Assembly (NCBI GenBank): GCA_029953675.1 | Contig: JAMWBK010000008.1 | Location: 1,798,001 to 1,862,000, forward strand | Direction: 5' to 3' | Length of the DNA: 64,000 nucleotides | Source of the DNA: Rhodosorus marinus CCMP1338 | Lineage: Eukaryota; Plantae; Rhodophyta | In this document: piece after piece, positions 1 to 64,000 of the stretch | How the letters are laid out: each line of letters starts with the position of its first letter | How positions within the stretch are numbered: position 1 is the stretch's first letter | Made by a program: the position numbers and the translations under genes | The notes under the pieces: model-generated | What the model saw: the letters and a program-made list of their open reading frames with translations, nothing else | What the model was told of the DNA's origin: nothing | The model's database searches: none

Positions 1-703
1 ACGCCACAACCACGATTGAAAAGCAAAGGGGGTTAGCCCAACCCCCCCAAACGAACTAGTACTCAATAAAATAAAGAAATATTACAAATGCGATCAGTGG
101 TTAGTGAAAAGTACTACCCCATTCCATGTTCATTAGTAAGCAAGGACATTGCAGTTTCCCGCATCGAGGGGGTCAATAGGCTGGCACTTCCCTTTTTCCT
201 TCCCTCGCGGAAATAATTTAAAAATTACAAGGATCCCCTTTCCCCCCCCCCAAAAAAAAAAACAACAAAATCTCAATCAACCTGGCAACCAAAACTTCAC
301 AAATTTATATTATTTTTTGCTCTCTTCATAAAAGACTCTGATTAAAAACCCCTTAAAAACCCCACCAAAACCCTCCACTACCTCAAAAATTGCAAATCCA
401 CCCCCTCCCAGTTCTTTCCTCTTTTTAAATCATCTACCCTCTCCACCACCCCCCAAGCACAATCTAAGTTGAAACTATTTTGTGAAAATAAATAGGACGA
501 TGATATGTAAATGTAACACTAAAGTTAGGGGGGTACAATTTCGGAGCTTATTTTATTGTGGAGAATGATCCTTTTTTTATTGTTTGGTGAGTTAAGTGTT
601 TTTAATTGATTTTTCTATATTGAAATATTTGGTGTTCAATAATAAAAATTGCTGGGCCAGATTTTTTTTGGGGGGGGGTAGGGGTTTGAGTGGCATTTTT
701 TTG

Positions 704-724
704 TATATATATATATATATATAT
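704..724. repeat. (TA)n microsatellite
   Basis: Direct TA dinucleotide run in the AT-rich upstream region. Confidence 0.9.
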
Positions 725-1191
725 TATTTTTTTCCCAATGTTACCTTTGTAAAAATGATCTTGTTGATGTTTTTTTTTATTATGTTTTGGTGTTGTTTTT
801 TTGTGTTTGATTTGGGAGAAGTTGAGTGTGAAAAGGAGAGATTTTTTTTTGCTGGGTTTGGAAGTGTGCGTTTAGAGGAGAGGGAAGAGGGAGGGATGGG
901 AGGGAGGAAGAGGGAGGGAGTGTTGGATGGGATAGGAGTATTTGTATTTGGATGTGAAGAGTTTTTTGTTGTAGGGTGGTATGGATTTGTTATGGGTAGA
1001 GAGGAGGGAAAGGTGGAGAGGTGGTGGGATAAGTTAGGAATTGGAATGGATGACGGTTTATTGGGTGAGTTTAGGGAGGATGTGTTGATTTTGTGAGTAT
1101 TTTCTAGGGAGGGGGGTTTGAGTGGAGGTTGGGATTTTCGTGTTGTTTTTTGTTTGGTTTTCGTTTTCGTGGGAGAGGTGATATCGGCTGA

Positions 1192-3176
1192 ATGATGGAG
1201 GTTCAGAGTTCCTTTGATACCTCTGGTAGGAGGAATTCTGGCAACTCGAGAAGACCAGGGCGCCCGGCGACCTACATATTTGATCGTCCCGATGATGAGC
1301 TGACGGAGGAGGATCGCAAGTTGAAGAATGCGGTGTTGAAAAGGAGAAGTCGCCAGAATAGGTCATATCAGAAACGCAAGATGATGAAACTTGCGCAGAA
1401 GCAGGCAAACGGACAAGCTGTTGATTTCCTGACCGTGGCGGGTGCAAATGGAAGCGCAGCAGGCCCCGAGGATATCAATGAGGATGTTGACGAGGTGACG
1501 GCAGTTGATCTAGTTGATATGGTGTCAAGGGTGGAGACCCAGCCGGAGGTCGTGCCAACCTCAGAGGAGCTAGGGGAGGATCTCGAGGAGTGCGTGCTCA
1601 TGGCCGTGAAAGGTACAATGGATCGCAGTCTGAGCATTTCGCATTCTAGCGGTGTCAAGGATGTCCTCTTTGGAAGCCTGCGAGATCGCTTTGCGGAACT
1701 CCCTGGGGAAGGGCAAGGTGCGCTCCGTGCGCTTTCGGTGTTTCCGAGGGACTTTGACATGGCTTCGGCCGCCGCCGTGATGGGTCGAGGTAGCGGCGAT
1801 GACCTCTCCCAGGCGATCGACCTCATGCAGCCCTTGTTCACCTCCGGCTTTATTTCCTCCTCGAACGGGCGCTTCGAGCTGAACCAGGTGACCAAGCTCT
1901 TCCTTACTGAGGAAGTGCCCTTTGGCGGCGATACCTTAGTCACCGAAAGGCGGGATCCGTCAGTGTCCCGGTATATAGATCATTTCCAAAACTTGCTGAG
2001 CAACTTGACGGATCCGAGTATTCACAAGCTGGGCTTCGCCCGTGAGCATGCAATGCAAGTCTTCGATACCGAGAGGCAGAACATGGATTATGCAATAGAA
2101 CTCAGTCGTTTGAAGGGTCCCGAGAGGCTGCGAGAATTTCTTGCGGTGGGTGCTGCCGTTATGCGGTATTGCGTCGATGCTTCTACGAGAATACAATACC
2201 TGCAAGCTGCGCTCGAAGGGAAAAACCTGCTCACCGACGCCAACGAGCCGAGAGGAGATCGGCGGAATGTCGTTCGTTTGGAACTCGCGCGCGCCGAAGC
2301 GCTCTGTGACAACCAGTCACTGGAAGACGCCGAGGAGCCCCTGAAGAAGGCAATGGAGCTTATGGACAGGGACTTTACCAAATCTTCGAATGGTATCATG
2401 GACACTGTGCTAGTCCTGCTTCTCTTCGCAGGAGTGAAGATCAACTTGAGCAAGACGGAAGAAGGGCACAAGCTTCTCGTTGAGGCGCTGAGGATACTGA
2501 ACAAAATCGGGCTAGGAAAGACGACGCTAGCTGTAAACGCATTGACGAACCTGGTCACAATCTATGTACAAAGGGGTCAGCTGGATAGGGCGAACTACGT
2601 GGCAACGGAGCTGCTCAATACATTGCACGCGATGCGCTATGACAAGATGCCCATATACGCGGATGCCCTCGGCGTCCTGGCGATGGTAAGAATGGCAGCT
2701 GGGGACTACACGGATGCAGCGAGACAATTTGGCTCTGGCCTTGAGGTGAGATTGTCGCGAAATCCAACCGAGAAAATGCGTTGGTGAAGTGTGAATGGCG
2801 GCGTCTAAGAGTGTCCTAATTTCGCTTTTCGGTTGTAGATCGTTGCTGGCTGGGGTTCTAAATCCTGGACAAGCGTTCCCGTGCAACATTGCCTCGACCT
2901 TGACATCTGGTTGATGGAGGGACTTGCCATAAGTCTCAACTTGCAGGTAGGTTAACGTTGACAACGCTTCTCCTCAATCTGGAGGGTTCGACTTGTGCTA
3001 AAAAGCGTTCCTTGCGTATGTGAACGTTGTAGGGCCTGGAGAAGGATGCCAAGTACATGGTGACCCTTGCTTCGGACGCCAGACTGTCGAGAAGGCTGAA
3101 GAGTCTTACCTATGACATTTTGGGAGGGGAGCACGTCGTCCCTACCTGGCTGACAACTTCGAGACATCTGTACTGA
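1192..3176 (+). CDS. Winged-helix (STAND/NB-ARC C-terminal-like) plus TPR-repeat protein with a basic N-terminal helix, ~601 aa, 3 exons (1192-2745, 2839-2946, 3033-3176)
   Basis: 531-aa ORF extended by two phase-0 GT-AG introns to TGA at 3176. LRALSVFPRDFDMASAAAVMG and GRFELNQVTKLFL resemble STAND helical/winged-helix motifs. TPR-like helices follow (YADALGVLAMVRMAAGDYTDAARQF). No Walker A seen. Confidence 0.75.
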
Positions 3177-3241
3177 GCTGGGAACTGTGATGCGCAATGG
3201 CTTGGTATGGTTTACCTGTATATATTCATATATATTAACTT

Positions 3242-4180
3242 TTAGCATCGGCTGGGGTTTGAAAAACCCCCAACGACGAGTTTGGAGGGTGACCCTCTTT
3301 GCAGCTGTTTCTTGGAGCCAGCCGAAAAGCCCTCGCCCTTAACGGAACAGGAGAGACTGTTGTGAGAGCGTTCGGATGGCCCAGAAGTCACAGATGTGCG
3401 CCGAGGAGACACTTTTGGCCTGGAGGAGGAACGCCGAGGCAAGAGTGGCTTGGATACGTCATACGTCTGAGAAACTCGGCAGGTAGCCCCCAGTGCTCTT
3501 TGCAATGCTTAGAATCTTTATTAGTCGACGGAAAATAGGAGTTGGTCGATCCTTGGGAGTCCCCCTGGTTTTCTTTTCTGCCTCGCAAAGGAAACGACGG
3601 GCCTCCGAAATGAAAACGTTGGATGAGAAATGAATAGAAATTTCATGAGCCGCAGTGCTCTCTGGCTGAATAGATTCCAATGGCCTCAAAACAATCCTTG
3701 CGGAAATCGGACGGTTGCCTTCTCCGTACATTAAACTTAAGCAAAAAAAGTCGACAGTTGTACTTCTTTCTGTCACCGGCGGCCGCCCATGCAAGGCCAG
3801 CGCCCATCGCGGGCATTTTCCTCTCACTGCTCGGCAACCACCGCCTCTCTTTCATCGCGGAAAACGGGAACCTCTAAAATAAGTCCAGGACTCATGCTAG
3901 GTTTCAATTGTGCTCCAGCTCTCGCAGCTCGTGCTAAGGCAGGTAAAATCAACAAGATTCAAGAATCCGATGAAGTTCTCATTCAATGGCGTGAATACCA
4001 CCACCACTACTCGGGCCGAGGGCAGACGTAACGAGGCTGAATGCAGAGCGGAACAGCTTCCTCGCAAATTGCCACCGGATCCAGCTGGTATCTCCCAGAG
4101 TTGCGGCATAGGTCTGGGACGGCTGCACGAGAAAGGGTCCCCACTGGTAAGTGCGGTTAGCACGCACGCCCGGGGCACTT
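3242..4180 (-). CDS. Possible small spliced hypothetical gene
   Basis: Overlapping minus-strand ORFs (3459-3827, 3242-3505) with protein-like composition in a compact intergenic gap. No recognisable domain, start or splice model. Confidence 0.2.
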
Positions 4181-4221
4181 GAATTATTACTGGTACTCGT
4201 TGCGTTGACTACGCTCAAAAA

Positions 4222-7075
4222 TCAGCTGGCCTGTTGATGCTTGGAGGACAATGCGTGACCTCGACGTGGGGCCGTAGTCGGCCCGTGCCACGGCAGCTTT
4301 GTCGCTTTTGTGTAAAGCGAACGCTCATGGGACAGCTTGACGTTATCGCGTTCCTGCCACAGAGGTGTCCTCAAGTCTACCACGTTCCGTTCAAAATCGG
4401 CCACCGCATCGCGCACGTCGACGTCCTGATCCGACGCTAGTGCTCCGAGCGTTTCGTGAAACTCATCAAGCTCTCCACAGACAGCAAGCAACGGCAGCAT
4501 CGTCCTCGCCAACCTCAATCGGACGTTCGAGATTGGGTCCTTTCTCAGTCCCAGCACGGGACGTGCGAAGACGGCCCGAAATGTGACCGAAGAAAACACC
4601 TGCGACATGGGCACATCGTACTGGATTTCAGTGATCTTGTTTTTGAGCCATACTGGCTGGCGGCTTTCAGTTCCCTGGCACTGCTTACTTCAAGCGCGAT
4701 CTCGGCACCGTGTATCATTGCGATTCGCATCCGGTAAGGGTGCTTTGAATATTCACAGCTACACCAAAACTCACGTACAGCCTCATCTCTATAGATCTCG
4801 TCGTCAAAGAAAGCAAACGACCTAACAATCGCGTCCATACACGCGTCCTGGACGACTGGCATACCGTTCTCCAGGATCTTGAAGAGCGCCGGCTCGATGA
4901 CCTCGAATATGAGCGCGGGAGGAAACGCTTGGACGCACTTAGCGATCTGGTCGGATACCAGCTTCTGCATTCGCCAGCTTCCTTCGACATGGGGATATAT
5001 GGTCTTGAGCAGGCCGCCAAGTTGTCGCACGATTTCAGTGTGTCCGTGATCCAGGAAGGATACCACCACTGCGCTGAAATTCTCAAACGCGTTCATACTT
5101 ACGGCGGGATTTTTATCGTAAAGGAGCGTAGCCACCGCCTTGCCCAGCTTTTCAATCTTCCCTGTACGTGCCAACGCCTTGACCGTCTCGTGGATTCCCG
5201 ACGATACGATCCAACGCACTTCGGCATCCTTGTCTTTCGAGAGGTACTCGGCCACGGCGGAGAGCTCACCACCAAACTTGTCACCCAGCGCGAGGCAGAC
5301 TCCTGGCAAGTTGAATGCGGTGTTTCTCCTGATGATGGGTCCATTGCACGTTGCCATTCCTACGTAGGCTTTCAGAGCCTCTTTCCTGAACCCTTTCTGG
5401 TAGAACAGAGCGACAGAGTAGAGGAGCTCACCAAAGACGTCCGAGCAGACATCCAGGAGCGTATACTCCTCATCCTTGACCAGACGCTGATCCTTCTCGG
5501 AAGACGCGTTCGCAAACCGGATCTGCCTCATCAAGATCGGCGGAAGCGACTCCTTGAAGAGTTTCCTGTCCGAGTTCTCCAACCCCCGCTGTTTCTCCAC
5601 AATCTGTGCGATCGTACGCAGCGACGTAGCCTGTATTCTAACGTCATCCTCATCCAAATACGCCACCAGCTTGACCCAGATCGTCTCCTGAAGAACCTTC
5701 TCAGACATCGACCCTCCAACAGATTTCATCGCCTCTGCTGTGGTTCCCCTAACGGTCACATCCTCATCCTCCGACAACCTCATCACCCTCGGTAAAATCT
5801 CGTTCTCGGCCAGCTCCATACTGACGCCTCCTAGAGCTCCCAATATCCTCGCTGCAAACTTCCTCGATTCAGTGTCTCTAGATCCAAGGTGATCATCCAC
5901 CAGCCTATTTGTCAGAAAACCGAGAGGAACCGTCCGTTAGGCCCTTCAAACTCCTGAAGCCACATCCTGATCAAACCGGAGAACCAGGAGTGGATATGGT
6001 ACATAGGGTTCCCAAAGTAGCCTGTGGGGTATTAACATCCAGACTTGTGATCGAGATTCGACCTGCTCGAGCGTTGGATTGTACATCCCAGTCCGAGCAG
6101 ATCGATCGTTCGACGAGGAGATGGAAGAAAGGCATCAGTCTTTCGCAGTCCTGAAAGCCATCCGCATTAAGCTAGAGAACCTTGGACTGGATGCCATATA
6201 GGTGACGTCTTGGAACCAGGGTTTCCAGAGCGACCTGTAGGGTATCACCGTCCACGTTCTCATCTGCTCGAGCGTTGGATTTGTACATCCCAGATCGACC
6301 AGATCGATTGTTTCGAGCAGCAGGAGAGGTCGTCCCCGGCTTGGTTTGACGGGAAACTTCTCTATGGTTTTCGGCCCTGAAGAGCTGATGGGTTTGGCTT
6401 GACTTACTTTATGAAGTGAGCAGCATCGTTGTGATAGTCGACAAGCCGTGGGATGACTTCGACTAGAATGCTCGCCCAAGCTTGGTAGAAGAACGCCAGT
6501 TCTTCCTGCTCGAGATTTTTGCCGGATGTTTTGATCACAGTCATGGAGGCTCGCGCGATGCCTCTAGCAGAGTCCAGTGGGATTTGGAAGAGCACAAGCA
6601 GCGCCAAAGTCTATCGAATTTGAGGCAAAGAACAAAGTCTCCGGTTCAGCCGGGGGGTGGGGGGGGGGCTGGAAGTGAGTAGACGAAAGAGGATGATTGC
6701 TTACTGCTGCAGCTGTGAGTTGGACGTCCATTTTCCATAAATGAATTCTGGTGCAAATAATTGGAAGCAACGTGCGCAGAATATCGTCCATGCAGTGTCC
6801 AAATAACTGCTGAATCTCTTCTAGAACAAATGTCCGCTCGGAGTCCGTTCCATCCTTTAGCAACTCGGCCATCTTCTGTACACTGTAGACGACCTCAGAG
6901 GAAGCCAATTGAAGCTCAACCTCCTTATGTATACGTACCCACCCAAGAAATCCACAGGAAAAGTTCGATCTTGAGACACGGTCTAAATCATTGTTTCTTT
7001 ATCCCGAAAGCGCCCACGCTTTCAGACGATGAAATCCCTCACCTGATCCGTCGCATCGGCATTCTGAACGCGCAT
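4222..7075 (-). CDS. PPP4R4: HEAT-repeat protein phosphatase regulatory subunit, PP4R4-like, multi-exon
   Basis: ORFs 6564-6908, 6404-6607, 4545-5900 and 4222-4614 join at GT-AG sites. HEAT signatures include ILPRVMRLSEDEDVTVR, LSKDKDAEVRW and LRKDPISNVRLRLA, and RRNTAFNLPGV resembles PP4R4. Start (~7075) and the exon end near 6190 are uncertain. Confidence 0.75.
5950..6330. repeat. Imperfect tandem duplication (~180-bp copies, ~200-bp offset) inside the PP4R4-like gene
   Basis: GCTCGAGCGTTGGATT(T)GTACATCCCAG occurs at ~6065 and ~6266. Flanking blocks also align (5953-5985 vs 6150-6181; 6004-6036 vs 6217-6249). Confidence 0.8.
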
Positions 7076-7249
7076 GGCTTCACTACGCTTTCAGCCCGTA
7101 CCAAAACTCCTCTTCTCATCCAAAGCTGGGCCTCAAAGCCCTTCAGAACTTTCCACAAAGCCACAAACAACAAACAAAACAAAACAAAAGTGCTCAAGTC
7201 CCAAATCTATACCATTTAGCCACAAGTTATTTCAACCTAAGATCATCCT

Positions 7250-9460
7250 CCAACGTTCATCAATACAGCACACAAACGGAAAGCTCCTCTTCTCCAAAGA
7301 AGCAAGATCAGTATACAGAGCCTCTCTTGCTTTGGGTTCCAATTCACACTCCTCTCTCTCCACTGGTATTCTTGCAGTTCGTCACCGCTCTCTCTCTCTC
7401 TCTCTCTCAGATCAGAGCGACAGTGCACCACTTCTCCCCGAAGTACTCCACAACAAAACACCACCCCCCAAAAAAAATTTGGTTTATCTCTTGCTTCCAA
7501 ACTCCTTTGGCAGAAGACAGTTGTCTCTCCAAACCACCTCTTCCAAAACCTCTCCTTCACTGCTTTGCTTTCTCCTCCTCTTCGCAAGGTATACAATCCA
7601 GTCTCCACAACACGAAACTCAGACTTGTTCCATGCTCATTCTCTTCTCAATTGTCCAAGCTCCTCTCTTCCACAAGAGAACGTCTTCTACCCCTTGAAGT
7701 CTCCACTCTCATCGATCCTCATCACAGATTTCCACGCCGATACCTTTTTACATGAACGAAGTCAAAGACGAACAAGAAGCTCATCATCTTCACTTGGCAA
7801 GGAAGAGATCTCTATCGTTGTAACACCAGACACAAACCTCCAGATGACGAGTTAGTTTGTCATAAGCTGAGATAGACAGAGCAGACACTTTAGGAGGAAG
7901 ACGATAGCGAGCTCATCACCATTAAGTAGGAGGATCTCTTATCGTTGCAACTCCGAACTAAGACAATCTCCAGTTTGCGAGAAGGCAAAATAGACAGAGA
8001 ATACATAAAGTTGTACTAGCTGCTTTAGAAAGAAGAACGATAAGCTGACCATCTTTATGGACGGGGAAGACCTCTATCGTTGTAACACCAGACTAACACA
8101 AACCTCCAGATGACGAGAGAGTTTGTCAAAAGCAGAGTTAGACAGAGACACTTTAGGAGGAAGACGATAGCGAGCTCATCATTATTATGTAGATGGAGGA
8201 TCTCTATCTGTACTAGCTGCTTTAGAAAGAAGAACGATAAGATGACCATCTTTATGGACAAGGAAGATCTCTATAAGTGAAACACGAAACACCGGACCAA
8301 CGCAAACCTCCAGCTGGCGAAACAGTGTTCGTCAAAAGCAGAGTGGAGAGAGAGCATACAACAAGGTCTACTAGCTGCTTTAGAAGGGAGACGATAAGCT
8401 CATCATCCTAATGGAGGAGGAGGATCACCATCGTTGACCACCAAACACAAACCTCCGGGTGGCGCGATTGTTCCTCAAAAGCAGCAGAGAGAGAGCATCC
8501 AACAAGGTCTTTTGGCTGCTTTAGCAAGCAGACAATAAGCTCATCATCTTTATGGAGAACATTCTAACGCCACCTTCCGGCGGTGAGATAGTTCGTCAAG
8601 AGCAGAGTAGACAGGGCATACAACAGGTTCTATTAGCAGCCCCAGAAAGAAGACAAGAAAGCCCATCATCTTCGCGGACAAGTGGATCTCTTTGGTCCCG
8701 GCGATAGGAAACCAAAGGCAGGATTCGTGATCTCCATCGTAGTGAGACAGCAGACGAATGGAACCCCGCAGGTGGCAAGATCGTTCGTCTAGTAAGTGGA
8801 CAAAGCTTCTATCGATGCCTTAGCAAAGTTCAGCTCATGATCTGTATCGCCGCGACTCCAAGACAGTGTTAGAGCAACTATAATCTTTTCTGAGCCGCTG
8901 CCACAGGTTGGGATGGCGCGATAGTTCGTCAAGCAAGCAGATGGAGCTGTGACCAAGTTTAATATTACGACGACAACAATCTCATCATCTTCATGACCAA
9001 GAGGATCTCTATCGTGGGTTTCCCATACGAAACATAATGATTAACGATTGCCGGGCAGACCTCCATGTAAATCCCATGGTCCATGGAGGTGACCTGGAGC
9101 TAAACTGAAAACCTGATCGACAGTCTGTTAGGAGTCGAAGACGATAAACAGTCACCTGAAAGCGGAAGAGTCTCCATCCCAGAGAACGCATCCTCACTTT
9201 CAAGGGACTCTTCGCCTTTCTCCGGTTCACACCGACACAAATTGAATTGTCGCACATGCTGTGGGCGGTTGAACCGCTGTAGTCCTGAATGATGATGTTG
9301 ATATAGTCTTGGGTGACTGCGACTCCACTCCCGCGGTGGCAAAACGTCGCAAGACGAGAGGAGCAAGGTGATGCGAACCCTTCCCTTTAGCCCAAGGTTC
9401 GAAGATGCTCCACGAACACGATGAGTAGTGGCCTTCCAAGGACTACGACTACGTCCATCT
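7250..9460 (-). repeat. Degenerate tandem array, ~130-150-bp unit, about 10-12 copies; probable decayed repeat-protein sequence
   Basis: Anchor AAGCTCATCATCTT recurs at about 7777, 7910, 8042, 8172, 8239, 8396, 8537, 8659, 8832 and 8978, with weaker copies near 7281, 7657, 9150 and 9440. The by-eye consensus is stop-free in one minus frame. Confidence 0.75.
7388..7408. repeat. (CT)n microsatellite
   Basis: Direct CT run. Similar runs occur at ~11849-11865 and ~18576-18601 (USP39 intron). Confidence 0.9.
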
Positions 9461-10393
9461 CACGGGGCGCGCGACGAGGGTAGGCGGCATACTTGTCCGG
9501 TGGAGCAGGCTGAACCCTTATCCTCCGTCAAGATTCTCGGCTAGGATAGGCAGTCCAAATACTAATCAGTGATGAGTCTATCAATATTGAGACAGGGCTT
9601 GATGGACTCCAGAAGAGGCCTCCAACCTGGAGACGTGTTGTTCAATATAACTCGAAGGTTGAAAAGCTCTCGTTTTTTTGCTGGTCGGCTAAGCGAGAAC
9701 CAGTCTCTCCACCTCAGTCTTTGTAAAGTTTCTCATCCCGTCTTCCCCATGGCCTGCTGGATCTTCTCGAAGGAGAGATATGATCGGGTGGGTCAGTTTG
9801 GTAGTCGATTTCTGGTGACAGTGACCCGAGTATATACACGTCCACTTTACCAGGAGATCTAGTCGTTTGTCGATGGTAACACCAGAAATACTGCTGGATG
9901 ATCACCTCGAGGATGAGAGAGTCCTCGTCTTCGTTAGATTTTGGGGGTTGGGTTAACAGCTGACCAGCTCAACCCCCTCTCGCGAAGGGTACAAACGATC
10001 TCGCGTCAGAGATGCCGAAGCAGACACACGGCAGAGGGTAACGGAGCAAGCAAGGCTATCTTCAGAAGATCGGGGACCAGCGATCGCGGCTCGCGGCTGA
10101 GATTTCATAGGCCTTTCGCAAACTCCCAGTCGGAAAGTCAACGGATGAGCACCAAAGAAACCAATATGATGGACGCCGAAGATCACAAACAGCAGGCTCG
10201 CAGCACAAACTGCTGGTTTTGTGCTCTGGCTCTGATACCAGGCTGTCCAAATCCGGTTACGGCAGCAGCGCGCACTTCCGCTCGTGCTTGGAGCACGTCA
10301 AGATCCAGTGGGGATTGTGGCGCAGGTTGACTCGATATCTCAAGACGGGTTTTCCCTGTGCATTTCTTGGTTTGGAGGGCAAAGTGAACGGGA

Positions 10394-11779
10394 TCAGCGG
10401 AGGTTGACATCCAGTTGAAGCAGCCAGTCCCGAAGCGCTGAGTCCTTTGGATCCTGGTGTTTCTGCACAAACCCATGCTGGAGGAGCTGCGACGCCGTCG
10501 GTCTTTTGGTAACCTCATACTCGAGACAGGTTTCCGCAAACTCTAAAAGCTCAGAGGACACCTCATGAGCCCCGAGCATCTCCAGGCAGCGTCCTCTTAT
10601 CGATCTATTTTCACACATATCCCAGTACAGCGATCGATTCGGAACCGGATGACTATAAACCGACGGCAAAGAGACAGTTCGATCAGCACCGACGACGGCC
10701 TCAGCGGGAGAAAAGTCGGACAAGCGGCTCATGCACTGCGCTTCGTTTACCTTCCCAACGCCGCTTCGGAGACGACCAAACCCATGCTCCATATGTCAGA
10801 CGGATACGAATACGTTTCGTCCATTAGACGCTCAGGTGCCATGTACTCAATTGTCCCTCCTAGCTCGGGATCTTCCTTGCTGAAGGGTTTCTTCTTCAAT
10901 GACATACCAAAATCGGTCAACGTCGTGACATTTCGATGCTTGGAGAGAAGAATGTTCATAGGTTTGATGTCACGGTGGACCACTTCTTTCGAGTGGAGAT
11001 ACTCTAGTCCTTGTAGACAGTGTCTGGCTACTGTGCTTAGTACGTCTTCCGGAAGTGCTCCTAGCGAACGACAAGAAACAAGGAAGAAGGCGTAGGTTTA
11101 TACATACGTTGGTTTCTGCACAAAGTTCGTCGATGATCTTTGGAGGGAAGCTTAGGTTTACCCAACTTGGACATCGCGCTTGAAAGACATCCGGAGTCCA
11201 TGTACTCGAGGAGGAGGGTGAGGAGTTTCTCATCTTCACTATAGAATGCACCGTAGAATGTGACGATATTCTCGTGCTTGAGGAGGGATAGCAGACGAAA
11301 CTCGGCACGAAGCTGCTCCTTGTCATGCGCGTTCCGAACCGTTTGGACCTTCACCGCAATCGGAAGTTTCGTGAACTTGTGATGAGTAAGATAGACAACA
11401 CCCTGTGCACCCTTTCCGAGCTCCTATCCGGAGGTTTTTGCCAATACCACAAGAAAAAGTTTGGACAGAAAGCCCCTTAAGCGCTACAACTCGTCAAGGA
11501 AGACCAAGTCTCCCCCTGCAACTCTTGTGAAACTGTTCCTACCTTCACTCGAACGATATCGTTCGGTCCTGTCACAACCACCTGCCGCGCTCTAGAATAC
11601 TCAGGATGCGATGGATCTAGCTTGACCACAATCGGCTCAGTAAGAAAACGCAAAACCGTCGTCCGACGATCCCAAAGGTTCTCAAACTTGGCTAGGTCAG
11701 CTGCCGATAGCGCTCCAGGTCGACCTCCTCCGTGCTCTATCCATTCCTCCTCATTCATATCGAACCATACATCCCCCAA
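10394..11779 (-). CDS. MAP kinase kinase (STE7/MAP2K family), 4 or more exons
   Basis: Spliced model gives ELGKGAQGVV, IAVK, HRDIKPMNILL, DFGMS, GTIEYMAPER and YSYPSDIWSMGL, typical of MAP2K. Start uncertain (ATG 11758 or an upstream exon near 11940). Confidence 0.85.
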
Positions 11780-12039
11780 CTCTACCTTCCTCCCCAGTAG
11801 TAACCTATGACCAGTTCATAACCTCATCCTTGCTATTTCCCTCTCTCCCTCTCTCTCTCTCTCTCACGATCTTCTTCATCATCGTCGAGCTGCTGCTGAC
11901 CCAAACTCTTTCCCACTTCGGTCTTCAGCTCAGTGTTCATTGACTTTGGGGAGCCCTTCATTGAGTACTGAGCTTTGAAGACTTGGGTTTTGGAATGGAA
12001 TTTTGGACGAATTCTACTGACCGTCACCATCCTGTTGAA

Positions 12040-13500
12040 GAGAGTGCCGCGCTTAGGAGTTGGTATTCTGTCACCATCCCGAAGAGGTTTCTCTGTGCTT
12101 TCAAGGTGCGGTCTATGAGTTGTCTGAAGAGAGTGCCGCGCTAAGGAGTTGGTGTTCCATCACCATCTTGAAAGGGGTTTCGAGTGCGTTCAAGGTGCGG
12201 ATTGAGTGTCTGAAGAGAGTGCCACCCGCTAAGGAGTTGGTATTCCATGACCATCCCGAAGAGGTTTCGAGTGTTTTCAAGGTGCGGTTTGTGAGTGTCT
12301 GAACTGAGTATCGCGCTAAGGAGTTGGTATTCTGTCACCATCCCGAAGAGGTTTCGAGTGCTTTCAAGGTGCGGTCTATGAGTTGTCTGAAGAGAGTGCC
12401 GCGCTAAGGAGTTGGTATTCTGTCACCATCCCGAAGAGGTTTCGAGTGCTTTCAAGGTGCGGTCTATGAGTGTCTGAACTGAGTGCCGCGCCGAAGGAGT
12501 TGGTGTTCCAGCACCATCTTGAAAGGGGTTCGAGTACTTTCAAGGTGCTGTTGGAGTGTCTGAAGAGAGTGCCGCGCAGTAGGAGTTGGTATTCGACCAC
12601 CATCCCGAAGAGGTTTTGAGTGCTTTCAAGGTGCGGTTTGAGTGTCTGAACTGAGTGCCGCGCCAAGGAGTTGGTGTTCCAGCACCATCTGGAAAGGGGT
12701 TCGAGTACTTCGTCAAGGTGCGGTTGGAGTGTCAGAAGGTAGTGCGTGATAGGAGTTGGTATTCGACCACCATCTTGAGGGGGTTTTCGAGTACTTTGAA
12801 AGTGAGGTTTGAGTGTGCGAGTTGGTATTCGACTTACCATCTTGAAGGGATTTGGAGTGCTTTGAAAATGGGGTTTGAGTGTGTGCTGGTGTTCGACTAG
12901 CATCTTGAGCGGGTTTCAAGTGCTTTAAACATGGTGCTGTTTGAGTGTCTGACGGCAGTGTTGATATTCGACCACCATCTTGAAGGGGTTTTCGAGTACT
13001 TTGAAAAGGGAGGTTTGAGTGTGTGCGCTAAGCAGTTGGTATTTGACTAGCACCTTTGAAGGGGTTTCGAGGACTAGGAGTTGGTATGGGGTTTCTGGGA
13101 CTTTGAAAGTGCGTTTTGAGTGTGCGCAGGAGCTAATTCGACCACCATCTTGAAAGGGTTCGAGTGCTTTGAAATTGCGGTTTGAGTGTGGGCTAGGAGT
13201 TGGTATACCGTCAGCATCTTGAAGGGGATTCGAGTGCTTTGAAAGTGAGGTTTGAGTGTGCGAGTTGGTATTCGACCACCAGCTTGAAGGGGTTTCAAGT
13301 GCTTTTAAAGGTGCGGTTTGAGTGTCGAGGGGAGCGTTAGTCAGGATTGGAATGGGTGTGTGGAAGTTTTGCTCTGTGTCCTGAAGATCTTCGTGGTTAG
13401 TCAGGCTTGGAGTGGGTTTGTAAGGTCTTGTTCCCCATGGAGAGGGGGGGTGAGGGGGGGTTCGAGCGCTTTCAAGTGCGTTTGAGTGCCGCTGTATGCT
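12040..13500. repeat. Minisatellite, ~85-88-bp unit, about 15 copies, degenerating rightwards
   Basis: AGTGCCGCGCTAAGGAGTTGGTATTC..CACCATC..GAAGAGGTTTCGAGTGCTTTCAAGGTGCGG repeats at about 12043, 12132, 12219, 12307, 12395, 12482, 12570 and 12654, with shorter decayed copies to ~13330 and traces to ~13500. Confidence 0.92.
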
Positions 13501-13530
13501 AAACGTCAGTGAGTGAATAGCGGTGGGAAG

Positions 13531-13568
13531 GGACGAACTGGGACGAACTGGGACGAACTGGGACGAAC
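13531..13568. repeat. 10-bp tandem repeat (GGACGAACTG) x3.8
   Basis: Three exact copies plus a partial fourth. Confidence 0.95.
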
Positions 13569-13569
13569 C

Positions 13570-14900
13570 ACGTGTCAATGCTCTGGTGGCTGAACAGAAG
13601 TTGTTTCATCGGCGCATGCTAGACGCATTCAACAATTTGGTGCGGGGGTGCTCGGCGAACTGCTGAGATAGTGGGCAGCAGGTCCGTGAAGTGGGGTAAT
13701 ACGTCAGAAGAGTCGCTGATCAGCGCGGAGTCGATCTTGTAGCGCTAGGTCACCCATAGCAGAGCACCCAGTCCCGTGGACTTCTAGGGCGGCGGTTCTA
13801 TCAAAGCGCCCGCGGAGTTTGTACGACCTCTGTAAGTAGTACGAGTTTGGCACCGAACACAGATAGCTGCGAGAGATTTCACGTCCAGAGAGAAGGGAGC
13901 TCAGAAATTCAGCTATCATTACCACCTCCCTTTCTGGGACCTCATCTGCAAGATGACCGGGAAAGGATATACCTATGAAACTGCTATAGAGAAAGTTTAC
14001 TCTGTCCACGGCCGCTCGACGAGCATCACAAGTATCCTAAAACATCTTAAGCAAGAGCGTAGGCTCGGATACCGGCAGTTTTTTTAGCTATCAGAATCTG
14101 TAATTAACTACAAGACAGTCCACATGAACTTAACAAAACCATATCTGCTATATCATCTCTACGAGAAGGCCAGTACTGGGCTCCTTAGGTTCGCCACGCA
14201 GCGGGGAGGGTTCGCATCCTCTTCAGCGTGCGAAACGCTACTTGATTGCCAACTCCAGAGATATCGTTCAAGTCCGACGGTCAGCAGCGATATCTACTAG
14301 GAGATCTCCACTGAAGCTGTAGGCGGAATTGGTACGGAAGAACGACCAGAATGGACTGGTTTTCCGGCGTCTCGTGCGCTGAGACGTTTGGCAGAAGAGA
14401 GAAAAGAACAAATTCTTCTCCTAGGTTGGCCCCCTAAATATCACCTTGGGGACCGTTTCTCTCGACTAGTGAATCACTGTCCTAGCGCATCGGCACGTAC
14501 TCACTGGACATCGAGGCAGCAGGAAGGACGATGTTGGAGGTCTTCTGTGCCCGTTGCCAATAGCTTCAACAGTTCCAAGATGCTACACAATCCAACCCAC
14601 GCGGTGCCCACCATGGGCCGCCCGGCAGCTCCAAATGCTGTTCAATGGATCTCTGATGAAATAATTCGGAGAGGAACAGTCTACCTAAAACATGCACCTA
14701 CGGTAAAAATGGACAAAACGAAACGTCTCCCCCATCGTTTCACCTCCGGCCCAATCCACCAATGCGCAGGGGAAAATCTGCCGCCGTCGTCGAGGACTGA
14801 ATGTATCGCAGTCCGAAAACCTCACATACCGAGTACGATCCATATCAAAGATAGCCTACCCACAGCCTCCTCCCAGCCACAATCAAGTTCACTCTAGGGT
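13570..14900 (-). mobile_element. Degenerate non-LTR retrotransposon relic (CRE-like C-terminal part)
   Basis: Minus-strand FPLRIGGLG at 14749-14778 matches the LPxxxGGLG motif after the RT of non-LTR elements. Downstream FIGISFPGHLADEV...NSYYLQRS resembles the REL C-terminus. Many stops and frameshifts. Confidence 0.4.
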
Positions 14901-15100
14901 ACCAACGATCCAATGTGACCCGCAACTATTGCTATGAGTTTCTGTCTCTTTTTTCACCTACCTTGTAAAAAAAACATCAATCCTAGTTTATCATAATACC
15001 AAATAATCCAAGGATATCTAAATGTCATAAAACCTCTATCTTTCCCCCCCCCTATTAGTTCACCAAAGATTTGCACCGGGACAACGGCTCGAGCGATTTC

Positions 15101-15184
15101 CAATCAATATATCAATCCAAATATGTCATTTTCTTCACAGTTCAGGGACGTCCCGTTACTGTATTTTGATTGATATATTGATTG
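15101..15184. repeat. Short inverted repeat (17-bp perfect arms) enclosing the palindrome GGGACGTCCC
   Basis: CAATCAATATATCAATC (15101-15117) is the reverse complement of GATTGATATATTGATTG (15168-15184). Pairing extends 7 bp inward with 2 mismatches. Confidence 0.85.
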
Positions 15185-15937
15185 AGAATAGACTCACGTT
15201 TCTAAGGTCACATTCATATTCAGTCTTTTGTAGTAATTTGTATTTAAAAACTAATTTTAAATATGTATTGTTTAAATTATTTATGTAGATTGAATTTTTA
15301 GGTGACGCTTGGTTTATTTTATGAATGTTGTGGTAGGGAGCTTAGGATATGTAGATCGCCGCAACTGGGTGACCGTACTCTCTGGAGAAGGGGTGGCACT
15401 GTGAGGAAGTCTTTTTCGAGCCTTTCTAGCCTTGCGCTTGATTGAGCATAGGATACGCTTCACGGATACGAAACAAAGCTCAGCATGGTATCATCGATTT
15501 TATTTGCCGGTTCTATGATGACCCCTCCCCCCGCCCGCTCTGAACGCCCACAGGCGGGCACAGGTGGCACTCGAAACGGTTCTGTTGATCGGAGGGTGCA
15601 GCTCTGTTTTTTTTTACCTTTTGTGATTTCCTCCACTCTCATTGCTTTCGAAGACCATTGGATGATTCTGTAACACACCCAGAAAAAAAGCAGCTGAAAA
15701 TCTAGTTTTCAGGCGTGGAGCTTACTCGGTATCCACAAATCCTCCCTAGGCATCGACTAACGGATTTCTGATCTCTATCGTGAACTCGTGGCTGACAACG
15801 ACAATGGAAGTTGATATAAGAAGGCAAACGCATTGGGTCTGGTGGGTACGGATCTGTGAAGGAGGAGGGTAGAGTGGATCAATTAGATCAGTACAAAGTC
15901 GATTTTGAAGAAAAGGGGATCTAGTGATTCTTTCAGG

Positions 15938-16852
15938 ATGGCATTTATTCAGACCAGTGCGTTTGGTATTCAAGGGCGGGGAGCTGCGGTTCGCTGTTCA
16001 GGGAGGAGCCATGTGAAGATGTCGCTGGACGTGGATTCTGTCAGCCAGAGTTTCACCCATCTGGCCAATCCAGTTGTTATTCAGAAAGTTGCGGACTATG
16101 TTGATACTCTGGGTACGGTGATGACTAGTGTGCTGGTTGATCTTCCTGGGTTTTGAGAGTTGCGGCTCTGACGTTGGGAATGGATTGTGCTTTCGTATAG
16201 GTCTTCCGCCGTTTGTTATCAAATGGGGCCATCCGGCTATGATGGGCTTCATGGTGGCAGGTATGGGAATGCCTGGGGCCGCGTTCGGATGGGCCGGTCG
16301 TCTTGGCAAAGGCAAGGATTCCGTGAAAATGAAGAACCTCCATGAGCAGGTTATGATTGCTTTCTGGCTGTTGGCGTTTGCTGGGTAAGAAAACCTGGTT
16401 CTAGATTACAAGAACAGACAGAAACAACTTCTTCTAGATCTCGTACTGATATCCACTTTCCCAAACTCGGTTTCAACAAACAGAGCTCTTGGCGGATCCC
16501 TGAGCCTCGCCGAGCAAGGTTATGAGATATGGACACTCCAAGATCCACATTTTGTCAGTACACTCGCTGTCCTCGGCCTTCTCACCTTCAACGCAGTATA
16601 CGCCTACTCCGGTTTCGGAGGTACCACTCCTCAAGAAAGGCTTAAGGGTCGTACAGTGCACGCCTACGTTGGAGCAGTAAGCAGTCCAAGACCGCCAAAA
16701 GACATAGTATTCCACAGAACAGAAAACCTCGGCTTTTTCGTTATTCTGAACACCAACAACACAAACTCTCTCTTCCCCCCAAAAACCAGTTAACGATGGG
16801 AGTATTCGTCGTTCACGGTGTACTAGGCTTCATGGGTGGTATGGCCCTTTAA
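15938..16852 (+). CDS. DUF4079-family plastid membrane protein (cytochrome b561-like), 4 exons
   Basis: MAFIQTSAFG transit-like start. Spliced product contains KWGHPAMMG, KNLHEQVM, QDPHFVST, GRTVHAYVG and VVHGVLG, the His pattern of the plant/cyanobacterial DUF4079 family. Three GT-AG introns, TAA at 16852. Confidence 0.8.
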
Positions 16853-17277
16853 AACGGTGAAGGCCCTACCCCCAATACCAGAAGACCCTATTGATGATCC
16901 AGAGTAGCACTAGAAGGCTTAACAATAAAGACTAGAAACATTTCCCTTTGCCAAGGATAAGCCAATACAACTTCGCCGCTGCGGATACCGATGTTTCGGT
17001 TAAGACTCTTCGGTTCGTGAATATGACGCACCCAGCGTTGAGGATCGATCGGCAGTCAGTCATTGAATAACGCACAACCCGAACCAACCCCCCCCCCCGC
17101 AGTGCTTGAGGATCGATAGGCACGGTGTCATTGAAGAGAGCCACTCTGTGATGACGGACGGTGCTCAACGAACTTGGTAGCTTCGTCTGCACACAGCCAC
17201 GCAATCGCTTTCGCTGGAGTGCTTCTTTGTTGACCGAGAACGAGCACTTCGATTTGATCGCTCCGCTCTATTGCGCT

Positions 17278-19515
17278 CTAGTTCTCCGGCTGCTGCGCTT
17301 CGTAGAATAGTATATGCGCTTCCGTTAGAGTAACCAATTGTGGGAGGGTTTCCTTCACGTTGAGATCCTGTATCGCTCGGAGGAAGGGAGTTACCTTGTT
17401 CAGCATAAGGTCATCCCTTGCATTGGGAGGTTGACGTTTGCTTCTCCTCGTCGATACCTGAATTTGAAACCATTTACCAGTAGGCGGATGCTTGATATTG
17501 ACCTGGTAACTTCCGGCTTTCGGTTCACCTTCGTGAGTAACGGCAGCGACGAGGTCGTACTTTGTGATCTGCTGACTCGCGACAGAGTGCGGAACAAAGT
17601 CCTTCAGCTCTAAATTCGTGGCCGGAAACTGGACGATTGTCGGGTTCTTCTCCTCAAAAAAGTTGTTTCTGTAGAATGTCGTGTTCACGATTTAGGTCTT
17701 CGGTCCCAGCTGTTGGGGCAGTTGTCCGCGGGCGAGCATTCCGTCTGGCTGCCTAGTACGTACCTAGTGAATCTCTTTATGTGCAAGATCAAGTACTGAG
17801 GTAGCTTTTCAATACGGTAAACGCGTCTTTCCCCCGTCTTTACCATATGGTGTTCCTGCACGCCATCAAATTTGGACAAGAGCGTATGCAGAGGCACCTA
17901 GCCGACGTAACCCACCCCGCAGACTCGTTAGTACACCTCCATCTTTTCATTGCATACAAGAGTGATTGCCTCACCTGAGGAATCAGTTTCCTGTCCATCG
18001 AGTCCTTGAAAAGTGGCCGCGAAGGCAAATCAAGTGACAGAAAAAAGTATGGAACGAGTTTTCTCTTCCGCTTGATCGACTTGCGAGCTCCTTGATCACC
18101 GCTTCCCTTCTCCACTTGATCCTTCTCTGTTATCATCTGAATCATTCCGCGGAAGATTCTGGATATCTCCGAATCTACACAGAAATTGCGAATCGCCGAG
18201 AAGGCAAGTATCCATTTCAGACAAGAAAGCGCAAATAAAAAAATCAAACCACACCACTTCTTTCATGCAAAGCCTCTCACCTCCCTTCTCTCCAAGATCT
18301 CCATGAAGCGTATTCAATACGAACGCTATGAACTCTACTGGATCTCCCTAACCCAAAGTATAGAGAGAAAACCAGTTAATGGCCTATCCGGAGGGGACGA
18401 CAAGTCCCAGGTAAGTCCCAGACGAAGCGTCGAAGTCTAAAGACTCAAGTAGTCCTCGCTAGAGCTGGAAACCGCGCTGGAGTTTTTTCCTAGTGAGGAT
18501 GATATCTGTACACACTGGACTCTGTCCAGCGACAATGACTTCCTTCCAGACTCGACTTCTTTCCCTGTCGGCGGGTCTCTCTCTCTCTCTCTCTCTCTCT
18601 CCCTCTCTGCTGACGCATCCTGAGCTTGGGCTATATCACTTTACCTGTTCAAGAATCTTAAACTGTTTATTGGATCTGTTGACGACCTCCTGCATGAACT
18701 CATGAGGAGATACGTGCGACCTGAAAGCGCGCGAGTTGTAGACCTTCCTGACCAGTTCCCCGAGCCGTTTCATTAGTGCTGACTTTGCTTGGGGACCTCT
18801 TGTATAGAGAAGACAAAAGTTCCTGAACGGTGTCTGTTGAAGTTGGAAGGGAGGATCGATCAGATAGATGGCTGTATTGTTTTTGAGTGGAGAGTTTTGG
18901 TGTTGGAAAGAGACTTACGATAACGAAGAGCGATTGCAAGACAGCATTTGCATAATCCGTAGCGTGAAGATTGTTCATTCCCACAAGGCCTTGGTAATGC
19001 ATTGTGCCGTTTAGAACTCTGAACCGAGTGGGGTTGTCGTTTAGTGAGGCGACTTGATCTGGGCTAAGCTGTGGATTGATGGCATGTTTGATATCGTCGA
19101 GCGTTGAATCGACGATTTCGTAGCCGTCAGGGACGCAGTAGACTTTCTCGGTATCGAGGTTGATGAAGACGTGGTGGCTCTGGTCTAGTGAGTGGAAGTA
19201 GACGTGCGAGTTTCTCCCTCGACCTTGCAAGTACTTGCCACAAACCAGGCACGCATAGACGTTTAGATTCTCCAGTGACACAGAACAGACTTTTTCAAAG
19301 TCAAAGTCCAGCATCGATCGATTCACCGTGTCCATGTACGGACAATCCACCCCAGCCCGCTGACCCCTCGAAGCTCTCATTCCATCCGAAATAACAACAG
19401 AGATCATCTCCGATGGGTTCTCATCCTCACCATCACCCTCAAATCTAGCCCGTTTCTTAGGAGGCGATCTAGTCTCCTCCTGCTCACCGCCACCTACAGC
19501 CTCCTCCTCAACCAT
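17278..19515 (-). CDS. USP39: U4/U6.U5 tri-snRNP protein USP39/Sad1 (ZnF-UBP plus inactive USP domain), multi-exon
   Basis: CPYMDTVNRSMLDFDFEKVCSVSLENLNVYACLVCGKYLQGRG, TDYANAVLQ (Asp at the catalytic Cys position), SPHEFMQ, GDPVEF, PFKDS..LIPQV and LPQYLILHIKRF. One intron of ~300 bp (18344-18644). Confidence 0.95.
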
Positions 19516-21526
19516 CTTTACTCCTAAATCTATTGATACAATCGTTCACTCATTGAGGCCAAAGCGTTCCTTCACTCCAACTTTCAGTCCTCCGAGATCT
19601 TACTCCTCATACGAAAGCGATTCCACTTCCGAAAGCTAACAGATTCGACCCAAAGCTCGTCCTCACTTTCGTTAGAACAAAGCTCTTCGGAACTTAATCA
19701 CCTCGAAGACTTGTTCAAGCGATTCTATAAAGCCCCTATCGTAGGTCTTGAACTTGACTCAATAGCGTCCCTAATCTCAATGTCTTCTTCGTCAGTTTCT
19801 ATATGCCAAACTTGTCTTCCTCAGTACACAAACGAGTCGAGTTATGGATCTTGTGAACGGGTCGTCTGGACGGAGGCGATCAGCGTATATTCTCATTGGG
19901 CTATGATAAGAGCTCTGTGAGTTTGTCCCTTTGAATACTGCTGGTCTCTTCCGTTCTGTTGGCATACGACGATCAAATCGTGGTCGCTTTTAAGGTTCAA
20001 AGGTTGATCGAGAAGTTCAGTTGAGAAGATCACGGATTCGATGCACCTCTTGTTAGGAGAGACCTACACCTACGGCTTGAGAAGCTTGTCTTACTCATGA
20101 CGTAACAGAGTCGATTTGTTGATTGTCAGAACGGATCGTCCCGCGGAAGTTTTGACTGCTCTCTGATGAGAACTCGGTAAGGTTGTCCGTTTTGAGACTG
20201 CTGGTCTCGCCCATGACATAGAATGAAAGAACTTGTTGTGCTGCGCGTGTGAAGATCAAATCGTTTGTCCCAGCAGCTTTTGAGTTTTGCTTAACCAGCT
20301 TCGCTGAAAAGAGTTGCGGATTCTCGTTGAATCTCTAGTTCGGGAAGCTACGGGGGTGCCTCATATCAGCGAGGACGGCTGGGCCATGGACTTTGGAAAG
20401 GTTTCAGGGAGGTATGCGATTGCCCTTCTATTTTTTTTTACGACAAGCGTTTGGAACACCGCCTTATCCGCTCCGAGGGTGACATCGGAGCGGATAGCGG
20501 TGGGGCACCACTGCGGTTTGTGATCAATATCCCAACCGCTGAGTCGCGGGTTTGATTCATACGTGCAAAGGAACGTTGGACCAAGGTAATACCTACTAAT
20601 GCCTGTTTTCGTAGAGTTCATGAGCTCGATGTAGCCTCTGCGGCATGTGACCCTCAACAACCCAACTTGAACCCTAACTCAAGGGACATGCGCTCGCTAA
20701 GAAACTGGATCGCTGGCCACTCAGATCCTTACCTCAACCTCGAATCGTTTCTAATGGTTCCATTCATAGTAAGAATCTTTCAGTGAGACACGCGATCACC
20801 ATCGTCACACGGGCTGAGACGAACCGGTCATCCTATAGCGGTGGGCTTGAAGCCAATCCTAACAAACTCTAAATTAACGGTGTCACAATCTAGATTTATA
20901 GCTAAATACAATTTCGAAATATAATATCAGAAACTAGTAATCCTAATTTTCGTCACTAAACGTTCTTAAAATTCCTTTTTATTTCTCGCGCTTATCCCAG
21001 CTTCTGACAGTATAAAAAACAAGACTATTTACTAAGGAAGCTCGCGATAGTGGCTTTCCCTCGAACACTATAAGAGAGAGAGAGGGGGGTTGGGCTGAAG
21101 AAGAAAGCAAAGAGCAACGGAAACAGCGCCAACCGCATCTGTGGGCTGGCTTGTCTGCTAGAGACTGATGAACGACCAACCCCGAGATCAACTGGACTCC
21201 TTTCTTTCTTCTAGCCCTCCGCACGCCCAACCTGTCTCAAAACCAGAGTTCCGTCTGTTGTTGAAATTTTTGTTTTTTGTTTTGGTTCTCGGTTTTCCTG
21301 AACTCGTGATGTTGAAAGTGAGGACGGGTCTTAGGCAAAGTTCTCATCGTCGTGATACTTCAGCATCGATTCTATACACATTGTCGACCTGCAGTGACCT
21401 CTCTCTCCTGCAAACGGGTCAGACAGGAGCTCAGTTGCGTATCGCGGTACTATTCCCTCAGGTATTTGCTTATTCCAGCTGCTTGAGGAGCGATGACTCC
21501 ACCGTGGAATACAAGCATCACGAAAA

Positions 21527-21961
21527 TTAGTGGTCATACGCTGCCTGAGAGCTCGAACTTGCACGCGGTTGACTACCTTTGAGCTTATCCCTGTTTATCT
21601 TCAGCATCGTGTTTCTCTCAGTGAGCTCGTTGACAAATTCGATGAGATACGCATTTCTTTCTTCAAGCCTCTTCATTTCCGCTTTCTTAAGCAGCCGACT
21701 CTTTTTCGCAGATTCTCGATTTCGATTGAGTCGAGCCTGGCGAGTGCTAATAACTTTACCACTGGAGGAAGGCGCACTAATTGGCCTCTCGCTGCCATTT
21801 CGTTCGATTCTAGTCATCATCTCGTCTAACATAAGCGTCTTTGGTGAGCATTCTAAACGTTTCCCTTCTCCCCCGGCGCTCGAACTTCCCCTCTCCGGAG
21901 TCACAATTGAAGCCTCCTTCTTCTCTGGACTCATATGCAGCATCACCGCAGCACTCGTCAT
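21527..21961 (-). CDS. bZIP transcription factor
   Basis: RQARLNRNRESAKKSRLLKKAEMKRLEERNAYLIEFVNELTERNTML has the N-x7-R basic motif plus a zipper. Start uncertain (ATG 21961, 21943 or 21934). Confidence 0.8.
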   Translation of the reverse strand: MTSAAVMLHMSPEKKEASIVTPERGSSSAGGEGKRLECSPKTLMLDEMMTRIERNGSERPISAPSSSGKVISTRQARLNRNRESAKKSRLLKKAEMKRLEERNAYLIEFVNELTERNTMLKINRDKLKGSQPRASSSSQAAYDH

Positions 21962-24404
21962 CGCACCTGCCAGAAGAATAAAATGGAGAACGTAGAAATT
22001 CCAAACCGTTGAGAAGCTATTGACTACTCTCTTTCGGCTAACATCGAAGGGAATTGAGGAAAAGCAAGGAACAAGAAGAAGACACAGTGACAGAGCTATA
22101 CGGTTGGCTTCATTACCATAAAAATCCATATCACTCATTCCCCGATGTCCCAACCACAACTCTCCGTCTCCTAGTCCAGTATCACCAACGTCTTCTTCCA
22201 TTACATGAACCTCCCCGATTGTCACACCTTGCATTCTTCCAGGCCCTCCTAGAACCTCCGTCCTCCTCCCACCAAACCAACAGCCAACCAAGTCTCTTCC
22301 AATCCTCTCCCCCAAAACCTCACGGGCCACAACCTATGGTGATATCCTCGTTAGCAACCCGATATCAATCACCATAGACGCTTCCGTCAACCACCTTCCC
22401 CCTCATCCTCCCCAAGCCCCACCCTCATAACCTCGCTTCTATCCCCTCCTAATATCTACATTCCCTCTCCTACCCCAACTTCCCTCCCACTATCTTAAAC
22501 CTCTCCCAGTCCAACCCAACCCCCCCTCCCCGAACTCTCCCCCACAAAACTATCTCAAACCTCTCCCAAACCTTCACCTTCCTTCCCCCCCCCGGACAAA
22601 CTCGTACATGTTCACGCGGGTATGTTGAACATTCACACCGAAATATAATTTCACTACAACAATCTACCTGCACATGAATTTAACTGTCATATTCTTATTC
22701 AATCTAAATAAACCGATGTTCCTGAATAAATTTAAAATAAAACAAGATATATTTCAGTCAAAACAGTAATAGACTGAATAAATATTTGACAGTTAAAAGA
22801 AAACTTGGAATCTTACGAATTGGCTCAGGAGGCCAGGGGACGCAGAAAGAAAATTTATGAGATCGCTTGGAGTTACATAACTTATTCCAAAAAATACGAA
22901 CAGAAGAATGGCTTGAGGACCTCCTTCAATTCTGAATTAAAAATATGATTTATACATAACTTTTGGGTGAGCTCCTTTTTTCTTTGTTTTTGGAGGGGGT
23001 TGTTTCTAGTTTTCAAGCGCATCCTCCGGTAATGGTGGTGTACTTATTCCCCTACCCCCCCTTCAGAATCCGCATATCTTTGATTTTGATGCATTTTGGA
23101 GGATATCTGTCGCATCCTTTACTCATCAATCCCCCCCCCCTTTTCTTTTACGGTTGCTCACGGCTTTTAGCCCACCACCCTATTTTTTTCGTAAAATACG
23201 GACGTATTTCCTTTTCTGAAAAATTAATAACCCCTGATAAAAATAATAGCATTACTCGGTCAAACCGTTTTCTTTTGTTTGTTTCATCAGGCTTCTTTAT
23301 TGTGAAATAGATAGTTGATTGAGCTAGATAGAATAGGGGTTTTTTGGTTCCACGTTTATCGAATATCGAAAATTATTAAAGCTATTATCAATGTACGAAA
23401 CATTTTTTATGGGGTAGTTAATGGGTAGTAAAAAAGCAAAACAAGTAGAACCTTCAAACTGCCCAGAAGCAAAGGAGAAGAAGAAAGAAGGAACCCCCAG
23501 TTCACACACACACATCCGACAGGGAGGGGGGGGGGAGGGGGAGGGGAAATTGACGAACGCCGGGTTGCACTTGTTTTTATTAGCAAGTGATTCCTAAGAC
23601 TTGATTGGTGGACTCAGCAGACACTTCGAGAGAGATTTTCCAACCAGCAGTTTTCCTTGGAAAAAAATATTCGTTTTTTTCCCCCCAGAAGATGATAGGA
23701 TGAGAACGAGGAGAAGGAAAAGATAGAGACGTTTTGTTGGGGGTGGTGGTGGGGGTGTGGGGTGTGGGTAGTGTTCGTTTTTGAAAATAAATTACAACGA
23801 AAAATCTGATTATCTCATAAAATCCAAAAAAACATAGGCTCAAGGATCCATTTTGATTTTTCACGTTGTTTTTTCGGAGATTTCCAAATTCGGTGGAGAC
23901 CGGAAAGGTGAGCGGGAGGGTAGAGGGGGTGAGAGGTTCGGCGAGAATGGGTGAGGAGAGGATGAGAGGGGAGGGGAGGGGGGAGGAGGGAGGTGGTGGT
24001 AAAAAGTAGGCTTGCCTTCCAAAACCAAAAAGGAACGAGCGTATAACACGTGTCCCATTTTTGGATGCTATTCAGCGACTACTTTCTTGAAGTATATACG
24101 CCGGGGAGGGTTGAAAATTAATTTAAAAAGAGAGGGTAGAAAATTGGGTGAGCAAATTGACTAGGGAGTTTCGATACAGCAGAGAATTCAGTAATTATAG
24201 TTATTTTTGGTGGGTTTTTTTGGATGAGGTTTGTTGGTTTTGGTGGTGCGGGAAATGTGGGGGATTAGTATTCTCATCAAGAGCTGATGCGTGGGTGAGC
24301 GAAGCTCGCCAGGGGGGAAGAAGGTGGAGGGGGGTTTTTTTTTTTTTTTGGAGATCCTTTTGGCTTTTTTTGGTTGGGGTTGATCTTTTGTCTTGTTTGG
24401 GTAC

Positions 24405-25311
24405 ATGAAGCGTAGGGTTAGTAGTGCGTACAGGTTACGCTTTTGGGACGGGAAGTTTGTTTGTAGTGGTGAGATTTGATTGAGAATCGTAATGGGATGT
24501 TGGAGGGAACCACAAAAATGTGGGGGTTCAGGATAAAACGCCCTTTTTTGAGAGATGTTGAGCTGTGAGGGCTGCTGCGTTGTGTTCTGAAGCTCAATCG
24601 CACTTTGTCACAGTTGTCTGTAATCTTCTTTTCTTGTGTTTTTGTTTTTCCACTCCCCAATTCCGGCCGCTCGCTTGGATTTTATTTCTATTTTTTTTGA
24701 GCATGTAAGGGTTCATGTGTCTCGACTTATTCGATCTCATCAACGTGTTCGTTCACTAGCACATCGGTGCGCTGGTAAGCGGTTCTTCTTCTTTCTTTTC
24801 TTGTTTGGGTTCGTACTTGGCTAGCATTTGTGCATTCCAGGGTTCGGTTGAGGTTGAAAATATCGGTGAGGAGTGTCCAATGCGTGAATAGTTTGTCCTG
24901 ATTTCGGGTGTGCTTTTGCAGAGCTCAAGTTGACCAGTCCGGATGTGGGCTCACCCAAGATTGAAACAAAAACTAGATAGAGGATCAACAAGCAGCGACG
25001 GAAGGGCCTGCTGTTTGCACTTAAATGCATGATATCCGTTTTGCAACTCATCCAGGGCTACTACTCAACGGGGCAAAATGATGGGCCGCGAGCTTTCCGT
25101 GTTTTCGCTCGCCAGGTCGACCTCTCGGTTTTTTTGCTTCAGCTCGTAGAAACGTAAGTGGTCGGAGACGACTTCAGACAAGCTTCTTGTTTCGAGGTCG
25201 CCGAATTCTCGACAAAATTTCACGAGGCACAACGTATAGATTTTCCTCATCGTTCGAACGTAATAGACGTATCCAAAGCCGACATATTGGGACAGAGTGA
25301 ATTGGGCGAGC
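24405..25311 (+). CDS. Possible small spliced gene with micro-exons
   Basis: Good donors (gtaag 24705, 24775, 25154; gtgag 24866) and acceptors (24759, 24840, 24921) define 15- and 25-nt exons. A G-rich upstream tract matches other sense 5' regions here, but the model has an in-frame TAG (~24978) and no certain start. Confidence 0.25.
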
Positions 25312-25686
25312 TATGAGCTTGAATTCGTGCGACGCGTTTCAGCGTGCAATTTGGGGTTCCCTACTAAGCGTTCATATCCTACGCCCTTTTCAACGGACCT
25401 GCAGTCTTGAGAAGGAAAACTTAATGGTCGCAAGAGACATTCCTGCGTATTTCGAGAAAGCACGGACGAGCGCGTCGCCTCAGTATTTAATCTGTGTCCC
25501 TCTTCTCGGCTGATTTTAGCCGCGTACGTTCCGTGCGGCATAATTTGAAAGTTAGCATATCAAAAGCGAGTAGGTTTCATCCGCTAGTAGTAATTGGTCG
25601 CTTTGGGATCCATTCCATGTACAAAAGTTTGGCTCTCGGTTCAGTAGCCAGAAACCAAAAAAGAATTAGCTCGAGCAAGTCGTGTC

Positions 25687-27564
25687 CTAGCCCACGGTCT
25701 TTCCATCGTTCGCAGGTACTGTGTTGGACGCGTAGTCGGGTCGAATTTCGTTCGGCCGCTTGGGAACCGGCGATCTTGGAGACTTATAAATGATGAACAA
25801 GAGCAGCGCCCGAACACACATCATCAGGTTAAGCGCAGCCCAAATCGCCTGTAGCGGAAGGCTGAGCTGCTTCACTAGACTGAGGCCCGCCCATGCACAA
25901 GCACAAGCCACTGTGACCGCCGCGGCAAGTGTGGTAAACTGTCGGCCCCCGGAGTAGATTCCGTCGAAGACAAACACCATGGCGTTGATGGGCATTGTGT
26001 ATGCCATGATCGGGAAGCTCTTCCTCAGAAGGTTCACCACGTTCGGATCCGCGGTGAACGCTGTGGAAAACCACCCGGAACATAGAGTTAGCACAACACT
26101 GAACGATACGCCCAATAGAAACCCGACTTGCAGAACCCTAATTCAGCAGTTAGATAGACGGGCCACAAAAGACTTAGCAGCAGGCCCCTTGAGCAAATTC
26201 ACCACCAGCCAAATTACTATTTGGAGATGCTATTTCGTCGATCGTACCTGTTCGATGCCTGTCTTGCTGTCTCATAATCTCCCCTTCCGAGGTTAACGGG
26301 AATGAGGGATTGCGCTGCGACGGACATGGAATCAAGCAATCGCGAAAATAGCGTCCATATCTGCCTGCCGATTTCAAACGCCGCCAGATTGACGCTGCCT
26401 TTCGATGCCGCAGTTGCTGTCGCGAAGGAAACGGTGGACATGATTGACAGCGTTCGGACGGACAAGATAACGCCAGTTTTCAGCAACGGAACTACTTTTG
26501 TCAACTCCGGAGGCCTCCTGAGATCGGACACCTTCAGAAGACCTTTCCTGACCATGAGGATGAACAGCCCAGTTGAAAGCGTGATTTGTCCCATAGCAGT
26601 CGCCAGACCAGCCCCGATAACTCCCATCTTGTAGTAGAAGATCAGCAGTGGGAACAGAGTTAGGTTCACCACATCCGCGATAATTCCCACAAAGAACGGT
26701 GTCCTAGTATCTTGATAACCGCGAAACGCTGCCTGACAAACCATGATCGACAGAAAGAACGGTGCGGCAAGAATTCTCGCCCTCAAGTACGACTTGGCGT
26801 ACGGAAGGACAAGCGTATTGGCACCGAAGAACTGCACAATTGGGCTTGTGAATGCAGACAGGACAATGACTGCTGTCATGCCAGCGATGAAGGCAATCCA
26901 CAGAGCCGAAGCTATGGTTCTCGAAGCCAATTCTCGATCCCCTCGACCGAAGGCCTCTGCGATCTGTGGCGTGGTTACCATCCCCAAAAAGTTAAAACAT
27001 GTAAAGGACAAATTGAAAACGTTGTTGCTGATTCCCACGCCACCAAGTGAGAGAGCACCGAGGCGGCCCAGAAACGCCGTATCCGCCAGCGCGACGAGCG
27101 GATCCAAGGCAAGAGCACCGAGAGCTGGAATAGACAACTTGGCTATCTCCCGATCCACTTCAGATTGTGTGAAGATCTCGCGAACACTCTTTTGTACATT
27201 CTGCAGCCGGACCGGGATGGAAACAAATCACGCTCGTCTCGATGAGCACAAGAAGTAATGAAATCATGATAACGTGGGAAGATATTTCGTGGCCTCGACC
27301 CCTCTAAACTAACAATCTCTTAGGCCAACCTGATCGTACCTGAAGGAACACTGGTCGCTCAGTGACAACAACCTCTTCGTCGGCTGCTGCTTCCTCCTCT
27401 TCGAAACTGTCAAGTTTATCCGAACTGGGCGTGTCCGCGATTTTTGCGTGCGTCAATTCCCTCCCTCGTTTTCGACAATCCCATCGTTTCCAGACCAACC
27501 CCTTACGAGACTCAACCGCTCTGTTGTTTCCAGCTGGTACACTAGGCACGAAACCTCCGACCAT
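25687..27564 (-). CDS. MATE efflux transporter, DinF/FRD3-like clade, N-terminal extension (possibly plastid), 3 exons
   Basis: REIAKLSIPALGALALDPLVALADTAFLGRLG, AFRGYQDTRTPF and VFVFDGIYSGG motifs. Introns at ~27201-27339 and ~26140-26248. Confidence 0.92.
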
Positions 27565-29110
27565 CGAAAAAAACAGTCGGCGCTCTTCAAACTCCCCTAC
27601 ACCCCCCAACGGGAAGCCCACTCAGATATTCACAATATTACAGCACTTTCTTACTGAACCACAATGGGCCAAAAAAAACAGAAATAAAAATACCCACCCC
27701 ACTCCTCTCCTCCCTCCCACAACTGCTAGCAACTTCAAACCACCAATTAAAAACGTCTATAAAGCACTCTCCTCACGCTCCGCTAGACAACGATTTGCAA
27801 ACGGACCATCCAGTTGATACCACCAACAAGCACAGATCGAGGGGGAACGTTATCTCAAAAAGGAATAGAAGGTCTCAAGATACTAAACTCCAGTCATCCA
27901 AAATCTCTCCTCAATCTCAACGCTAATCCGTTACCCCCAGCCTGATCAAACTAAAACAAGGAAATACCTATTCAAACAGGATACGTAGAGACTTTTACTT
28001 TTCCTCTTTCTTTCCCATCCTTCCCAACTTCAACCCCCAACCCCCCTCCCGCGCCTCCCCCACATACCCACAAAAAAAGCATCTTCATTCCATCGCAGCC
28101 GGCGCACCGACAGTGCCACCCATTTCCCCCACTTTCGTCCAAATGGGGTTTTGTGAAAACCGCTTTCCCACCGAGGTCATGGGAAATGACTCAATTTAAC
28201 TGTCATCCACGAACGCCCTAAATATCTCTCAAGGCTAGCTTTGTGATGAAAGAGTAAATTCTTTATTGTAAATAAAACGAGAGTATATGACGAGAATAAA
28301 TGTATTTAAGAAATGTTTTTGCATAGGTGACAATTAATTCATAGCTCGATTCACATGTTGGCTGACCGATTTACCGATTCGCTCTCTGAAAATTCTTTGA
28401 ATCGGATAGATCCCGTTTAGTGTCACTGATGCCCTGGATGATTTTTCTGAATTTTGAAGTTTGTGTTGATTAGATTGAAAATATGGAGCGTTAGAGGTTT
28501 TTCTTGATTGAATAAGGGATTCTGAGAGCAGATGGGAGAGATGACAGATAAGCGCATGCTTGCCGAATGCTATGATCGTGGAATTGAGATGGTGTTTTGC
28601 TTAATTATTAGAGGCCCTGAATTGGGCGGGGGTGGAGGTTCTGGATGCATTTATCTTACCCCCCTTATCCTAATTTTACGGGAAAAAAGGTAGATACATC
28701 TGGGCGATTATTTAATTTTCTAGATGAAATAAAAATGAGTATAGTGCGATGGTAGGCACGTATATCAACCCGTACATCAGCAATAGATTAACGCGATAGG
28801 TTTGTGAACGCGGACTTTTCGATGGGGTTGATCGAAGGAGCACGCAGACTCGAACAGGGCCAGGAGGTCAACCATAAACCCTAAATAGCTCATTTTCACA
28901 TTTATTTATAAAAATAACCATTTCCCGGCAATGTACGGTATCGAATTACCCCTAAGAAGTTGCGCGCAGCTTCGGGGTCAACAGAGTCAATCTTTGTGCT
29001 CATAATGACTGCGATAATGGCTGACGAAAAATAGGACAGACTGTATTATACAACCAATCACACTCTCGAAAACCACACGAGTCGTAATTTATTCTACTAT
29101 ACATGATAAC

Positions 29111-29788
29111 TCAAATGCAGACGTGGCACACGCCCCTTTCGTGCGGAGCTTTCTCCTTCGCAGTCTCCATCGGTTCCATAATGACTGAGATTTCTGAAAA
29201 CGAGTATCCTGGGGAAGCGGAAGAATTCATCCTTTGTTTTTCGGTTGAATTAAGATGGATGGATCTGGAAAGCAACGGCTTTGCTTGCGGAACTGAGTGA
29301 TCAGGCTTGCTCCGCCGAGCTGGCGATGGAAACGATGGGTCGTGCTTTGGGGGGGGGGGGAGTGTGGGGAGCGCAGGTGGATGCGATGGACAGGAATTCC
29401 GTTTAGTAGCATCCATAGTACACTGGGCATATATGAATTCCCTTGTTTCTAGTCTTTTATCTGGTCTTTGTCTCGTGAACAGTACGCAAGGACGTGGAGA
29501 GTTCTGATCTTGACCTGGATTTCCGTCTCGAGCGGGTGCCCCGTCGCATTTTCTTCTGTTTTTGGAAGGGGGAGGTGACTTTTGAAAGTAGCACCGCGAG
29601 TGACGGCCATGTTCATCTTTGATTCGCGATCGTAGGGTTTTACCGCGTTCGCCCGTGCACAAGCTTTCGGACATGGCCCGTGGTGCCTTGTTTGTTGAAA
29701 TTAAAGTGCTATTCAGGATGGCCAGATCGCTCCATGGAAACAGAATCTCCCCGGCATCGTAGTCGGGGAAAAAGTTTGCCGCGCCCAT
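29111..29788 (-). CDS. Hypothetical protein (~225 aa, Pro/Ser-rich, ends in CHVC)
   Basis: Single long ORF in otherwise AT-richer DNA, with ATG at 29788. No domain recognised. Confidence 0.45.
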   Translation of the reverse strand: MGAANFFPDYDAGEILFPWSDLAILNSTLISTNKAPRAMSESLCTGERGKTLRSRIKDEHGRHSRCYFQKSPPPSKNRRKCDGAPARDGNPGQDQNSPRPCVLFTRQRPDKRLETREFIYAQCTMDATKRNSCPSHPPALPTLPPPPKHDPSFPSPARRSKPDHSVPQAKPLLSRSIHLNSTEKQRMNSSASPGYSFSEISVIMEPMETAKEKAPHERGVCHVCI

Positions 29789-30053
29789 GTCTTCTGTCCC
29801 TTCCCCCTCCAAACTCAATGTCTGTTTCCGAAAGGGTCGCGCAGGGCTGGCTGGTAAGAAGAGTAGGATAAAAAATCACTTGATTTTTATAGAGATAGTT
29901 AAAAGTATTCGCACTCCAACATTTGGAGAGGTTGGTATTTCAATAGAACAAAAAAAATATACGGTTCAGTTCTCCACTATGGCTTCCATTACATCTCCCG
30001 CGCGGCTTCCATCTTCGAATAGCTCTCCGCCACGCCAGTCCTTGGCGCGCTTC

Positions 30054-30806
30054 CTAGTAAATTGCGAGTACGAGCTCGCTCAACAAAGTTCCCTGCGAGG
30101 GATCCATGATCTCATCCGTTGCCCCGCCAAACTCTTCCTCGTCCAGCTTGCCATGATGACCAGAGAAGATGCTCCGCGGATCAAAGTCACCCGTCTTCTT
30201 CTCCGTTAAGTCCCCCTGGTTCACAAGAAAGCTCGACTTCGACTCCGCGCTATGGTCCCCCGGCTGAAGACTCGAAAGCATCTCTATGTCTCCCCCCTTC
30301 GTACTATTCTCTCCGTTCAGTCCAATTTTCATTTCATACTCCTAGGGGAAAGAAGAAAGCTCTGTCGGTCAACACAGAGATTATCACTCACAACATGCGA
30401 CAGATGACCCCTCTCTCAAACCCACCTTCTTGTGCTTTTGCCACAACCATAAATTATCCGCTCTGAATCCTCTGTTCTCCTCCCGTAGCTGGTGGATTTC
30501 ATTGCGCAAGTATGTCTTGTCATTTCTCAACTCGAGTTTCTCATTCTTCAAAGTATCCAGTTCCTTCCTCGTCAGCGCAATCATTCCCTCTATTTCTTCC
30601 AACAAACGCGCCTGCCTTTGAATCTTCTCGCTGGCCCGAACTAGAATCTTCTCCTTATCCGACCGCCTGCCAAGCGCACGATTCCCGACCTCCTCCGATC
30701 CCGCTGAAGAAGAGAACAGCAGCGCCTGCAGTTCATCAAAGCGAGTGTGCATGAGCTCCCTTCGCTTCCTCTCCAGCGTCCTCTTCTTTCCCTTTGCACT
30801 ATCCAT
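30054..30806 (-). CDS. bHLH-leucine zipper transcription factor, resembling plant subgroup IVb/IVc, 2 exons
   Basis: ERKRRELMHTRFDELQALL..SDKEKILVRA followed by LKNEKLELRNDKTYLRNE (compare plant LKxEKNELRDEK). Phase-0 intron at ~30342-30425. Confidence 0.85.
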
Positions 30807-32730
30807 CGCCTCAAACCAAACAAATAATAAAAACAGCTACACAGCGCAAGACCACCACGGCGTCCTCCACCGCACCAACCAAAAAAAACAAAAACCAGCG
30901 ACAAGAGAGGTAACACCGAAAGAAAAGAGAAAACGGCTCAATCTATACACCCTCAGAAATGTTTCATACTCCTCTCACAGACAAAACAAAACAAACCCTT
31001 CTTCCTTTTCTACAAAGGTACCTCCGTCCTACCCTTTCCCTACTCCTTATCCATCCCCACCATCCCCAATCCTTCAATTTCAAAGCTCTTATGTGACTAA
31101 TGGTCCTCCAACAAATCCTCCCAAAATAGCCCAAGAAGCCTGGGCACCGAAAGGTCAGACTATTGGGGGTTCATTTAAGCAATTTTGCTCGTTTTTTTTA
31201 ACGTCCTGTCAAGATGTTATCAAATTTTCAAGAACGATAGACCTAAAGCAACAACTTTCATACTAAGCATCGCTTTTTGCAAGAGACTTCGTCATCGTTT
31301 GTATATTTTGTATATTTTAGGGCTGTTTTGGGCGCGAATTTTTGTCGATTGGAGAGAGCACAATTGGTTCTATCGATAGTACACTTTATGTTTAATGTTA
31401 ATTCGGTAAATAATTCTTTTTATGATATTTATTTTCCGTTTTATGGGTGATGATGATTGTTATTACACAATAGGATAGTAGAGGATGGTTGGCAGGGATA
31501 GGAACACTCCGGCTTTTTTTACTAATTTACGAAAGAAAAAAGCAATCGCGGAGGGGGGACTAGGTAGGCAGTTCTTGCTTTATATTTTTAGTTTGTTTCG
31601 TGGGAATTATAGGCACCTGACCGGATTTTTACGTCGTCTCGTGGTGTGGGGGGGTGTATTCGGTGGTGCGGCAAATTTTTTTAAGGGTACTTGAGTTTTG
31701 GTATCAGGAGCCATATCGAAATATAGGAAGCGCTGAATGCTATTGAATTTGATGAATTTCTTCCTTACTTTTCAGGAAACGCAGATCACGAGGGATTCTG
31801 GTGACATAGTGATAGATCGCGTTGGTGATTTTTTTGCAATCTAATAAGGGGTGGTATGTATATATCAATTTGGATGAATATGGATGATAAAATTTCAAAT
31901 ATTAAATAATCTTCTCGAACAATACTCCGGCTACTAGCCATGTTGGGGTTTGCAAATCCAGGAAACGGGGGGAGGGCACTGACTCGTCAATCCGTCATCG
32001 GTTGGGCGCCCCTGATGTAGGAAATTAAAAACGCCCGAAAGCAATCCGTCACCGGAAACTGTGGAATGAATATCGAAAATAAATACGACTCTGTCGACCC
32101 TAAAATGGAAAATCAGAGAGCTGTCTTATTATATGGCTAAGATTTTTTTCTGAGAGAAGGGGGGCGCGGAGGGGAGGGGGTGGGTGTTTGTGTATGTGTG
32201 TCTGTGAGCTGGTTCAATCAGCATTCGCGAATTAGCTTCGTCCTATAGCTCGTCGTTATGAGTCTTTGGGGACAGTGCTTGAGTCCCTCCCCGTGGTTGC
32301 TTGAGTGCTTTAGGGGGATCAACTTGGGCGTTGCTAGCGCCCTTGAAATCTCTTCTAAGTGTTGTCTAGGGGTGGAGTTCCGCCGAGCTGCGGCATATCC
32401 CACCAGTGCCGGGTTCCTTCTGGATTTTTTTCAATTTCCTGAATCATTCATTGATTTCATAGGCTTTCGGCATTCCCGCCCCTCCCCAGCTCCCTCCCCA
32501 GCTCAACGGCCCCGAAAAAAAAGAAAAAAAAGGACAGCCTGTCCTTAGTTTTTAATAAATGAATTGTGCTAGACGTTTTGTTTTCAAATCCACGTTTCCC
32601 AGGATATCGTCCAATCACAAGTCTCGCATAAAGGGGCAAACTAAATTTAGAACTCTTATCTTTTTCATGGCTTATCTACATAAAGCTATAATTTTCAGTA
32701 ATTGTCATTTGTGTTGACGGTTCTTAATGT

Positions 32731-32806
32731 AGAAGAGTCGGAAATTTAGGATCAGCTAATTCAATCAATGTTTTGAATTAGCTGATCCTAAATTTCCGAC
32801 TCTTCT
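32731..32806. repeat. Perfect 34-bp inverted repeat with 8-nt loop
   Basis: AGAAGAGTCGGAAATTTAGGATCAGCTAATTCAA (32731-32764) is the exact reverse complement of 32773-32806. Confidence 0.95.
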
Positions 32807-32852
32807 CGTTCGAAGAAATTGTATGACAGGCTGTCTAGGAAAACTTTCTGTG

Positions 32853-33165
32853 TTTTACGTCTCAAACTGCCAGCTGGGTATTGCCTCAATTACTTCAGAT
32901 TTCCGGTTTTATTTCCCCCTAATTACTCCCTAATTAGGTAATATATCCCAATTCTATCTTGTTTTCTCCTATATCTTGCTTTTCTTTTCTTCTCTGCCCA
33001 GGTAACCTGGGAAATATCGAGTTTGCCCATCGTACTTATACTCTTGCTCCATCGGGATGTGCAATAACTATAAAGTCAAAAAGGGTGTTGCAGCTCCAGA
33101 GATTTTGGAACAGCCCTAGCATAATTTTGCATAGCCGGACATTGCTGGAAGGTGGAGACGTCACA
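32853..33165 (-). repeat. 3' LTR (313 bp)
   Basis: Direct repeat of 36532-36844, roughly 4-5% different by eye. Element-sense termini are TGTGACGTCTC...GAGACGTAAAA. Confidence 0.92.
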
Positions 33166-33373
33166 TCCCTGCCACGGAAGAAGAAGCGCGGGGTCGGGCA
33201 GATGCAGCAGCACGATGAAAGTTCATGTAGTAGCGAATTTGCCTTTTTGTAGCAGCGGTTTGTGGCAACTGATGAGCTGCAATCCATCGAGCATCAGCTA
33301 CAGTTTCACCCTCGAAGTATACCATATATTCGCTGGTTCCCTCTGGTTTCATCCGATGACCAAGTACGGATTT
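33161..33373 (-). pseudogene. Integrase C-terminal chromodomain fragment fused to a truncated gag
   Basis: IKSVLGHRMKPEGTSEYMVYFEGETVADARW fits the chromodomain pattern (ILxHR..EYLVxWxG..xW). It abuts gag sequence at 33374. Confidence 0.7.
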
Positions 33374-33784
33374 GATTCAAAGTCCGCGTAGGTTGTCGGC
33401 CGCTGGTCGTCCGCAATTAAGGTCCACCAGTACGAAGCATCGCTGACCAGGTAACATTCGGCCAAGTTTATCTTGTACGCATCGGCATCATCGGCAAGTT
33501 CCGCCAACTTGAAGTAGGTGCGGAGACTATTCAGGAACGTGCTGATAACTAAAGCATCTCGACGCCCGTCTTAGGTTTCGGGTTGGGGTGCGTGCAACTT
33601 GATCGGGGGCATGTTGGTCAGGTTCTTCTGGATTCTCGTCTCTCTCTTAAGGTCAGGTCCAGGTTTCGAAGTTTCTGGATCAGGTTTAACGGGTTTTCTG
33701 GTTGTGGGCTCATTTTCGTCAGGATCTCTGGTGGCGAATAGGGTCCTTAATCGCAAACATGCGATGAGACCAGATTTTTACGTC

Positions 33785-34462
33785 TCAAACTGCCAACTGG
33801 GTATTCAGGTTGTGTGTCAGGATGTACTTCTGTTTTTTCCGGTTCGTATTTTGGTGATTCTGGGTTATTTCCTTAAGCATACCCATTAATTGTTGCCAGA
33901 ATAGGCTGGTAAACTTCGTATCGCGATCGGAGACAATTGTTCGGGGTAGTCCCGCAAAGCGTACCCAGTTTTCGAAGAACAGTTCAGCGGTCTTGCATGG
34001 ATCTGCATCTGTCTTTGTTGGGATAAACTTTGCGTATTTCGAAAATCGGCCGACGATTATAAAAATTGCGTCGAAGCCGGATTCAGTCACCGGAAGACTG
34101 ACAATGAAGTCCATCGAGATATCTTGCAACTTTGATTCTGGTACTGGCAGAGGTTGTAAAAGCCCCTGAGCCGCCCTTAATGGTTTCTGACGCTGACATG
34201 TCTCACATTTCTGTATCAGGGACTGGACGTCATCTCGTAAGGTCCGCCAATAATATCGCCGCTTCAACAGGTTCACCCTTTTATGAAGCCCAAAATGTCC
34301 TCCCGTTGGCTCTTCCTGATGCCTCCGTAATAAATCGGGTATGAGTTTCTGGGGCACACAAACACGATGATGTTTGTACAGAATGTCCTGTTTCCTGCGA
34401 AATCCCTGCTCCGCATATTTTGCTGCTTCAGAGTAAACTGCGGTGAAATCAGGATCTTGCAA
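33785..34462 (-). pseudogene. Truncated retroviral-type integrase (HHCC and first two catalytic Asp), left arm
   Basis: H..PTGGHFG...[18 protein letters not shown] and [14 protein letters not shown]. It is cut off before the catalytic Glu and fused to LTR-like sequence. Confidence 0.9.
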
Positions 34463-34488
34463 GTAAGCTTCTGACCAGTCTTCGGAGG

Positions 34489-35240
34489 GCGAGATATGTA
34501 AATCGCTTATTGCCGTTTTCCTTTGACATCGAGTACCAGAAGGGAACAGAAAATATCGCGGATCCTCTCAGTCGAGGCGCGATCAACCAGATGGCGATCT
34601 CCAGTATCTTGCCCTACGAAGATTGGTCAGAAGATTGGTCAGAAGCTTACTTGCAAGATCCTGATTTCACCGCAGTTTACTCTGAAGCAGCAAAATATGC
34701 GGAGCAGGGATTTCGCAGGAAACAGGACATTCTCTACAAACATCATCGTGTTTGTGTGCCCCAGAAACTCGTACCCGATTTATTACGGAGGCATCACGAA
34801 GAGCCAACGGGAGGACATTTTGGGCTTCATAAAACGGTGAACCTGTTGAAGCGGCGAAATTATTGGCGGACCTTACGAGATGACGTCCAAGTCCCTGATA
34901 CAGAAATGTGAGACATGTCAGCGTCAGAAACCATTAAGGGCGGCTCAGGGGCTTTTACAACCTCTGCCAGTACCAGAATCAAAGTTGCAAGATATCTCGA
35001 TGGACTTCATTGTCAGTCTTCCGTTGACTGAATCCGGCTTCGACGCAATTTTCATAGTCGTCGACCGATTTTCGAAATACGCAAAGTTTATCCCAACAAA
35101 GACAGTGCAGATCCATGCAAGACCGCTGAACTGTTCTTCGAAAACTGGGTACGCTTTGCGGGACTACCCCGAACAATTGTCTCCGATCGCGATACGAAGT
35201 TTACCAGCCTATTCTGGCAACAATTAATGGGTATGCTTAA
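34489..35240 (+). pseudogene. RNase H C-terminus plus frameshifted integrase, spacer and right arm
   Basis: ARYVNRLLPFSFDIEYQKGTENIADPLSR, then integrase split over ORFs 34510-34911 and 34880-35227 by 1-bp indels. Confidence 0.88.
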
Positions 35241-35356
35241 GGAAATAACCAAGAATCACCAAAATACGAACCGGAAAAAACAGAAGTACATCCTGACACA
35301 CAACCTGAATACCCAGCTGGCAGTTTGAGACGTAAAAATCTGGTCTCATCGCATGT

Positions 35357-36110
35357 TTGCGATTAAGGACCCTATTCGCCACCAGAGATCCTGACGAAAA
35401 TGAGCCCACAACCAGAAAACCCGTTAAACCTGATCCAGAAACTTCGAAACCTGAACCTGACCTTAAGAGAGAGACGAGAATCCAGAAGAACCTGACCAAC
35501 ATGACCCCGATCAAGTTGCACGCACCCCAACCCAAAACCTACGACGGGCGCCGAGATGCTCTAGTTATCAGCACGTTCCTGAATAGTCTCCGCACCTACT
35601 TCAAGTTGGCGGAACTTGCCGATGATGCCAATGCGTACATTGATAAACTTGGCCGAAGGTTACCTGGTCAGCGATGCTTCGTACTGGTGGTCCTTAATTG
35701 CGGACGACAAGCGGCCGACAACCTACGCGGACTTTGAATCTACGTTGAGGGCGCAATTTTACCCCGCCGACGCTACGATACGAGCAAACAACAACTTGCG
35801 AATGCGAAGCAGAAAACCACGGTGGCCGCTTACTCAGGGTATTTTAACAAGTGCCTCATTCAAGTCGGTGCAATTTCGGACTCGGAGAAATCCGACCGGT
35901 TCGTTGAAGGGCTAAAGCCTGAGATAAGGAAATATATCTATATTCACGATATTTCCACATTCGAGGGAGCCCAGGCTCTCACCCTGAAAATTGAAGGCGC
36001 TGAGATGCCTACCCAGCCCCATCGAGTTAACGAGAAGTTTTCAACTGAGAAATCTACCTTCCCACTACGTCAACCTGCTATATATATGGAATTTGACCAT
36101 GTTGATAAGG
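35357..36110 (+). pseudogene. Ty3/Gypsy gag, frameshifted
   Basis: PKTYDGRRD, YLVSDASYWW, TYADFESTLRAQFYP and EKSDRFVEGLKPEIR across three frames. Confidence 0.85.
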
Positions 36111-36531
36111 TGGTTACGAACGGGGAGGGGGGGGAAGGGGGTAGTTTAGGCGTGGCCCTGCTTTCTCTGCCCTTGTGGGGGTTATGGTGAGCTTTTGATG
36201 GAGTGACTGAGGGTTTATGAGCTTTTGACCATTTTGGTTCGGATGAGGTGGAACTAGTGGAGCCCTGACCACTATGGCAAAAAGAAAAGGAGGGCGCTTA
36301 CCATGGCGAGAGAGTTGCGCGTGGTGGGTGATGACGTAATCGTAACCCCCGATGTTTTCGATCCCGAGTACTAATGTGAATGAGGTAGGAGACTTGGCAT
36401 TCACGGATGGCGAGACAGCTGGCAGACTGATGATCACGAGACGTGCAGGATATATTAGACACGAGATGTGCAGGATTTATGTGGCGCGAGATTTGCAGGA
36501 AACATGACACAAGATGGCGATGAGACCAGAT

Positions 36532-36844
36532 TTTTACGTCTCAAACTGCCAGCTGGGTATTGCCTCAATTACTCCAGATTTCCGGTTTTATTTCCCCCTA
36601 ATTACTCCCTAATTAGGTAATATATCCCAATTCTATCTTGTTTTCTCCTATATCTTCCTTTTCTTTTTTTCTCTCTCCAGCTAACCTGGGAAATATCGAC
36701 CTTGCCCATCGTACTTATACTCTTGCTCCATCGGGATGTGCAATAACTATTAGGATCAAAAGGGTGTTGCAACTCCAGAGATTTTGGCGCAGCCCTAGCA
36801 TAATTTTGCATAGCCGGACATTGCTGGAAGGTGGAGACGTCACA
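36532..36844 (-). repeat. 5' LTR (313 bp), followed in element sense by PBS-like 36517-36528
   Basis: Direct repeat of 32853-33165, with TGGTCTCATCGC 3 nt downstream on the minus strand. Confidence 0.92.
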
Positions 36845-37726
36845 CTGTGCAGGTGATTGACCGTCCTTGAGGAAGGTGATAGGTGAATGAATGCGTTTTG
36901 GGTGGGAGCTTTTGGTGGCGTGTAGATTAGACAAGGTTTATAGACCAGGCAATACTTGTCATGGGGTGGATGAACGCATGTTGGAAGCTCGACTGACTGA
37001 AAGCAGTGAAGATTTGAGTAAAGGACAGCTTTCCACTCTGGTTGGAGATTGTTTTGTTTTGAAAAGCAACGATCGCTTTCCCGTTAGTATTTTAATGGAG
37101 GTCATCACACTCTGTATTATTAGATCTAGTAGAGTAGAGGTATGGGAACGGTTAGGTCTAAACAATCCTACCCACAATAATATTCGAGTACACTCAGCTC
37201 TCTGGAGGTTTGTTCGGTCCTGAACCTTCATCGGTGTTGAGAAGTATACCTCAACGCAGCTTCGCTCAAGAGTCAGTACTGAGCGTGTCAAGAATTGCGT
37301 TCCAAGAGGATAGTTCGACGAGACAAGCCATTACCTCAAGCTCGGCGCGATCAATTGATCAACGCCTGTAAATGGTAGTCCTTCATAAGGTTGCGCCCAC
37401 CGTCCTTTGTGTTGACCTGGTTTCTAGTATCCGCCGTGAGATGAATGCCATCGATTGATCTCAGAAAGGGATTTTCAACAACGCTGAGGATGACAGATGC
37501 GACGGGAGGGACGACGTCTGCAGAGGGAACGTGTTGATCTTTTTTCAGTTGCGGTCAGGTGGGTTACTCCACCTTCGCTAGATATTTCAGCGCGAAGGGA
37601 TCATCCGCTCCGCGCTGCTTTGTTCTTTGTTTCTGTTTTCGCTGGAAAAGATGTCTTGAGTAGGACGACTCTCGTGGATCGCTCTGGGCGGCTTGGCTTC
37701 TGTTTTCTCATTTCTTCTTCGGAAGG

Positions 37727-40700
37727 ATGGAAAACAACGCTAAAATGAGCCGCAGCTCTTCGAGTAGGGTAAAATGTTTCGTAGCTCGCCCCGGGGGACG
37801 ACCTTGCCGGAATGGAACAGTGCGACAGTCACGAATGTGTGCACGGGTACAAGCAAACCTGGCAGGCAGGAATAGACAAGGTACGGATTTCTCTTTCTTT
37901 TCAGTCAGTGAAGCTCTCCGATTTTGTCCTTATGTGGGTCACAAATGCTGAAGCATTTAAATCTTGTCCTGTCTTCTCAGACGGACCACCTGCTAGGCTC
38001 TTTCAAAGCTGGAAGAGCCCCAATTGGGCGTACCAGAGCGCGGTGGCCGAAGCTGAGAATGTCAAACTCGTGCAGGATCGCTCTCTTGAAGAGTTCTCCG
38101 TAAGCTAGAAAACTTAGACCACCGCTTGTGCATTGATTTGCGCACCTATCACAGGGGGCAGAATTTAAGTACAGCGATCTATTTTACAGGTTGAGCTTCT
38201 GTTAATCGCATCAAGCCGGCTGTACACTGCCCTCAGTAAAGTGTCCCTCCAGAGCGTGCGAAAATGGACATTGAGAGGAATGCTTTCATTAACGGTTCTA
38301 TCCTCGGCACTTCTGCTCTGGATCGGCTACTTTCGAGTTCAAGAGAACATCGCCATGTTGACGTTTGGAAGTCTATCCCAAGCGATGAATAGAGAGGTAA
38401 CTTCGGGAAACCCCGTTCCTCATCGCTTCCTGCTGGACCAAACCGCTGTTGCTCTAGTCGAATTTCCTGACAAAGGCTTGCTTCCATGCCGGCATTGGTA
38501 CACTCCAGGTGAACCTTGGAAGGCTACGCAGACTGAGCTTTTTCGGTCTCTGTTTCGGCAAAACGTCCCTCGCGAACTATATTCCAGCGAAAGGTGCTCT
38601 TGGCACATCCTGGGAGGAAGCACAAGGCTTCCCCACAGGTTCCTCTAATCAATGCGCTTGTCGTTCCCACTAGGAGAGATCATGACGAAACCGGACGTGA
38701 GCATAGATTCGATCGACGTTGAAGTTGTCGGGTTCTTCCCATTCCTCTTCAAGGATGAAACCCTCAAAGTTAACCTTAACTTACATCGACCGGTCGTAGC
38801 TCTCAGGCAGTCCTTGGAACCTGATAACCACTTCTGGGATCTCGGGATCCCGTTGACCGGAGCTGACGCTACAGTAAGGCACCAGCTTGCAAAACGGCAA
38901 TGGGCGAGCTCTCGACGACGTTGTTCCTAAAACTCGCTTCTACTCCGGATCCACTTGTGCTATAGCAACGTCGGGAGCGGATCAAGCGGTACCTGACCAA
39001 CGAAATTGTAAGGCCCGGGAAGGTCTCTCTAGACAATGCGAATGTGAAACTCACGCCATCTGGACACTTCGAGTTCGGACATGGACGGGTCACTCAAGAA
39101 CTTAGAGGAGTGCGTGGGGACATCGACTTTGATGCGATGGTGGTTAACGCATCTGCTGAAGGTCTCGTTTCCGACGATGGTGGCAAGATCAACGCGTCAT
39201 GCTTTTGCGATCTTGATAGTCTAGTGTACGCTGCTGGATCCACACTCTTGGCGTGTGTTCGGGCCACGCGCTCTGGCGAAGCTGAGGCTGATTGTACTTC
39301 GCTTTCGTTTATTTCACTTTTCCCGGCGCGTTCTCAACGATCAGTGCCCCTGAGGGAATCACCGTGCAGACGAACGTGAAGATGAGTGGACTAAGCAGCA
39401 GTGCAGCCGCCGGGTTTCTGAATCTTCCATTCCGGGCCACCGAAGGTGTCTGCAACGGAAATCTGAACGTGACCTTTGGAAGGGACTTGATAGTCCCAAA
39501 GGTTGACGGCGATCTCTTCCTAGAGTCGATTAATCTCGTGTTTCATCCGGATCCGAGTAAGTTTTTGAAGCTCCTGGAATCCGTTTCCAGCATGATCTAA
39601 ATACAGTTTCGGATTGCTCGGAAAATAGAAATGCCGCCGCTGAGTGATTGCAGTGGTAGGCTACGATTTGACACGCACGAGGTGTTCTTCGAGAGCCCTA
39701 CTGCAGTCTGCGGTACTATTCCAATGTTTTTTGATGGCTCCATCGACTTTCAGGGAGACTACAAGCTGAGCTCTCAAATCCGTCCAATGGATGTGAACTC
39801 GCTCCTTGACACATTTCAGATGGAAAGGTTCTTCCCAGTAGAGGTTGGTCTCATATGCAATTGGATATGGCATACTAGAGCCTTTGTCTCACCACTTCTC
39901 TTTTGTGGCTTCGTCTTTGCGATTTCACTAGGGAATGTTTGAAGGCCTTCTACAAATGAGAGGACCCTTGGAGGCGCCTATCATGACTGGACGAGCTCAT
40001 TCTACGGTCGAGGACAACATCGTCGACAAAATGGATGTCAGGAATGCGACCGCTGAGATATACTGGGACATCAGCTCGGGAAGGCTGCAGTTTCCAAATA
40101 TCAAGCTAGATCTTCTCGCCGGCGGTGTTGTCACAGGGAACGGAACGCTGTCGTTCGACATGACCAAGTAGGATAAAACGCGACTCCACGACATCGATAC
40201 TCCCAGTGGACTAACGGGAAAAATTTTCGCCGCGTGCCTCATTCCTAAGATTCCAGGGCGAAAGCTCGGCTGAACCACGGGATGCCATACCTGGCGAACC
40301 GGAGGATATTTTCCAGGTGGACCCGTACGCACTGGAGAGGCCCAGTGAAACAATCCTCTTCAATTTTTACGCTAAGAACGTTCCGGTAAGCGTTTCCATA
40401 CAGCTTTGTTGAAGTGAACAATCAATTGGACGATGTAGGAGAGGTCCGTAGTGAAGTTGAGAGGCTTTCCACGGTTGTCCACGCGTTATGGGAGCGAACT
40501 CGTTACCTTCGTGGCTTGTCTGAGAAAGCAGAGGGTTTTTTTTTAAACTGAATCGTAGGGCTGCGAGGTGATGCGAAAGTACGGAGGCAAACAAGGGCTG
40601 AAAGGGCTACGGCTTTTCGGCGATTTGGAGGGAGAGGTGGTTGTTGGTGGCCCGATGAAGGAGGCAGTCGTTGAAGCTAAATGGAAGTCTTCTGGTAGCT

Positions 40701-43700
40701 CGCCTGTAATTTTTTTGAGCTCCAAGGAAGATCAAGAGATGGCTTCACGTAACGCGCCCGCGGATGGTGATTTTCAAGCGCCTGGCAAAGGCGAGTCCTC
40801 CGAGGAAGAATCGCCTCCCCAGGTAAAGGAAGGGTCAAAAGCGATAACGCCGGAAGTCATTTTAGATGACGGACAACCGTTAAACCCAGAAGGCCCAATT
40901 CCGGACACAGAGAAGAAAGAGGACGCTGAACTTGACAAAGAGAAGCAGGCAAAGACCGACGCCGCAGTCCAAACTCTTCCGGAACCTCCCACGCAAGATT
41001 TGAGGAAGACTGATGACAGCGGAAAACCCGTCCAAGGAAATGGTGCAAGCCCGAGTCCTGGAAACGTTCGAGCCGAGAGCGATTCCACCGGCTCGGAGAA
41101 ATCAACAGCCGACGCACACGAGGCGAAGGAGTGGCGCTTGCGAGGAGAAGTTAACACTGACGCCGAAGAGTCGGTCACGGTGAAAGACCCTCGCACAGAG
41201 ATTCTAGCAGCAGATATTGAGGCAGGTTTGCAGCTCTCCCGCAGGCAAGTTGAAAAGAAGCGGCCCAGACCCGAGTTACGCCTCAGGTCCAATCCTCTAG
41301 TCCGCCCCGCGGGTGAGAAGCTACAAGACTCGGAAGTGCACGGGACCGTGTCCATTCTCCTCGGAGATGCTCCAGAGGAGAGGCGGATTCGTGCCAAAAC
41401 GTACGTCACTAACATCGATGGTAGAAGGATACAATGGGAAGACGAGCAAGTACGGGAGACGGTACTGAGGAACGTAAGCAACTCCCGTTATCAAAATGAA
41501 AGAACTCTTTCGAGCGAGCCTGCTACAAATCCTTGCAAGGCAGCGACTAGGCGTTGTTTGCAAGATACAGAGGATAGAAGGAAGCCGCTTCGCTTGGGCC
41601 TAGGGTCCCTTCCGTGTCAGGATTGAACGGCCTTCAGGTTATTTCGAGGTGTTCGCTGACGGTGTTAATCGCCTTCTTTCTTGTCGTTCGAATAGGTTTA
41701 TGACGCTCGAATCGCCGGAATAGGGTACTTCGAAGGGGTCATGCGCTCAACTCTGCTTCCGCATCCGATTGGTCGGAACGGGGAGGTCAGATATCGACAG
41801 CAGCAGATGAAACTTAAGAACATAGACGGCGAGGTTTGGTCGCCAAACCTCAAACTCAACGATTTGCTATTCGAGCGCGGTTTGAAGGGTAGATTTTACC
41901 TCGACGAGGAGTCCATGCAGATCGACTTGAACGAAAAGCTCAAGCCTACGGGGGATCGCTTCAAAATCCACTCCACAACCGCGGGCAAGGGTGCCCTGTA
42001 CATACGGTGGAATGATTCCAACCTCAACGTTACCGCCAACGCCAAATCCCAGTCTATGTTTGCTCGAGTGGAATCGTTTCCCATGCACAACCTCCTCGGA
42101 AGCAACTCCCAAATAGAGGGCGTGTTGCACTCCAACCTGTCATTGAACATGAAGACGCGACGGGGGAACGCTTCAGTTCGTTGGGAGAAGGCCAGAGTTG
42201 GGGACTTGTACCTGGACAATCTTGAAAGTAAGCACTGAGCACTTTCAGCTTTTTCCATACTAGGTTTCGATCATGGCTGTGGCTGATCCACATCTTCACA
42301 TTGACCCTCCCACTTTGGAAATTTTCCAGTGAATGTGTTCTGGGTGAAGGAGTTGGTTTCGCTTGACAAGTGTCTGATTAAGCAGCCAAACTCGGAATAT
42401 CGAGCGTTGGGTGAGCTATCGTTTCCAGGAGGTGACTTTTCGCGAAAACCGGCGTGGAAGGCGCGAATAACAGTTCCAGAAGCGGAGGTGAACGAGTTTG
42501 TTGAGTTGCTTTGCGGGAAGGTTGACAAAGCAGAGGATGCAAAGCAGACCCTGGCGGATTGGAGTGTCCCGAAGCTGGAGATGGAAGACAAGCTGGGCTG
42601 GTTTGAGAACTTTCTGGATGAAGAGACGGAGCACGAGGTTCGCCTTCAGTTTGCCGGTGAAAAGGTGGATATTCCTGAGCCTCTTCCGTACCCCCGTGAC
42701 ATGTTTGGCACGTTTTCTGGTGCGTTCGACATGGAGAGCAACGGTGAACTGTCAGCTACTGGACATCTGGACGGCAAGGACTGGCGAGTTGGACAGCACA
42801 TGATCGGTATGATCTGCACTGGCATTCTCTTATTGAAATTTTTCCTACCAGAGCTACGTATCTCCTTCTCAGCGATTCTCGCCTTCTTGGGTACTTCTGC
42901 TCTGTTCCTGTGGCCGACTGCGAAACAGGAACCGTTAGCGCACGGGCAAGTCTTAAGGATGGAATGTACAATGTCAAGAATGTGGACATCACTGGGGAAG
43001 AAGGCTTGAGCTTCCATGCACACGGGCAACTAGGCACACAAGACGATAAAGACTCCGTCACAATGGAGGTTGATGCTGAGAACATCCCCTCCCAGTCGTT
43101 TCTTCAGCACGTGAAACACCGATTCAATCTCGATGCCAATCTCAACTTCAAGGGCGTCATGCAGGGAACAATCTACGAACCGGAGGTTGTCTGCGAATTC
43201 AGCATTCCGGAAGGCATCATCAATGACAAAGCGATAGAATCCACCAAAGGATCGTTTTCCTACAGGTCAGATATCCGTTCCAAAAAGTCCGTGCTCATCT
43301 TCTTTTCGCTCAAGCCCGTGCGCCTTCTCTCATCTGCGGGCTACTGCCGAAATGATATAGGAACGTACGAGCTGATGTGAAGCTAGACGGAAAAGTCTTT
43401 GACGTGTCAGAGTTGAAGAAGCCCAAATATCGCCGTCGGGAGGAAAAGCTAAACCTGGAGGCCTCAGTGCCGTACCGAATGCCTCCGATCGAAGTACCTG
43501 GGAGAAATGGCTCCAGGAAATGGACTCCAGACCAGCTGCAACAACCACTTCCAACTGACTACATCACCGTCGACGGACAGGTATACTGGAAGCAACGTCC
43601 GACTCCCCGTTGAAAATCTGTTTACTTAGTAGCAATTCGACTGTTTCCTCGTGTTATAGTTGAAGAAGCACGGACTTCTAGTGATGAACTTGCTTGCACC

Positions 43701-45532
43701 AGATCTCACTTGGACAGCAGGAAACTCCGACCTCAAGTTGAAGGTCAGGGGGACACTAGGCGAGCCAAAAATTGATGGATATGGGAACGTGTCTGATGGG
43801 GAGGTACGATCAAGCAACTCGTTAACGCTGGTGTGCTAATGGCTCCCTTCTTCGCCACTAACCACGTATCGGACTTGTCCTAATGCGCTTGACAACCAGC
43901 TATGGCCTGAGTTTTTGGAAGACCCGTTGAGGAGGGTGAGGTTCGAGGTGGTGATTAACCGCGGGCAAGTCGTGTCTGTGAATGGGTTCTCCGGAAGCTA
44001 CAACGGGAGACCCCTGACTATCTACGGAGAATTGCCGCTTATCGATCCGAGTATAAAGATCGGGACTCCGTTGACGCTTAACTCCGCAGAAGTCATGTTG
44101 AACGTGAGGGAATACTACTTTGGTAGGGGTATGAGCAATGATAGGAACCATATTGTGGTGTGCGACTGAATGGAGATCGTGATGTCCGACTCGATAGGTA
44201 AAGCCTCCGGTAAGGTCTCCCTCGCAGGATCTGCCAAGGTCCCGACGCTGTCCGGGAGGGTTGTACTTCGAGAAGGCGTTGTGTATGTACAAAATTACGT
44301 TCAAAATTCAGAAACCACTGATGGAAAGACGGGAGAACAGGAAGGTCAAGTTGTGGAGGTTGGACCGGCACTGGGACTGAACGGAGTCGATGTCAAGTTC
44401 CAAAACGATCTTTCAGTACGTGATAGCGTGTTGTTTCGTGGGCTCCACGACCGTCGAATCCACTTTCTTATCTTGAACTCGGTTATGATTAGGTCGTGTT
44501 CCCATACGTTATGAACGTTGGAGTCGAAGGAGGAATCAAACTCAATGGAGACTCATCCACACCTATGCCTACTGGCCGCGTCGACCTTACGGATGGAACG
44601 ATCAACCTCGTTACAACGAGGCTTAAGGTTAGCAATGACGCTTTTCTAGCAGTGGTGCTAAAGTTTCTGACTTCTGCTGTTGTGTTCTTGATGATAGGTG
44701 AAGCGAGACTCGAACAATTATGCAGTGTTCAGCGGAGACCTCATGCCACTGGTTGAGTTCACCCTGGAAAATCAAGGTTTGACCATGCATGTGCGACAGA
44801 CGAGGGCTGATAAGTGGTCAAGCGCCTTGGAAGTTAAGGACAAGTCAAGCGACAATTCTCTGGATGAAAGGCATTGGATTGGTGTCGTGGCGGATAGGTT
44901 GGATCTAGATCCTGACTAGCTCGCGGAGTTTGCATGAGGGATGACTTCATTCTGAATCAAGAGCGCTATTTCGGTTGTGCTTTCAGGCTTCGTGGAATGA
45001 GTAGCTCTGAGAGGCTTGGCGAATCCATTCCAGATTTCGCTACAAAGACGTTTGTTACGAACTACAGCCTGGCGGGTGAACTAGGAGATGCAAGATGGAG
45101 ACTCTACCCATCTATTGGAGACGTTGTCCATCCCCGAGGAGCCGTGCGGCTGGAGGTTTGTGTCCTTACGTCCTTCGCCTAGGCCGACGACGATTATTGA
45201 GCAGGGAAAAGCTTTTCGTTTGTCGCCCTCTCTGCTTGTTAGGAACTTGGCGTAGCCGCCGTCGTTGAGCAGGACGAGGCAAAACTGAATTTCAGCGCGT
45301 CGCTGAACGGTTTCGCAAAGGGTGTGATCTCTTTTCGGCCCACGGACGTCTTGTCCCTGAACATGCAGGTGACACCAAACGAGTAAGTAACCGTTTCAAA
45401 ACAAAGACGGGAAACATCGTTATACGAACAACTTTTTCCTGGCGAACGCTAAAGATTTGGTTTTGGTTGTGTTTCTGAAGGACAACCGCACAACTTGAGA
45501 TCAACTACAAAGGTGACCGGAAGCGAGACTAG
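37727..45532 (+). CDS. TIC236: TIC236 / TamB-like plastid inner-envelope protein (DUF490 C-terminus), many exons
   Basis: Transit-like N-terminus and one TM segment near the N-terminus. PPLSDCSGRLRF..MDVNSLLDTFQM..LQMRGPLEAPIMTG and FPYVMNVGVEGGIKLNG..DGTINLVTTRLK.KRDSNNYAVF align by memory to plant TIC236. TAG at 45532. Exon structure at 38480-39050 is unresolved. Confidence 0.82.
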
Positions 45533-45599
45533 ACCCTAACTGTATTTTACTGGACAGATGACCCCCTTCATGAAGTGGATGAATCTTTAGTAATAACAA

Positions 45600-46430
45600 T
45601 TCAATTTTCAACGAGAAGAACTTTTTAGCGAGTACTAAGGCACCGATCGTCTCGTCCCATCCTGACCAGGAGGCAATGACAGGTCTAGCTGCCCAAGCCT
45701 AGATCAAGACTGATCATCTCCTGGAATGTGAATTCTCCCGACCCTAACAGGGCAGTCCTAGCCAAGCAAGCAGCGAGGGTCATTGGACCGCCATCCGGAG
45801 CCTCAGGAGTGACCTGACGTTTTAATCAGAGGAACCTCTCCAACACCTTCCTTAAGTAATCAACAAGCTTCAATTGGCACCAGCGCACATTCACGGCCAA
45901 TAAGCTGTTGCCACTAACCCGACAGCGGCCCTAGAACATTACATGCAAAAATCACTGTCCCACCTGTAGTCTCCGCTGTCCCATTTCCGTCGAAGAATAT
46001 CTCATTTCAAACATCTCCGTTGGGACAGTGCCGACACGCTTTTCCTTCAGCAACAGCCATTAAACGTGAACGGAGAAACTGGGGAAGAGAACGGACGAGT
46101 GAGTATAATTGAGAGCTTCCTGCATGAACCAGTACAAATAATTGGTTCATTCGCAAAGATTCTAGCTCCCTTACTAGCGCCCACCGAATGTGACTATCAA
46201 GGGGACTGGGAATTTCAATAAGCAAACCCTTGCCAGGCTGATTATGAGCAACCGTGAAGCTTTTTCGACTAGAAAACATTCCTAGATGCATCAACTAGGC
46301 AGAACCTTCGATACTGTACAAGCTCGTGACCTTTCTGAAGACTAAAACTTTCCCGTCTTTGCGTTTTGCAATTCTCGCTTTCGGTGCGCATCGACAGTCT
46401 TGGTTTGTGTCTTTGCAGCTTGGTGCTCAT
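45600..46430 (-). CDS. Possible small hypothetical gene head-to-head with PRPP synthetase
   Basis: ORF 46007-46294 is protein-like (LLIEIPSPLDSHIRWALVRELESL...). No consistent splice model. Confidence 0.25.
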
Positions 46431-46563
46431 CTACTTAAAGAACTGGCAAAGCTCTGTAAAGAGATATCCCATAAGGCTTTGGTTTCTGACATGAATGCTG
46501 CGGAGGGGAGGGGGGGAAGGATAACGAACCATCTGCATTCTCGAATCGTTGAGCAGATGGTCG

Positions 46564-48254
46564 ATGGCGTTCGTGACGAATTTTTTGTCGGGACGCAATG
46601 AGCTGCTGACCGGAGAGAGGACAGTTTCTCGTCGGCAATTTGGTTGTGGAAATGTCGCCTCGAAGCCGCTGCGGGTGTTCATGGTGGCTCCTACGAAGAA
46701 GACCAGCAATGAGAAAGGTAGCGGAGCTGAGGAGGGGATGGAAGAGTCAAGCATTACTCAACGGGCTCTGTCTTTCGGCTCTCGTCACCTCCGTATCTTC
46801 GGTGGAACAGCGTGCCCGAAACTGGCAAGCGATGTAGCGAGGTATCTCGGCTTCGATGGCCCTCATGGGATGATTGTAAAGCGATTTGCCGATGATGAGG
46901 TACCTTTCTGTCCTTACTCTCATCTAGGCACTCAGGTTTTGTTGCGGCTGAGCAGGTCGATATCTGGCTTGTTTTACTCTGGTTGTTTTCGAACAGGTCT
47001 ACGTTAGAATCACAGAAAGTATCAGAGGATGTGACGTTTTCCTGATTCAGAGCACGTGTAGTCCCGTCAACGACTCACTTATGGAGCTACTTCTCATGAT
47101 CGATGCATGTAGAAGAGCTCACGCCGCTCAGATAACAGCAGTTGTTCCCTACTATGGATGTAAGACAAGGCAATCGATTCCCTTCCTGATAGCAGTCTCA
47201 CAACAGAGTTTCCCCACGCCCATGTGGTTTGTCTTTGAAACGCTCGAGTAGACGCACGTGCTGATCGTCTAGTCGAGAAACGAGAGGCCCTGGGCTCCAA
47301 ACTATGTGCGAACTTGATAACTCGAGCTGGAGCAGATCGAGTGATCGTTATGGATATTCACTCTCCTCAGTCCTGTGGATTCTTTGACATCCCACTTGAT
47401 CATATCCATGGCTCTGCTGTACTTGCTGGATACTTGAAAGAGAACCAGGTAGGCGTCGCTGATATACGAGTGCCATTCCGGGCTCCACTGACTGATTGGT
47501 ATTGATTGTCTTCTATGGCAGATGCCCATGGATGATTTGGTTATCGTATCACCAGATATTGGAGGGGTAAAACGTGCTCGGTACTTTGCGAAGGAGTTGA
47601 ATGACTCTTCGCTCGCAATCATCGATAAACGCCGCCCCGCGTCGAATGTATCTGAGGTCATGAACCTCATCGGCGATGTTCAAGGTTGTTATTTGCATGC
47701 CTTGCTCTTCCGATTCTGGGTTGTCCGGCTCGTCTTTGCTATCAGCTACCGGCGGCTCTAGCTTGTGAACAATCTGGAAGATGTGAATATTGGAAACGGC
47801 GAGCGCCACGGCCGATTTGGAGGTCTGAAAGGCTGGTTGCTCTTTGCTCTTGACTCAACAGGGAAAACTGCGGTTGTCGTAGATGATATGATCGACACAG
47901 CAGGGACGATTTGCCAGTGTTGCGATGTTCTACTTGAAAACGGAGCAAAGCGGGTATTCGCTATGGCAACTCATCCCTTGCTCTCTGGGCCTGCTCGGGA
48001 TCGCCTCGCGAACAGTGGGTTTGAACAGGTGCGGAGGGGAAAGAAAAATATCAGGCCCTGATCGTACTACTCAACTCAAAAGCCTGAGGACGCCCTTCCT
48101 CATTCCGTTCTGTTCTGCGCAAAAGGTTATCGTGACTGATACAATCCCAATCCCTGCTGATCGTACATTCCCGCAACTTCGAATACTTTCCATCGCACAG
48201 ACGGTTGGCGAGACCATTTGGAGAAATCATTCGGACTTTGCCGTGAGCTACTAG
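46564..48254 (+). CDS. PRS: Ribose-phosphate pyrophosphokinase (PRPP synthetase), plastid-targeted, ~7 exons
   Basis: MAFVTNF transit start. [61 protein letters not shown] and VIVTDTIP motifs. Confidence 0.96.
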
Positions 48255-48637
48255 AAAGTCACAGGAAAGTCATAAAACTTCGGAACAAGCTCAATCCTTA
48301 ACCTTTTTCTGCCCCCGAGCAACTCGAGCACAGAGCTCCCCAAAAGCGTCGCCACGTTCTGCACCCCGAACATGCTATCCTGTTTTTGGTGCTCCTCTCT
48401 CTCACCTTTTCCGAAAATTTGTCACGATCTAGGCACCCTGAACTGTTCACGTGGAAGGACATGATCTGGACGAATCTATAACCTATGACCTTTAGACCTG
48501 ATGCCTCTTAATACCTAATAAGTACAACAAGAAAGAAAACCCCTACACCGCTGATGGAAATACTCGAGCAGGCAAACGCTCTCCTAGGAGTTCCTCAATG
48601 GCCTTCCACAAGCAACTCCAAAAACTCTCCGTGCAGC

Positions 48638-50454
48638 CTATTCTGCCTCCTCTTTCTTCATGCGGTCTACCAAGGACTCTTGCGATTGGCGCTCAAACTT
48701 AACGATCTTCATGAGTTCTCCCCTGAAAGCGCTCACAGCCAACGCGTTCCCGAGCAGGAACGGGACCTAGTTTAAGGGCAATAAGCAGAAAACGTCTGAG
48801 CAAAGGAAGTGAAGAAAGGGCTGCTAGAGGGATGCTTCGGCGACTCCTCCGATACTTACTAGATACAAGAGTGCGGGCTGCGGACTATGACTGACCGCAT
48901 TTACGACGAAGCACGTAAAAAGCCCAGCGACGTACGCAACCATTGAGGAGCCAAAGTACGGTCCGTTACGGACTTGGCATACTTCTCGATCGTCCTCAAA
49001 AACTAGCTCTTTATCCACAAATGCCATCATTGCGACAAAAATTCCCGGTACGACAACGTCTCCGAGTCCCAGAATGGCAAACGGGTAGCTCTGGACACCA
49101 GTTGCTCTGTTTGAGTTTTACGGAGATGCGCGATTTAGCTAGATTCAGTTTGGATGGCGCCTGACCCCCATACTTACCCAGGGACAGTTTCCCTTGGAAA
49201 CAAGAACTTTGCTGGTGCCTCGATGCTCGTTGCTACTGAGACCATGACGTCGGTGCCAAACACGAAGAACACATCGTAAAGTAGCAGGCCCGAGAGCAAG
49301 GCTGCAGCGCTCCAAAGAGATTTCGGCTTGAGAAGCGAAATACATCTCACAGCGAGTCCAAACCCAATGAGGTTACTCGCCATGAATGTTGTCGCACCAC
49401 TGCCAAACAAATACGTTCCGCTGATTGCAGCCGAAATCACGGCCGTTGTAACGTTTTTCGGCGAACTCCACGGCTCCACATCCTCCTCACATCCGTCCTC
49501 CCCAACGGCTATCCGATTCCGAACAAAGTAGGAAACAATTGAGATGATCAGCTTGGAATCCAAGATCACTCGTTCGAGCTCTCCAAATCCGAGTTGTGAC
49601 AACAGAGAAAAGGCGGATAACCTTTCTCGTGCTCATAGCTGTTCACTAAATACCAGGATGCGCGCTCTGGAACCCCTCTCGGGTGTAGAGGAGCTGGAGC
49701 CTACACCAATGAGAACGACAGCGGTCTAGCTCAAAATAGGAGGACCAGCTCCGGGCGCGGAGCGTGGTGAAACAAGCTCACCCTTCGTTACCGGCTGCAC
49801 GGGAAACACTTTGGTGTATAAATTAAAAAAGATCGGGTCCAGTGTTTCCTTCAAGCAGATCCCTCCGAAGACGACGGAAGCGTATTTGAAAATTTGGCCA
49901 ACATCAATGCTCGTGTATCGGAGGAGAAAGTACATCCCAGCAAGGAACACTCCGGAGACTATGGGGGCAAGGAAGGCCTGCTTCGGGGAGAGATCATCGA
50001 CTGGAAGCTCCGTGAGGTTTCTGTTTTAGAGGGATTTGCGGAAACCACATCAGACTGCTGTGAAGGATTTGGTTGTTACTGGTTGATCGACCGCTTACCG
50101 CTTGGAACCTGCATATAGGGCTGAGGCACCGACGAGGAAAAAATACAAGGCATCCGAGAAGTTCGTTTTCCCGATTATTGGAAGAATCTGCGCTGTTCCT
50201 CCAACAAGAAAAGCAGGCCAAGCATACCCGACTGATTTTGCCGGCAGCTCAAGCTCACTCTGCGGCGGAGTCCCATTCCCGCTTGCCTTCTCCTCAACAG
50301 ACAACCTCCCAAGCTTCTCAACATCTACACTTTGCTCCTCCTCCTTCCTCACCGTCCCTCTCTCTACCCCACTCATCCGCCATTTTCCAACCTTGCATCT
50401 ATTTACTCCAACCCTTCTACCTAAAACCAAACCAGGTGTACTCAAAAACGCCAT
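48638..50454 (-). CDS. SPPL: Signal peptide peptidase-like intramembrane aspartic protease (A22B) with a transit-peptide-like N-terminus
   Basis: LLYDVFFVF (YD), LLGLGDIVVPG (GxGD) and QPALLYLVP (PAL) motifs. Starts MAFLSTPG, TAG at 48638, several GT-AG introns. Confidence 0.92.
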
Positions 50455-50689
50455 ATCTAGATTTCAATCCTTCCCTTCATATGACTTTTCCAACCTCAAC
50501 TCATACCCTTCCCTATCTCCTCACCCTCCCCAATCCTGCGTTCTCTCGCAATCTCATTCTTAAAGTCCTTATCCACACAATCCGAAGCGGTAGACAAGAC
50601 TTCATAACATGGCGAATATTAGCGCAGGGGGAACCATCTTGGGAAGCGATGCATGACGTTCCCCCGGTTGGAGAAAATTCCATATATTT

Positions 50690-51215
50690 TGCTGGCCACC
50701 TTGGCCAGAAGTAGAACCATTGTTCCTGTACAATAGCTGTTTTGTGACCATTGTTGTTCTCGTTTTTGACCTCGAGGCTAAAGCGGAAAATCTGTCCGAT
50801 GTTCTTCCACTTCAAAGATTTTTGGTTTGATTTTGCTGGCCTGATATGTGGGCCAAGATGTAGATCCAATGTTCGAAGCGGGTAGGAGCAAGATTCGAGC
50901 CCAATGTTCCACCAGTTCGGAGGTGTTTTTATCTGAATTTGTTGGCCAAGATGTTAGATGGCAGTGTTTCTTGAAAGTGGGCAGGAGCTAGATGCGAGGC
51001 CAATGTTCTCAACAGTCGGAAAAAAATTGATCTGGGTTGGAATTTTGTTGGCCACAGAATGAGAAACATTGGCCAGGTGTAGGTCTGAATATTCTTGGAG
51101 GAGGGGCAATATTCCACACGTGCTCGACGTTCCTCAGCTAACAGAAACTTCAAACAGAAAAAGAATCTTGTTGGCCAAGTGGAGAGGAACATTGGCCTGT
51201 TGTAGATCCAATATT
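50690..51215. repeat. Degenerate tandem array (GGCCAAGATGTAGATCCAATGTTC-like motif)
   Basis: Motif variants at about 50854, 50880, 50945, 50997, 51050, 51070, 51174 and 51195, with irregular spacing. Confidence 0.55.
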
Positions 51216-51934
51216 GTATGGTGGCACACGGGCATTGTCTGGTTTCAGGGTTTGCTGCTGAAGGGGATTCTCCTAATTGCCTATGCCCTTGCCCAAAGTG
51301 AGATCAGTAGTCCGCGGACTGGATGTGAGAGCATTCAAGTACTACGAAGCGTTTGTGAACTAATCGGTCAGGGTCAGATCCCGAAGATCCCCCTTCTGGC
51401 TAAGAGACAGCGCTCTTCTCAAATCGAGAAGAGCGCAATATCTAGTTCATCATGCGTTTATTCAGAGCCTAACTCCCTTCGGTAATGGACAGAACTTCAG
51501 GGCAAATTTCGGAGGAGTAGACATGATGATGTAGTTTCACTCACTAGGCTAATGCTATCTGGTCAAGTAAAGTAACCGGAACTTTTACTGGGCAGCTGCC
51601 TATAGCAGCAAAACATTTTTTTTATCTCATCCGCGGGAAAAGGGTCAGGTTAACCATATTACCACAGACATTCGCGGTCAGCAGCGCAATAATACAAGCG
51701 AGCCGCGATGTGCTGAATCCACGGTATTGTGTAGCACTCCAAGATGGCAGAACGATGTCGGGAGCGCTGGGGTAGGAGGCTATTCGATTGCGCCTTTGAG
51801 GACATTCTTGAATGCGGCCAGCGTAACCCTTTATTAGTATGTGCCAACGCGGCGGTTACGAACATGCTGTGACAGTGGTTCAATCCATTGAATTTTTAAG
51901 TGCGAAAACGAAGGCTATGGACTAATCCCGCACA

Positions 51935-52749
51935 CTACATGAGTGGTTTCATGTGGCCTAACTGCTCAAGCACGTTCTGTCCAGTCACCAGCTGCTGGGC
52001 GAAGAATCCAAACCAGCCCACCATAGCGGCACGGCAGTGCACGATCTCATTCTCCTCGTACTTCTTGAAGGTCTGATCGTCCTTGGCCAGCTTGAGAGGG
52101 TCGAATTCGTAATTTCCGGGCGGGCTTCCGTCATAGTTCCTCTTGAATGTCGCAAGCTCAACAGCGCAAATGAATGCGATAATCTGGAACCATCCCTCCA
52201 CTGGGATTTTGTAGATGGCAGCAATGGGGTTCGACTCGGAGAAGTACGGTCCTGGGAGATGAATAATCTCCTGCACCACAATACCCAGAACGGCAAGCAT
52301 ACAAATTCTTCCATGCTTCAGCTCCTAAGACCGCAGACACAAAAAATCCCCAAGAATCAATTGTGTTCAGAACTCCATGGTCAGACGCAGCACAGAATGA
52401 GTATTGAGCGAGACAAAGCAAAATCGAAAAATCAACTTACCGAGGCACGTGCATACTTCAGGTTAATGTTATCAGACAAATATAGAGGGTCGAACCCAAC
52501 ATCTCCAGGGAGCGTGCCGTCCAGATTCTTAGGGCACTCCAAAAACGGGATGGACTTGGACATGGTGGGTTCCATCATCATGGTTACCGAGCTCTTCGCC
52601 CTCCTCACTGACACAGCCCGTCCAGCTAACCTGCTGGTTCCAAGCGAAACTCCGGAAACGAACGCCATTTCTACACAGTCCTCAACAAACAAAACAAAAG
52701 AATTCTCTCTACTCCTTGGAAGTCCAATACAAAGATCCTCCCCCCCCAC
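51935..52749 (-). CDS. lhcR: Light-harvesting complex I antenna protein, red-algal LhcR type, 2 exons (intron 52325-52440)
   Basis: [29 protein letters not shown] and [15 protein letters not shown] transit peptide with no signal peptide. Confidence 0.95.
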
Positions 52750-53799
52750 CCCCTCGAAGCGTACCTGCTACACTGCCGACCCCCGCGCATCCCATCCCAT
52801 TGGCCTTCACCCCCAAAAGGCTATTTAGCCGCAAAAAGGCAATCCAGGCATTCAATAAGGAAATCTTCGTTTCCAACGAAATACTGAAGAGACTTCACAT
52901 CTCAGGGAACGCAACACCCCCTCGCCGCGCCATTGCGTCCCACTATGCTTGGCAAGCCCTTAGAATTTTGAACAGGATAAAACTGCTCAACTATCCTACC
53001 CATCAGAAAAAACCAAATGTCAACTTTTTTTATTATATATTACTTTCTAATTTGATTTGGAGGGGTAAGAAAATTGCATCTAACATTTTCTGGTTTGGTG
53101 CAGATGAGGGGTATTTTAGTTCGCTGTTAAATGTATGCGCCGATGAGAAGGGGGGTGAATATATGTGATCCGACGTAAATCGTTATTTGTTTCAATCGAT
53201 GAGGGATATCGAGTCACTCTGTTTTTTTCTTGTTTCGTAGGCTGCCCACCGAGTTGACGAAATGGTTTTTAAGGAAAAAAAAGGTCAGTTCCATTTCGGG
53301 GAAACTTCGGAGCTCAAAATCGCGATCCCGCAAATTGATCTCCCACTATCCTAATTATCTAATATTAAGTCTTGAAAAATAAATATATTTGTTTATTCTC
53401 CTCGTATTAAAACGGTTTAGATCGGATTTCTCATGATTTTACCATCTAGTCAGTTTTCCCCCAGGCAGAGGTGGGAACAGGGTTGGAAAGAGAGGGTATT
53501 GGACTGACTAAATTATTGTATTCACTAAACAAGGAGACTAATTGATTGAAAATCTTGGAACCCAGAGTCACAAGTCCATGTTACCTGAATATCGGACTAA
53601 ATCTGAAGAGTATATCCAGTTCTGGATACAAATACCCTCAAATCTGGTTGCTTGTTCGTAACTGTATGTTCTGCGTCTAAATTGAGTGTAATAAAATGAA
53701 TTTACAGTATGTTGGAGAAGTCTTTAGGGTGATTCTCAGGGGAAAATAATGTCAAGGCGAGTTTGGTGAAAAGCAGACCGATTTTCTTGATTTAAATAA

Positions 53800-54400
53800 T
53801 CAATACGGTGACTTTACCTTCATAAATATATCTGTTTTCATTATGGATAAGGTTCTAAACGATATATGGAGAGTATCTTCTGTAACGTATCTAATTTATA
53901 GGAACAAACAGCACATTCGAATATATCCACTTGACGCTGATACGGAGAAAGTTTTAATTGCAATGTCCTGTATAAGCTGTTGGCGGCATCAACTTCAATT
54001 CTGACTGAAATAATGACTGAACTTACGTGATCCTTGGTAGTGGCTGACGAAACTCCTCCTCAGAAGATCACTCGATATCCCTGGCCCAACCTGTTTGCTG
54101 TACGAGTTCCAATCTCTATAAGACACATTCGAGTTCTTGAAAATAGTTAATTGGTTCTGTTTGTCTCTCCTCGCATCCTTGGTCACTAGCCATTGTCGAC
54201 AGGCCCAGTCAACCCAGCTGACCATTTCCAGACACCCGCGCTCCTTTGGCTCGGGTGTTGGCAAGGAACTGTTCAGGTTCGTCCTGGCGTTCAGGAGAAA
54301 TGCCAATACAGAGAAGAATAGACAAATTTCCTGGAGCAACCACAAGGAGGTGAGAGAATCTTGAGATATTTTTGCTGTGGTTTAGGTCTCCCTTCCCTCA
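53800..54400 (-). CDS. Possible small spliced hypothetical gene
   Basis: ~125-codon open frame (to 53995) with a hydrophobic segment and a consensus GTAAGT donor at ~54027. No start or family recognised. Confidence 0.25.
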
Positions 54401-54633
54401 GGGTAGATAGGCGCTCTGAATAAATGTTTGTCTGTTTTGCTGTTGGCCGGGAAAGTTATCTCTTGCAGTGATTCCAGCGGTTCTCGTTGGAGGCTGCCCA
54501 AGTATGACGATAGAGAAACATATGCTATCTTTGAGGACAGTTGATGCGGTTCGCCGAAGTGGCACGACTACCTTTTGCATCGGCAGGAAATAATACTTTA
54601 TTAGGGAACCGTATCATCGGGCTCTTCTTAAGG

Positions 54634-57600
54634 TTAAACGTTTTCCTTTCCAACTCTTGGAATAGCGCGTGCTCTCCTCTTAGACGGCTGCTCCTGATTA
54701 GAATTCTCGATGGATTTCAGAGGCCGATTTACAGTGCGGATTACAGTGCTGACGCCATCTACAAACTTGGTTCTGAAGATGACGTTCGCGTTGTTGAACA
54801 TGCCTTCTTTCAAGGAAACCACAATAAACTGGGAATGTGAAAAGTGCGTCTTCAGGATATTCCCTATATTCTGTGTATGAGAGAGATCCAGCGCCGCGTC
54901 GACCTCATCAAGAATATACATTGGGGCAGGTTTGAACTGCAGCATTGCCAATACCAATGAAAGGGCGATCAGAGATCTCTGGCCGCCGCTCAACTCCGAT
55001 AGCGAGTCTTTCCAGACCGAACCGAATCCAACTCGGATCTCCAGTCCGTCCATCACCGTGCATCCTGTCGTCAATAGACGAAAATCTCTCTTCAACACCG
55101 AATTACACTCGCGCAGCTCTAGTTCCCAAGTATGGACGGCGCAGTAGCTCTCGCCAGGTGTACGCCTTACCTTCTTGTGGTTCTAGCTTTGCTGTTGCCC
55201 CTGGGAGCAGCGTTGAAAATATTGACGCAAAGTCCCGATTCACCTTTTTCCACGTCTCTTGTAGAGCTTCCTCTTTTTTTTCATCAAGCTCAGCAATAAC
55301 AGACTCCATCTTGCGCTTGTCAGTCTCGATAATTCGCCTCTTCGAGGTCAAGTCCTGTTGTAAAAGCGTGTGGGCGCAACCCATGACTCAGAATCGATCA
55401 GACCCGCACTCATCGAACACGCGGTCTTCTTTCCGTTTACCTGGTATTCTTGCTCAGCCTTTTCGAACATCGCCATGACCTTCTTGTTGATTCTCTTGTG
55501 CAGGTTCTGCTGCTCAGTGGCAATTGCTTGTTGTTGCTTTTTCGCTTCGCGCGGATCTGATATACTGAAGTCGTACTCACCTCCTTCTTCACCGAAGTGA
55601 TCCCGTTCATTTAGAATCCATGGGTGTGCCTTCTCAAGGCTCTCCAGCATTTGCTCTTGGTTCTTCTGTGAAGATCGCAAAGAAAATGAGGCGAAACATG
55701 ACATCGTAAGCAAGCAATCCAGTTTGAAGCTAAATCTTCTAACAACGGACCTGTTCGTGAAGAAGAGACTTCTGTTTGTGTTCCAGTCTCTTATGCTCCA
55801 ATCCAACTTCCTCAGCCTCTCTAGCCAGCTTAGCCTCAGTCGTTTTCAAGGCGCCAATAGTGGAATCGTTCTCCGCAAGCTTCTCCACTTCCTTATCAAG
55901 GACAAGTTTGAGGTGTTCGTACTCTCGTCGAACCTCGTTCAACTCTGCCTCTGCAGCCTCAACGTCGGTTTGGCTCTTGCTAACCAAGCACTCCTGTGCC
56001 ACAACTTGTTCCTCCAATCCGGATATTTCCTCCCGTAAAGTTTTTATTCTTACTTGTCTTCCTTCTGAAGCTCCCTTGCTCTCCCGTAGCTTCGAGGTGG
56101 CATTCTTCAGCCTGTCTTTTGTCTCCTGAAGGCTCTTCTCTGCGTCTTTCATGGCCTTGTTCCTAGCCTCCACAACATCGCCCATCGATTTCTCAAGTTC
56201 AGCAGCTCTGCCTTGAAAGTCAGCCTTTTGCTTCTTCGCGGTTTCTAGCGCCTGAGGAATCTCCTCCTTCACTTGCTTTTCGAGCTCAGATACTTCCTTC
56301 AAGAGTCGACCTAAACGAACAAGAAATCCCAGGGCCTGCTTAGGGCTTTGATTCTTCGCGAGCTTGACTGCGGAAAGGCCAACAAGACATACCAACACTA
56401 GAACTCCCAAGCTTCTTCTCGATGAGGGTGGCTTCATGACTCCTCAGCTCCAGCTCAGATCGAAGCTGCTCGTGCCTCTGTCTCTTCTTGTCGAGTTCCT
56501 TCATCTCCGAGTTCACCTTCACAAGAAGAATCCAACGAAGCAAGATTTAGAGCGACCTATGCAGCACAGCCCTGAAGAGGATTTGTCGTTTCAAGCCAAC
56601 CTTTCTAAGAGATTTCTGGAGATTGTTCAGCTGGCTGCGAAGGTTGTTAAGATCACTTAGTTGATCGAGCACGGATGGTCCCGAGCTTCTCAAGCTACCA
56701 CCGCCGGAAAGGGTGCCAGCTGGATCGAAGATGTCCCCATTTAGAGTTACGGTTCTACACCTGACTTTTGGATCGAACGTGACCCTCTTTGCGGTATCCA
56801 TATCTTCGCATACCATCGTACGTCCAAAGACATACTTTATTGCTGCCTCGACGTCATCATCGTGACCGACCTTGTGGTCAGGAAGAGGAAACCGGGTATA
56901 CCGGGAGCACAGATCAGTATGCGAAAATCTGAATCAATGAAATGTGCTGTCTTCAAAAGCTCTATTCATCTTACCAGCGACAAAGCGAGCTTCACGTTGG
57001 GGTCAACTCTTTGAGCTGACCTCATCTGTTCATCTGATGCAGTGGAGGCGTTTATCTTGTTCAGAGGAATGATCGTTACGCGTCTCTGCAGTTTCCCTTT
57101 CTCGAGGAGGGCTTTTCCTGTGCGATCCGAGTCAACAACAACCTAGACAGTCACAAAACAGAAATAGTAGAGTTTTGAGCACTTCCAATCCTAGCAGGAC
57201 ACCTGAAAAACACGTTTCTTTCTCGTTCAAGAGGCTGATCGATTACCTGATAAAGACGACCACCTGCCGCGATTTCTATCGCGGTGGAGTGGATTGGATT
57301 CCTCACTGTCAAGAGCGTAGCGACAGTTCCCTTGACGCTGTTCTTGTCAAAGTAAGAAGTTGGATTGGAGTACTTGAACTCGAACGACGAGAGTCTAGCT
57401 GAGAGTTCGTCGTATTCGTCCTGGACCTTCCGCAGGGAAGCAGCGTCAACTTCTTTCTGCGAATCAAGGCGCTCTGCAAGCTCGACGCTGTAGTCCAGTT
57501 CATGAAGCTTCAATTTGACCTGCTGAACTGCTTTCTCACTGCGGAATTGTTCCTGACGCATCTTGTCGACTGCAACTTGGTCCTTCTTCAGGCTCGCCGC

Positions 57601-59379
57601 TTTGGCCTTGTATTCGCCCTGGACGTGGGACGCGCGCATTTTCAAAGTCTCTATTTCTGTTTCGGCACTGAGGATACCCTTCTTCGCCGCTTGAATCTGA
57701 TCAACCACAGACGATCCCATTGCACCATCGGAGCTTCCATTACCACCTCCAGATCCTGTGATCGTGACGCCCAATTTGCAGATTTCGGTTAAAAAGATCG
57801 GTCCAGCAGAGCATCATCTCGCTCTTCCTTACCAGTGAGAAGCGCTCTCTGAGCGTTGGCTTCTTCCTTAGTCGACTTTTGCACGTCCAACTCAAGGCGA
57901 GAGATTTCACTCTGGATCTCTTTGTACTCCGATTCGTTCTTCTCCATTTCAAGCCGGTCCGCTGAAACCTGGGCCTTCAGCCCATTAAGATTTGATTTCT
58001 CAGCCTCCAGCGAGTCTCTTTGATTGTGAAATGCAGACGACTTTTTCACGAGAGTCTTGCTCATGTTTTCGACCTTTCGCACCAAGAGAGAAGAGAAGAA
58101 AATACCATCAGCAAACGGGTCGATCAAGGCACTCGCCCTTGTTTACAACAGTATGTCAGGCCGTCGCGAGTTGTGCGTGTTCGTTTTCCTCACCTCTTGA
58201 GAAAGCTTGCGATAGTTCTTCGACATCTGGGCTTCACGAATCCGTTGAGCATTTTCAAGCTCATCTGAAACTTGCTTCGCCTTGGATTCGATATCATCCT
58301 TACGATTGAGAGTCGATTCGACTGCCTCTAGCAAAGACTGGTGTTGTTCCTCATAGTCCGAAACCTGGTTAAAAAACAGTTCGAGGAGGTTAAGTTCTCT
58401 GCTTCATTCCCTTTCCAACGCCTGTGTTCGTTGGCTTTTTAAATTTACGGTTGGAAACGGATACTTCGATGCTTACCTTTGTATAGGCAGATGAATAGTC
58501 GTATGCAATGGTGAAGCGACTCAAACGTTCGATTTTGGTGTTGTTTGAGCACCACTTCATGTAAGAAGCCCGATCTTTTCTCAGACCATCAAGCATCGGC
58601 GTGATCTCGGATGCTAGAACTTGCTCGATTTCTTCGACTTTCCTCTGCTTTTTCTCAATTGTCTTCAAAGCGGTCTCCTTCTTGAGCTCGTACATTCGTG
58701 TACCTATTAATTTCGTTGGTAGGTCTCAGCGTGCAGCTGGTCGATCTCAGTGATCTCCGAGGTCGAATTACATACCTGCTGCCTCCTCGATCATGGCGAG
58801 TACCTCTGGAGGTTTCATGGAAATGACCTTTGTGATCCTCCCCTGCATAATGAGGAAGTGTGGGTTGTTGACGTTGAGCTGAACGGAATGGAAAAGGTTC
58901 TGTACTCGGCCAGGTTGAGCTACATGGCCGTTGATAAGATATTTGTTACGCCCTCCTATCACGATCTGCCTTGTTACGGTGACCTTGTCGCAGTCTTCAT
59001 AGCCAGCAGGCGAGTTACTCCGGTCATTGTTGTTGAAAATAATCGATACAGTAGCTTTCGATATACCGGCCTGACCGCCTTTGTAGACTAATTCCTGCAA
59101 GTTTCCAACTCGAACCTAGTATAGAGTGCGGATAGCGGAGAAGAGGTTAAAGCTCACATCTCTGCATCTTTCGTCAGATTGTTTTTAGTTGACTGAACTG
59201 GAGAGACGAACCTGTGATAAATTCGAAATCCCGAGGACGAAGCAGATGGAGTCGAGAATATTAGATTTTCCGGATCCGTTCAGTCCCGTGATCGCATTGA
59301 ATGACGGGTCAAAGCCAGATATCACAGTACGCGACGCGTACGACTTGAACCCATCGACAATGACCTCCTCGATATACAT
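54634..59379 (-). CDS. SMC2: Condensin ATPase subunit SMC2, multi-exon
   Basis: [40 protein letters not shown], hinge GTVATLL..AGGRLYQ and [16 protein letters not shown], and C-terminal [26 protein letters not shown]. Confidence 0.98.
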
Positions 59380-61429
59380 TTCTTCCCAAGAACAATCTAC
59401 TCAGCGCCAATTTTCGTTCATAGAAGCAAAACAGAATTCAAGGACTCGTCCAGTCTCGCATCTATCCACAACGTACGCTGCGGACGTAACAATGGCAACA
59501 ACAACCCTCCCGGCCAACGTCCTACGAGAGATGAATCACCGACTTAGGGCATGAAACCTCTAGCCTTCTCCCGTCCTTCCCCTCCCGAGACATCAAGTGC
59601 ATGACAATTCCATCAACAGGAAAAACTGCTGAGAAAGCTCCCACTAGTTGCTAGTTCATTTGCCGTTAATAGGAATACTAGGAGATCGAAAAATATTATC
59701 TAGACAATAGAAAGACTCCGGTAATTAATCGAAGTTTTATGATCAGTTTTAAACATTTGAAAATCTGTCCGTTTGTATGACACGTGGTTGTTTAGTGGTT
59801 GAACTACGTTGATTCTTAATTATGTACAAGGCATCTTTAATTTTGATATTAAAGGAACTGAGTAAAATTATTTCGTAAATATTTTCGAGTACTTGATCTT
59901 GATTTGGAAAATTATTCCAGTTTATGATCCCCGTGGCCGGGGTTGGTCTTGAAAGCGGAGTTCGTCTCTTGAGTAGAATCCGCCAGAATACAGTAGTATG
60001 CGGGTGGACAGTAACCCCTCTCTAGAGCCTAAAGCCAGAATGTTCTGTTCTTCTCTGAGCTGCGTGCGTTTGGTAATCAGTAGTTTTTCTGAATTCAAGG
60101 GCTGCTCGTAGCGTGAGCATGTCCCCAATCACACGGAGGATTGCATAGCATTCGTCGACCCCGTAGACAAGCGCAAAAACGTTGTTTGGCTTTGGTGACC
60201 CTTCCCATGGGGCTCAAGCGACCTTCTAATCTCACGTTCTTTATCGTATTCATGACCCAAAATCAGGAACAACACCACGGGGCCCGCAACTGAAAAGGAT
60301 TCCCAAAAGACAGGATTCTATCGTCGACCAAGAACTGGGACCAATGCTACTTCCAAATCCTTAAGCAGCAACCACGCCATCGTGAAACTGGCAAATCCAC
60401 GCAATCGTTCTCCTTCGCCTCGTCAAGCCGAAAACGCTGTAAATATCTCAACATCTCCCCGTACCGATCCCACCTAGAGGCCAGACCCTCGCTACCGGAC
60501 ACATCCATTGACGCCAGTTATGGAATCGTTCCAGCCCTTACGCACTGTGCTGGAACGCTATCGATATCATGGCGATTCCTCGTACCTGAACGGACTTGCG
60601 ACAGTGGCCTGAGAGGGAGAGTATGGCCGGTGAATCTTTTCATAGACCATGCTCTAACTCTCATGCCATCCAAGCCTCACCAAACTCCTCAACATCACCA
60701 ACGTTGGCTGGAGGCCAAGCTCATCAAAAATTCCCTTTGATAGAAACTTTTCCCGTTCAACAGAGAGTCCTGACAGATTTGTCAACTACCACGTCGGTAG
60801 ACATCACAACACTGTCACCTTGATATTCAGTCAATAAATTATAATCAATCTTTTATATTCGTATTTAATAAATTAATATATAATTCAATCTTTATTTGGA
60901 TTGAATAACTATTGGCAGGTAAATAGTTATTTGGGGATATGCTTCTTCTGGATGAGAGAAAGTAGAGGACGGTGGATTGAGCTTAGGGTTCGGGGAGGGT
61001 GCTGACTTGGACTTTGAGCTCGTAGAGTTACAATACTTTGAATAGGAACATGGCCAAGTGAAAGAATACTGCAAGGAGAGTAGCTTCAAACTTTTTTTTT
61101 GGAGGTGTTTAGGGGTTTGTTGGAGTTCCCGGTATGGATGGAAGCGTTCGAATTCAGGAACTTATTGGCGACCCAAGAGGATACGATGCTAGGATTCTGG
61201 GAAGAGCAAAGGTAGGAAGGTGCTTGAGGATTAGGTTTTTGAGTGGTTTGTTGTAGTAGTCCGTGGGTAGTTCTGATAAGCTTTGCAGCACTAACTTGTG
61301 GGTTCATTTTGCCCTTGCGACGATTTAGGTCAAGTGCAGATCAGGTAGGCGGTTTCTGGGACTTGCATCGACCAGTAGAAGCGCCTCAGAAGGACTGATG
61401 GGCTTATAGCTCTCCCAATTTTGTGCTGA

Positions 61430-63016
61430 ATGGGTGTTTCTGATTGGTTTTTAGATATTGCGCTTCAGGATTGGAATGTTCGCGGATATCTTGGAGACCA
61501 GACTTGTTTAGATGAACCGGAGGAACATGGAGGCATTGCTCGTGTCCACACTGATAACCTCAGCGTTGAGGAGTTCTTTCAAAAGTTCGAAGTCCCAGGC
61601 GTGCCCCTGTGTATCGACGGCATCGTCCAGCAATGGCCCGCATGGAAGAACTGGAGTTTAAAGAGTCTGCATAGACGGTATCGACACGTCAAGTTTCGTG
61701 TTGGTGACGATGATGACGGATACGCTGTTAGAATCAAAATGAAGTACTTCCTTCGATACATGATGTCACAAACCGATGATTCTCCCCTGTACATCTTCGA
61801 CTCAAGGTTCCCCAAGATCGATGGATCTCACGTTCTACTTGGGGATTACGAGGTGAGGTCGCGATTTTACAAAGACACGTTCTGAGAATAAGACGTCATT
61901 CCGCGGCCTGACGATGCCGCCTTCTTGTTTCCAGGTACCAAAGTACTTCCGGGAAGACCTATTCCACCTGCTGGGTGAACATCGTCGTCCTCCATATCGA
62001 TGGTTTCTGGTTGGTCCAAAACGATCAGGAAGCGGAGTTCATATCGATCCTCTCGGTACATCTGCTTGGAACGCTCTTATCTCTGGAAGAAAGCGATGGA
62101 TTCTTTTCCCGCCAAACATACCGAAAAAGGTACAGAAACCCTCAAGACAAGACTGAAGCCGTAAAACGAAAGCTGAACCCTTTTTCCCCCACTGATCGCC
62201 TCCAAGATCGTTAAGGCGAAAAGTCTCAAACGTATTGGAGAAGACGACGAACCTGTTGACTACTTCACAAACATTCTTCCCCGATTGAAGCAATCGGTAA
62301 GTATATCGGATTGCTTCACCCATTGAAACGATCGCCAGAAGCTGTTAAACAGATGGTCTAGTTTTTGGTGGATATGACAGATGGGAGATGCGTTGGACTA
62401 CATCGAGTTTGTTCAGTACCCTGGAGAGACGGTTTTCATCCCTGGAGGCTGGTGGCACGCTGTATTGAATCTTGATGACACGATCGCCGTTACACAGAAC
62501 TTTGTATCATCAAATAATTTTAGAAACTGCTGGTATCAGACACGGAAGGGACGTCGTGGTATGGCTAGAAAGTGGTATAGGGAGTTGAAGAGTAGCCATC
62601 CGCATCTAGCGACGGTAGCTGATGAGGTGAACCGTATGCATGGGTATAATATGGAGCGAGAGAGGGAGAGGCATCATGAAGACTATCGTCGGCAGGTTTT
62701 TGCCAGACGTGTCAAGGTCGGGGTTGAGAAATATCGACGCAAACTGAACGGCGTGGACCTTGATAAGAGCAGCTCGTCGTCTGGAGATGGAACTGACTCC
62801 GACTGGACCAGCTTGAGCGAGAACTTTGACGGTCTCGATAGCGACGAAGAGAACCAAGTAGGAATGACAATACGTCAGCTTCTTGTGCATCCTCCCCAGC
62901 AGCAGCTGGATCAGTATACTCCTTCCCAGAACGGGACAGCTGGTTATCACGCCCGCGACGAGTCTTGCAGAACCGAGCATCTACCAACGGCGCCTAGAGT
63001 CTCGGAACTTGGCTGA
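61430..63016 (+). CDS. JMJD6: JmjC-domain hydroxylase/demethylase JMJD6 (PSR), 4 exons
   Basis: [39 protein letters not shown] and [30 protein letters not shown] (HxD...H), with a Ser-rich tail. Confidence 0.95.
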
Positions 63017-63757
63017 GTCAACGAGAAAGCAACTATAACTAAACAACAACAACAACACGATGACTACCAAGCAACCAATGTATTCCGGCTGACATATTCT
63101 GACTCGCTCAGAAAGAACCAAGACGATGGCCGTTCTAAAAGCTGCGAGAAGTGGATTTGTCTCCAGTACTGTAGTTGGGAACGTCCCTTTCACATGCTTC
63201 CGGGGCAATCTCTGGCCTTGGGACATCCATTGTATGTCTCCACCATCACGAGTTGGGCTCCATGGTTGAGCACCAAGTAGCGCATGAGCAAAGTTTGGGA
63301 TTTGCTAACAGTACAGAAGCCTACTGTTAGATTATACATCCACGCGACTCCTCTCCAACTCTTAAAGACTTCTCCAGAGGTTTTTCAGGTAGCCATTTGG
63401 CTGCCGAAGAGGATTTCGCGGATTTAGCTGTTTGGTTGAATGAAACAAAAGCTGCCCGTCTTCCAGAAGCGTTCATGTTGGTTTCGAGCTTTGTTAGTTC
63501 TGATCAGTAGGAGGCTTCGAGGTGGCGTTTTACCAGGAGGAGAGCAAATCCTGATATAGTCCTCTCTCAATTTCCATTATCACCTGAGTTTCGTTAGTTT
63601 TTTTGCAGATTGTTCCGTGTGGTTTTACCTCTGTCACAGCTCACGCTAAAGCGATGTGGTCTGTGCCCATCTTCATCATTTAGAAGACGTACGGACTTGT
63701 TTAGGAGGGGGGGGGGAAAGAGTTGGGAGGAGGGTTTCATGTGAAGTCAAAGCAAAT

Positions 63758-64000
63758 ATGGGAGATATACTCTTTGCGTCTTCTCCGAAAGTTTGGACGA
63801 GGAGAACAAGCCTTCCAATAACGTGCAAGAGGACGAGGACTGGATTTCATGCCAAAGGAATCGCTAGAGCGAGGGAGGTGAGGATCAGAGTGAAGCTTCT
63901 GGTTGTGCTTTCTGCGCTGAAGATTGGTTTCGTACTTGTGTTGCTTAGGATTGTGATGAATGTGAAGGTCAGGAGGAAGCAGGACGTGATGAAGGTGAGA
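63758..64000 (+). CDS. 5' end of a spliced gene with a transit-peptide-like N-terminus (runs off window)
   Basis: MGDILFASSPKVWTRRTSLPITCKRTRTGFHAKGIARARE, a phase-0 GT-AG intron (~63879-63948), a short acidic exon and a new GTGAGA donor at the window end. Confidence 0.45.
   Translation, partial: MGDILFASSPKVWTRRTSLPITCKRTRTGFHAKGIARAREVRIRVKLLVVLSALKIGFVLVLLRIVMNVKVRRKQDVMKVR

Follow-up and report, generated by a model that had tools for sequence, protein, structure and literature searches.

A dead, internally scrambled LTR retrotransposon with a 1.1-kb inverted duplication in the red alga Rhodosorus marinus

The 64,000-nucleotide stretch of DNA analyzed here (the window) belongs to the nuclear DNA of Rhodosorus marinus CCMP1338 (GCA_029953675.1, contig JAMWBK010000008.1). 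The source locus, L002, matches the window at 100% identity, and the MatE protein encoded beside the element is 100% identical to R. marinus NDN08_006389. The assembly was built from ONT reads with NextDenovo, and RNA-seq exists for the same strain (PMC10250338). The genome as a whole is compact, at 31 Mb with 15% repeats. In an intergenic region, inside a 2.1-Mb contig and between unique flanks, lies one insertion of 3,992 bp (positions 32853 to 36844), bounded by a 5-bp target duplication and left without a gene model in the assembly record (Table 1).

The insertion is framed by two LTRs of 313 nt each that are 94.9% identical by blastn, with CTGTG on both sides, in agreement with an earlier note on this DNA that had described an LTR pair with a target duplication. 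The outer LTRs, and with them the element, read in the minus-strand sense; the left arm of the inverted duplication between them is therefore sense, and the right arm antisense, to the outer LTRs. Both full LTRs contain a TATA-like AAATAAAA, about 25 to 32 nt upstream of the point at which the LTR-tail identity found inside the element starts. Ahead of the 3' LTR, the sole candidate for a polypurine tract is a purine run that is short and weak. The window yielded no candidate for the primer tRNA: a tRNA scan detected no tRNA genes in it, and an Rfam scan was also empty.

Table 1. Features of the R. marinus element, in window coordinates
Feature	Positions	Strand	Basis
Target-site duplication, left copy (CTGTG)	32848-32852		Same 5-mer at 36845-36849
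3' LTR	32853-33165	-	Direct repeat of 36532-36844; orientation from PBS/gag order in the arms and the adjoining chromodomain remnant
Short purine-rich (weak PPT-like) stretch and putative integrase C-terminal chromodomain remnant	33166-33373	-	Weak alignment of relatives' Chromo domains
Left arm: integrase fragment, last 30 nt of LTR plus PBS (33761-33805), leader, gag N-terminal fragment	33374-34496	-	Repeat search, blastn, local alignment
Spacer, single copy, 109 nt; RNase H-end/integrase linker	34497-34605	+	In frame with right arm; covered by full-length relatives (tblastn)
Right arm: content as left arm; LTR tail plus PBS at 35308-35352	34606-35740	+	Repeat search, blastn, local alignment
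Right gag fragment, continued past the arm	35741-36020	+	tblastn of relatives' N-termini to ~36001; weak Pfam Retrotrans_gag and Ty3_capsid; tblastx to L001
~500 nt between truncated gag and 5'-LTR PBS	36021-36516		25-nt x 3.1 tandem repeat at 36435-36511 (TRF)
PBS-like sequence beside 5' LTR	36517-36529	-	TGG start, three bases past LTR end; same 13-15 nt after LTR tail, before gag, in both arms
5' LTR	36532-36844	-	Direct repeat of 32853-33165
Target-site duplication, right copy (CTGTG)	36845-36849		Read from sequence

Each arm contains integrase, LTR tail, PBS, and gag sequence, as had been read from the DNA before. The integrase zinc-binding domain is recognized in the arms (Pfam PF17921, E = 1.4e-17) alongside a weak rve match; in the left arm, the integrase fragment is a single 225-codon ORF that carries PF17921 at this same E value. 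Across the 45 nt of LTR tail and PBS, the right arm is identical to the outer 5' LTR/PBS junction at 45/45 positions and the left arm at 44/45. In the arms, the match to the LTR sets in sharply at a point 30 nt short of the LTR end, whereas integrase homology stops about 20 nt before this tail. The gag N-terminus in the arms is 71 to 76% identical at the protein level to a Rhodosorus gag protein (the left fragment is 71% identical to P0001).

Breaks in the coding fragments were counted. The left integrase fragment has no stops and no frameshifts and is truncated at both ends, and its right counterpart is truncated with two frameshifts and one in-frame insertion. The left gag fragment is truncated with one stop, and the right gag, truncated with two frameshifts, ends before any zinc knuckle or protease. 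The roughly 500 nt that follow it show no similarity within the window or to relatives. A tblastn search with six full-length or gag relatives found no match to protease or reverse transcriptase anywhere in the window, and of RNase H the tail alone is present.

The terminal direct repeats and the short target-site duplication are those of a Ty3/gypsy element, but instead of gag and a protease-reverse transcriptase-RNase H-integrase series in order, the body holds integrase and gag fragments only. Because the full pol order is absent, the element is a deletion derivative rather than an autonomous member. The closest full-length relatives are chromoviruses of green algae and plants (among them P0050, P0020, P0054, and P0029), which share the integrase zinc-binding domain and core with it at 40 to 46% identity and carry protease, reverse transcriptase, RNase H, integrase, SH3, and Chromo domains. 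Like these, the Rhodosorus element has LTR-type traits (LTRs, a 5-bp target duplication, and a PBS-like sequence starting with TGG); unlike them, it lacks protease, reverse transcriptase, the C-terminus of integrase, and the greater part of both RNase H and the chromodomain, and its body is permuted and partly inverted. The Chromo domains of P0050 and P0020 align weakly, at 27 to 35% identity, with 33376-33250 on the minus strand, where the Pfam Chromo model scores nothing. The element is thus a dead, non-autonomous, internally scrambled LTR retrotransposon of the Ty3/gypsy type, chromovirus-like in character, and the alignments make the chromovirus label itself plausible.

No sibling element was found in the window, either by blastn of 32701-37000 or by tblastn with full-length relatives, and the same blastn query against the whole window found no third copy of the arm sequence. 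With the integrase ORF, an exhaustive HMMER search gave best matches of 40 to 49% identity from Haematococcus, Chara, and Closterium, and a word-indexed search gave identities of at most 50%; among 15 billion proteins, the best integrase relatives are 40 to 50% identical and belong to green algae and plants. No relative more than 50% identical was found in the searches made. A word-indexed protein search with the gag N-terminus returned a transcript from another R. marinus strain as its sole match. Two metagenome scans, one for gag peptide patterns and one for the exact LTR-tail/PBS 24-mer, were both empty. The transcriptome of another R. marinus strain contains a related, rearranged gag sequence (L001).

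The inverted duplication in the body of the element is real. In a local alignment, the two arms match over 1109 columns at 97.9% identity, with 23 mismatches and, in addition, three one-base indels; chance comes nowhere near producing a repeat of 1.1 kb at 98% identity. Repeat search and blastn delimit the arm core as 33374-34486 versus 34627-35740. By eye, the homology extends inward to 34496 and 34606, although mismatches are denser in this extension and one of the arms has a 12-nt tandem duplication that the other lacks. Overall, the arms differ by 23 to 25 substitutions, three one-base indels, and the 12-nt indel. A single-copy spacer does separate them, as the earlier note had said, although its length is 109 nt and not 108. 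An ORF at 34510-34911 starts in this spacer and continues into the right arm. Further, all of the left arm is contained in the right unit, which overruns it at both ends. Since the spacer continues the reading frame of the right arm and the left arm adds nothing to the right unit, the left arm is the fold-back copy and the right unit the original.

Comparison of the two repeat pairs bears on their relative ages. The arms have a K2P distance of 0.021 (23 differences in 1109 columns), whereas the LTR pair has a K2P distance of 0.056 (17 differences in 314 columns of a global alignment). Divergence is 2.5-fold higher between the LTRs than between the arms (Fisher p = 0.009 for 16/313 versus 23/1109, with the LTR count taken from the 94.9% blastn identity and not from the global alignment). 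Because the LTRs are the more diverged, the duplication is probably younger than the integration, and this order argues against a palindrome formed in a transposition intermediate. The suggestion that the retroelement might be mobilizable is accordingly unsupported, because the divergence points to a rearrangement after integration and not to a palindrome borne by a transposing element. The order is not secure, because gene conversion between the arms of a palindrome would lower their divergence. Between the arms, 4 coding changes are synonymous and 13 are non-synonymous, and CpG observed/expected in the arms is about 1.0, i.e., there is no CpG depletion; the arms appear to drift neutrally.

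How might this structure have formed? In the account that we favor and hold to be probable, a dead, scrambled copy produced by a template jump later acquired the fold-back as a by-product, which has since drifted neutrally, with no function shown. In the earlier state, the body would have contained a permuted unit: the end of RNase H, with the N-terminus and core of integrase, would have run directly into the final 30 nt of the LTR, followed by the PBS, the leader, and gag. We infer that the integrase/LTR-tail junction was made when reverse transcriptase jumped between templates at the 5' end of the element RNA. This junction may mark an RNA 5' end, but a deletion at the DNA level, in a tandem or circular form, would yield the same junction. 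Autointegration was rejected as its source, given that the junction lies 30 nt inside the LTR and not at its terminus. A splice-mediated origin of the gag/chromodomain junction was likewise rejected, as the boundary has no GT donor.

The fold-back would have come later, most likely when the element was already integrated. A DNA strand under synthesis (the minus strand of the window) would have turned back on itself, used 1.12 kb of its own sequence as template, and rejoined where the chromodomain starts, giving the left arm as an inverted partial copy of the right-hand unit. The earlier note had placed an imperfect inverted microhomology at the turn, but the 17-mers it quoted turn out to be the diverged inner ends of the arms rather than an independent microhomology. 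At the true junction (34496/34497 versus 34605/34606), no microhomology was seen by inspection, which counts against the fold-back mechanism in that it leaves topology as the sole argument for it. The result would be a structural by-product that has been drifting neutrally since, and the structure is of an ordinary kind among transposon rearrangements.

Alternatively, the palindrome might date from reverse transcription: the enzyme would have switched to the nascent DNA strand as its template, and the integrating cDNA would have brought the palindrome with it, its arms being homogenized afterward by gene conversion. We regard this as rather unlikely. In its favor, other template-jump-like junctions occur in the body, where the integrase core meets an LTR tail without U3 and the gag N-terminus meets the chromodomain start. 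The breakpoints of L001 fall within a few bases of the gag position at the outer arm end, which would fit a family-wide polymerase pause site; the family might even fold back repeatedly at one gag position. L001 may, however, be a transcriptome-assembly chimera, a 1.1-kb hairpin in a template or intermediate would hamper completion of the cDNA, and the excess divergence of the LTRs over the arms runs against a shared time of origin. An artifact of Nanopore assembly, in which a fold-back chimeric read was built into the consensus, must also be weighed, since such chimeras do occur in ONT libraries and it was from ONT reads that NextDenovo built this assembly (PMC10250338). The substitutions and indels that separate the arms argue against it, as the earlier note had correctly reasoned from their divergence. 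The spacer is also element coding sequence and not adapter, and the palindrome sits inside the contig between unique flanks and a matching target duplication, with outer junctions that differ from each other. An artifact is accordingly very improbable. We rate slightly lower still the chance that two copies inserted head to head, nested or adjacent, and then suffered deletions. Nested insertion is frequent among LTR elements, but here the aberrant integrase/LTR-tail junction of one arm recurs in the other, and the left arm has nothing beyond the right unit; with a single LTR pair, a single target duplication, and no second set of LTR ends found, we reject a head-to-head double insertion.

A separate question is whether the fold-back, however it arose, acts as an RNA silencer. 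Minimum free energy (MFE) predictions for the two strands give -2253 and -2226 kcal/mol, with 1104 arm-to-arm pairs and 17 perfect stem runs of at least 21 nt that cover 1006 nt. A transcript of either strand is thus predicted to fold into a stem of about 1.1 kb, as had been proposed, and the duplication is long enough and its arms similar enough for double-stranded RNA of the Mu killer type. Should the 5' LTR, which lies in the minus sense, still act as a promoter, a transcript from it would include both arms and form a hairpin of about 1,100 bp that a Dicer could process.

From this potential, one may construct a functional hairpin-RNA silencer of the Mu killer type: an LTR transcript would fold and be diced, small RNAs would silence integrase and gag relatives in trans, and the host would have retained the locus for that reason. 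The long, nearly perfect stem on either strand is consistent with this idea, as is the position of the arms between an LTR bearing the TATA-like motif and a second LTR, which would let one transcript span both. Loss of Dicer-like and Argonaute proteins is specific to the Cyanidiophyceae, implying retention in other red algae (PMC9812998), and Dicer-like and Argonaute genes have been described in a red seaweed (PMC12026948); our literature search found nothing linking Rhodosorus with Argonaute. Precedents exist in Mu killer, as cited in PMC2725412, and in endogenous pararetroviruses whose inverted insertions supply siRNA pathways (PMC9868043), and a related rearranged gag is present in the transcriptome of another strain. 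Against the silencer, no target family was detected in the window, in protein collections above 50% identity, or in the metagenome scans; the best integrase matches, at 40 to 50% among 15 billion proteins, come from other phyla, and the window holds no sibling. The arms drift in an apparently neutral manner with no footprint of CpG depletion, and a single dead copy is equally predicted by chance rearrangement. On balance, the silencer would be a minority possibility, and we think it improbable that this host-retained role explains the locus. It is just as doubtful that the locus is a working, LTR-driven source of hairpin RNA from which dicing yields small RNAs directed at the family's integrase, gag, and PBS sequences. 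Absence of a demonstrated function is not evidence against function.

Known systems show how far the likeness extends. Mu killer of maize, in which a MuDR transposon with a partial deletion has been duplicated in inverted orientation (Slotkin et al. 2005, as cited in PMC2725412 and PMC9868043), is, in these secondary accounts, also a natural inverted duplication of part of a transposable element with a potential long hairpin matching the element's own genes. As described there, it derives from a DNA transposon, uses a flanking promoter, makes small RNAs, and heritably silences active MuDR, whereas here the parent is a red-algal LTR retrotransposon, its own LTR is the sole promoter candidate, and transcription, small RNAs, a target family, and silencing are all hypothetical. 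The inverted-repeat endogenous pararetrovirus integrations of tomato (PMC9868043) are similarly dead and rearranged; parts of their own coding sequence are repeated in inverted orientation on a micro scale, with variably diverged arms. For those loci, which lack LTR integration, siRNAs have been mapped and expression and methylation data exist, in contrast to an element known from sequence alone. The LTR palindromes of maize Sireviruses (PMC4728375) are also LTR retrotransposon sequences with hairpin potential that have been discussed as a source of siRNA, but they are short, lie in the LTR cis-region, and occur family-wide, unlike the 1.1-kb, single-copy coding duplication in Rhodosorus.

A long inverted repeat in a transposon is by itself no evidence of a silencing function, and what the locus mainly documents is the scrambling of a defective LTR element, with a permuted integrase/LTR-tail/gag junction and a fold-back duplication that was probably added later. 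The small-RNA biology of red algae is barely described. If the hairpin were expressed and diced, the locus would offer a natural way into the study of how these organisms silence transposons through RNA, and no hairpin silencer derived from a transposon would have been described in Rhodophyta before it.

The 3,992-bp LTR element of Ty3/gypsy (chromovirus-like) type at 32853-36844 lies within a segment (window 15687-37564) that is 100% identical to the CCMP1338 assembly (GCA_029953675.1; JAMWBK010000008.1, a 2.1-Mb contig), and a neighboring MatE gene fragment matches R. marinus protein NDN08_006389 at 100% identity. The nuclear assembly (31.2 Mb, 15% repeats, 8,392 genes) was produced from ONT reads with NextDenovo, and RNA-seq has been published for the strain (PMC10250338). 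The deposited annotation has no gene models within the element; the closest is about 2 kb to its left, and the rest of the window contains ordinary eukaryotic genes, with no tRNA genes and no Rfam families found in the window. To the left of the insertion are two short perfect tandem repeats at 32480-32532, about 300 nt away (a 12-nt unit and an A-rich 9-nt unit, each x 2.1), and a 76-nt hairpin-forming inverted repeat at 32731-32806, 41 nt from the target duplication. The latter has two perfect 28-nt arms (32735-32762 and 32775-32802), is unique in the window and could be a small foldback or MITE remnant, or a terminator-like structure.

The LTR pair and target duplication reported in the earlier note are borne out (see table), as is the content of the arms. 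In one reading direction, both arms carry the integrase N terminus and core (Pfam PF17921, E = 1.4e-17, with a weak rve match), an LTR tail corresponding to the final 30 nt of the LTR, a PBS-like sequence of 13-15 nt starting with TGG, a leader, and a gag N terminus. The gag part matches, at 71-76% identity, a gag protein in the MMETSP transcriptome of a different R. marinus strain. Because gag must come after the LTR and PBS, the LTR sense is fixed: both outer LTRs read along the minus strand, which places the 5' LTR at the right. Observed/expected CpG is 0.53-0.59 in both LTRs versus about 0.9-1.0 in the arms and flanks, a difference that may be noise in such short sequences.

Features of the element, with positions in the window
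Feature	Position	Strand	Size or lesions	Remarks
LTR pair	32853-33165 and 36532-36844		313 nt each	94.9% identical (blastn)
Target duplication CTGTG	32848-32852 and 36845-36849			directly flanking the LTRs; direct reading
Left arm	33374-34496			
Spacer	34497-34605		109 nt	single-copy, between the arms
Right arm	34606-35740			
Unmatched stretch	36021-36516		~500 nt	from truncated gag to 5' PBS
Tandem repeat	36435-36511		25-nt unit x 3.1	immediately inside the 5'-LTR PBS, within the unmatched stretch
PBS of 5' LTR	36517-36529	minus		
Left-arm integrase			0 stops, 0 frameshifts	truncated at both ends
Right-hand integrase			0 stops, 2 frameshifts, 1 in-frame insertion	truncated at both ends
Left-arm gag			1 stop, 0 frameshifts	truncated
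Right-hand gag			0 stops (counted within the arm), 2 frameshifts	truncated before any zinc knuckle

The inverted duplication within the element is real. A repeat search paired 33374-34486 with 34627-35740 by collinear inverted blocks at 97-98% complementarity, blastn recovered the same palindrome, and local alignment of the arms gave 97.9% identity over 1109 columns, with 23 mismatches plus three one-base indels. Read directly, the homology extends to 34496 and 34606, with denser mismatches in these inner ends and, within them, a 12-nt tandem duplication in one arm alone. The imperfect microhomology previously proposed at the turn does not hold, as both of its 17-mers are the inner arm ends; no shared bases were seen at the true junctions on direct reading. 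An ONT fold-back chimera is an unlikely source of the palindrome: the arms are separated by over 20 substitutions and by several indels, upholding the earlier argument from divergence, the spacer is coding sequence of the element, the outer junctions are unlike each other, and the 2.1-Mb contig encloses the whole structure, whose target duplications match.

Read on the plus strand, the spacer codes for the linker between the RNase H end and integrase and shares the right arm's reading frame. The right unit (the right arm plus its extensions) outreaches the left arm at both ends, by 109 nt upstream and about 280 nt more gag, which makes the left arm an incomplete copy of it. This topology fits fold-back copying of a nascent strand (the window's minus strand). 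Such a strand would first have copied the right unit, then turned back upon itself at 34606, copied 1.12 kb a second time and finally switched at 33374/33373 to the chromodomain start. The opposite copy direction is excluded, because a left-arm self-copy could hold neither the spacer nor the extra gag. LTRs are identical when an element integrates. Here, the pair differs at 17 of 314 columns (K2P 0.056) and the arms at 23 of 1109 (K2P 0.021; Fisher test on 16/313 versus 23/1109, p = 0.009). Since the LTRs are now more diverged than the arms, at face value the duplication would be younger than the insertion and would have arisen by rearrangement of the chromosome, not in a transposition intermediate. 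Gene conversion between the palindrome arms would mimic this younger-arms pattern.

The integrase/LTR-tail junction makes the content of the arms a permuted unit and would be a separate rearrangement. Integrase homology, traced by tblastn with full-length chromovirus proteins from green algae and plants, ends about 20 nt ahead of the internal LTR tail, whose LTR identity starts abruptly 30 nt from the LTR end, U3 being absent. The full LTRs carry a TATA-like AAATAAAA motif some 25-32 nt upstream of this start point. We infer that the internal tail may be R-U5; reverse transcriptase may then have created the junction by leaving one RNA at its 5' end and resuming in the integrase region of a second. 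Alternatively, a tandem or circular form may have undergone a deletion at the DNA level. A related element is represented by a transcript from another R. marinus strain (L001 1-1115; MMETSP, JGI 3300017118), with gag at about 70% nucleotide and 71-76% amino acid identity. It is scrambled, with a 40-nt zero-spacer palindrome at 96-175, a sense gag N terminus at 194-437 and later parts of gag antisense at 438-773, and one of its breakpoints is no more than about 4 nt from the point in gag where the window's arm ends. This coincidence could mark a family-wide polymerase-switching (rearrangement) hot spot, or the scrambling could be a transcriptome-assembly (Trinity) chimera.

Judged from its sequence, the element is a dead, non-autonomous derivative. 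The same protein queries gave no protease or reverse transcriptase signal anywhere in the window. The unmatched stretch resembles nothing else in the element, in the window or among these relatives and could be captured sequence or a family-specific leader; it contains a G-rich run (36122-36141), and its 25-nt repeat is missing from the leader after the PBS copies in the arms. The relatives carry protease, RT, RNase H, integrase, SH3 and Chromo domains and are therefore chromoviruses. A minus-strand remnant adjoining the left (3') LTR aligns weakly to their Chromo domains but receives no score from Pfam, leaving the chromovirus label no more than plausible.

As claimed in the earlier note, a transcript of either strand is predicted to form a long dsRNA stem: the LTR-sense strand folds with an MFE of -2253 kcal/mol and forms 1104 base pairs between the arms, of which 1006 nt fall in 17 perfect runs of 21 nt or longer. 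A transcript begun in the right-hand LTR would include both arms. The proposed silencing has no support beyond this folding potential. No sibling or autonomous copies were found in the window (blastn; tblastn with the relatives). The best matches to the integrase ORF in an exhaustive protein search were 40-49% identical (Haematococcus, Chara and Closterium), a word-indexed search gave at most 50% identity, and metagenome scans with gag peptide patterns and an exact LTR-tail/PBS 24-mer were empty. Changes between the arms (4 synonymous, 13 non-synonymous) look neutral, and the arms lack a methylation footprint, because their observed/expected CpG is about 1.0. Dicer-like and Argonaute genes were lost specifically in Cyanidiophyceae (PMC9812998; PMC12770821) and have been described in a red seaweed (PMC12026948); we found no literature linking Rhodosorus with Argonaute.

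Set against the class of hairpin silencers, the element appears to share the structure only, the other hallmarks of that class being transcription, small RNAs, a target family and silencing. Its structure works like Mu killer raw material (cited in PMC2725412), and it resembles the tomato inverted endogenous pararetrovirus loci that feed siRNA pathways (PMC9868043). The element is a transposon with an inverted self-duplication, a kind already known.
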